From Octopus vulgaris (taxonomy: Eukaryota), in NCBI GenBank assembly GCA_951406725.2, contig OX597818.1:113770001-113834000 (forward strand): a stretch of DNA of 64,000 nt. The letters are read 5' to 3'. Positions 1 through 64,000 of the stretch are shown here, piece by piece. The notes below the pieces were generated by a model. That model was not told the origin of the DNA, made no database searches, and was given only the letters and a program-made list of their open reading frames with translations. A program made the position numbers and the translations under genes. Position 1 is the first letter of the stretch. The number at the start of each line of letters is the position of its first letter.

Positions 1-83
1 GAAAGCCGTGGTCAGGGTGAGGGTACAACCTAACAGACACACAGACACACACACAGACAAACTGCCGTTTATATAGAGAGAGA
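1..83 (-). mobile_element. 5' end of non-autonomous Helitron (runs off the window start)
   Basis: Reverse complement reads A|TCTCTCTCTATATAAACGGCAGTTTGTCTGTG...GTACCCTCACCCTGACCACGGCTTTC, matching the 5' end of the complete TC...CTAG element at 22321-22704. Confidence 0.8.
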
Positions 84-253
84 TATTTATCCCTCACTGG
101 ATGGAGTACTTTTCAGCTGATCCTACCAATAACGGAACAGTTCACTGAGTGTGGGTGTGTATGGCATGTGTGTGTGAGTGTGCATGTATAAAGAGAGAGG
201 TGGAAAGAGGAAGAGAGAGAGAGTTTCATTCAAAAGGAAATTTGCTAAGGCTG

Positions 254-405
254 TTGTGAAATAGAATGAAACCCACAACAGTCTTTGCGATGAAAACTTC
301 TTAACTCTTCGGCTTTACTTCGAAATAATTCTAAATTTATATGTATTTTACATATAATGCCATTTGGAAACATTTCGAAATATAATTTCTTTTAGAATAT
401 TGTCC

Positions 406-491
<86 letters not shown>

Positions 492-496
492 CATAC

Positions 497-567
<71 letters not shown>

Positions 568-767
568 ACAATATTCTAAAAGAAATTATATTTCGAAATG
601 TTTCCAAATGGCATTATATGTAAAATACATATAAATTTAGAATTATTTCAAGTTAAGCCGAAGAGTTAAGAAGTTTTCATCGCAAAGACTGTTGTGGGTT
701 TCATTCTATTTCACAAGTTACGACTTGGCATTCAAAGAATTTTGCAAAACTACAAATTAATTTACGC

Positions 768-813
<46 letters not shown>

Positions 814-852
814 CATACATATATATATATATAAACATACATATATATATAT

Positions 853-916
<64 letters not shown>

Positions 917-1014
917 ATATATGTATGTATGTTTATATATATATATATATATATATATGAGGCGTAAATTAATTTGTAGTTTTGCAAAATTCTTTGAATG
1001 CCAAGTCGTAACTT
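254..1014. repeat. Double inverted duplication around two (TA)n arrays
   Basis: 254-407 is the reverse complement of 564-716 (about 2 differences); 715-771 is the exact reverse complement of 958-1014; TA-rich arrays at 408-563 and 772-957. Confidence 0.95.
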
Positions 1015-1134
1015 TGTGTTCTACACTAATTGATAATGTCAGTGATAGATTTTAGTTGTTTCGCTTCATATAAACGGTTCCTTTACCACTTCTGAGGATT
1101 GGATTTAAGCGCTTAACGGTTTAATGTTTAAGTG

Positions 1135-1296
1135 GGCGCAAATATTAAGCTGTGCTTTAAGAGGTTCGGTTAGCAACCACGGTTTTTCGAGTATTATATC
1201 ACTGCATGACACCTTGGACAATTTTTCTACAATTATAGCGTCGCGTCAACCAATATTTCGTGAATGAAATTCTGTAGTCGAAACTGTGTGGAGCCC
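1135..1296 (+). mobile_element. Decayed tRNA-derived SINE head (CORE-like family)
   Basis: Diverged match to the head at 60551-60700 (caaccac, caccttggaca, gaaactgtgtggagccc). Confidence 0.6.
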
Positions 1297-1961
1297 GGTT
1301 TAACTTTATTACTTGGCTGTTGGTTATCCTTAGTTGAATCTATCCCGTTCCAGGTAACCAGTGAAACTGGAAGTTTTGATGAGCATTACCCTTCCTTCTT
1401 TGGCCATTTCCCTGCCCACACCACAACTTAGGATTTCACAACTTTTTGGTGAAACCTTATTAATTTACCGCCGCAAAAATTTATTCTGTCTCAGAGTTGT
1501 TCGTTTTAAACAATTCTTTTCTAAGCCAACAAATGCATATTTATACATTAATTGTGTTGTTCTGGTTAAGCTCCAGGTCAGCATTGAAATCAAGCGGGTT
1601 TATGGAGATGCCGTTACGGCCATATATATACGAGAGGTTATATTTATCGGAGTCGATAAATGAAGTGCCAATCAAGGCGATGGATTAGTGGAAGTGTAAG
1701 AACGTCGGACTGGATCTATTGTGATATATTTTCCGCTCTTTACGAAGTGAGTTCAAATCTCCCAAAGGCCTTCATGGACAGTAGACTTAATATCTTTAGT
1801 AGAGTCCACTTGGTTGCAAATATTCGGGTCCGGTTTTTAGTTAGGATACTTTTCTCCTTCAAAACGCTAGTCTCAGAGGCCTCGTAACGGGCTATGGGTA
1901 CTGCCTTCCCAACTGACTAAAAGGTAAAGAAAAAGTAAAATATCAATACTAGAAAGTAATT

Positions 1962-1994
<33 letters not shown>

Positions 1995-2034
1995 TTCTCT
2001 CTCTCTCTATCTCTCTCTCTATCTATCTTTTTTG

Positions 2035-2215
2035 AGATTACACCTGTAATTTACAGATCAAATCTTCTCACATTGTATCACGTGGTTTCAGTCTGAGAAT
2101 GGAGTTAAAAGCGCACGTGCTTGTTAAGTATTCAGGTGTTCATGTCAGTGGAATACTTAGATGCTTACGCGTTGATAGAACGATTGAATGCTCGTCATTG
2201 AAACCGAACAGAAAG
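2035..2215 (-). repeat. Diverged copy of the interspersed repeat at 25258-25486
   Basis: Reverse complement aligns loosely with 25258-25440. Confidence 0.5.
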
Positions 2216-2439
2216 GAGAATCTAAGAATCTATTAAATTCCTAAATTTAGACTATAAGTCTGTCTGCTGGACATGAAACTGACTGTGTGTGGGTCAAACA
2301 ACAAAAACAATTACCACCAAGACAACAGCAAAATCAACGTCAAAAGCAAAATCCTTTCTGCTGTAGACACAAGGCCTGAGATTTTGGAGATGGGGTTAGT
2401 CAATTACATCTTCCTTGTGCTCAACTGATACTTATTTTG

Positions 2440-2964
2440 GATCTTTTCCTTTTGAACGGCACTTTGTAACATAATTTCTAGGTAACTAAAAAGTTTTAAA
2501 CTTCGTATACTGATAGAATGTGTTTATAAAACATCATTTTCTCTTGGCTTTATTGAGAAAATTCTATAGGTTGTAACATATTTCGTCTAAAATTTCTTGC
2601 ATTTCGGCAATTTTAACCAATCAATTACCTCCATTGACGTAAATAACATTCTGTGCATAATGAATATGTCCCTCCTTTAAGAAACAGATTGGGTTTATTT
2701 ACATTGGTGAAGAAAAAAGATACCCTTCCTCAACCCCTAACCCTAACCCTAACTAACCCTAACTAATCCCAACTCCAGCCCTAAATCTAAAATAGATTGA
2801 AATGCAATAGATCGATACTAGGGCTATAATTATGGATGACATTTTCATTTGACACCGCGAGAAAAAAAATTCCATTTTCCGTAGCGGTGTCGTATGAAAT
2901 TGTCACCCATAATTATAACCCTAGTATCGATCTATTGCATTTCAATCTATTTTAGATTTAGGGC
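2440..2964. mobile_element. Non-autonomous element with internal (TAACCC)n and an 81-bp terminal fold-back
   Basis: Homologous to 29006-29482; both start GGATCTTTTC; CCCTAA repeats at about 2733-2762; inverted arms 2778-2858 and 2884-2964. Confidence 0.7.
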
Positions 2965-3154
2965 ATTTAGCGATAACTAGCACTTGACTATGAATAATTG
3001 GGTACAATACCATCAGTATATTGAATAAGTACAATCCCTTAGTTGGTTCCTCAACTTCACTAACTCACACAGAAATACATATCAAAATAAGCATCACGAT
3101 ATCAAAGTAGTGATGCAGAACAACCGTTTCAAGCGACACCATTTAATTGAACAA

Positions 3155-3189
<35 letters not shown>

Positions 3190-3194
<5 letters not shown>

Positions 3195-3385
3195 CGACAA
3201 GATAGAAAATGCTAAAATAAGAAGTTTTTAAGCTTCGAGCAGTCAGTGGTAGGTATAACAAACCAAATTTCAGGACCAATAATAATTTATCGGCGTCGAA
3301 TGTTGTAACCTTTTCCCATATCGAAGTTCGATAAACTAAAAAGTATGCAGCCCCAATTTTACCTGTTCCACGCCCTCAATTTGGA
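3190..3385 (-). repeat. Short interspersed repeat, second copy at 50262-50475
   Basis: Shared blocks aattgaggg-gtgga, ttatcgaactt-gatatgggaaaa, ttcgacgcc-ataaattattatt and tgctcgaagctta. Confidence 0.75.
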
Positions 3386-3419
3386 CACAGACACAGACAC
3401 GCACACACACATAGAGTAT

Positions 3420-3840
3420 TGGCCCAGGCCTTGTCTAACGTAATAGCACTATCTGGCGAAGTCATTCAAATTAGGAATCGGACAACATGGTCCACTCGAG
3501 GAGAGAGTTATTGTTTACGGATGCATATCCGTGTGTAGGAGGTTTTATCCGGGATTTCTTCAAGTAATTTGTCCAATGACTTCTTTAACTTTATGGGGTC
3601 TATTTCTGCTTTAATATGTTTTTATGTAATGCTAAAGAGACAGGGTCAATTGATATGAAATAATTGTGCCGTATTGCTGTTATGAGATGCGAGTATGATT
3701 TATGTTGTGGGCGGATAGCACGGGGCCCAAGTCTTGGGTGTGTCTTAAAGGTGATGTCAATATCATTTGGGCAATTCTGATGGAATATTAACCACATCAT
3801 GCAGATGATGTAGCGCTCACGGGCCATGGCAACTTTGCAA
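3420..3840 (-). mobile_element. 3' end of a CR1/L2-like LINE ORF2 (pseudogenic)
   Basis: Translation [34 protein letters not shown]...KLKKSLDKLLEEIPD resembles the C-terminal motif of CR1/L2-group ORF2. Confidence 0.65.
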
Positions 3841-3903
<63 letters not shown>

Positions 3904-3904
3904 G

Positions 3905-3975
<71 letters not shown>

Positions 3976-4139
3976 GTAACATGTACATATATGAAAACAT
4001 AAATGTATATGTACATATATCCTTACAAATTTATATATAGACACATATATAACATATATGTATGTAAATGTATGTTTGGGTATATGCATACACGCGCGCA
4101 CACACATTATGTATATATATGTGTGTGTGTGTGTGTGTT

Positions 4140-4178
<39 letters not shown>

Positions 4179-4207
4179 TTGTGTATATTACATATACATA
4201 TATGAAT

Positions 4208-4287
<80 letters not shown>

Positions 4288-4651
4288 CGTGTGTACATGT
4301 GTGCATGTATGTGTACATGTGTGTGTGTGCGTGTACATGTGTGTGTAAGCGCGCGCTATTGCTTTCTCATCCGTGTTATGTCGGGAAACCTTAAAGTTTC
4401 TGTTTAGATCTCTAACGTCTCTCTCTTCAGAATTAACCCAGTAAACTGATAAGAATCTGGTGACTCTGGAGACAATTTATCCCTCTCATTTATATGTTTT
4501 AATTTGTTATTTCTGATGTTGTTATTTCCATTGCCTTCTTTCCTCCTTTTCTTTCTACCCTCCTTTCTTGATATTTTCCTTTTTATCTCCTGACTTCTTG
4601 CTTGAGCTATTTCGCCAACTATCCTCAAGTGTCAAAAACAGCTACATATAC

Positions 4652-4693
<42 letters not shown>

Positions 4694-4875
4694 GTGTGTG
4701 TGTGCAAATATATGCGTTTGCGTGCATATCCATAAATATATATGTTTGTGTGTATGTGTATGTATGTATGTATGTATGTATGTATGTATGTATGTATGTA
4801 TGTATGTATGTATGTATGTGTGCGTGTGTGCGTGTGTGTGTAAGTATTCTGAATTGATTGCAATTCATTATCACA

Positions 4876-5034
4876 GGCGCAAGCATAGCTCTGTGGTAAG
4901 AAGTTTGCTTCCCAACCACATGGTTCCGAGTTCATTCCCTCTGCAAGCCACCTGAGACAAGTGTCTTGTACTAGAGCTTCACGTTGACGAAACTCTTGTG
5001 GATGGATTTGGAAACTAAATGAAGCCTATCTTAT

Positions 5035-5089
<55 letters not shown>

Positions 5090-5627
5090 GACACATACAT
5101 ACACACACACACACATATATATGTGTGTTTGTATCTGTGTGTGTGTGAAGCGTCTTTCTGTTTGTCCCCATAACCATGTATCTTCTTTACAGCAGCACAC
5201 CTGTTTCTACCCTCTTTCTTATTAACTCTCTCTCTCTCTCTCTCTCTTTCTTCGTATCTCTTTCTTACCCTCTCTTTCTCTGTTTGGGTAACCCTGAATC
5301 TCCTCTATAGCAACACATGTGTTTCTGTCTTTCTGTCACACTCTAACTTTTCCTCATCTGACACAAGATCACCACCTCCAATCCTCCCTCCTCTCTCAAA
5401 CATTCCTTGTCTTGCACATTACTTGGTGACCCTGTCAGTGCAGGTGCCACTTAAAAAGGATTCAGCCCATTCTGCAGGGTGTTAGGAATGGCATCCAAAC
5501 GTAAATACCCTGCTAAAGCAGACACAGAAGTATGGTGCAGTCTTCTGCTAGACCAGCTCCTGGCAAACCGTTCAACCCATTCCAGCATGGAAGGAGGACG
5601 TTAAACAATGATGAGGAGGATGATGAT
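4876..5627 (+). mobile_element. Composite tRNA-derived SINE with microsatellite body and (GAT)n tail
   Basis: tRNA-like head with A/B-box-like motifs at 4876-5030; Nin-like gttaggaatggcatcc; tail CAGCATGGAAGGAGGACGTTAAACAATGATGA. Confidence 0.75.
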
Positions 5628-5639
5628 ATATATATATAC

Positions 5640-5755
<116 letters not shown>

Positions 5756-7029
5756 GTATGTATGCGTGTGTGTATGTATGTATGTATACATAGCCAGAGA
5801 TAAGCTGATTTCGAATTCGAGTCCACTAAAGAAAAATAGCAATAATACTTTAATGAAATATTAACAATAAAACATAAATAAAATAATCAAAATGTCAGAG
5901 AGGAGAGTATGAAAATGAGAAATAAGGGCATGGGGTGGAGTGAATAAGCAAATGAAAAAGGAAATTAAAAGAAAGAACGAGAGAAGGAAGAAAAGAAGAA
6001 AGAAAAAGAGAAAGGAGCAACGCAAAAAGAATTACAAAGATTAAATCATTAGATTGTTTTCCTATAATTTTAATGTATATGTATGTAAGGTGTATGTGAT
6101 TATATGTGTATTCGTGTGTATGTGCCTGTATGTGTGTGTATGTTCTGTGTGCATGTAAATTCATATAATTTTCTGTATCATTTTTATTTTGTTGTTGTTT
6201 GGTCCGTTAAGTTTGTAAAAATATGTCAGAGATACGTAGTGGAGAAATATAAGCACGAGTGAGTGTATGTTAACGTATATAAATGTCTGCGTATACACAT
6301 GTGTATTAACATCTTAATTTATATACTGAAAGGAAGAACTATATTGTAAGTGAATGTGAGTATGTATAAATGTAAGCAGTCGTAATCAGCAGCACATTAT
6401 ATTAATAATATATTTCAAGTTTCACACGCCAAACATAGTTTATACATACATAAATGCATGTATATATGTATACATACATAAATACATACATATGTAAGTA
6501 CATATACACACCAGTTTTCTTTTACGCACAACTATATTAAATGTAATTCCAACCATGTGTAGCAACATCGAATGGAATCCGCTATACATTTGTATGTATG
6601 GATGTATGTATGTATGTATGTATGTATGTATGTATGTATGTATGTATGTATGTATGTATGTATGTATGCATGCATGTATGTATGTATGAATGTATGTATG
6701 TATATAAGTATGTATGTATGTATGTATGTATGTATGTATGTGTGTGTATATATGTATGTATGTATGTTCGTTTGTATGTAGGCATGTATTATTCATGTAT
6801 CTATGCATTCACGCGCGTGTTTGTGTGTGTGTGTGTCTGTCTGTCTGTCTGTGTTTGTGTGTTTGTATGCGCGTGTGTATTTTAAGATGAAGACCATGAC
6901 TCTCGCGGCAGACGGTGACGTGGAGTAATGGCTCCTGCAACAGTGTTTAACGTTAGGATAAAGTCAATTTCTTTATTAACCATGAAGTTGAGAAAAAGAG
7001 GGGACGATATGAGGACAGACAAAACAAAC

Positions 7030-7115
7030 GTTAGGACAAAGTCATCGGTATAGTCTGCACCTGTTATTGTCGAGGTTGTGTATCAGGAACTTCTTGGTTC
7101 GTGAGGTTAATTCCT
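7030..7115 (-). pseudogene. RTE-like reverse transcriptase fragment
   Basis: Translates PRSS*YTTSTITGADYTDDFVL, a degenerate YADD motif in RTE-like context. Confidence 0.5.
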
Positions 7116-7849
7116 GCTGTTATCTACTGAAGTATGGTGGACATATCTATGACAAAATATAAATATGTAAAGTGCAAGATGTCTCCTCATAAATCTCTTG
7201 CATGAATGTCAAAATTTATATCTGTTTCTGTCAGGTGAACATACTTTAGCTCTAGTGTATTTACAGAACATTATTATTGCATCTACTGCTTTTATTTTGA
7301 AGATATAAAAGATATTTCCAACAACCTAACTCAGGACAATGAAAAATGGACAAACTCTCCGACGGAACACTAACCTCGTATATATGGTATTCTATGTGAT
7401 CCCATTTTTCATTTCCATTGCAGTTCTTTATCCTTAAGTTTGGGTATCGGAGATACAACTATTATAACTGAGTCAAAAGAAAGGAAAAGAAAAATAGAAA
7501 AAAAAAGGGAACATTCTTGTTAATCGACTCATCCGTCTATCGGGGACTCACGCTTTCGAACTCCAGTCTTTTTCTCGACTAATCACAATCACTATTGATA
7601 TGATCTTCTGTAGTCACTAGCTACAGGAAAATGCCGTAACAGAAACCGTTGCACATAGCTTTCTGCGACCCCACTAAGATATTTGATTCCAGGAATCTTG
7701 ACGCTTTCGGAATAATTGTGACCAAATCTAGCTACCAACAAAACGTCATCAGAATCACACACTGGAAGCTAATGTGCGATGACAACCTGACATGGGAGCT
7801 GGAGTAAGACAGAAATGAATATTTACTCCCTACGTTCTTTTCTATCTCT

Positions 7850-8620
7850 CTGTCAGTTATAATCGAGCCCACTCTTTGCGATCTTTCATCTATCATCCAC
7901 ATTTCAAGCTATTTAATCCTTTCTGATTCCATGTTGTGATATATTCACATCTACAATGATAAGTAAACATTAGTATGTTGTTGATATTACAGCAAATGCA
8001 ACCTCAGCAGACCTACAGAAAACTACCATCATTTTCACTGGTATATATGAAAACGTGTCTACCTTTCAGTATAAGCAAAACAAAGGTCGCATCAACAAGC
8101 ACCTAACAAGCAGCAACCAGGCTATTCAAATACAAGGAAAATCGATGGAAAATGTAGAGCTGTTACCTATTACAAAACGCAGATATTGATTAGGGTATGC
8201 AACGCCGGACAAGACATGGCAGCGCACGTTTCTGAAGGCTTAGAAGACAAGTATACGAATAAAAGAAGTCATGATATATAATGCAGTTGTAATAACCACT
8301 CTTCTATACAGCTCTAAAGCCTGGACAATCTATAGGCGACATCTCTGTTAGTTGGAAATATACTATTAGACATCACTGAGAAAAATTCTTGCACACTTAG
8401 AAATATTTAAAAAATGGAGGAATGTCGATCTACTCAAGCTAGCAATATCTCTTACAGTCAATAATGATTGCCCGCCATTACCTTCGATAGACTGGTCACA
8501 TCGTACGAATACCGCGCTACTGGATAGTCAAACAACTGTATAGATGAAAGCGTATACAGAGAAAACAAACGAAGTGGTTCAAGGATATATAGGAATTTGG
8601 AAAAGCGTGTTGACAAAGTA
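7850..8620 (+). mobile_element. Decayed RTE-clade LINE ORF, 3' half
   Basis: IYNAVVITTLLYSSKAWTIYRRHL..LRKIL and LR*TGHIVRI match RTE/BovB-type C-terminal motifs; multiple stops and frameshifts. Confidence 0.8.
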
Positions 8621-8703
8621 CAAGCATTGATTTTTTTCCAATGATAATATTGTATATGACTTGAGATGTTTGACTTGCTTTAATATTTGTTGTCCTCTTT
8701 AGC

Positions 8704-8796
<93 letters not shown>

Positions 8797-8899
8797 TACA
8801 TATATATTTACGTATGAAGTAAAACCAGCTTTATGTATTTTTCGGTGGCTGCAATGGCGTAGTGGAGTATAGAAGCTCTCATGTCACCGGTGTTAAAAC

Positions 8900-9110
8900 A
8901 CCTTGGTCATGGACAGGTGAGATAATTCACCCTCAATCCCATTTAGGAGTGATGGTCATCGATGTTTCGCCATTTGTGTGGCTGTGCGAAGACAATAGAT
9001 GTAATTTATGTATCGCAGAAAAAAATTCTAATGATACAAACCAACGTTTTAAAACAGTACAGATGAGATATTCTTTACATGTTTACAGAGAAGAAAACTA
9101 AAGCAAAATA
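8900..9110 (+). mobile_element. Penelope-like element, C-terminal remnant
   Basis: NRCNLCIAEK followed after a frameshift by NSTDEIFFTCLQRRK, resembling the PLE C-terminal RCxLCxxEK...NxRxExxxxCRH motif. Confidence 0.6.
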
Positions 9111-9515
9111 TGCATTTAGAGTAATTTTTTACATATAAAAAAGAATGAAGAAAATAATGTCCATATGTTAGATTGAAGTTTATATCGCCATCCAGGGAAA
9201 ATTTTCTCTCAAACTTTCAAATTATGTGCTTGGATCGTCACAGTGATCACACAAACAGGAATGCCCAGTAGATATGGAGAAACATCCTGCCTAAGCACCA
9301 TTTTGATTTTATTTTTTATTGCATTTCACCTAAAGGAACGCGAAAAGAAGGAAACTCGGAGAAAAAAACCGACTGCGTGCACATACACACATATACACAC
9401 AAACATACGCATATATACACACGCGCAACTTCACACGTACACACATACACTTACCCCTCCATACATACCTACACAACATACTGATTCTGAAACGCATGCA
9501 TGTTTTCATGTGTTT

Positions 9516-9558
<43 letters not shown>

Positions 9559-10009
9559 TGTATGTGTCTTGATATACAGTCGAGAGTAGTAGTAAATTGA
9601 ATTCTGATTTAGTGCCATTTAATCTGTAAAATGGTATTAATGTTTTAGCTCTAATGAAATTATGCCCTCTCTAATTTCGTCGCCTTATATTTTGCCTGCA
9701 CTGTTAACTTCAGCTTGATTTTTTTCCCCGTTTGAACTAATTAAATAAGTGTCATCACAAGCATTCGACCCATCGGCTTCTTCTTTCTCTTTCTTTTCTT
9801 TTTATTATATATTTATTTATTTTGTTAGCCCCAGGTCAGCTCTGACCGAGCATTCTCATAGTATGTAGAAAGTCAGCCGAACGAACAGACGCGTTCCACA
9901 GATCTGTTATTTCATTCTGTATATCATGCCTCCTCTTCTTATTTGAATACGTTCTTCTACTCTTCGACACGCTGTAATAAGTCGCATGAGTCAGTGCGAC
10001 AGTCTAGAC

Positions 10010-10345
10010 ACCTATTCTTTGCAAAGCCCTCTTTTCATTTAATTTGTTTGTTTCTGTCACTGGGCTGAAGCGCCGCCTTGGAAAGTTTGTCGAATAAATC
10101 GATTCCAGTACTTGGAACATACATATATATACATGCATACATACATATGCGTGTATATGTGTATGTATGCGTGCGTGCGTGTACGATGTACTTCTCACGA
10201 AATTTCTGTCTACAAGATTCCCTCACGAGGCATTGAAATGTTCCAGATTATTGGTAAAAGACACTTGCCCAAGATACCGCGCAGTGGGACTGAACCAGAA
10301 ATCGTATGGTTACAAAGAGACAAAGAGACTTTCATAAATGCACAG
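10010..10345 (-). mobile_element. tRNA-derived SINE (CORE-like family)
   Basis: aagacacttgcccaagataccgcgcagtgggactgaacc head plus 3' part gcgccgccttg...aatcgattccagtactt, both reverse-oriented. Confidence 0.75.
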
Positions 10346-10539
10346 CTTTGTTGTTGTTCGTGGGCGGTCTTTGTCGAGCAGCAAAGCGATGATCTAAGAC
10401 ATTCTGTGGCTATCCGGTTTCTTTTTTCAGTCTTTATTTTTCTTATATTATCGAATGTCTACTTTTTTTTTGTTGTTGTTCAAAGAAACTTGGAGGAGAC
10501 TTGGTTGCTATTCTTGGCAGGTTGGGTGACTATGTAACG

Positions 10540-11985
10540 CCTGTAAATCCTAGGGTACCCATGACCGAAATGAGCAAGATGGACGCGTAACATTTGCTAT
10601 TCCCGTGTTCTTATTGCAGCTGTGCATCCCAGAGTAGCCTTCAGAGTTAGAGACTATCGTGGCTGCGAATATTTCTATGATTTTACACTAAGTGGAAGAA
10701 ATGTTTTTAGGATTTTGTTGTAGTAGTCCTATTCTGAAGTGTTGTATAAGAGTATGTCTCTAGAGGTTTAGTTGTGATTTTATGCCGTGGCAGAGACCCA
10801 TGTCTGCTGCGGTAGCTTTGCTTACATGTAACGTGTCCAGGATGATTTTTTTACGCTGTGTAAGTGGTTCATAGATATGGTCTGTGTATAGCGATGATAC
10901 ATAGTCCGCTATATTGTGTACTTTCTAGTTTATTGTCGATATATATTTATTCTTGGGAGACTGGTGGCCTGCGCAGGGCTGGCATACATCACGACAGACT
11001 TAAATATATTATATAGTGGTCTATGTTTGTGTGTCGTCTTACTTTCTTTAGTATGTCTTCTGTGTGTTATGAATGATGCGAAGCTGTATACAATTCATAA
11101 TGCTCATTCTTCTGTGTCCATGTTGGTGAGTATATGTATTGTATTTAATAATTTTGTTACCATATTTCTTGTGTTTGTAATATAACAATTAACATGAAAT
11201 TTGGATGGAAGGTTTTAAGTTAGATTACTTTAAAACGGAATTTGTATCATAGAACCATGAGCGGTTTCAGCGGGGATTGCTATCAAAATAGTTAATGTTT
11301 TATGGAGCTACTGGTAAGAATTGAAACAGTAGATTTGTTAGATACTACTTTAAACCTGTCATTGGAATCCAGATTTTCAGTTAGCTGAAGAACGTTTAGA
11401 GTAAATGCATAGTTGGCTCTGGAGAAATAATAGGAGGATGTGGGAAGGTGAGGATGTGAGAATAATGGATGTGAGTGTGATAGCATCTGTGTATGAGCTG
11501 TATATATGTTATGAGGTGCGGGGAGGTCGTGAAGCTATAGATTGAAAAGAACGGGCGAAAAGAGTTGTTCTTGTATACTATATAATCTTGATGACGTCGT
11601 AGGTATTTTGTTGGTCAGTTGTTTGTATCGCTGTTTAATGCGCTAAGTATTTTGTAGATAACTGGATAACGGAGAAGTTGAAAATTTGCTGATGTCAAGC
11701 ATGGTATAGGTGGTAGATTGATGAAACCACTTAGTATCCTTTGTCTAAGTTTCGTAAAAATTGGATTGCTTTTGTTGTTTCAATCTATATTGTGATTGCA
11801 AGGGGGTCATGTGTTGGTTAAAGATGACAAAAGTTAGCCATTCTAAAAATTTCAGTGTGTGCATAAGAGAGGTGTGACTTCATTTGGTTTTTGTCGAAGT
11901 TCTACAGTAGTCCGGGAATTTCATAATGTCAGTAAAAGCAATAATAGACATTGGAGAATGCAGTGGCTACTTCAGGCCGTATATA
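10540..11985 (-). mobile_element. Decayed non-LTR retrotransposon reverse transcriptase region
   Basis: Minus strand gives MLDISK (about 11685-11702), FSPVLFNL*LHDLP (about 11521-11561) and SYTDAITL (degenerate YADD). Confidence 0.75.
11145..11295. mobile_element. TTAA-flanked MITE (piggyBac-like) nested in the LINE remnant
   Basis: TTAA at 11145-11148 and 11292-11295; imperfect terminal inverted repeats attttgttacca / tgctatcaaaat. Confidence 0.55.
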
Positions 11986-11999
11986 CTGTATTTTATGTT

Positions 12000-13196
12000 T
12001 ATATTTATGATTTTGTCGGGCACTGAGGCCTAGAGGACCTTATTACTTTGAGATGTCGGATAGAAAAAATCAAAATCATGTTCTCGATGATTTGTACGTA
12101 TTTTTTTTATTTTACTTTCTGCCAGTCGAATTCAGAAACATAATTTCTGTTACCAAGTTATTTTCATTCCTTACTATCTTCTGCCCTCGTGTATTTCTGT
12201 ATACATATATAATGGTGCCTAGTAGGAAAGTGTCAAATTTGTCGGCATAACTACAGATTTCTGTCCCCTCCCCCGCCGAATATACAAACTTTTGTGGGGT
12301 AAGTGTTTTAGGAGGGGGTGGGGAATTTCTGAAAATTCATCCGAGTCCACTTCAATTCTTCACTTTCAAGAAAATGTATATATTTTTTATGAAATTCTCA
12401 ATTTCAGTAAATTCCGGGTAAACGTTTCTAATAGAAAGGCAGAAGATACCAGAAACAAAAATAAGGAATATACACGCACAGTTAAATATAGAAGTGTAAA
12501 GTATAATTTGTTACATAATCTCTATAATAAACATGATATTGAATGGAATAATTCCGTTTTAACTTTTTTAATTACATGTATGTGTGTGTGTGGTAGAAAT
12601 CTACGGATGCACAAACGCACAAAACGGAGAAAATGAAACAAATACGGACGACTTGTTCTGAAACACCCCCGAGTGGGGAACAGTTCTCAAAGGTAACCCC
12701 CAATTGTTTTCCTCCAAAATTCCTTTGTCCTCGGAATCTACACAGTATATGAAGAAATACTTACATGAATAGTAAATCCATTGAGTGTTAAAGTATTACT
12801 ATTACACTCACTTTTCGACTGACATGCGTGAATGTATATCTGTGTGTATAAAAGTGCAACAGTAACGTGATATATTCGCTGTGTGTGTGTATGTGTGTGT
12901 GTGCGTGTGTGTGTGAGTGTGTACTCTATACATGGCCTTTCATTGTTTATAATCTGTACTTGTTTTTTGGTTACGAAATAAGTTAGACGAACGTGTATTT
13001 ACTTTATATACATATATCAGTTGAAAACTTTCTTTTCAAATTTCACTTAACGTCTATGTTCCACGTTGGGATGGGTTGCAGAGTTGCGTAGAAAGTTGGT
13101 ATCTCAGCTACTAGCAGTTGAGACCTGCGTAATCTACACGGCGTTTTTAAATTTCATTATTTTCTTTAACCCAGGCAACGCCGGGTATTTCTGCTA
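12000..13196 (+). mobile_element. Non-autonomous Helitron (5' boundary uncertain)
   Basis: 3' hairpin CCCAGGCAACGCCGGG followed by tatttctgCTAC (decayed CTAG), similar to the end at 22676-22704. Confidence 0.55.
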
Positions 13197-13197
13197 C

Positions 13198-13271
<74 letters not shown>

Positions 13272-13290
13272 GTGTGTATGTATGTATGTA

Positions 13291-13341
<51 letters not shown>

Positions 13342-13529
13342 ATATGTATGTATATATGTATGTATATCTCAGTGTGTACATATATATATATATATATATG
13401 TATGTGTATGTAATTGTATGCTATACAGAATGGATATGCTTTATACACTTTATTCTAATAATATCCTATGATAAATTGCTTACTTATCTGATATTTCGAT
13501 GTAAAACGGCATAATTCGTAAAAAGAAAT

Positions 13530-14368
13530 TAAATTTCTGAGCATATATAAAAGAAATGCAGGCTTCTTGAGGACATAAATTCATAGGAAAATATGACCAG
13601 TGAAGAAGGCTTGAAGGCAAGAAATTTAGAAACAGAGGGAAATGCAAATTATAATTTATATTCAGTAATTTTCACTTTTACCTTCAGAGAGCTTTTACGT
13701 AGAAATATTAACTATATAGATAATTTATAATGAAAAGTGTATGAATGAAATTGTCAATTATTATGACCCTTTTCAAAAAGCTTTCATCAGCGCTTTTGGT
13801 CATCTATCAATAGATAGGGCATAAATTTTACTACAGTACTTCAGAAACTTCACGGATAGTAAGGCGACGGCTTTCACAGATCATAGTCCACACTTTTACA
13901 ATATGGTCATCGTTCTTTGTTGGGGAAGGTCGAACAGATATAGAATAACCTTCACCGAATGGTTTTTCTCAATTTGAAACGTTACAATCATTTGTGGTAC
14001 TGTGGACAGCTCATGCAATCATAAACTTACAAAATTAAAAACAAATTGCAAACATTTCCTCAACATGAAATAGAATCCCACACAAAAACGTTGCTCGTCC
14101 AAATTCTTCATTGTTCAACTTGTGACAAGTCACCAAATGCACTAAACACTGTGGCTGCTAACTCTACATTACGAATCTTACTCTTTTCGTGAGAGCCCTT
14201 TGTCACAATGTTAGGAAATGCCATATATTCCTACCCTACAAAATAAAATTAAAATTTTTTAAATCTTACACCATAATCATTTCATGTGTCCACTCAAGTG
14301 CGTATTGATTAATGACGATCAAAAGCATCTATATACAGCACTCGCTCACGACTGCGTCGACTGGTTAA
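13530..14368 (+). mobile_element. Possible piggyBac remnant
   Basis: GHLSID motif at about 13798-13815, a CSTC motif near 14112, and an end ...gtcgactggTTAA; heavily decayed. Confidence 0.4.
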
Positions 14369-14375
14369 GCCTTAT

Positions 14376-14430
<55 letters not shown>

Positions 14431-14479
14431 CAGACAGACAGACAGACAGAGAGACAGAGAGACAGATATAGATATACAT

Positions 14480-14900
14480 TCATGTCTCCTGTCCAGGCTT
14501 GATTTACGCGTTCTCTACCACAACCTCGTTTATGCTTAGCAGCCCTTCCTGTTTGTTTTCACTGTCTTGTTTGTGTTACCAATTCTGACCCTCCGCAAAA
14601 TCCCAAATTTTATTTAATTTGCTTTGCGGGAGTAACTGTTTTATCGAAAGCGTGTATTGTTGTTAAATGCTCGAAATACAAGACTAGAAAAATAGCCAAC
14701 AACTGATGAAGGGTCGTTCTATATGTTGTTTGTTTTGTTTTCCATTTGTGTCTTTCGTTGTTCAAAAGAATAATTCATGTTTCATGAACTCGTGCTTCGT
14801 ACTTCTCTTTGTTGTACACGTTTCGTTACGACCTGTGCCTACATATTCATATATATATATATTCGTATAGATGTAAGTATGTACATATACGTATGTATAT
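14480..14900. repeat. Interspersed repeat related to 57180-57650
   Basis: Shared layout: GC hairpin (ctccgcaaa/tttgcgggag), CGAAA, CTGATGAAGGG 31 nt later, T-rich tract, then gtacatata end. Confidence 0.55.
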
Positions 14901-15329
14901 ATGCATCTATATATATATATATATATTACTTATATTATTATATGATTGAACGCCACGCATCCTCTTCCAAGTAAGTTTTATCTATATTATATATATATAT
15001 ATATATACATATATGTACACATACATACATATATATATATATATATACATACATATATATATATGTGTGTGTGTGTGCGAAGGAAGGAGTGGGTGCCTGA
15101 ATGTATGTGTTAATGTAAGTGTGCGTGCATGTAAATAACATTACCCTAATTTTATATAACTTTATTTAAAATATAGTTGATTCAATTAATTTTCATTTTA
15201 AAACCTCATTAATGAATGTGGTTTGTTTTATTAATAGAATGATTTATACAAGTTTATTTTAGTCGGCTTCGAGTAAATATATGAAATGAATGCAAATATA
15301 AATTTAATCACACACGAATACACACACTC

Positions 15330-16315
15330 ACATGTGATACTTGGGGACGGTCATATTCTTTCCGATTAGATACACGCATTGTATACTTGATCTTCACTTC
15401 AGTTTTAATATTTCTTTTAGTTTCTTTGTCAAAGCTTTTTCGTCGCACATCCTGTGGCCTCTTCAACGACTCTTTATCCCCTGTTCTCCTCTTGTTCTGC
15501 TTAGTCCATTTTGGTTTTCTGTGGTATGTCTCCTTATCTGCGCATGCGTTTGCATCTGCATCGGTGTGTGTGTGTGCGTGTCTATGTATTTACTCTGCGT
15601 GTTTTGCGTGCGTGTATATATATTTGCTTCCTACATTGTTTGTACTCGCATTTTTTATTTAGTTATTTTACTTATACGTATATTTACTTATTCATTTGCT
15701 TTATCTTTCTCTTTCTCATCCCGCCTTTAGTATATTTATGTGTACTTTGTGCATGTATATGGGTTTATGTATTATACTGTTTGTATCTGTATCCTTTTTT
15801 TTCTCTCATTTTGTCTTTAGTTGTCAGGTTGTATAGTGTAGTGGGGTGGAAGCGTTTTATTATTTCATTCATGTTTTCTGTTCATGCTCGGTCTGTCTAT
15901 AACTATGTGTGCGACTCCTGTAATCTGTCTGAGTGTCATGTCTGTTCCATGTGTTGATAATATATTATCTATGTCATTAACCGAGTCTCCATGTCCTAAT
16001 TACGCGAGCTGGTAGAGCACTGTTCAGCTTCTCTCCTCTTTGAGCTCCCGCCAGTGACAACTCTCCGTTCACCTATGTTACGTGTTGTCTCCCCAAATGT
16101 ATGTTGTTGTTCTTCTTCTGCGCCGTCCCTCAGTGTACCTTATGCTATAGTCTACATTCCTAATATTACAGTTTACCTGTGGGTTCACTCTAAAAATTAT
16201 ACGGTTGCATGGGGTTCTTTCAAATGGATATGTTCTACAGATCAGAGATTTTATGGGGTTCTCTGGCTTTTCAACTACTTTAATCCGTAGATTCATCTTA
16301 TCAAAGGTTTTCCTA
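15330..16315 (-). mobile_element. Penelope-like element 3' remnant with GIY-YIG endonuclease fragment
   Basis: Minus strand reads NCNIRNVDYSI...TYI/GETTRNIGER...HWREL (frameshifted GIY-YIG) at about 16000-16180; decayed hammerhead-like motif downstream at 15427-15470. Confidence 0.7.
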
Positions 16316-17017
16316 AAAAAAGGTATGCTAGTTAGTCACAAGAGGGAGCGTCAATAAACATGAATCTCTAGTATTTTTTGTTGCTATACCATGAGCTGGC
16401 CTTATATCTTTATGTATGCATGCATGTAAGTATGCATTATGTATGTGTATATATATATATGTATACACGCAAACACACACGCATATATACGATACAATTA
16501 ATTTAAATATATAATTATAAATAACTACATCGGGTATCATTGTTTGTGTCTGTTATAAGCAAACTATTTGTGTCCCTTAGATATGTAGATTAAATAACTG
16601 CTTTTGTTGAATATATAAAAAAGCATGGAGCTAAATCTGACAAAGGATAACTTCCATTGTTTTGTTAGTTATTCTCTTCTTTTTTATTATCATTTTGCAA
16701 CACCATAAAGATCAGAGCTTTCTTATGTCCCGCAATGTAAAACCTGATCGTCAGGATGAAATTATTTATCATATTTTTATGATGTTCTATTTAGATTTAT
16801 TGTATTACATTACACTTTTATATTATATTATATTATATTATATTATATTATATTATATTATATTATATCATAATATATTATATTATGTCATATCAATATG
16901 GTGTTATGTCGCACGTTCAGATGACCTCTACTCAACTCCTCGAAGTCTAGACTTCTCTCTCTATATCAACGTATTGGGCTAGCCTACTTCATCGTATGGG
17001 GGCGTCCACACAACAGA

Positions 17018-17172
17018 TGGTGAGCTGGCAAACTTGTTACCACTCCGGACAAAATGCTTAGCGGCATTTCTTCCGCTTGTTTGTGTTTCAGATGATTTTC
17101 CCTTTCATCCTTTTGGAATCAATAAAATAAGTAACCCCTAAAACTGTTGTCTTGTGCCAACATTTGCAACTA
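17018..17172 (+). mobile_element. SINE with Meta/Sauria-like central domain (internally deleted)
   Basis: ggtgagctggca...aaaatgcttagcggcatttc...cctttcatcctttt...aataaaataagta...cttgtgccaacatttg. Confidence 0.75.
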
Positions 17173-19127
17173 TTATGTTATGTTATACTCTATTCTCTCC
17201 ATGAAGAATTTCATTAATATTGTTGGCTTGAAGATTGTATTTGGCCAACTAGGCTTGTAAACTCATGAAGTGATTTTGATTATGATCTTTTTTCTTTTTT
17301 GGTGGTGGTGGTAGGGTTGGGTGGAAAGAAATCCTACGAAATGCATGGTATTCCTCGCCATTGTGATATTGAATGCGAAACGAGTAAGATTGATAAGCCT
17401 TGATCAGAAGCCACAGTGTTTACTCGACTGTAACTTTAGTCATTTTAAATTAGTTTACACGAATGTTAAGAAGTGCAACACCTACAAAGGATGTAACAGC
17501 AACAATAATGCTACAAATACCCAACAAATCATGTATCTGAAATCAAAGGTATTTCAACATGCTGACATCATGATTCACATCTAAGTTTACAGTTCACTAA
17601 GGCTTAACCCCCTAGAAACAGCAGCCAAATATTTCTAAAATCATATGCTAGCCTCTTGAAAAGGAAAAATGAATACATTATTTAATGTAGTATTAGAATC
17701 GAATTCGATTACCACTGGAACTGCTTATCGCAGCCGCACTTTATCAGAGTCGATACAGGTTCAAACAACAGCTAGACTAAAATTCCACATATCCTACAGA
17801 AATAAGCCTTTCACAAGTAGTAGCAAGAGCTACTTTTACCTCATTACTTTCCCCTAATTTTGAGTAATGGTGTCAGAGATTATTAGATATCTCAAAGGGG
17901 TTTCTTATATTTTTATTCCTACGAAATGTATTCTGAATGGATATAAAATGCCTTAACTACGCAAGGATTGTTAGAAATAAGAACCAAATATTCCTCAAAT
18001 CACACCCTGCTATCTAAAATTTGGAAATAACATATTGGAAAATGTAATCTTAGATACTCATTAAAAGTACAGGATTACGGCGAATGGAATATCTCAGATC
18101 ATTGGGGATTAAACAACAACATCATTATATAAATTACACATGACTCACATGCTGACGTCCCAAGTCTGCACTTCAACAAGACTTTTGTTTGGTGTAGTCT
18201 AACCTAAATTGATATCCAAGAATAACTCGGAATTAGATTAAGTGGTTCCTGTCTCAAAAAAAAGCTAGAATTACGTCATGAATGAGCTACTTTGAAGTTC
18301 AGCTCAAGTCATGGAGTAATGTTTTCCAGTAACATGTTCTGGGCTCATATATAATTTTACTGGGGCTCCCAACATAGTATAAGGAATATTATAGCAAAAT
18401 GAGAATACTGACAATTGTAGATTAAAAATGACGTACATAAGCAGAAGAGAAGTTCCTACCCTAATCCAATTTAATATCAGTGATGTTATCAAATGCCACG
18501 AGCGAAATATTAAAGTTAATTGCAATATGCAACAACTGAACAACTGGGAGAAGTTGGTGATTTAAGATACTACTCCCTAGAGCAAAGAATTGGGCAATAT
18601 TAATTCATCTATATCAGTAATTTTGTGGAGTGACTCGCAGCATACTTATGAATTGAAAGTCATGTCCATCTTTGAATCTGACACCGCTGTATAGGGCTGA
18701 AACTTTCGAACTTTCTCATTTAGAAATTGATACTGAAATGTCACTGAGTTCAAAGGACAACAACTCTTTAATATCTTCTCGCGAAACATAAGAGATCTAC
18801 AGAGAAAAGATATGAATATGTACAAAAATCACTTTAACATTCTTCCCCACCCCGTATATTGGATAATAAAATATCACAGCAAGAAATGCAAATGAGCGCA
18901 ATGATATCAGATATTATCATTTAGCAAATGCAAAAGCATGACACAAAGGCAGTATTCCAACTTATGCTTTCGTCAAATGGACTGAACAAAAATATTAATC
19001 AAAACAGAATTTATATTAGTGTACCTTCAGCAAAAACGAGAAAAATAAGGTGTGTTACTCATTAACATAGTGCGAATCACTAAAGAAACTATATAGTGTA
19101 TATCATATTATCATATGTGTGTGTGTG

Positions 19128-19173
<46 letters not shown>

Positions 19174-19930
19174 CACATATATATATGAGCTATCCCTCGA
19201 GTTTCAGAGTTTCAGAAGTCTTTGATAATTAGAAATTCCCCGTAACTTCTATGATTTACACTGCTAAAAAGTTAACCGTATTGGACTATCAGAATGTTAC
19301 TGCGAATGAAATATAGATCCAAAGCCGTTTTAAGCATCATTCATGAGTCGATGCTTGAAAAATCCGAAACCATACGAAGTCTAACACCAATACAGCCAGA
19401 TAATCAAATTCGTTCTACACTAATTGGCCATCTTCTACTAACCATCACTTCAGCTAAGAGGTCTTAACATCTATCACAGTCCCTCAACCTGCTAGAAATG
19501 GAAACTAAATCTTCATCAGATCACGCCTTGTTGCAATATAGGAAGAAGAACACAAAGAATAATGTGATCCTGGATGTACTATGTGAATAAAAGATGAGCC
19601 GATCATAGCTGGAACGCTATTGATCATAATTCTAGTTTGTTATAAATTATTTGAACTAAGCAACAACAACCACTCCAAAATATACAACACAACTTATAAG
19701 TATCCTTTACAAAAGATATAAAGTTCAATTTAAATATTTCTTCACAAAATTCTGGAAAATTGTAATATATATTCCAGGAAACGATAACTCTGTAGTAAAA
19801 CCAACAAAGTTTGATAAGTGAAAAAATGTTTCATTCATTGAACAGATAATGATATGAAATTATTGTTTGATCCAGTACCGGCTCTTCTTGAACATGAACA
19901 TATAATATGTTGTAATGTAACATAATCATA

Positions 19931-20375
19931 AGGCGGTGAACTGGTAGAATCCTTAGCGTGCTAAGCAAACGGCTCAGCGGTATTTCGTCCAACTTCACGT
20001 TCTGAGTTCAAATATCACGAAGGTCGACTTTACCTTTCATCCTTTCGGTGTCGAGAAAATAATTACCAGTTGAGCACTCTGATCGATGTAATCGATTTAC
20101 TTCTCCTCCAAACTTATTGGCCTTGAGCCAAAATTTGAAATTAATATTTAGTTACATGAAGGCAACGAGCTGGCAGAATCGTTAGCGCGCAGGGCAAAAG
20201 ACTCGACGATATTTTGTCTGTCTTTATGTTCTGAGTTCAAATGCCGCCGGGGTAGACTTTGCCTTCCATCATTTCGTGCTCGATAAAAATAACTACCAGC
20301 TGAGCCCTGGAATCGATGTAATCGATTTAGCCCCGCCCCAGAAATTGCTGACCTTGTGCCAAAATTTAAAATCAA
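19931..20375 (+). mobile_element. Two tandem SINE copies, Meta-like family (about 19931-20142 and 20161-20375)
   Basis: Both carry gagctggcagaatcgttagc-like heads, gttctgagttcaaat, cctt(t/c)catc...cgataaaat-like cores and ccttg.gccaaaattt tails. Confidence 0.85.
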
Positions 20376-21490
20376 TATTATATGATCATTATTTATATTC
20401 GTGTGTCTGAAGCATGGATTGTTGAAATGATCGAAATGAAGAAATAATTTTAATGCCAACATCGTTATTCTTGAACTTACCATATATATAGTAAAAAAGT
20501 GTAAAAACATCATATCTGTCCAATGATGCCCCCTTTCGGATTCCCATATATTTTCTTCACAAACACTGGAAACTCTCTTATTTTGTTGCTTTGTTGGCAA
20601 CCGGCTTGAACTCTCACAAGAAGAACTCAAATAAAACAAAAACATCATACACACATGCATACGTATGTGTGTGCGTTCACAGTGGGTCTCACGCACGAGC
20701 ATGAGTGACCATCAATGATGGTCAGAAAATACAGTTATTATTATTAATGTCCGTGGGAAATTTGGTCCTGAAGAGCGTACAGAACATTACAACAACTCGC
20801 ATAATCAAAGCGAAGAATCCAAGATAAAAGCCACAGCAAGATCTGCTTATCAGCAATGTTAACGTGTATTAAACAATAATAACTTTCTCCAGGGAGTATG
20901 CTAAAATTATTGTTATGAGGAACAGAACCTTTACATTCTTGGACCTTTTTCCAACACACGTAAACACAAAGCCCCGTACTTTATTTGCATTAATGTGTAC
21001 ATATAAGTGAATATATAAATACACACACACAGACACACAAATATACAAAAATACTTCTTAACTGGGTATGTACCTAGCGTTACGTGCGATAAAGAACAAT
21101 GGAAAAATCTAAATTAAGATTACAAATACATAAATACATACATACATGCATACATGCATAGAAACATACATGCATTCATACATACATACATACAGACAGA
21201 CATTACATACATACATACATACATACATACATGCACACACACATATATACTTACATACATACATACATATATGTGCGTATATATTCTGTGTATTGATACG
21301 TGTACGTATCTAAGTGCGTAGACACATATACGTACATATTAAGTGTATTTATATATGTACGTATGTATGTATACCTGCCTGTCTATGTGTGTGTGTGTTT
21401 ACGTATGCATGTATGCATCTATGTACCTACGTAAGAAGGTAATATACGTATGCATACATGTAAGTATAAGTACAATTAATATATATATAT

Positions 21491-21673
21491 CAGTGAACAG
21501 GTTGCGGATATTAGCGACGAAAATATTTTGACAAATTAAACTTAAATGTTGAAGTGAATCGAACGGCTTTTGTGTGTTTCTTAAATGGCTTATAAACACC
21601 TTCCACGCTGCAATTGTTTTCGTTTCAGCACACGATCTCAGATCAAATTACTTGCTATGCGAGTACATCTCCG

Positions 21674-21675
<2 letters not shown>
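21491..21675. mobile_element. Terminal fragment of a TA-flanked DNA-transposon-like repeat
   Basis: 21568-21675 closely matches 35726-35833; both end in gtacatc(t/c)cc..ta next to TA repeats. Confidence 0.6.
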
Positions 21676-21727
<52 letters not shown>

Positions 21728-21730
<3 letters not shown>

Positions 21731-22313
21731 GATAAATCTCAGAGCGAGTTATAAACAGTAGCGGTAACACATCGTGACGCATATTTGCCATTTGAATATG
21801 GCTAACCCCTAAGGGTGGATGCTAAAGTAGTTTGTAGCCCCAGGAGGATATCTCCTCCAGCTGGCTATAGACACACTATCTGTGTCCTCTCAGTATTTGT
21901 GAAGGGGAGTCATCCTCCCCGTTTTCAACTCATGATACACACGGACCCGAGTTTCAAGGTGTTTACCTTTCATCAGCGTGTGACAATCATGGTTGTCGAC
22001 GAGAAGTTAGCTCCCTTCACAAATACATGTACTTTTGCCAGTGTCGATTGACACTGATATTGAAAAAGTGAAATCAAACAATGATAAATCTCAGAGCGAG
22101 TTATAAACAGTAGCGGTAACACATCGTGACGCATATTTGCCATTTGAATATGGCTAACCATATGGTTAGCCATATTCAAATGCATATTCACAAATAGTGA
22201 GAGGACACAGATAGTGTGTCTATAGCCAGCTAGAGGAGATATCCTCCTGGGGCTACAAACTACAGTAGCATCCACCCTTAGGGGTTAGCCATATTCAAAT
22301 GGCAAATATGCGT
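21728..22313 (-). mobile_element. Retrozyme-like element: 352-bp hammerhead-containing unit, 80-bp direct redundancy and inverted copy
   Basis: 21728-21807 is identical to 22080-22159 (period 352); perfect palindrome 22141-22182; 22187-22313 is an inverted copy of 21777-21903; TA repeats on both sides. Confidence 0.8.
21938..21982 (-). ncRNA. Minimal type I hammerhead ribozyme
   Basis: Minus strand: CACACG-CUGAUGA-AAGGU-aaac-ACCUU-GAAA-C-ucgg-GUC-CGUGUG. Core complete, 6-bp stem I, 5-bp stem II, 2-bp stem III; predicted cleavage between 21944 and 21943. Confidence 0.92.
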
Positions 22314-22320
22314 ATATATA

Positions 22321-22704
22321 TCTCTATATATATAAACGGCAGTTTGTCTGTGCGTTTTCTGTGTGTCTGTTTTCTCGTACCCTCACTCTGACCATGGCTT
22401 TCAACCGATTCTGATGAAACTTGACACACACATAGCCCAATGTCATAATTCAAAACTAACGCAGCGAAAATTTTGAAAAGTTCCCCCAGTTCTGAAAAAA
22501 ATCGATAAATTCGACATGGGGTCGAAAATCAGAAACCCAAACCACAGACCGTCTAGGGGACGCAACTCCACCTTTTTTAACTCTCAAAAAAAATTTACCA
22601 TCATTTTTTCCCCATTTTTTTGCTATTTTTTGGCTATAACTCTCTAAAAATGCTTTATAGTTATTTCCCTTACAAACCTGAGCAACGCCGGGCGATACTG
22701 CTAG
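22321..22704 (+). mobile_element. Complete non-autonomous Helitron
   Basis: A|TC 5' end, subterminal hairpin cctgagcaacgccggg, CTAG|T 3' end. Confidence 0.85.
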
Positions 22705-24189
22705 TATATATATATATGCATACTTACAGACGTATGTATATACGTCTATAAGAATGTATATATTTAAGTAATTATCTAGGTATATAAGGCTGTCTGGCTA
22801 ACAGGCTAACTACATGTGTGTGTGTATGGATGTATGTATGTAAACAGGATATATTTCTTTATGAATCAAAGTCTATGAACGGCACAACTTTATGGTCTGA
22901 AGGACAGATTTGACAGTCTCATGAGTTATGATTTATAGGTAGGACTAAATATATTTTATTAAGAACTGATTTGCTTTTACTCATGTTCGGCTTGTGGAAA
23001 ACATACGGAAGTACTTAAATATAAATTGATATGCCCGCAGCAACTATTAAATGTATTTAAACTGCACAAACAGGCCATAAATCAAGGAACACACACAATA
23101 TAGCGTTCAAGTATACCATCATATATATATTTTTATACATCTATCATGGTAATGTATATGCCATACATATACGTATATATGTGTGTCTGTGTGTGCGCGT
23201 GTGTGTGTATAGTTGAGATTTACGGAAAAACAAATATATATATGTATGTAAATACACACATCTATATACATATACATATATACATACACACATACATATG
23301 GACGTGTGTTTGGGTGTGTGTGTGTTTATATTATATTGCGTATACGTACACAAGCTTGGTAATCATATACTGAGCTTCACCCTGCAAAAAGGATACTATG
23401 GTTAAATCACCCATACACACACACACACACACATGCTCACACACATACAAACACAACGCTTTTCTTACAGGATGATACTAAGAATACTTTCGACTAGTTT
23501 TGACTGGTTAATGTCGTTTATATGAATACCTACACGCTGTCTCAGTCCTTGTATTAGTTTAGTTTATGTATAATTTACTCACTCATATATACATAGAGGT
23601 CTGTGTCAGCTGCATTATAGGCCCCGTTTTGTATATATTTATTGATAGAATATTTTCTTGACAGGTCAATGGAAGGTTGATTAAAGAAGTTTAGGACAGA
23701 AGATTCCTCAGCTCTTTAGATTGTATAGTTATACTCCCCACTCATACTTAGTGTTAAGACACCTAATCGAGTTAACTCATTATTAAATTCAATATAACTG
23801 CCTTAATTATTTTAATTTTTATATAACTTTTATATCATTTTCTTATTATGTTATAAGATAGGCAATTTCTAAGTTTCTAAATTTCCGTTTCTATATAGTT
23901 CCTGTTTACTTTTAATCATTTTGTCTGTTAGATGTATTACCCGCTTATAGTAGCGCTTATGATGTCTCCACATCGATAGCTTGTTTGACATTTACTGTAC
24001 TTTTTCCTATTTAAACTAATTACTCTCAAGTAAGTTTATCTTTTTATTAAAATTCATATAACTTATTCAAGAATTTTATACCAGTATTGGATAACTCAAC
24101 GTTGGTAATAATAGGCTCGTTTAGTAATAGACCTAAGAGTAGACATATTCATAAAAATACTTATCGCTTTCATTTATACACCATATAGA

Positions 24190-24390
24190 GGCAGCAAGCT
24201 GGCAGGATTGTTACCACACAGGATACACTGTGTAGCATTTCTTCTGGTTTTACTTTCTGAGTTCAAATGGAACCAAGGCCAATTTTGCATTCAAATTTCG
24301 CAGTCGATAAAAAAAAAAAGTACCAACTCAGTATGCATACACAAGCCTTCTCACCTAAAATTTTAGGCCTGGTACCTATAGTAGAAAAGA
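24190..24390 (+). mobile_element. Decayed SINE, Meta-like family
   Basis: ggcagcaagctggcagga...ttctgagttcaaat...gtcgataaaa...gtacca...ggcctggtacctatagtagaaaaga. Confidence 0.7.
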
Positions 24391-25213
24391 TCTATGCACC
24401 ATATATTTTAACTCATAATTCTAACACTTAGTAACTACAAACGTGAATGTTATGTTACATAATATATGGAATAACTGCATTGTGTAATAGGTGACTAAAC
24501 ATATTTTAAATGTTCTACATCTTCTGCCATCTGTTTATGTACCTGATCAGCTAGACTAGTTTACTTCTTGTTGGGTATTTGTTGATGCAAGGTCTTTGCT
24601 TATCGTCTATTGAGAGTGAGATCCTAGGTTTTATATGGTTCAACGAAGTTAATTGTAGTTCTACTGCAGTCGCTCTAACTGTTACATCATCTGCGTGCTA
24701 AAGTTCAATTATTGGTTAACTGAGATCTTTATACTGGCAGTTTTGAGCATCCTTGAATAGCTTGCTATTTATTCCGCAGAGGTCTGAACGTCAGACAGAA
24801 TTTTGTTCATAATAATTTCCAACTTACCTGAGCAGAAGATGGAAAAGAGCAGACGATCACATATTCCTTCTCAGTTTTCATTTTAAACTAATTTATATTA
24901 AATGAGTATCACGGCACTTTAGTTTCCTTTTCTATGTGCTGGAATTGTGATTGCGAGGAAATTTCTTAAACAAAGTTCGGTAAGCTTTTTAACACAGCTT
25001 TAAGATTTACGAAATTAAGTAACTTGACAGTTTTTGATACCATTCTCTTTGAAAATTGTGTAAATTATGGGCGACATGTTCGTAGACTGGAAATTTTCCG
25101 CCAGACATGAAACCGTGCAAACTAACACCTGTTTTGAGAGTCATACGACGGGATTGATTTCATTTGATAAAAATAATATATTGTATTTTGATCCTCCCAA
25201 TGTTTAATAATGT

Positions 25214-25253
<40 letters not shown>

Positions 25254-25257
25254 TAAT

Positions 25258-25486
25258 GGCACTCCGTGGGTTGCGATGACGAGGGTTCCAGTTGATCCGA
25301 TCAATGGAACAATCTGCTCGTGAAATTAACGTGCAAGTGGCTGAGCACTCCACAGACACATGTACCCTTAACGTAGTTCTCAGGGCGATTCAGCGTAACA
25401 CAGTGTGACAAAGCTGGTCCTTTGAAATACAGGTACAACAGAAACAGGAGGAAAGAGTGAGATAAAGTTATGGTGAAAGAGTACAG
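25258..25486 (+). repeat. Interspersed SINE-like repeat next to (TA)n
   Basis: GC-richer island with a diverged reverse copy at 2035-2215. Confidence 0.55.
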
Positions 25487-27739
25487 CTAGTGAAGTAAAA
25501 TATATATATATTCACGAATATTTATTTAAGCAGACAATGTTATGTATCGACTTATTGTATATTCTCAGAATGAAAAGCTTCAAATAAATTTAAAACTTCA
25601 TTTCTTTTCTAATACTAAACAAGTTGTACTTGGTTTTTAGTAAGTATTTAATTATTTTAATTTAGTTACTTTCTATATGTTGGTATTGATGTTATTTTAT
25701 TTAAATAAGATAATATAAACACACACATTTCGAACATGTAAGGGGTTTCTTTCTTTTTCTTTTGTATGCTATAATATTTAACATGTCTTCTAATCAACAT
25801 TTCCAAAAAGTTCTATATCCGAAATATAGCCTCTTTAACTTCAAAAGAAGTAATACGACAATGAGGATAAAACTGAGACCAAAGAAGGATGGTAGACTGT
25901 TGAGGAGAGTCTGTTAAAAAGGGGAAGAAAAAATGCCAGAGAGAAACAAAAAGCTCAAAAAGAAAAGACATAGGATAATGAAGAAAAGCCTACCTCTCTC
26001 CCGGAAGAAACCAAGAGCAACAAACCCAGCTCGTCCTTGGAAGCTACGTGGTTTAGCGTGATGAGAACATTCAAGACTTTATAGGCAACAAGTGGAAAGA
26101 AGCAAGTGAAAAGATGTTGATTGCAGCGCATGAGGACAGAGTGCAAAGAAGGATAGACTGCTGGTGAAAACCTTATAATTATTCTATTCGTAGCTGTATC
26201 TTAATTATATAAAAGACGTAGCTCTTTTTTTCGAGCCACTCCAATTATCAACTTAATCTAGGGACATACATATAAGGGTAAGAAACCCTGATGTAACACC
26301 TGTACAGCTTCTCACTTACGATGAGATGGGAATGCGTGGCCCTTATTTGTTGCATTACATGTACATACACCTCACACACACTCCTGAGACACACATACTC
26401 ACACACACACACACACATACACAAATATATAATACATGCACAACACGTTATATATATATGTAAATATTTACATGTATACATACATATAGTTAGCTAGCTA
26501 GCTAGCAAGACAGACAGACAGATAGACAGTCAGACAGACTGACAGAGATATATCTGTCCGTGTGTTTGTGCCTATCTATTTTATGTATATTGCTTATATC
26601 AAATTTTTCCTTCCTTTTTATATATTTGGCAGGAAGAGGCACTCGCCATAGAAGTGGTATAGAAAGGTAAAAACAAAGAAAACAACGGCAAATAATTTTT
26701 AAATGAAAACACACAAGAAAACAATGAAAGCATTTCATTTAAATAGCAACAATAGCTCTAATAATTAGTAAAACAAACAGCCCAACTGCAGAGACAGTGT
26801 AGCAGCAGAGAGTAACAAACAATTTTTATATTTACTAAGTATGGTATTTTAGAATGTTTTATATCATAGGAGATACTTGCAATTCTGTAACAGTCTTTGC
26901 AGGGTGTTGATTTTAATTAACCCGCAAAAAAGCTCAGCAACAACATTTCAACTAACATCGTAGAAAACACAGGGCAATTTGGGAGGATTTTTTTCTTTTA
27001 TTAATAAAATGTGGGTTTGGGTGACACAAAATACAAATTCAGATTTAGTTGCTAATTTTAGTGTTGAGTGGCCATGCAGACGTTTGCTGATTGTGGTTCG
27101 TCATGGATATTGTTTATCATAGGTTTTGTAACATGCATGAAATCTATCTTGCTGTGTGTCTGTGAAATTAAGTTGTAAATTTAATATGAAACATAATTAA
27201 AATTTATATGTAATCTATATCAACCAAAACTGAAAGTTCAGGGCACAGGAAGAAATATTATGATGATTTATGGCAGCGACTTTCTCAAACCCGTCAATAA
27301 ATTATAAGGGATTACTACAAGTGTTTTTCTGACAGGTTCTCATCTATCTGTAGGTTCATTTGATATATATATAGAAATAAATGTGCGTGTGTGTGTGTGA
27401 ACGCACGTGTATGTGTATACATATACTTATTCATAGATAAACATATAAACACAGTGATGTGTGTAGTTGCATTCTGTGAATTCTTACACTGTTTATTATT
27501 TATTTGTTGATATAATTCATACACATGTGTGCGCGCGTACGTACGCATATGGTGGCTGCCCCCTCATTATCGAGAATGGCCATTGCACGAAGCTTAATCA
27601 ATGTTGCTATCGTGCAATGCCTGTGCAAGAAGATTTTTTTAAGTGAGGAAAGGCTGTGCACTGGGTCAATCCCACTCACTAAGCAACAGCAGCCATAATC
27701 CGAAAAGAAGAACAAGTCAACATCATCGGTAACCACTGA

Positions 27740-28100
27740 GCCGCAGTTTTATGTCGGAGTTATCCCAGTCACCTGAGTTACCTTCTCCTAGAAGGATGCC
27801 CTAACAAAGGCTAGGAGTCCTTCACTCCCAATGGCTTAACCGTGCGATCGGGCATTCAGTCCGATTATTTCTATGTCCCCGCGCATGATACAGCCTTAAG
27901 ACATTTATTGGATGGCCGTTGACTCTCAAGAGTTCCTCCGCCCTTTGACGAGTTTTGTTTTTCATCCCGCAGGGTGTCCAATAAACACCCTCCTCACCAA
28001 GCAAGCTTGGTGGGGTTGCCGGTTTAGTCGCCGACGACCCGACCATGCAACAGGTTGTACCGGGTTACATGTTACCAGTAGCACTCGAAAGTGACCTGAC
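27740..28100 (-). mobile_element. 5' UTR of an RTE-type LINE or derived element
   Basis: GC-rich island with gttaccttctcctagaaggatgccctaacaaaggctaggag, resembling RTE 5' regions; HDV-like ribozyme pairings at 28019-28074. Confidence 0.55.
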
Positions 28101-28429
28101 ACATACGTACGCATATAAATATAAACGAATGTACATGCATACTAAACAAGTGCATACATGTCTATGGCTGTGTGTGTATATAAGCCAAACATAAAACTTC
28201 AAGAAAATATGAAAAACGATTAATAAAAAATATATTAAAAGTGAAGACAGACCTGTGTTTAATAAAACTTTAATAACGCTATTGAATTTCTTCCCTATCT
28301 GTTCTCTCCTCGGCTATATCTATTCTCTAGTCACGGGTGCTGGGTGAACTGGGATAATATGGACAATGTAGCATTTAACAGAAAATTTGAATTCATGACC
28401 CATGTGTGGACGGTGTCTGTGAGTATGTG

Positions 28430-28780
28430 AATGAGTTTGTATCCCTCATTCTAGACTCGCACAATAACTGTTACCGGCATTCGTTCGGTGATACAGGTTT
28501 CCAATCTCCCATAGAAATATGCCCAGCGTTGGAGGAATATTAGCTTGCTTGGAAACAAGTGACACTTGGCGACAGGAAGGGCATCCAACTGTAGAAAATC
28601 AACCTAATGAACTCCATCCGATCAATGCAAACGTGCGAAAATGAATATAAAAACGATGATGACAGTGAAGATGAAGACGGCAATGACATCGAAGACAATG
28701 ATGACGACGATGATGTTGCTGATGTTGATGATGATGATGTCGACGACGATGACGACGACGACGATGATGATGATGATGAA
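28430..28780 (+). mobile_element. SINE 3' portion with expanded (GAT/GAC)n tail
   Basis: ttggcgacaggaagggcatcc (Nin-like) then ...aaaacgatgatgac tail, as at 5480-5627. Confidence 0.7.
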
Positions 28781-29005
28781 AATAGTTACTCGTCATATAC
28801 AGATTCGTCATAGGCAGATATGATTATGACGCTTAATAAGTTCGCATTCTTGTCAGAGTTTCGTCTCACCATTAATTGCACACTTCGTGACACAAAGCAA
28901 GTCTCTTCTACGCTAATGAAAGTGAGTTGCCGGAAAGTGCGTGGAGGTCATTCGCATAAACTGTACCGACACTACATAGAGACACTATCATTAATACACA
29001 CAGCG

Positions 29006-29482
29006 GATCTTTTCACTTTGACCGGTAGATTTTTAAAATAATTTCTTTGTAACTAAACACTTTTAAACTTCGTATACTGGTAGAGTGTGTCACATAAAAC
29101 ATCTTTTTCTCTTGGCGTTCTTGAGAAAATTATGTAGTTTGTAAGGTATTTCTTGTTTAATTTCTCGTATTTCGGCAATTTCAACCAATAAATGACGTCT
29201 ATTGAGGTGAATAAAATTACTGCTGTTGTTTGCCAACAAGCTCAACAACAACTTCCGGCGGTGTCTATTTCGTTTAAGAAACAGATTGAAATGCAATAAA
29301 ATAGATCGAAACTAGGGTCATAACTATGGGTGGACACTTAATGAGGGAACGGTTTTGTTATCCAGCTCTGTTTACGAGTGACCCCTCAGTTTATGGCCAC
29401 AAAATGTTTATATTTGCAGCTTATTTACATTTTTGAAGAAAAAAGATAACCTTCCCCCACCCCAAACCCTAACCCTAACCCC
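29006..29482. mobile_element. Second copy of the (TAACCC)n-containing element
   Basis: Aligns to 2440-2850 with internal rearrangement; ends cccaaaccctaaccctaacccc. Confidence 0.7.
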
Positions 29483-29949
29483 ACATATATAAAAAAATAA
29501 AAATGTTACGGTAACTGACGATCTTCTTCAAATGTAAACAAATACACTTGAGGTAAATGGGACTCATATAGAAAGAATGTCGATATGTATAATATAAATA
29601 ATAGATTTGTATGTAATACATGTATGTATGTGTACATATATACATAATATCATACAGTGTAGTTATTGTATGTATAGCAATAATTTTTATGATGTTTATA
29701 AATTCAATTTGTATTATGTTGGATGCATGAAATGTTATATGTAATACTGTTTCATTCATTTATTAACCATCGCTTCTCATCATTAATACCCATTATTCAT
29801 TAAGTTATTCATATATTAAAATGTATTTATACATCACAATACGCATACAAATTTCAACACCCAAACCTTGTCCTCTTTTCCTTGTTTCTTTCTTGTAAAC
29901 ACAAGACATACACCCACCCAGACACCGCCAGAAGTTGTTGTTGAACTTG

Positions 29950-30530
29950 TTGGCATGCACAGTACAAAGATCAGTGGGGACAGGCAGTCTCCTTGGAAGA
30001 TGCCCTTCCTAATGTCTACTGTCCCTAAGCTTCTTCCGTATGCTGTCATGTCAGTCCTCCAATTCGCCATACTTTTTCCCAGCAATCGCTCAACATTCGA
30101 TGCAATACCAAATAGGTTCATACATTCCATAATCCAAGAATGTGGTATCATATCGTACGCCTTACAATAGTCGATCCATGACATGGCTAAGTTACTTTTC
30201 CTCCTCTTGCTGTCTCTAAGTACAGTTTTATCTATCAGAAGTTGATCCTTGGTACCTCTGCACTTACGCTTGCAACCTTTCTGCTCATGTAGCAGGACTC
30301 CATTTTTTCCAGATGTTTGTACATTGACTCTGCGAGTATTCCAGTTAATAACTTCCACATAAGTGGTAAACACGATATCGGCCTGTAATTGTCTACCGTA
30401 TTGCCTTTTTCGATATTTTTCAGGTACAGCACTGTCCTACCCAATGTCAACCACTCTGGTGTTACTTGGTCGGCATTTAACAAGGTGATGAGTTGCGCAG
30501 CTATTCGTGCATGACATTCCCCAAATCTTT
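29950..30530 (-). pseudogene. R4/Dong-clade LINE reverse transcriptase fragment
   Basis: [28 protein letters not shown] then [42 protein letters not shown], with one frameshift near 30305. Confidence 0.92.
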
Positions 30531-30819
30531 AAAGTCTTGGTTCCAGACGCAACTTACCAACCTCAACAGATGTGGTCTTCACAGCTGCATAAATCAATGG
30601 GAGAAGGGTGTCGCCAATGGTGGTGGCTATGTAGAGAAGCGCTAATAATTATGCCACGTTTCGTTTATCCCAGTCCTTGGGAAGTGGGTCAGGAGAAATC
30701 TTTAATGAACACCCCGCAAATGTGCTAGCAGGGTTGTAGCTATGTAGATGTGTGTGCACGCGCCCGTTCGCGTGTGCATGTTTGTATGAACGCATGTGCG
30801 TATGTATAAGAATATATAT

Positions 30820-31036
30820 ACACGAGAAGTGATGAAAGCTCTTGGCTTTAAAGGTATCGCGAATGGCCTGGTTGGAGGCCCGACCTTCTGAGTTCTTTTG
30901 CAGGTCTTAGAAAAACTGAAGGGCTGCTGCAATAAGTGTGTGAATCCGAGAGGGGAATATGTAGAATAAAATAAAAAATAACTAATCCTCTTGTATTTTC
31001 TTTTATCCAAAGCCAGAAACCTTTCACCACCCCTTA
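30820..31036 (+). mobile_element. mariner deletion derivative (MITE-like)
   Basis: Imperfect TIRs gtgatgaaagctcttggcttt / aaagccagaaacctttcaccac; internal WLEARPSEFF...NKCVNPRGEYVE*, a mariner C-terminus; TA flanks. Confidence 0.75.
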
Positions 31037-31469
31037 ATATATATATACATGCCCACATAAATTTGTTTATATAAAAATGCAGACGTGTATTCATGTGTAT
31101 TCATGTATATATTATGAGTGTGTATGTGTGTGAAAACTTTATTTTTTACATAAATATACAACTACATATATTAATATGTATGGCTTAAAGTTTTTTTGTT
31201 CTTTTTTTTTTGATAGCGGCAAAACTTTAAGTCAATAATAATTTATGTATTTACCATGAGGGTGACGTATGGGGCAAAATTACAAGTAAGAATTACAAAA
31301 ACAGTAGGGGTTTGTTACATAAATTTCAGTATAAGAAAACGGATGTGAACAAGTATCCATTATAAAATGAAATGAAACAGTCCAAAAGGGATCAACCTCA
31401 TGGGACCAATCGGGAAAGCTCACAGATCTCGGATTGATAATTTCTGCCAAGAACATATGTGTTCTTCCA

Positions 31470-31990
31470 ACTGTGTACTTCAACCTATCCGAACCATGCT
31501 ATATGCAATTCCATTCACTCGCACCATTATTGCTAATCTGACCCACCTATCAGAGAATCTACTGTTGGGCATCACTTCTTTCTCTTTTCTCATCTGCCTC
31601 ACCAAATCATCACCAAGTCACACTTGAAGAAGTTGATGAGTTTTGAGGTAAAGAAGAAAGTGACTGAGTTTTGTTCTTTCAATTATGTCCACCATACAAC
31701 CTTTTGCTTGTACCAGCCGGCTTAGAATACTGCTTGCCCTTTCCAGCCACAGTAAGACGGCGAAACGATTGTCATGACGAACCCGAGGCTGGTTGGATTC
31801 GTCCTATACTCGACAACAGCTATTTGATTTAACCCACAAGTCAACGATGCTTGGGGTACATGCAGAACAGGTTCATCACCCTTTGTGCATCTCAGAGAAG
31901 CCCGAGACTTAGAAAAATTATAAGTATTTGGCAACATTCCAGATGTAACAGATACAGCTGAAGTGATATACAACTATTTCAGCAAGGACA
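31470..31990 (-). mobile_element. Decayed L1/Tx1-like ORF2 C-terminus
   Basis: RCTKGDEPVLH zinc-knuckle-like motif, then KVVWWT..LINFFK..RFSDRWVRLA. Confidence 0.55.
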
Positions 31991-32561
31991 TTAGCAAATT
32001 ACTTAAAGAGTTAGACATTGGCACGTAGTAACACTAAGATTTGTAAATGTTGCTATGGCAGTCTCACTCGTAAACTTCGTGCTTTCATGTTAACCTTAAA
32101 CAGCTATGTTAAACTTAGTCAATTTTATACATATTTCCCATCGAAAGTTTTTACTAAACATTTCTACAACATAGTTCTTTGCTTCAAAATTTATGTATTT
32201 TTCCCCGTAAATATTTCTTTTTTGGTAAGAAAGCAAATTTTTGATGTATTTCTGAAACAATCAATAATAAATATGATACATAGCTCTGATCCTATCAGTG
32301 AATATGCTGAATGAAACCGTCAATGCTTACAAATGCAGTGAAGCAACGAGCTATACGCTACATGGTTGCTCGGCCTGCTCGAAGAAGTAACCAGATGTCC
32401 CTCGGAACATAATCATTATATGCTCTCTAAAACACGGAAACAACTCATTAGATAACGTAGTCCCACCAATCATTAAAATATAGGTGTGACCAAGGTTGGC
32501 TAGACTTTGTTCATGAGTTTGATCATAGAGATAACTTACGGCTAAATAACAATAGCAATAA

Positions 32562-32787
32562 TTCTTTCTCCTATACAGAACAAAGCCTCAAATTTTGGGG
32601 GCTAGTGGAGCGGTGTGGAGGGGGTCTTGTCGATTTCATCCACCTCTGTACTTTAATGGTACTTATTTTATCGACTCTGAAAGAATAAAGTAGACAGCAG
32701 CAGAATTTAAGCTCAGACCGTAAAGCCAGAAGAAATGCCGCTAAGCATTTTATCCGACGTGCAAACGATTCTCCCAGTTCGCTGTCT
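32562..32787 (-). mobile_element. SINE, Meta-like family
   Basis: ggtacttattttatcgac...gaaatgccgctaagcatttt...aacgattctcccagttcgc. Confidence 0.8.
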
Positions 32788-32809
32788 TTACAACTACAAT
32801 AATGCTCGA

Positions 32810-33450
32810 TAAACGATATTTCTGTATGGTTGATTTAAAGCTATTTATGGAGAACATAACTGAGAATTGCTCATGAAATGAGTCAAGCTATAAAATTGGG
32901 TATGGAACCAAAGAAAATTTCCAAGGCTACTACTAACTGAGGCAAATTAACCAAAACTGATACTGAATTAGATTCAGGCTTTGATAATATTAAATTAGAT
33001 CCAGAAAACCAGATAGATGAAGACCACTCGTACACATACTTAAGAAAAGATGAAAGAATAAGATACAACACACTTAAGTGAAGAAGAAAATTAGGAAAGA
33101 GTATCACAGAAGAAACATATTAAAACCAGAACTAAATACTGGAATGAAGATAACAGGCATAAACACAATACCGTTCCAGTAATAAACAACAGTTTTAGAA
33201 TATTAAATAAGTAAATTGAAGAACTTAGGAAAATCAGGGGACTGTAAGCAGCATCCCGAGGTCAGCGCTATATAACTGATATGAATAAATAAATACCTAA
33301 TTGCACATTGGGGTGGTATAAGACTTCATACAAAATAAAAAATAAAACAGAGAACTTATACATAGTAACAACAATGGGACTAGAAAAATACATTGAAGCA
33401 AGTAAAGAGGAACCAATGAGAGAAATAAGGAATACTTTTCCAAGTAAAGG
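32810..33450 (+). pseudogene. Decayed R4/Dong-clade reverse transcriptase (catalytic to thumb region)
   Basis: CMVDLKLF (degenerate YMDDLKL), SYTYL, KIRKEYHRR, ILKPELNTGMKITGINT, VPVINNSF, EELRKI. Confidence 0.7.
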
Positions 33451-33597
33451 ATAACATATTTCACTGATTTCATCGATCTAAATAATGTAAAGAAACATAC
33501 GCGCTGGCACAGGCATTCACACTCTTACATACGCATACAGACACATGCATATGTATGCAAAGCATAGGTGTATATAAATATGTATGCGTATGTATGA

Positions 33598-33647
<50 letters not shown>

Positions 33648-33727
33648 GTATACCTACATATATATATGTATACCTATATATGTATACATATATATATATA
33701 TATATGTATACCTACCTACCTAACTAC

Positions 33728-33800
<73 letters not shown>

Positions 33801-33809
33801 AATCAATCA

Positions 33810-33877
<68 letters not shown>

Positions 33878-33879
<2 letters not shown>

Positions 33880-34030
33880 GGACACGCATCTAGGGTACGT
33901 GGGCAGAGATAGGAATAGACAGGGATGCAAATGCCTCAGAGACCTGCTCAGACGCTTTCAACTGTCTGACACATACCAACTCGACCACCCGAATGCGCCA
34001 GCGTAGCTTGGCATTAACTGTAGAACTAGA
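33878..34030 (+). pseudogene. L1/Tx1-like APE endonuclease fragment
   Basis: LRDLLRRFQLSDTYQLDHPNAPA resembles the LxDxWRxxHP motif. Confidence 0.5.
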
Positions 34031-35599
34031 AATGTAGTTTACAGCATAAGATGCATAGAAGGTGCTTGTAAAGACATGAACATGATATACATAGGGGAGA
34101 CATCTAGGAACGACTAAATGAACAACTGAGACAATATGACGACAAAAAACAGTCCTCCATATTCTACCAACATGGAGGCAACATGCATCTTATCCAAGCA
34201 CCCAAAAGACCCAACACTCAGACGAATACGGGCGTACGTCCTTATAAATGAAACTTCTCCAATACTAAATAGGAAATATACATAGTAGATATCATACCCC
34301 CATACCCACAGTTTACATAGGTAGGGTAGAATAGTCAGTGGACTGTTATGTAGATAGATGTATGTATGTTTGTGAGTGTAGGTGTCTGTATATATGTGTA
34401 TATGCACATGTATGTAAGCATATGGATATGAAAATATACAGACGGATAGGTACATAGGTTATATGAACAGACAAGCACATATACACAAATGGAGACTGAA
34501 ACACATGACCATATATACACACACACTTTACTTCACACAAGGATACATATAGAGACACATGTCCACCACATATGGAGATGCATGCATATCCATACATACA
34601 AACACAGTAGATAATTGCATAATACACACACACACTCAGACATGCACACAGGAGACAGAAGTACATATATATACAAACACACGCACACACATAAATAAAA
34701 AAAACACACCAACACGGACACGCAAACACATGAATATGCAGAATACACACATACAGGTGCACATACATACATATATACCGATGCACACACACATATGTAT
34801 ACACACATGCATACATACATACATGCATGCATAGACACACACACACACACTGACCCACATATATGCGCACAAACAAGCAAAAAGAAACGCAGTGTAAATA
34901 ACGGACAGTCAAGACTATTGAAAAGGTTGCAAGATGCAACGAAAATTTTATAAAAATAAGAATAAGAAATAAGTGGAAATTTTACTGGCGAATGTGTTAA
35001 ATTATAAGGCACAAAAAGAAAATGACTCTCCCCAGACACAACATAATTCATAATGTTCGCTGTGAGAACAATTCACAATACATACCTACAAAGTCATTAC
35101 CCAATAAAATAACCCGAACATCACAACAAGTGCTTCACACTTTCGACACTAAAGCACAAATCAAACCACACACGCAAAACAGGACCAACCATAAAACCAA
35201 CCCGTATTCCACGTATTCCATACCACATTACAGTAACTTGAGACAACAAAACACGAAACATACAAATCAATTATACCGCGTCGAACCAAAAGTTCAAAGC
35301 TACGCACACCTCAGGAACATGGTGGTGCATCTGGTCATAAAAAGGTAATACTAATGCTAATAAAGCTATTATTATTTACTTTCAGTATTTTTATACTATT
35401 TATGTGCATCCAGGCATTGATACACGAATGGATAGCTCTGAAAGATCCACTATGAACAGCAGCGGCCCCAATACAGTTCCTTAAGACAAGGTAAGCCTTA
35501 ATACAAAAAAAAAAGAAGTAACTTTTTGCGGTGTTGAAAACTCCTCATTGTTCGATACTTACGTACACATACACACACACACATATGTATACATGTATA

Positions 35600-35694
<95 letters not shown>

Positions 35695-36016
35695 ATATAT
35701 ATAAACAATTGCAGCGTGGAAGGTGTTTGTGTGTTTCTTAAATGGCTTGCAAACACCTTCCACGCTGCAATTGTTTTCGTTCCAGCACACGATCTCAGAT
35801 CAAATCACTTGCTATGCAAGTACATCCCCTGTATATATAAAGTTCAAGTTGAAAAATCCCCCAGAATGGACGAAAGCGCTAGTATATGATATATGATATA
35901 AGTTATATGATGTATAAAAACATGTAATATACAAATAAATATCTGTAAATATAAAACCATCCGAATTTCTGAATACCTCATTTCTTCTAATACCTGTACA
36001 TCAACTCCAAACCTTC

Positions 36017-36067
<51 letters not shown>

Positions 36068-36227
36068 ACAATGAGAATGAGTGTTTAGCACTGCATTGGT
36101 GGATAATAATTCTTTATTTATGTATTAAGGCTTACATTGGTTGGGTTTCATGTTAAGAAATATCTCAATAATTCTTGAAACTGGTAACAGAAAAATTGGT
36201 ATTTGCTTACATTTTGGATTAAAACAC

Positions 36228-36270
<43 letters not shown>

Positions 36271-36387
36271 ATTCATAGATAGAAATAGGTATAGAAATAT
36301 AGGTATTTACAAACACACACACATACACACACACACACACATACATACATACATACATACATACATACATACATACATACATACATA

Positions 36388-37845
36388 CACTGGCCAAAAT
36401 AAGGTTAATGACAGTTTTATTCCTTCATTAATATATTTTTGACAAGACTATATAAAATTATTTTACTTTTTACAGTTAATGTAGAATATTTTTCTCTTTC
36501 GAATGATATAAGCATTATATATCTTTCTACAATTCGAATAATTTTAATGTGCAATTAATTCAAATGATTAGAAATTGTCAACAAAATAAGTTTAAGACCG
36601 TTCCAAGATTATGCAAATTAATAAACCAAATTGGTGGTCATATGGCTTGTTGAACTGCATTTTTTGTTTAATAATCGAGCATTGTTACACATTAAAATGT
36701 TGTGGGAAAGCGTTATAGTGTCAGCTCTGTTACTAGATCAAAGATTGTGTTGTTTCATCAGCAAAATGTGTCCTTCATGAACATTAGCAAGCAATTAGGA
36801 TGCAGCAAAACGGCTTGTGTTCAAGCATCGAATCATTACCAAGCCACTGGTCAATACAAAGATCGGCAAAGAAAGGAAAACAACAGCACCGATGGATCGG
36901 CGAATTCATAGGATCTCTGAATGTAACCAAATGCTAACAGCAGTTAATATTTGCAAGCTAACATCAGCTTTACACCACAAACTGTCAGAAACCGCCTAAA
37001 AGAATTTGGATTGTTCGGCTAGATCGCTCGAAAGAAGCCGATAATTTCTGAGACGTATCGGCGGATGTGGATCAAATCTGCTAAAAGGCATATTGAATGG
37101 ACGGCCGAAGACAGGTAAAAAGTTCTTTGGAGCAACGAATCCCACTTCTGCATCTATGGATCAGACGGAAAGACTTATGTTAGATGCCGTCCAACTGAAG
37201 AATTCCATCCTAAGTGAGTCATGAAAATGGCGCAAACGGAAGGTGGTGGGATAATGGTGTGGGCTGCGTTTAGCAGCTTAGGTGTTGGTCCAATTGTTAG
37301 GGTTGATGGCTATTTGCAATTAGTAAACGAAAATGTGCTACCATATTTAAATAATCAGATGCCACCAGCAGAACGATTGCCCCGTTCATAAGGCTAGGAA
37401 AATTTTGCAATATTTTGAGCGTAATAATATGGTGGTTATTGAGCGGCCTCCGCATAGCCCAGCTTTGAATCCGATAAAAAATTTATGGAATTATGTTTCT
37501 AAAAGATTTCATGCTAAAAGACCAACAATTTAAACCCAATTATATAATTTTACTGAAGAAATATGGCAGAACATTCCAAGTGATTTTTGTGCTCATTTGT
37601 CGAACTCCGTGTCCCACCGTTGTAAGGCTGTAATTGAAAATAATGGCTTTGGAACTAGATACTAATAATAAATTTTTGTTCGTTGATCATTTGTGCCGTA
37701 AATTTTCAATTTAAACAAAATAATGTTGTTACGGTCTTAAACATATTTTACCGATAATTTTTAATCATTTGAATTAATTGCGCATTAAAATTATTCAAAT
37801 TGTAGAAAAGTATATAACGCCTGTATCATTCGAAAAAGAAAAACA
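36388..37845 (+). mobile_element. Tc1-like DNA transposon with long TIRs (right TIR truncated)
   Basis: 36487-36601 is inverted at 37731-37845; encloses a disrupted transposase. Confidence 0.9.
36702..37665 (+). pseudogene. Tc1 (DD34E-type) transposase pseudogene
   Basis: HTH N-terminus, ARKKP, VLWSNES, GGGIMVWAAFS, PPHSPALNPIKNLW, CKAVIENNGFGTRY*; several stops and frameshifts. Confidence 0.92.
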
Positions 37846-37942
37846 TGAACACGCACACATTTACACGCACTGCCCTGACAATTACATGACACACTCACAC
37901 AAACACACCATACAGAAAAATATTCATATATATATATAAATA

Positions 37943-37985
<43 letters not shown>

Positions 37986-38251
37986 ATTCGAGACAAAACC
38001 ACTATTTTAAAACCAAACAAGGAAAGACTTTAATCAATACATAAAATTTTAATATAAATTAAATAAACCGCCACTACATATGTTTATTTAATTTATATTA
38101 AAATTTTATGTATTGATTAAGTCTTTCCTTGTTTGGTTTTAAAATAGTGGTTTTGTCTCGAATTATATTATATAATATTTTACTTTAAAATTGGATTTAA
38201 CCCTAAATCTGATTTTTCCCTGTAATTTTGGATTCATTCCCTAATATTTAT

Positions 38252-38296
<45 letters not shown>

Positions 38297-38354
38297 CACA
38301 TGCATATACACAGATACACATATGAACACATTCATTCATGCAGACATACACATA

Positions 38355-38867
38355 CATGCTGGAAGTAAATAAACACCTTTAATTTTCAAAATTTCTGATC
38401 TAAGCGTCTTAATATGTTTTAAAATGTAAATATTATTTTTCATTCCAGGTGCCATTATATTAAACATTTGCGAAGAGTAACAATGCCACGCACAAAAAAT
38501 TCAGCAGAACTTATTGTTGGGCAATCTGAGGCAGGTCTTAGCCAGCGCAAAATTGCCGAAAATCTTCAAATTCCTCTTGCTACTGTTAATAGAATTATAG
38601 TGAAATTCAAAAACCAAGGAAAAGAATCTACAGATTCTCGTCCCGGCCGACCTGGACCCTCGGAAAGGAAGCTTCACTGTTTGAAGAGAATTGTGGAAAA
38701 TGTCTTCTGACATTGCAAAACAGCTAGAAATTAGTCCAAGAAAGTGTGTTACATATCTGCATAAGCTTGGGTATTATGGATGAGTAGCTAGAAGAAAACC
38801 TCCTTCAACCAATTAATATCAAATAAAAGATTTTGAAAATTAAAGGTGTCTATTTACTTCCTGCATG
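38355..38867 (+). mobile_element. Tc1 internal-deletion derivative
   Basis: TIRs catgctggaagtaaataaacacctttaattttcaaaat / attttgaaaattaaaggtgtctatttacttcctgcatg; retains the HTH region [32 protein letters not shown]. Confidence 0.9.
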
Positions 38868-39332
38868 TCTCTGTACATACATAAAGTGAACATATGTATA
38901 ACAACATGAACAATACTACGGCTATCAATACTACTAATAATGATGATGATGATGAGGAGGAGGAGGAGGAGGGAAATAACAACAACAACAACAATAACTC
39001 TGGCATATTACTCTGAAAAATTTCGCTATTTAATCAGATGCAAGTAAGAGATGGCTATTATTTTCTCTTTACGGTGTTTATTCAATTTATCAGTAACATT
39101 ATGAATAACAGCAATATAAACATTAGAGTGATTATATCAACAGTTATTTAACGTTCATTAGTAAGATGAGACGGCTTGTATGATATTCTAACTGGCACAG
39201 TGATGTTATTCATAAATGTAAAAGTAATTTTTCAATACCAGTTGAAATATCTAATGGCTTATAGATGTTATATATTATACTAAAAAATAAAACCACTATA
39301 ATATGCAGATGTGTGGAAGTCTGTATGTTAGC

Positions 39333-39363
<31 letters not shown>

Positions 39364-39499
39364 TGTATGTATGTATGTGTGTTTGTGTGTGTGAGGGAAG
39401 ACACAAGGTTCAGTGGTTAGACTGATGGGGTCACAATTATGAAGTAGTGCGTTTGATTTCCAGGCTGGTCTGTGTGTTCGCTTCTTGAGCAAGGTACTT

Positions 39500-40090
39500 T
39501 ATTTCATGCCAGAAGGTACCCTTTGCATAGGACTTGCAGACTGGTTGGGCTTTCTTTTTATCAGAACCTTTGTCTTCGCAAGTTCTATTTCTTTTTTTTT
39601 ATGTTTCTGCACCCACTTTGGGTCCACGTCCATTCTTAGCTTGTCTGCTTGCTTGTGCCTTCATCTCCATCTTTGACTTCTTTTGTTTTGCTGCTGTTGT
39701 TCTCCTTGGGCTCACAGTTGTCTAGAGTAATGATATCTACTTTGCTCGCCCCTCACAGCATCACCCTGACCATTCTCGGATTCCATTGAATCACTAGTTT
39801 CTTTTTCACCCTTTTGTGTTTTCGCCTCCTCTTTAAATATTTTGTCATGTAAATCTATGTGCAGTTGAATTAATGCAAACGAACGAATGAAATCCTTTTC
39901 CCTTTCCATTTGAGCCATAGCTCGGAGAAAGCCAAAGGTCTTCAGGTCTTTGTCATTAAGGTTTTGGGTGACGATCCTTCTGCGAGATTCCATGCGAGGA
40001 GCATTGTTTTAATTTCTTGGAACTGCTAGTTTCTCTATATTTTGAAGCTTATGCTGTCTTTGGTGCAGTTGGCTTTGCTGAGGCCCATGT
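39500..40090 (-). other. Possible LINE ORF1 N-terminal remnant
   Basis: Non-microsatellite, charged reading frame (ORF 39712-39993) that continues past a stop; no diagnostic motif recognised. Confidence 0.3.
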
Positions 40091-40557
40091 TACTGAGATA
40101 GGGAGGGATAAAAGTCGGGAAGAGATACAGACAGATATGCAGAGAGAGAGAGAAAAAAAAAGAGAAAAAGAGAGAGATGTAAATGCAGTGAAGAAAATCA
40201 AAGAGAGAGAGAGAGAGACGTAATGGTAATGAAGAAAAGCAGAGAGAGGAGACAGACAGAAACGTGGATGGTGATACAAAGACAGAGAGAGAAGAAAGAA
40301 GATAAGAGAGATAGTCGAAAAAAGCAGAGAGGGAGAGAGAGAGGAGAGACGGAGAGAAAAGCGAGGATAAGAGAGAGGGATGCAGAGGCAGTCAGGAAAA
40401 GCAGGTGGGGGGGGATAAACGAAAGTGATAGACAGAGAGCGAAGAAAAAAGAAAAAGGGAAAGAGAAAATTGAAAAATGAGAGAAACAGACTAATTGATA
40501 TATATTTGGAAATCGAGAAATATACGAATCAATGTTAATGCAAAGATAGATAGATAA

Positions 40558-40839
<282 letters not shown>

Positions 40840-41461
40840 AAGGTGGATGTTTTCAGCACGATGGAAAGAAGAGCGTGTGTAATTAATTAATTACCGGCTC
40901 GTTTGATAATTGTGAAAGACATGTGCAGTTAATTAATTAATAACTACTTTGTCTGAAATTTGCGAATACATATATGAGAAGCCTATTTGTGTTTAGCTTC
41001 GTAAATATATACAGTAGAAAATAATATATGCGAGAAGTCTACTACTTGTCTGTGATCACTTTCACCTGAAAATCTATAAATACGAAAATCTCTATAAAGG
41101 AGAAGCTTATTTGTTTGTAATTAGTGTTTTGCCTCAAAAACTGAAACATATACATGATGCCTATTTGTTTTTCAATAAAATGAAACGCTGTCTGAAAAGA
41201 AAGTTACTTTTACAGTTATTGGGACATAGAATTTCACTACCTGTAAATACGAGAGCAATATTACTTCAAGATTTCTGATTTTGATAACTTTTAATGGTTA
41301 AATAAACAAAAATTCAATACAAACGTTTCCTCCTGTATTATTCTGTAAAAAAAAATGAACTATTTTACTATGCAATTTGGGAAGTTTAACTATAGCTTCG
41401 AAATTTGTATGTATATATACATGTATATATATTTTATATGTATGTATTTATAATATATATA

Positions 41462-41822
41462 ATCTTTTCTACTCTAGGCACAAGGCCCAAAATTTTTGGG
41501 GAGGGGTCCAGTCAATTAGATCGATCTCAGTACGCAACTGGTACTTAATTTATTGACCCTGGAAGGATGACAGACAAAGTCAGCCTTGGCGGAAACTAGA
41601 ACGTAAAGACAGACAAATACCCATTTCTTTATTACCCACAAGAGGCTAAACGCAGAAAGGACAAACAAGGACAGACAAATGGATTAAGTCGATTATATCG
41701 ATCCCAGTGCGTAACTGGTACTTATTTAATCGATCCCGAAAGGATGAAAGGCAAAGTCGACCTCGGCGGAATTTGAACTCAGAATGTAGTGGCAGACGAA
41801 ATACCTATTTCTTTACTACCCA
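41462..41822 (-). mobile_element. SINE, Meta-like family, with tandemly duplicated core
   Basis: aactggtactta...gaaggatga...gcaaagtc...cggaa...ga(c)aaatacc.atttctttatta occurs twice, about 180 bp apart. Confidence 0.85.
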
Positions 41823-42444
41823 TCTGGCTTTCAGTTTACAATGTCTTATTGCAAATCGCATTCATAAATAAAGCGTCCGCGATATACGGTAAACACAGCC
41901 AAATTGTATTCGTAAATTTAGATTACCTTTTTCTTTTACTGTACTGTATTGATAAATAAAAATTGTTTGTAAACTTAAAATAGATTTTTATTAATCATGT
42001 ATTATTGAAAATGCATTCATAAATGAAGTACAGAACTGGGAATGGTTATTATCGGTTTAGCCTAGAGAAAAGCAAATTCGGCCTAACCTTCCCTAGAAAC
42101 AAGTTAATTCGACTTAAGTTGTGTCTCTTGGAACCAGTTAACGACGTAGGGTGAGATATGCCAGTATATATATAAGAAATAATTAAGGCTCAGTTGAATT
42201 AGGTACTTAAGTTGAGGCACCAAGTCAGTCCGGTATTATCCGCACAGCTCGAAGTTTAATAATATCAATAAGTAACAGGATTTCAAGTATTAGTGCAATA
42301 CAACCGTTTCAAGCGGCTTCATTTAATTGAAGAATTATATCAATACTGTATTTAAATTAATGTAATACTTGCATTGTTCAATTAAATGAAGCCGCTTGAA
42401 ACGGTCGTATTGCACTAATACTTGACCTACTGTTATTTATTTTG

Positions 42445-42546
<102 letters not shown>

Positions 42547-43997
42547 CAAACAAGTTGTTTAAATAGCCACTAAAGCCATTAATTCAGTGGTGTAAGACAA
42601 TTGGATATACCAATTTTACATATTAAATACATTCTTAGCAACTGGTATGTACGCATTGATTGCTGGTAAGGATACCATATTTCGTTATTTTTAAATTTAT
42701 TTACTAAGGCCTATTCCCCACAACAAAAAACACACCAGACATTCCATTCATTTCCCAGCTCAAAGAGGCAAACCTATCCTATGCTCGGGTCAAGGCATAC
42801 AAAACAACCCCCGGTATCAGCAACGGGGCTCCGACAGCGTATGCTGGTTTACCCCCGCCGCATCATGCTGGTTCCGTACCCCTTTGAGCAACATCAATTC
42901 ACTCATCCGTCCACAAACACTCTCCAAACTTTCCTATCATTAATAAACTCTCTTGCCTCTCTCACCTCGTTATGCAACAATGATATACTACCAGATATAT
43001 TAAAGGCTTACAGTTCCATAGCGTGTCCTACCTGTGCTACCGGTACGATTTAATCACTTTTTAAAGTTATCTGTACAGATTTTCTATAGAAATTAGAGCC
43101 AGCACTGAAAGTTACGATGTTTCCTATACGAATAATTTTATGTAAACAATGCGATCGAAGACAGAAAAATAGGTAATGAGTGTATGTGCATATTTCCGGA
43201 GTAATTGCTCCTTCTCGGTACCACATCCAACCCATTGTATATTTGGTGGTTTACTTTGGTTTCATAACGAAATACTGTGTCCCTACAAGCAATTAATATA
43301 TGTCTGTGTGTGTGCACGCGCACGTGTATATGGGTGTATACGCGTGCACGCACACACACACATGCTTCCGAGTCTTCTCAGTTTCTCAGCTCATCTTTTT
43401 CACAGGGAGCAATCCTGGGTCAAATAAAGACTGAAAGAGGACGCTTGGCATTTTGGAAGTTCTAAGTTGACGTTCAGAAGATTAGAGGAGAGCAAAAGCA
43501 ACAACGTTCTCGGGGAAACTGAGCGCCGATGAAAATCAAATGGTTAGACTGTTCCGGCGGAATTTTGATCCGAAGCCCATAGATAATTTCCAGAAATTCT
43601 TGGCCTAACAATGGTACCGGTAAATATTGCCAATTCGAGGACCTGCTCCAGATGCGCACAAGTATACGAAACCCTTCTGAATGTATACGTCTAGGACTCA
43701 AGCCCTGTTGACTTGCAGATAATTTATTGCGTGTAGAACGTATCCAGCGTGTAGGACGCATCCATTGAGAATGGCAGCCTTGACAAAACAGGCTGTATGG
43801 TGGATAAGACTCAAATACCTTCTTTTTTAGACTCAAATACCTTCTTTTTTAGCTTAGCCTTCAACTTTAAATTTCAAATGCAACGAGAGATGAGGGTGGA
43901 GAAGGACGTGCTGCTGAAGGCAGAGAGGGAGGTTTTTGTTCAATGATTTCTGATTAATAAAAGAATTGTTGTTATTGTTGTTGTTTATTATTATTAA

Positions 43998-44548
43998 AGG
44001 TAGCAAGCTAGCAGAATCGTTAGCACGCCAAGAAAAATGCTTAGCGGCATTTAAAATTTCACCGTGGTCAAATTTGTCATCATTTCTGGGTCGATAAAAT
44101 AAGTACTAGTTGAGCACTGAGGTTGATGCAATCAATTTACCCCCTCTCCTGAATTTGCTGGCTTTGCACCAAATTTTGAAACCTTTATTATTAGTAGTAG
44201 TATTATGACTAAGACAGCGAATAAGCAGAATAGGTAGGGCGCTGGGGAAAAAAATTCTCGTGACATTTCTTCTGAATTTGCGTCCTGAATTCAAATTCGG
44301 TCGAGTTAACTGTCTTTCATATTCCGAAGTTGATAAAATAAAGTATCAGTCAAGTACTGGGATCATTGTAATTGATAAATATATATACGACGGGTTTCTT
44401 TGGGTTTCCGTCTACCAAATTCACTCACAAGGATTTGGTCGACCCGAGGCTATAGTAGGAGACACTTACCCATGATGCCACGCAGTGGGACTGAACCCGG
44501 AACCATGTGGCTAGAAAGCAAGCTTCTTGCCACACAGCCAATCCTGCG
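43998..44548. mobile_element. Cluster of three SINEs (two Meta-like on plus, one CORE-like on minus at 44388-44548)
   Basis: Matches to the two SINE families seen elsewhere in this window. Confidence 0.8.
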
Positions 44549-44773
44549 ATAGATAGATTCATGTTTTTAGTAATTTACCTTCTTTGTTGTTTTTTTTTGT
44601 GTGTATGAATGTACACGCATGCACATAGGTATAGGTATTTACGCATGTAGAAACATATATACTTATAATTATACCGATGTGTGTTTGTAAATTTATACCT
44701 ACAAATATGTATATATGTGTGTATACATACAGAAACATATACAGACACATTCATATATATATATATATATGTG

Positions 44774-44863
<90 letters not shown>

Positions 44864-44882
44864 TATATATATATATATATAT

Positions 44883-44948
<66 letters not shown>

Positions 44949-45095
44949 GCAACACAGTCATATATGTATGCAATATATATATTTGTGAGTGTGTTTCTGT
45001 GTGTATACACACAGATATATACATACATACATACCTATTTGTAGGTATAAATTTACACACACACACACACACACACACAAGCACATATATATATA

Positions 45096-45156
<61 letters not shown>

Positions 45157-45661
45157 CGAATTCAGTTGTAACAGGGAAAAAGTTTATAATTCAAAACAAA
45201 TAGCAAATAACACTTTCGCAGCAAATCCCTAAACTATTAAAAGCTATTTTATAACGTATGTATAAGGTCGCACATTCGGGAGGAAGGGTTAGTCGATTAA
45301 ATCGTCCATAGTACTTATTTTATCGACCCGTGGAAGGATGAAAAGCAAAGTTGCCCTCACAGCTATTTGAACTAAAAGTTTAAAGTGCTGTAAATTAAAA
45401 TAGGTTTGGAATACGGAAAATACATAGTCTGTGAATATCCTGTTCTTTCGTGGGAAACATGATAAATTCCTAACTTTTAATCAAGTGTGACCTAGATTAT
45501 ATATCGTGTGTATATATATATATATATGTATATGGATGTATGTAAATAAATATATGTGGATATATATATATATGAATATATATATATACACGCGTGTGTA
45601 TGCATGTGTGTGTATACACACACACATATATATATGGATATTTATATGTATATTTGTATGC

Positions 45662-45702
<41 letters not shown>

Positions 45703-45930
45703 AATAGATATAGATAGATATATAGATACATACATACATACATACATACATACACATATACAATATATATATAGTTGTGTGTGTATATTTATATACATAT
45801 TTAGATATATGCGCGGTCTATATGTGCGCGTGTGTGTGTGTATATATGTACATATACTCGTAGAAATGTATACATTTTTATGTGTGCACGCGTTTTGTAT
45901 GTGTTTGTGCGTAATGTGATTGCGTGCGTG

Positions 45931-45998
<68 letters not shown>

Positions 45999-46171
45999 TG
46001 TGTGTAAGAGCCTGTGGGCGATGGTTGATGGTGGGGTGCCGATCTGTTTTTCGATATATAGTCCTCAGAAACATCGCTTTTTATGAAATCACAGTCGGTA
46101 TGAAATTAACTAAATCCTTTCCTTAATTGATACAGCAGATATAATACTGAGAAGGCCGCAATGCCACACCG

Positions 46172-46172
<1 letters not shown>

Positions 46173-46230
<58 letters not shown>

Positions 46231-46436
46231 CTAGCATTAACTCCACGACTACCGCCACCATCAACACCACCACCACCACCACCATCACCATCACTACCAC
46301 CATTATCATCCTGTCGTTGTCATCAACATCATCATCATTTTCATTACCATCAACAGTAATAAAAACGTTAACATTGTCGCTACTGTTAGTCATCGTCATC
46401 ATCATTATCATCATCATCATCATCATCAGTATGTTG

Positions 46437-46503
<67 letters not shown>

Positions 46504-46550
46504 CATTAATAGTTTTATTATTGTTGCAGTTGTTGTTGTTGCTGTTGTTA
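46173..46550. repeat. Compound trinucleotide microsatellite (CAT/CAC/TAT/TGT)
   Basis: Directly visible. Confidence 0.95.
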
Positions 46551-46880
46551 TTTTCGTTTTATATTCTTCAAAGAAATAAGATGCCAGTATTTATAAAAAT
46601 GTATTTAAACCAAATCATCGTTGAAATATACATTTGATGAAGAAAGCAGAAATTCTAAGAAACCGTTCAAAAATATAAATAGGGTGGGGGTACATAAACG
46701 ATGTCTGAAGCTATTTGACCAGAACATTAGCGATTCCGCTACTTGAGAAATATTTCTTGCCGAAGTATATGCCGAGGTGTATGAGTCGCAATAGTTTTTC
46801 TCTTAATCTCTCACTAGTAATGTTGCAAACAAATATCATATATAATATATATTATACACACACACACATACATTCATACA

Positions 46881-46955
<75 letters not shown>

Positions 46956-47186
46956 ATATATATATATAAACACACACATTACCATATCTTTTTACATGTA
47001 TGCATTCGTACATGCCTACTTATTTATATTCCTCCATACGTCTGTACATTCATATATATATATATATATGGAGAGAGAGAGAGAGAGAGGTAGATAGATA
47101 GATAGATACATATATACATACATACATACACACATACATACACACATACATACATACATACATACATACATACATACATACATACA

Positions 47187-47219
<33 letters not shown>

Positions 47220-47416
47220 GTATACATACATACGTATATACAATCATATATATTATTGATGTCATGTTTACAAGAAATATGGGTTCGTATCCTACAAGCA
47301 GCCTCTGATTTTTCTGTAGAAAGGGTTGGGCTTTTTAAAACCAATATTTACACGTTATTATAGCTTTATTTGCTTTGGAATGCAGTTTCATAAAGGAATA
47401 TTTATACATGAATACA

Positions 47417-47458
<42 letters not shown>

Positions 47459-47830
47459 AACAAATAAACACACACACACACACACAGATAATGAAAGAAT
47501 AAACATGGATGTGAACTTGCTATCCATTATAACATCTGTTATGCTTCGATATTCGGTACTTAAATTTTGTCATGTTGTATATGCAAGCCATGTATGCAAC
47601 TTATAAGTACAGCATACTTAATCAAACTCTTGTTCACAAACAAGCAGAAATGTAATATAAAATACGAGAAAGTTATACGGCCAGTGGGAACGGAGGAGGC
47701 TGGGGGTGGAACTTTTAAACCATTCTTTCAACGTTTTAAGTTCAAATTCTGCTATACTGACTTTTTCTTTCTTGTATTTCAGGTCGGTAAAATGCGTACT
47801 GCTTGAGCACTAGCGTTATGCAATCCCCTA

Positions 47831-47903
<73 letters not shown>

Positions 47904-48422
47904 GATTACGCTAGTGCTCACCCGGTACACTTTTTACCGATCGCGAAAAGATGAAAGGCAAAGTCAATATCGGAATTTGAACTATGAACGTTGAAAGAGT
48001 ATACGTCTGACAAGAATATATATATATATATATATATATCTCACATTTCAGATCATAATGCAGAAAAGTTGAACTTTTCTGACCTTTTCTGCATTATGAT
48101 CTGAAATGTAAGATCTTTTCTACCCTGATGACGGAGGCTCGATTTATCCAATATTGATTCCTTCCATTACAGCCTAATATTGTGATGAACTACATCTACC
48201 AACATTATGATGGATATCCGAGCCTCCACAAACAGATCTTGGACTAATGACACCTTTCTTACTCTCCTTTAATTTTCTCAGTCCTCTGTATTCTGTGAAA
48301 GTTGAAACTATTAATATAAATATCTATATATTTAGACTTAAATATTCATCGTCTGAAAGTCTCCACTTCTTGCTTTCTTTCGTCTTGCATGTATTCATAT
48401 ACATACTTGTACATACATATAC

Positions 48423-48492
<70 letters not shown>

Positions 48493-48514
48493 ATATATAT
48501 ATATATATACACAC

Positions 48515-48556
<42 letters not shown>

Positions 48557-48581
48557 GTACGTATGTATGTATGTACGTATG

Positions 48582-48622
<41 letters not shown>

Positions 48623-48626
<4 letters not shown>

Positions 48627-49172
48627 GGCGATCCAAAAGTCACTAATGGGATTCAATTTTTAATAACTTCCTTAACTTTACAAATAAATGCATGAAATTT
48701 TGATACAATACAAAGGACATATGGAAATTAATATGCACAAGTCAAATTTTGCAATACCACAACATCACATATGAAAAAATGACATCGCTTAAATGGCAGC
48801 TATTTTCGGAACGTGAAGGTCATTGAAAGTAGACCTCACACATGATTCCAGCAAGATGGAGCAATTGCTGATACCGCAAGAGAAACAATGTAGTTGGTAC
48901 GGCAGTGCTTTGAGAGAGACTAATCGCCCGCTGCGGCAATGTGAACTGGCCTTCACGTCTCCCAGATTTGATTAGCCCAGATTTTTTTCTTGGGGGGGGG
49001 GGGCTGAAAGAGAGTGTTTACATCAACAATCCGGAGACCCTGGTGCAACTGAAGAACATCAATAGAGAAATCAGAGAAGTGGGGTCTGAAAATCTAGAAG
49101 GTGTTATGGTGCAAGTTTTGGAAAGAGCACGGCCGTGCGAAGTCGAAAATGGCTACCATTTGAGCGGTGTCA
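48623..49172 (+). mobile_element. mariner-family transposon remnant (rosa/DD41D-like)
   Basis: TA|cagggcgatccaaaagtcact terminus; FQQDGA..TARETM and NWPSRLPDLISPDFFL..LKESVY motifs. Confidence 0.8.
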
Positions 49173-49173
49173 A

Positions 49174-49290
<117 letters not shown>

Positions 49291-49808
49291 TAATTAGAGA
49301 GACGCAAGGGTAAGGGCTATTTTTTATATTCGCTACATGAACCGTGCGTGTTTATTTGTAGTGAAATATGTGGCTTTGTTATAATACGCATATATATAAA
49401 CAGATATATATAGATACACAAATATATGTATGTGTGTATATATTTATGTATTTATTATATATATATATATAAGTGTACGCATGTATATAGATACTATGTA
49501 GAGAGAGGGAGAGTAAAAGAAAGAGATAGGGGTTGCGTATAAGTGTTTTCAAAATGGAGCCATTAAAAACCCATTATTCATCCGCAATTATACAAGAATT
49601 CGCATCGATTTCCTCCTTAGTACAAACTTGTCCCGTTTATTAATTTTCATTAACTCCATTACACTGTATAAGCTGTCCCTAGTGCGTATAGGTCACTGTA
49701 CTTAAATATACATCATAATCGTATACACACACATACATACAAACCCACACACACATACACATAACAGCCAATTTCAGTGTACATACAAACATAAAACACA
49801 CACACATA

Positions 49809-49863
<55 letters not shown>

Positions 49864-50261
49864 CGTTATATGTGCGTGTGTATGTATATATCCCATTGTT
49901 AACATCGCTTTATCCTTCAAAGTATTAATGTCGTCGAACAGCAAACGACTACATAGATATATTACAATCATCACACCCGACCGATGACTGTTCCCGCAAG
50001 TAAACCGATTTGTATACAGAAATCATATTGATCCTTTGTCAGGGGAAAATCGAAGAAAGAACGTGAAACAAAGTTAGTGGTATATCCACAGGAGTGACGC
50101 CGGTCCATTGGCGATCACTTTGAAGCAGAAATCAAATAATGTGATACAAAAATTTTAATTATTTTACCTAGCGCTATGATTATGAGATCTTTTTTAAATT
50201 CAATTATACACATACACACGCACATCATATATATATTTACACACACACACACACACACATA

Positions 50262-50475
50262 AATCCGAATTGAGGGAGTGGACCAAGTAAAATTCTGGCA
50301 TTCGCATTCAAAGCGACTCAAGGTGCTAACCGTCATCTTATCGAACTTTGATATGGGAAAAACCTGCAACCTTCGACGCCAATAAATTATTATTTTTCCT
50401 GAACGTTATTTTTCATACTTACCACGAATTGCTCGAAGCTTACAAACTTTCTACACTTAGATTCTTGGAGCTTAT
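50262..50475 (+). repeat. Copy of the repeat at 3190-3385
   Basis: Shared blocks as listed for 3190-3385; both lie between CA/TA microsatellites. Confidence 0.75.
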
Positions 50476-50779
50476 AATTACACACACACATACATGCATA
50501 TATATAGATCAAAATTTAAAATTAAAATTTAGTTGTTGGGTATATCCTTAGTAGTATGCCGACAAAGCACGTTAACTGCCTATGGGTATCTGGCATTATC
50601 TACGGTAATTGCACAATCGTCACTAGATCTACCTTAAGAATTCCTCAGTGTACGTTGAATATGTTAAAAACAATAGAGACGGTAGATGAAATTTACTTTG
50701 AAAGTTTAATTACAACCATCTTATCGACAAATACTTCATCGCTCACTCACGGGTGGAAAACTATACAACGAATATATAT

Positions 50780-50818
<39 letters not shown>

Positions 50819-50861
50819 TGTGTGTATAAACACATATATACATACATGTATACACAGATCA

Positions 50862-50899
<38 letters not shown>

Positions 50900-50934
50900 G
50901 GAGAGAGAGAGAGGGAGTGAGAGAGAGGTAGATC

Positions 50935-51008
<74 letters not shown>

Positions 51009-51040
51009 GATATAAATATATATGTATATGTGTATGTATG

Positions 51041-52023
51041 TCATTATTCAGCTTTATTTCAAGACTTCTTGTCAATAGAGAAAGAGCCGGTTTCTAACCT
51101 AGATTCAAGGCTCCTTCATTGGAATTTCAACATCAACAATAGGGTATATTTGTTTGTATGTACGTATATGTGCATATTTGTATGTTTTGCTTTGTGTAGG
51201 TATTCTCATGCATATAATTGCATATCTAGACATACTTATATATACTTAAATGATAAACTTCTGAAAAGTTTTACAGACGTTTACAGTTCCAGTGATGGAT
51301 TGGATCTGTAGTCTTCGAATTAGCTTTCTCTTTTCTGGTTTTGAGAAGCCTAATTTCTCAAGATTGGTATTTAGGCAGTGTGTTACATATCCCAGAGTCC
51401 CAATAATTACAGGTATGAACCTGAACCTGTAACCTGGATAGAGTGACTACAGATTTCTCAATAGTTTGGCGTAGGTGTTCTCTTTTTCACTGATCTTCAC
51501 CTTTATGTTAATATCCGCTGGGCAGCTAATTTCCAAAACTGTATACAGTTTCTCTTCTCTATCCCAAATCATTATATCAGGTCTGTTGTGTTTACATTTT
51601 ATTGAGGTCTTCACTGGGACATTCCACCAGTATTTCTTTTTAGTATTAGTGACAATGGCTTCTACTATATTGTGGCTTCTTATTTCTTTGTCCTCGGGAT
51701 TATCCATCCGACGTATTTCATTATATAGTGTCCTAGCTACAACATTATGTCTTATCGGTAGATAATACCGAGATGACATTTTCGGACAACTGCTAATGAT
51801 GTGGGTGATATCTTCGGTGTTAACTCCACAAAGTCTGCATCGGTTGTCACATTTTACCGTTTTTCTTGCATCTCTATTCCTTTTGTGCATCAGGTACTTG
51901 GTTGATATTTCCTGGATTGCAAACGCACACCCTTCAAAGTGGGAGGTAGTATTTTTCGGTTTTTCACACCAATGGCTCGGATCTCATCAAGCGTCCAATC
52001 AAGCAGCCGCAATGCTGGTTCGA
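51041..52023 (-). mobile_element. R4/Dong-clade LINE 3' end (CCHC knuckle, restriction-like endonuclease, 3' UTR)
   Basis: CRLCGVNTEDITHIISSC, RHNVV, NRPDIMIWD..LEISCPAD..EKENTY; internal deletion near 51950; both ends abut (TATG)n. Confidence 0.92.
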
Positions 52024-52391
52024 GTATGTATGTATGTATGTATGTATGTATGTATGTATGTATGTATGTATGTATGTATGCATGCATGCATTTATGTATG
52101 TATGTATGTATGTATGTTTGTATGTATGTATGCATGCATGCATGTATGTATGTATGTATGTATATATGCATGCATGTATGTATGTATGCATATATGTATG
52201 TATGTATGTATGTATGCATGCATGCAGGCATGCATGTATGTATGTATGCATGCATGCATGCATGTATGTATGTATGTATGTATGTATATATGCATGCATG
52301 TATGTATGTATGCATGTATGTATGTATGTATGTATGTATGTATGTATGTATGTATGTATGCATATATGTATGTATGTAAGCATGCATGTAT
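52024..52391. repeat. (TATG/CATG)n microsatellite
   Basis: Directly visible. Confidence 0.95.
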
Positions 52392-52537
52392 GAACTATCA
52401 TGCTGATTTGCGCCAATTCAATGAACAGGTACTTCAGGTGATCGAACAATTCTATTGTCATCATCGAAACCAACATGCAGACAGACAAATAGACAGACCA
52501 ACAGACAAACAGACCAACTGTCATCAGACAGGTGCGA

Positions 52538-52900
<363 letters not shown>

Positions 52901-53087
52901 GAATACATATCAAATAATAGTAAATTTCAATGAGATTTTACTACAGAGACGGAAATGTTCAAATTGGGTGGTTCTGGTGAGAAGCGTTGTTGCAGATGAG
53001 TGGCTACTAAGAAGGATTTGACTTACGTGCTTATATGTTTGAGGAAAGAGAAAAAGAGGAGTAAATGTGGAAGAGCAAAGAGAGAGG

Positions 53088-53212
<125 letters not shown>

Positions 53213-54536
53213 GAAAAGAGGCAGGGAGGAGGATCAATAAAGTGATGTTGATTTTAGGTTTACTACGATGGATAAAAGTGTGTTCAGTTTGGGGTGTTCT
53301 AGAGAGAAGCAGTGTTGCAGAAGAATGAGTTAACATGCACATGTAGTACTGGAGTGTTGGCTTAGAATAAGCACGAGGAAACATCTGAGAGAGAGAGAGA
53401 GAGACAGAGAGACAGAGAGAGACAGAGAGACAGAGAGAGACAGAGAGACAGAGAGAGACAGAGAGACAGAGAGAGACAGAGAGAGAGAGAGAGAGAAGGA
53501 CAGAGGGAGTGTGCGTGAGGGTGAAAGCGGTAGAATATGATGAAGTAGTAGAGTTAAGAGAGACCGAGAAAGAGTAAACGTAATATGAGATTTAATAAGA
53601 AAGTAGCAAGCGGCTGTAACAACGGCTGTAACTACGAACTAAGTTAGAATCTCTCAGAAGCTGAATGTCGAGTGTTGTGAATGTAAGCACAGCTATACTC
53701 AGATATTAACGTTGAGGTGTAAAACCAAGGGCCTTAATAAAATACGTGGCAGCTACTAGCTGAAAGCTGGCAGAATCGTGAGCGCGTCGGGCAAAACGCC
53801 AAGCAGCATTTCTTCTGGCTCTTTACCTTTTGAGTTCAAACCCTGCTGCGGTCAACTGTGCATTAAGAATGCTATTACCTTCCATACAATTACTATTGTT
53901 ATTATTACAAGCGTTTATTAATTACATTGTTGTATTTCGGAATGATTTAATCGTCTTGCCCCTCTTCCGAAATTTCCAACCAATGTTTGTCTAAGCACGA
54001 AACCACATCCTCTATTTTACAATATTTTACATCACGGAATTTTAAATGCAGGTGGAAACACCAGATACTCATATAGCCGACATTCAAAATAAAAATAGCT
54101 AAATTCTTCATTCTATTCAGCATTGTATGGAATAGGGGATTTCTTGGTTCTTCATTTAACCATCTAAATATCTTCGCACACGTACATATGTATGTGCCTA
54201 CACACACACACACATACATATACAAATACACACACACACATTTGCATAGATGTTTTTCATACAAACACTCATAAGTTATCACATGAATTAGTTTGATAAA
54301 TAGTCAATTGCTTGACCTTTCACGATGAAACCTATCAATCAACGAGTGATCAGCAACACTGACTTGAGAGAAGAGGAAACTAGAGTAATTTCATTCATGC
54401 CTTTCATGACGGCCGTAAAGTCGATATGCGTGTATATGTATACATACATACGTACATATATACATACATACATACGTACATATATACATACATACATATA
54501 TACATACATACATACATACATACATACATACATACA

Positions 54537-54569
<33 letters not shown>

Positions 54570-55292
54570 GTGTGTGTGTGTTTGTACACATATGTATCAT
54601 ACATGTATTGTATGTATGTATAAATGCATTTTATGTGTGTTATATGTATGTCTGTTTGTGCTATATGTATGTATTAGAAAACTTGCATAACCAGCCTCAT
54701 AAGTTATTTGTTAAGCCTATCAAAATAACGTATAGCTCTGTATATTAATTAAACAAGAACCGTCGTGAAAATGTATATATTACACATATTTTAGGTCTTT
54801 TTTCTGAGCATTCCGTTTCTTTAAAAAAAAAACATATATCATTGTACCGTAACAAAAATTATATATTTGCCATTATAAAGTTTCTTTACTTCGAGTGATT
54901 AACTGCGATATTCGTCTTGCGGCAGAACCTCTTATAGACATACAGGTTTAAAAAACACAAAAATATATTGGTATAAGGTGAAGATCGTTGTGCACCGGTG
55001 ATGGTATTGCTAAATCCGCATTTCTCGTTCTTTGCGCTTCCTCAGTAGCAAGTATCACTTGCAACCGTATACGAAGACAAAATCCATCTGAATAAAATTT
55101 GGTTGTGTGCAATATAAGCAGTATTAGTTCAAAATAGCCTACTGTGTATCATATATACAAAAGATATAATATAGGAAACCTAATTGTTTTTGATATGACT
55201 ATACATCTAAATTCAGGTTTCTAGGACGTTTGTGCTTTATGATAGCTACATAGATTGCCTTTTAAACTAATATTGTTTCTGATACACATCAT

Positions 55293-55359
<67 letters not shown>

Positions 55360-55410
55360 CTTATATATATACTTATATACAAGTAGATATATATATATAC
55401 ATGTACATAT

Positions 55411-55638
55411 ACTGCGCCAGGAGCGGGCTTCGATTCTGCAAGAACAGCTGCGTGCCGTGTGTAAAGCATTCACACCTAGACGTAAGGCTGTGATTCGAAA
55501 CAGAGGTGGCCATATCGAATAAATGTGGTAATATAATAATTGTATTTCCTTTACCATTGCATTGCAATGCTCGTAGCTGAAATATTTTGCTTTGGCAAAA
55601 TTGAAAAAAGTTGGTTGCCTTAATTTTGGGACACCATA
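55411..55638 (+). mobile_element. 3' end of a Tc1/mariner-family (maT-like) transposon
   Basis: ASILQEQLRAVCKAFTPRRKAVIRNRGGHIE* followed by terminus ccttaattttgggacacc-ata. Confidence 0.75.
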
Positions 55639-55695
55639 TATAAATATACATATACTTACATACATACATACATATGTGTGTGTATGTGTGTGCGT

Positions 55696-55742
<47 letters not shown>

Positions 55743-56914
55743 CATGTATTCATACATATATAAATTTATACATGCATACATAAATACATGTATACATGGA
55801 GACATACATACATACATAAATTTATACATGCATACATAAGTACATATATACATGCTTGTATACATGCACACATGCATTTATGCAAACATACATATATACA
55901 TATATAAATTTACACATACATAATGCATGTATTTACATATATACATACATACATACATACATACATGCATACATACATACATATGGGTGCAAGAAATTCA
56001 CCTTCGGACCTTGTAGCTTCAGGTTCAATCCTACTGTGATGTGCTACACTTTGGGTATCTTTTTATTTTTTTCCAGTTTCAATTTGATCAAAGTTTTGTA
56101 AGGAAAATTTAATAGAAAGAAACCGTATCAAAGATAATCATTAGTTGTGTTTATTGTGTATGTATTAATGGAAGCTACCCACGAATTTGCCTGCACAGCC
56201 ATCACAAACGCTGTACAAGTATAATGAGGATGGAATGAAGAGGAAAGATTAACCGCTTCTAAATAGCCTCTTTTCCTTTCTTTCAGACATGACTAACCTC
56301 TTCTAAATAGACATGAGATTGAATTATTCAATATGTTTTAAAATATAGTGTGCGATTTCACTACTATTTCTTGCAAGTCGATCAAACATACAAAGGTTAG
56401 CCTCGTTCGTTAGCATGTCTTCATGCTTCTTGCTGTTCAATCCCTGATTAACCAGATTTATGATAAAATGCATTTTTTTACGATCATCATGTGTTTATTT
56501 AATCAGTATGCGTTCAAGATTACGTTATTTAATGTGCTCGTCCCCATTTTATGACTACATGGTGTGAGTGAAGGGAAATTTGGTTGATATTTCTAGGAAG
56601 TCTTGCAACCGCTTAATGTCTCTGTCGTTGTATCAGGTTTCTTTTCTCTCAGTGAACTTAATTTGTGCGTTGTGCGATAATGTTAATTGAACTACTTAGT
56701 ATTCTTTGTAGTTTGCAGTGATCTTATTGAAGAGAAACTGGGGTTAGATAACACTGGTTTTATCATGGACACATTATCTAATATATTTTCACACAAGTGC
56801 TGTGCTTTCTTCATATTAATCAAATGCGGTGTCATTAAGTACTCCTAGAGTGTTTGTTCGTATATTTTTCTTTGTATGTGGTACGTTTATTTTATTGAAA
56901 GTTATGAATAGTTA

Positions 56915-57646
56915 TCTTTTATCATTTACTTGATTCAGTCATTAGACTGCAGCCAGGCTGGAGCACCGCCTTGAAAAATTTTAGTTGAACGAATCGACCC
57001 CAGTGCTTCTTTTGTAAGCCTGATACTTAGTGTATTGGTCTCTTTGCCGAACCGTTAAATTACGGGGACGTAAACACACCAACACCTGTTGTCAAGCAGG
57101 GGGATGGGACAAGCACAAAGAATCACACATATAGACACACACACATGCACAGTCTCACACACACACATATACATACATACATATCTTTTACTGTTATATA
57201 TTTTTTTACTGTTTATATTTTTTTACTGTTTATTTTCTTACTGTTTATATTTTTGTACTGTCGTTACTGTCCTGTTTTTTTTACCATTTCTTTACCATTT
57301 TTTACCCCTCTGCGAAAAGATCTCAGAATTTTAATTGATTTGCTTTTCGCAGGAAGGAAAGTTTCTTGTCGAAGATACGTCTCGCTTTTATCCTTCGAAA
57401 CGTAGAGTAGATGAAACCTTAGCGACTGAAGAAGGGGTTTTTTCGTTGTGTTAATTGTCCTGTACTCCATTTTTTGTTGTTTTTAAAAAAATGTCCAGTT
57501 CCTTTGGTTTGTGTCTATGTTTTCGTTTCTCTTTGTGTTCGACGTCCCTTTGGTGTCCTGTACTCATATATGCGTGTATATGTACATGTAGAGGTAGGTA
57601 CGTACATATATGTTTATATATATATGCATATGTTTTATTTCATTTA

Positions 57647-57683
<37 letters not shown>

Positions 57684-57850
57684 GACAGTACGATGGGCTT
57701 CTTTCAATTTCCGTCTACAAATCTACTCACAAGGCTTTGGTAGGCCTGAGGTAAGAGAAGACAATTGCCCAAGGTGCCACGCAGTAGGACTGAACCAGAA
57801 CCATGTGGTTGGGAAGCAAGCTTCTTACCACACAGCCAGGCCTGCGCCTA
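56915..57850 (-). mobile_element. CORE-like SINE interrupted by a nested repeat (57180-57650)
   Basis: Head at 57690-57850 and tail at 56915-57140 match 60551-60953 in reverse. Confidence 0.8.
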
Positions 57851-58536
57851 GTTAAATTCTTCTTGTAGGAAGAGATATGTCGGATCTGGCAGATGCTGTT
57901 TCAGTCTGTTTGTTTCAACATAAGTTTCTAGGTGATTCATGTTGTATAGGAAAATTTGCGCAGGAACTGTCTGAGGATATGTATATCACTAAAGCCTGCA
58001 TGTCTCTGCGTCATTCTAAGATTTCGTTAGAATGTTTAAGACTACTGGTTGCCGAGGAGTTCTAATAAAACCGAAACGTGTCTAGAAATGAAGCTATAGA
58101 TCGAAATTAAATGCAAAGATGCTAGATACTGCCTCATTGTGTCTCTATATATATAGATGTATATCAACATATACCTTGTTATATACACACACACACATAA
58201 ACACACATACTTATACATAAACATATGTACATATATACTTACCTACAAATATACAAATATATATATACATACGCATGTACATATGTATATATGTATATAT
58301 ATGTTATTGTTGGTAGTGTCACACTGTTGCGAAAAGCAAATAGGCGAAATAAAGTTCTGAAAATAGTTAGAGTGAAATCATCATATTCAGACCTAGTGTG
58401 AGTTTTGGTCGAAATTGTGAGCGGGCTAAAATTTAGGAAACTGCGATAGCTGGTCACTCAAACACGTATTTGAACATGTAGACAAAAAGAAAGAAAAAAA
58501 GAAAGAAAGGAAGGAAGAAAATAGATAGATAGATAA

Positions 58537-58687
<151 letters not shown>

Positions 58688-59041
58688 TGTAGATAGATAT
58701 GTGGATAGATATGCGCATGCATACATATCACATATCCTCATTATGCCCTAATGTCAATATTAATGTACATTATCATTGGCCTAAGAGACGTTATGGAAAG
58801 AATAATTTATAAGTAATCACCCAAAACGATATGGAGATGTGCCTAAAAGCTTCTTCTGCGCCAGTCCATGAGATAAAGTGTTACATAACATTGTATGTTA
58901 AGTACCATAAATCACGGAGTCGAACAAGCTTCACAAAATCTAATGTATACATCTGGTGTGTCATATACCTACTTACCATACATACACACATACATACATA
59001 TTAACATACATACATACTCAGACAAACAGACACACACACAG

Positions 59042-59072
<31 letters not shown>

Positions 59073-59074
59073 TA

Positions 59075-59847
59075 TTATTATTCAGTTTTATTCTAAAATT
59101 TTTGCCAGTAAATAGTCGGTTTCTAACCTAGATCCGTGGCTCCTTCATTGCAATTTCAACAACATTTCTGTACATGTTTGTGTGTGTGTGCGTACACCAT
59201 TTGGAATCAGTGCACATACAGATGTGTATGCTTTGTTTTATGGATGTATTCTCAAGCATATAGTTGTATGCTAGACATGCGCATATATACTTAAATACTA
59301 AACTTCTGGAAAGTTTTACAAACTTTTGCAGTTCCATTGGTGTCTTGAATTTGCAATCTTCTAATTAGCTTTCTTCTTTCTGATTTTCAGAAGCCTAATT
59401 TCTCAAGACTTGTGCTTGGGCTGTTTGTTAGATATACCATAGCCTCAATAATTACAAATATAAAATTGATTTTGTAATACCGGTAGAATAATGTATGTAT
59501 GTCATTATTCAGTTTATTTCAAGATTTCTTGCCAATAGAGAAAGAACCGATTTCCATCCTAGTTCCAAGGCTTCTTCATTGGAATTTCAACATCAACAAC
59601 AGGGTATGTATGTATGTATGTATGTATGTATGTATGTATGTATGTATGTATGTACGTATGTATGTACGTATGTATGTATATGTGCAGATTTGTATGTTTT
59701 GTTTTATGTATGTATTTTCATGCATATAGTTGCATATCTACACATGCTCATATATATGTAAATGATAAACCTCTGGAAAGTTTAACAGATTTTTACGTTC
59801 CAGTGATGGCTTGGTTATGCAGTCTTCGAATTAGCTTTCTTCTTTCT
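59075..59847 (-). mobile_element. Two tandem 5'-truncated 3' ends of the R4-clade LINE (about 59075-59491 and 59502-59847)
   Basis: Both align to 51041-51450 and are separated and flanked by TATG repeats. Confidence 0.85.
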
Positions 59848-60104
59848 GTATATGTATGTGCGCACGCGCTTGTGTGCGTTTGTGTGTATGTATATTTTCA
59901 TATATTCTTTTATTCTTTCATTTCTTTCGGTCATTTGACTGCAGCCATGCCGGTGTACCACCTTGAAGAGTTTTAGTCAAACAAATCAACCCCAGTACTT
60001 ACTTTTTTAAAGCCTAGTACTTATTATATCGCCACTTTTGTCGAACCACTAAGTTACGGGGCCAATCTTGGGCACAAAGACACAAACACACATACACACA
60101 CACG

Positions 60105-60145
<41 letters not shown>

Positions 60146-60294
60146 TAATAAAAGAAAAAGAAATAAAACATATGCATATATATAAACATATATGTACGTA
60201 CCTACCTCTACATGTACATATACACGCATATATGAGTACAGGACACCAAAGGGACGTCGAACACATAGAGAAACGAAAACATAGACACAAACCA

Positions 60295-60334
<40 letters not shown>

Positions 60335-60550
60335 TGTGTCATGATTCTAATAATGTGTACTACACGAAACTTTTCGCTAGATACAGAAAAAAATCCGATT
60401 TACCGAGAGTTTGAAATGCATGTATATATGATGGACTCGCCATCAAATCGACATTGTTTGAACAGGTACACAATGTACCACGAGTCAGGTGTCAAAGCGA
60501 TCGTAGAGCAACATAGGATGAAGTCCTTTGTATATATGTATATATATATA

Positions 60551-60953
60551 GGCACAGGCATGGCTGTGTGGTAAAAAGCTTGCTTCCCAACCACATGGTT
60601 CTGGGTTCAGTCCCAATGTGTGGGACCTTGGGCAAATCTCTTCTGCTATAGCCTCGAGCCGACCAAAGCCTTGTGAGTGGATTTGGTTGACGGAAACCAA
60701 ATATATATATATATATATATGAAAATGTTTATGTGCGTCTTTGTGTCTGTGTTTGTCCTTCCACCATCGCTTGCCAACCAAAATCTGTGTGTTTACGTCC
60801 TCGTAACTTAATGGCTTGACAAAAGAAACCGATAGAATAAGTACTAGGCTAACAAAGAATAAGTCCTGGGATCGATTTCTCTTTGACTAAATACCCCTTT
60901 AAGGCAGTGCTTCAACATGGTTGCAGTCAATTGACTGAAACAAATAAAAGAAC
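60551..60953 (+). mobile_element. Full-length tRNA-derived SINE (CORE-like; resembles octopus OR/OK-type SINEs)
   Basis: A-box-like tggctgtgtggtaa, B-box-like ggttcagtcc, CORE-like accttgggcaa, internal (TA)n, tail tgactgaaacaaataaaagaa. Confidence 0.85.
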
Positions 60954-61931
60954 ATATATGTATATATATCAATATATGTATATGTATATGAATTGATAAA
61001 GTGATAAAAAAAATTGATATGTTGATAAAAAACAGTATTGATAAAAAATTAATGACATCACTTCTATGATGAACATTTTCATCGAATAGCATATATGTCC
61101 TAATTTAGATTTAAACCAGTACAGATAAACATTTGTTTCTCAGTAATATCACATTATCATCAGAGTTCACAAGTTTCTGAACTTAAATACCGAAGTCATG
61201 CTTTGTTTCATATATTAATTGGTTCAAAGTAATTCTTGAAAGGACATATTGCCTGAGATGTCAAATAATATTATCGAATATAAAGATGTGAAATTACGTT
61301 AAAGCTATACTTCAATTGAATGGCGACAAAATAGGGCAAATGGAAGACAATATACGTGTGAACATTTTGATTTTTAAGACAATTTTTCAAACTATATCAT
61401 CTAAAACTTTCTTTCACTTATCATGTACCAAACATTGTCTGGATCATACAACTCTAAGAGACATCTGTCAATTCAATCTAAAATAGTAATGGAATTTTCA
61501 ATTGTTGTTCTTGTTTAGTCCTGGTAAATTGTGATCAATAATTTTTTGATTAAAAGCTATCTAGCTTCAACTATATCGTCTTCATTATCCAAAATATCTC
61601 TCACACCCTCTAGAAAGTGGAAATATAATTTCGGCATAATCGCCAGTGTCCGACAAAATCCCTACATCATTTAGTTAAAGCTGGGGCCGTCTATGTTCTG
61701 AGTTCAAATTCCACCGAGGTCAACTTTTCTCGCTATGAATGATAAAATAAGGTATCAGATAAATACTTAGGTTGATTTAAACAACCCCAATCAAATACTG
61801 GGGTTGATCTAATCGACTAAATCCCCTTCTTAAACTTTTATTTAGGTGGTATTAAGTTAATATAGCTTACTCTATGTACATGTGTGTGTGCGTGTACGTA
61901 TACACAACGCATATGTGTGCGTTGTGCATGT

Positions 61932-61963
<32 letters not shown>

Positions 61964-62099
61964 GTACATATATGTGTATATGTGAGTGTTAATATTTGTT
62001 TTATATTTAGTTATGATAAAAACAATTATACGTTAACTTGAGGGATTACTCTGTACTTTTGCAGAGTACAAATGTATTATTCTTTCTTTTTTAAGAGTT

Positions 62100-62133
<34 letters not shown>

Positions 62134-62243
62134 TGTATGTATGTATGTATGTATGCATATGTATATGTATGTATATATATATAATATATATATACACACA
62201 CACACACACTCATATATAATAGCAATTAATCAGCTGCAGAGAA

Positions 62244-62322
<79 letters not shown>

Positions 62323-63328
62323 CATACATACACACATACATATATATATATCATTGTAATGAGATCGATTTAATATCCCGATAATGTATCATAGATGTGA
62401 AGGGAACAATAACATAGTTTCATAATTTGGCGGAAGGCAAGTGAATGAGATCATAATAGACGACAAAAAGATTGGGTATCGACAAATAATATAGTTTATT
62501 TTTCCACCGCATATTTTAGCCTACTGCTTCTTGAGTTAAATATATTGATATACACATTTTAAGTGAGAGAACTGAAATCTTATTTTCTCTTTATATGCCT
62601 GATGGAAGAAATTCAGTATATGTAGGCTTTCTGTGACTATATATTCACTTGCTTCTTTACACCATGATATCGACAAACGGTCCCTAGTGGCTTCCTCGAC
62701 AAATATTAAGCGCTTGTCGTAGAATTTTCGCGAAAGAATGGTAAGGTGGTTTCCCGTTACCCTTTTAGCAGTTTTTTACAAGAAATTTAACAAGAACACC
62801 ATCATGTTGGCTGCAACCAATTCTGAAAGTGAGAATGAAATAGAAGCGACCAAAACTTGACTGTTGTTTTATTTATCAAACTAGAAGGGATGAAAGTTAG
62901 AATTGGCTAAGGCCAATTTGAACATTGAACGCAGAGATCCGCTTAGATGCTGTAACGAATCTAGCGATTTACCGCCCTCTGTAGTTATATGCCCTAAAGT
63001 CAAAATAAACTGCTGGGTGTATACCGTATAAATACCATAGAGAATTATATTCAACAACGTCTTTAAGTGTTAATTAAAGCCATTTTATTGCTATTGTTAT
63101 TAAAAAGCTTGTATATTAATCCACTTTATTCGGTGGATTGCCTGTGACGGAGAGTGAGTGAAGCAAAGATTCAGACGGAAGGTAAGAGGAGAATGACATA
63201 GGAAGTGTGTGTGTATGTGTGTGTATGTGTGTGTGTGTGTGTGCGCGCGCGCGTGTGTATGTGTATGTGTGTGTGTGTGCGCGTGTGTGTGCGCGCGTGT
63301 GTGTGTGTGTGAGTGTGTAGTGTGTGTA

Positions 63329-63394
<66 letters not shown>

Positions 63395-64000
63395 AAGAGA
63401 TTGTGTATATATCATATATATATATTTGCACATTTGTGTAATAGTGTGAGTGCGATGAGAAAAGGGCTCTAAAAGAGAGGGATACAAAAGGTGAAACAAA
63501 AGTTGAAGCAAGCATATTTATATATATATATATACTCATACACACATGCACACAAAGCCACACGTATACACACACAATTATATATATATATATGGTTCAT
63601 ACAGAGGAGAAAAGCAACACCCATGACATATTTTGCAGACCCCTGAAACAGGTGGGAGAACAAAAGGAGAAACTATGACTTGTGTTGTTCTCAAACCGCA
63701 AATATGCTCCGAATGTTTGCGGCAGAATATATTCTGTTAATGGCACATGAAGCCAGGTTGTGAAGCTAAAGCAGAGCAATGAATTAAATTTATAAATACA
63801 GTAAGAGAAACAGTGTCAATGTTAAGCTTCAGTTACCATCAAACAAAATTTCACAGAAAAGGCTTAAAATATAACAATATGTAAGGGGAATTGAACCGCA
63901 AGCCGTGTGATTACAAGATGAACATTACGATGCGGTTTTTACTCACGTTTTGTGTGTATGTTTTGTGTGTAGGGAGGTGCACGTGCACATATATATATAT

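What the first reader, a model, noticed from the sequence alone, without database searches (positions are those of the whole stretch)
254..1014. Double snap-back scar: both flanks of a (TA)n array copied in inverted orientation into the array
Seen: the structure is L-(TA)n-L(inverted, 153 bp)-R(inverted, 57 bp)-(TA)n-R. The two inverted copies are fused at about 712-716, where both templates carry CACAA. Interruptions inside the second array are mirrored (ataaacatacatacat on the left, atgtatgtatgtttat on the right). L and R each continue outward into unrelated sequence. Inference: a break in a self-complementary (TA)n array, fold-back synthesis from each end, then microhomology-mediated joining. 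This doubles the array and creates long palindromes without any transposon. Near-identity of the arms implies a recent event.
Basis: partly seen in the sequence, partly recalled or inferred. Interest (0 to 1): 0.78.

Follow-up and report, generated by a model that had tools for sequence, protein, structure and literature searches.

The report
Double fold-back scar at TA microsatellite
In a large animal genome, the unique DNA on each side of a TA repeat also sits, copied backwards and joined end to end, inside that repeat; it is most likely the neutral scar of one broken-DNA repair event, not a gene or a transposon.

Summary
The structure is real: L(254-407)-(TA)n-L'(564-716)-R'(715-770)-(TA)n-R(959-1014). 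The arms are 98.7% and 100% identical and single-copy. Short-read contigs fork exactly at both breakpoints in one sample and at one breakpoint in another. A related organism's contig runs through R with no fork. So the junction is very likely real and young, but short reads cannot show orientation.

Two corrections. The exact overlap is 2 nt, not 5. The array interruptions mirror in motif but not in number.

Best reading (0.6): one break in the self-complementary array, both ends folded or hairpin-capped, then joined by microhomology.

In 1.79 Mb sampled, 0 of 767 TA arrays show this exact form. One second double fold-back with unique flanks turned up, which the rival cannot explain. The scan noted related one-sided scars in other genomes. 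Verdict: a neat, probably neutral, two-sided variant of known fold-back repair.

The parts
254..407 (+). L: original single-copy left flank, template of the first inverted copy
   Evidence: a contig of run X17 carries the L version and ends exactly at its outer end
408..563 (.). TA array 1, centre of the first palindrome; one G at 443, then C-type interruptions at 488-496 (polarity G then C)
564..716 (-). L': inverted copy of L, 153 bp, one substitution and one 1-nt deletion against L
712..716 (.). Novel junction; exact 2-nt overlap at 715-716 inside an imperfect 5-nt microhomology
   Evidence: fork positions
715..770 (-). R': inverted copy of R, 56 of 56 identical
771..958 (.). TA array 2, centre of the second palindrome; three C-type units (810-868), a pure 32-nt centre (869-900), two G-type units (901-933)
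959..1014 (+). R: original single-copy right flank, template of the second inverted copy
   Evidence: a contig of organism B runs through it into the outer flank with no fork

Best explanation
Both unique flanks of a TA array stand a second time, inverted and fused, inside the doubled array, and this is most likely the neutral scar of one double-strand break in an ancestral L-(TA)n-R locus whose two ends likely each turned back on themselves before being rejoined. Proposed steps: (1) the array extrudes a cruciform and is cut (inferred; shown for AT repeats in yeast and human cells, not here). (2) Both ends become hairpins centred in the TA repeat, either hairpin-capped by the symmetric cut or self-primed, which accounts for the two-sidedness (inferred). 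(3) Each end gains an inverted copy of its own flank, 153 and 56 nt beyond the array, by fill-in synthesis and displacement, or by opening of the hairpin far from its tip (the copies are shown, the route is inferred). (4) The two tails are joined over 2 nt of overlap (the junction is shown; the enzymes, NHEJ or polymerase theta, are untested). (5) The product passed through the germline after organism A split from organism B, or still segregates in A, and the arrays have since slipped (inferred). Three template switches at a stalled fork would give the same product and are counted here.
For: Anatomy and single-copy arms. Contigs fork exactly at both breakpoints in X17 and at the R breakpoint in X2, and not in X3 of organism B. 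Interruption polarity flips G to C in array 1 and C to G in array 2; each pattern occurs in 16 of 225 other arrays, so the middle is inverted with turning points inside the arrays. L106:7952-8700 has the same fused double fold-back with a 4-nt microhomology and nearly unique flanks (1 and 0 hits); its second centre is an 11-nt loop with no TA array, so duplication plus inversion cannot make it. One-sided yeast fold-backs reach 10 to over 150 bp with 0-5 nt overlap, median 2 (PMC11724301 section 15). Cruciform breaks occur symmetrically and leave hairpin-capped ends (PMC8053094 passages). TA repeats are cut and channelled into microhomology-mediated joining (PMC13645644 passages; PMC12972899 abstract).
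Against: A fresh fold-back should mirror the array exactly, and it does not: units number 0 (one lone G), 1, 3 and 2 across the four half-arrays. This needs later slippage or consensus error. No contig spans the junction itself, and the L contig in X17 has depth 28.9 against 38.1 for the single-copy right flank, where about double was expected. X1 gave no laid contig. Three raw-read runs gave 0 reads, which the tool marks as no test. The simple ancestral allele was never seen in one piece. 0 of 767 sampled TA arrays show the same form, so recurrence at TA arrays is not shown.
Confidence: 0.6

Rival explanations
1. Two ordinary steps. A 2-nt-microhomology tandem duplication of L-(TA)n-R came first; the piece between the two arrays was then inverted, because TA arrays are self-complementary and act as inverted repeats. 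Re-insertion of a small L-T-R circle into the array in reverse gives the same result.
For: It predicts the identical sequence, junction, forks and G/C polarity (logic). The unit counts 0+1+3+2 equal two copies of a three-unit array cut at different points. The precursor exists: 4 of 853 neighbouring TA-TA pairs are direct duplications with both flanks.
Against: It needs two events at one site. None of those 4 precursors is flipped, and no flipped case was found (weak, small n). The unit on the L' side lacks the TTT mark that all five units of array 2 carry. It cannot produce L106.
Confidence: 0.27
2. The genome carries a plain direct tandem duplication, and the assembly flipped the 207-bp middle between the two TA arrays.
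For: Short-read forks are blind to orientation, and no long read was available. Array interiors may hold consensus errors.
Against: There is no gap or N in the region. The assembly is chromosome-scale. The same assembly keeps 4 comparable duplications in direct orientation. That long-read assemblers do not flip 200-bp pieces is my own knowledge.
Confidence: 0.06
3. The break was made by the GIY-YIG endonuclease of a Penelope-like retroelement that targets (TA)n; no element was inserted, and the primed ends copied the flanks instead. This changes the cause of the break, not the repair.
For: The genome holds many GIY-YIG frames, several of 781 aa (148 matches of 150 scored, 6136 candidates). One reads as a reverse-transcriptase-like frame ending in GIY-YIG (my reading of the motifs). 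Such elements end at TA arrays, and some have inverted terminal copies, as described for this class (PMC8557442 passages).
Against: No element-like sequence lies in window 200-2300. The geometry is the reverse of an element insertion: the TA arrays sit at the centres of the palindromes, not at their outer ends. L106 has no TA array at its second centre.
Confidence: 0.05
4. 564-770 is a small transposon or MITE inserted into a TA array.
For: It is flanked by TA on both sides, and TA arrays in this genome are frequent insertion sites.
Against: Its two halves are copies of the local flanks, it has no other copy, and its ends are not inverted repeats of each other.
Confidence: 0.02

Closest known systems
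Local fold-back inverted duplications at double-strand breaks in yeast (PMC11724301; abstract and section 15 read)
   Same: Inverted copy of the DNA next to the break, primed by self-annealing, 10 to over 150 bp, joined over 0-5 nt (median 2).
   Different: In the section read, the insertions came from one end only, at an induced cut, and most were 5-34 bp. Here both ends are copied, the primer is a (TA)n array, and the product is inherited.
Hairpin-capped breaks from cruciform cleavage at palindromes and AT-rich repeats (PMC8053094, passages; PMC12972899, abstract)
   Same: A self-complementary centre, symmetric breakage, and inverted duplication of the flanks.
   Different: The outcomes described there are chromosome-arm inverted dimers, deletions and translocations. 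Here the copies stop after 56-153 bp and are rejoined in place.
Snap-back synthesis-dependent MMEJ and polymerase theta templated insertions (PMC2943611, PMC5728401, search listing only; PMC13645644, passages)
   Same: Limited synthesis from secondary structure near the break, microhomology joining, small duplications near TA repeats.
   Different: Typical templated insertions are, from my recall, a few to tens of bases. Enzyme dependence is untested here.
Four-point template-switch mutations (PMC5453318; abstract and section 4 read)
   Same: A local reverse-complement copy creates new inverted repeats.
   Different: The model allows one contiguous inverted fragment. Here the insert is two non-adjacent fragments, so it needs three switches or a prior tandem duplication.
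Penelope-like element insertions at (TA)n with an inverted 5' copy (PMC8557442, passages)
   Same: Inverted repeats next to TA arrays; abundant in this genome.
   Different: Those arms are multi-copy element ends with TA outside the palindrome. Here the arms are unique flanks with TA at the centres.

Membership tests
Fold-back templated inverted duplication at a DNA break | The inserted DNA is the reverse complement of the sequence flanking the break | tested here: met
   152 of 154 columns and 56 of 56
Fold-back templated inverted duplication at a DNA break | Self-complementary sequence at the turning point | tested here: met
   Both centres are TA arrays with a polarity switch
Fold-back templated inverted duplication at a DNA break | Short (0-5 nt) microhomology at the rejoining point | tested here: met
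   2 nt exact, inside an imperfect 5 nt; fork position agrees
Fold-back templated inverted duplication at a DNA break | The copy mirrors its template right up to the turn | tested here: inconclusive
   The flanks mirror; the array interruptions differ in number, which slippage or consensus error could cause
Fold-back templated inverted duplication at a DNA break | An ancestral allele without the insertion exists | tested here: inconclusive
   Organism B has no fork at R, but contigs break at the TA array, so L-(TA)n-R was not seen in one piece
Fold-back templated inverted duplication at a DNA break | One event, dependent on end-joining and repair polymerases | not testable with these tools
   Needs an experimental break assay
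Four-point template-switch mutation | A single contiguous reverse-complement fragment between one switch and one return | tested here: not met
   The insert is two fragments from opposite sides of the array; definition from PMC5453318 section 4
Inverted triplication (ODIRA type) | One segment in three copies, the middle one inverted, bounded by two palindromic junctions (definition recalled; PMC4689423 seen as search listing only) | tested here: not met
   L and R are each in two copies, with a third, non-palindromic junction
Penelope-like element or MITE insertion | Interspersed copies elsewhere in the genome | tested here: not met
   3 matches, all local; no hit below E 0.04 in 140 sampled stretches
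Penelope-like element or MITE insertion | Element termini (inverted ends, pLTR or coding remnant) between the TA flanks | tested here: not met
   The ends of the insert are unrelated; no match of window 1-3500 to 30 GIY-YIG loci; no Rfam match at gathering score among the 150 rows shown
Tandem duplication plus inversion between TA arrays | A direct-duplication intermediate with the same junction | not testable with these tools
   Short-read graphs give the same junction words for both orientations; needs long reads from several individuals

The most novel reading that the evidence does not exclude
The locus is a germline fossil of symmetric cruciform cleavage: a (TA)n array cut into two hairpin-capped ends, each opened or extended far from its tip and rejoined, leaving giant palindromic additions on both sides and doubling the array in one step. 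With L106 it would define a recurrent two-sided fold-back class in this genome (1 in 1.79 Mb sampled, about 1,600 genome-wide, 95% range about 40-8,700), a transposon-free source of long palindromes and of microsatellite doubling.
Probability: 0.25. Interest if true: 0.55.

Novelty: new variant of a known kind. Interest (0 to 1): 0.3.

Why it matters
No function is indicated: the arms are unique non-coding DNA, and the only frame of 130 aa or more that overlaps them (657-1055) runs through the TA array. The value is mechanistic. TA-repeat fragility is known from yeast and cancer cells, where the reported outcomes are mostly deletions, translocations, small duplications and one-sided fold-backs. 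A clean two-sided, inherited product would show what one repaired cruciform break looks like in an animal germline. It also gives a search pattern that can be counted in any long-read genome, and a route by which TA arrays double in one step. If the two-step rival holds, the locus shows instead that TA arrays act as inversion breakpoints at the 200-bp scale.

Tried and rejected
Direct read support failed. Raw reads of X22-X24 (about 1,934 million letters each, roughly 0.7-fold) gave 0 reads on 564-770, which the tool marks as no test; by my rough estimate several reads were expected, so some dropout is unexplained. X1 gave no contig. X18 gave only a 33-nt off-locus match. That match (729-761, 3 differences, also in X2, X17 and X3) may be chance and was not used.

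Contig depth as copy number was rejected: it is flat per contig, and here it runs against two copies of L.

Rfam gave only hairpin and microsatellite matches below gathering score among the 150 of 398 rows shown.

I first took the excess of hairpins next to TA arrays (29 of 746 TA edges against 1 of 497 CA/GA edges, Fisher p 4.9e-6, some events counted twice) as support for break repair at TA arrays. I dropped it: 21 of the 29 arms have copies in other sampled stretches, and the TA lies outside the palindrome, which fits mobile elements.

Mirror flanks are not enriched at TA arrays in the sample: 4 of 767 against 4 of 1219.

Of four abutting-pair candidates, L202 is built from a multi-copy repeat and L037 is two unrelated inverted pairs; L009 has TA at the join, not at the centres. 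Only L106 was kept.

The array units do not decide between the two leading models.

Paper searches listed no title or abstract opening that describes a two-sided inherited fold-back at a TA array. They cover open-licence full texts only, I read few of the hits, and no supplements were opened, so this is weak evidence of absence.

Full report
Observation. The window lies at G000:C5:113,770,001-113,834,000 in a 2.8-Gb genome of 227 contigs, with at least 30 contigs over 20 Mb and dense microsatellites. From recall this fits an octopus; I did not test it. The four-part structure is as reported. L (254-407) is copied in reverse at 564-716 with one substitution and one 1-nt deletion, and R (959-1014) is copied in reverse at 715-770 with no difference. 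The insert has no match outside the locus, and L and R have no meaningful match in 140 sampled 10-kb stretches. Folded as single-stranded DNA, 254-716 and 715-1014 form long hairpins of -211 and -127 kcal/mol (no shuffle control).

Is it in real DNA? Twenty of 24 listed runs hold the right flank. I laid eight of them on 564-770. In X17 (organism A) a 173-nt contig carrying the L version ends exactly at 716, and a 1,002-nt contig of the right flank begins with exactly 30 letters of R (715-744). In X2 (organism A, another sample and study) the right-flank contig ends on the same 30 letters. In a 31-mer assembly graph (word size recalled) this is the mark of a fork at each breakpoint. In X3 (organism B) the contig runs through all of R without a break. 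At most one of these samples can be the source of the assembly, so the junction is very likely inherited, and it is absent from the one B sample. Against: no contig spans the junction (a 58-nt piece, probably below a length filter, which I recall but did not test); the L contig has depth 28.9 against 38.1 for the flank; X1 gave nothing; X18 gave only an off-locus 33-nt match and three raw-read runs gave 0 reads. Forks cannot tell an inverted middle from a direct one.

The arrays. Interruptions switch from G to C in array 1 and from C to G in array 2. Each pattern occurs in 16 of 225 other long TA arrays, and the mirrored motif in 1 of 225. This supports an inverted middle with turning points in the arrays. 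The mirror is imperfect: one lone G on the L side, one unit on the L' side, three on the R' side, two on the R side.

Duplicate L-T-R in tandem, then invert the piece between the two self-complementary arrays, and the result is L-T-L'-R'-T-R with the same junction. The unit counts even sum to two copies of a three-unit array, though the L' unit lacks the mark shared by the five others. Direct duplications with a TA array in each copy make up 4 of 853 neighbouring pairs, none flipped.

How common? In 179 stretches spread over 30 chromosomes-scale contigs (1.79 Mb; the stretch next to the window was left out of the counts), mirror flanks occur at 4 of 767 TA arrays and 4 of 1219 other arrays, and the strict four-part form at none (upper 95% bound 0.4% of TA arrays). 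Of 132 inverted pairs, window included, three have a second hairpin abutting the outer end: this finding, L075 (multi-copy arms) and L106. L106:7952-8700 reads L, 233-nt loop, L', a 4-nt microhomology, R', 11-nt loop, R, with nearly unique outer flanks. Its two centres are not homologous, so duplication plus inversion cannot make it. That is the best evidence that two-sided fold-back happens in this genome, though it is one case.

A look-alike class to keep apart. Hairpins whose outer end abuts a TA array are common: 29 of 746 TA edges against 1 of 497 other edges. Most arms (21 of 29) are multi-copy. The genome has many GIY-YIG frames; elements around them end at TA arrays, and L156 and L164 carry inverted terminal copies, as described for Penelope-like elements (PMC8557442, passages; they are annotated in Octopus vulgaris, PMC13282606, passages). 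That the short hairpins are truncated insertions of such elements is my inference. The finding has the reverse geometry and no element sequence.

Mechanism. I commit to one break with two folded ends (0.6). AT repeats form cruciforms and are cut by structure-specific nucleases (PMC12972899, abstract); breaks at TA repeats go to microhomology-mediated joining and can leave small duplications (PMC13645644, passages). Cruciform breaks are symmetric and hairpin-capped (PMC8053094, passages), which explains why both ends would turn in one event. A nick on each hairpin far from its tip, or self-primed synthesis, gives each end a tail that is the inverted copy of its flank; joining the tails yields this sequence exactly (my derivation; off-centre nicking by Mre11 is recalled). 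One-sided yeast fold-backs match in size and overlap (PMC11724301, section 15). Shown: the copies, the junction, the polarity, uniqueness, and the fork in A but not B. Inferred: the break, single-event origin, enzymes and neutrality.

Comparison and verdict. It works like a fold-back templated duplication and meets the sequence-level features of that class. It is not a single four-point template switch (PMC5453318, section 4), an inverted triplication, or an element insertion. Earlier notes of the scan describe related one-sided scars in other genomes and none in this one. My paper searches showed no two-sided inherited case at a TA array, within their limits. New variant of a known kind, probably neutral; interest 0.3.

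Noticed in passing
L106:7952-8700 (G000:C3, about 55.008 Mb): A second double fold-back: inverted copies of both flanks fused over a 4-nt microhomology, with centres of 233 and 11 nt; outer flanks have 1 and 0 hits in the sample.
   Followed up: yes
window 37970-38178, 42267-42441, 48038-48114 and 29 edges in L004-L143: Hairpins whose outer end abuts a long (TA)n array, often with a short TA remnant at the other end; 29 of 746 TA edges against 1 of 497 other edges. Mostly multi-copy arms, likely truncated Penelope-like insertions with an inverted copy.
   Followed up: partly
L144-L173 and the list: A young GIY-YIG plus reverse-transcriptase-like family with many open 781-aa frames across chromosomes, copies up to about 98% alike, bounded by TA arrays; L156 and L164 have inverted terminal copies.
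   Followed up: partly
window 21676-22330: A recent complex rearrangement right of a (TA)26 array: an 80-bp exact direct copy, a 42-bp perfect palindrome and a 127-bp inverted copy (97%).
   Followed up: partly
window 47724-47998: An older one-sided mirror X-(TA)n-X' with arms 77% alike and no copy in the sampled stretches, followed at once by another TA run and hairpin.
   Followed up: partly
L070:6465-6871, L133:8163-8481, L059:6138-6339: One-sided mirrors around microsatellites with unique or near-unique arms (100%, 98.5% and 86% alike); L070 turns at a short GC/AT palindrome and has extra templated pieces.
   Followed up: partly
window 2778-2964: A 187-bp imperfect palindrome (88%) next to telomere-like CTAACC repeats; the region has copies in about 15 sampled stretches, so it is probably a MITE-like repeat.
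   Followed up: no
window 36489-36612 / 37720-37846 and 57505-57648 / 60153-60294: Pairs of inverted repeats 1.1 and 2.5 kb apart (86% and 97%), possibly the ends of DNA transposons.
   Followed up: no
L182:336-9952: A 369-bp tandem satellite filling the whole stretch, with copies close to identical.
   Followed up: no
window 1-90 and 22314-22402: Two copies (87%, opposite strands) of an interspersed repeat end that begins 164 bp left of L; not part of the structure.
   Followed up: partly
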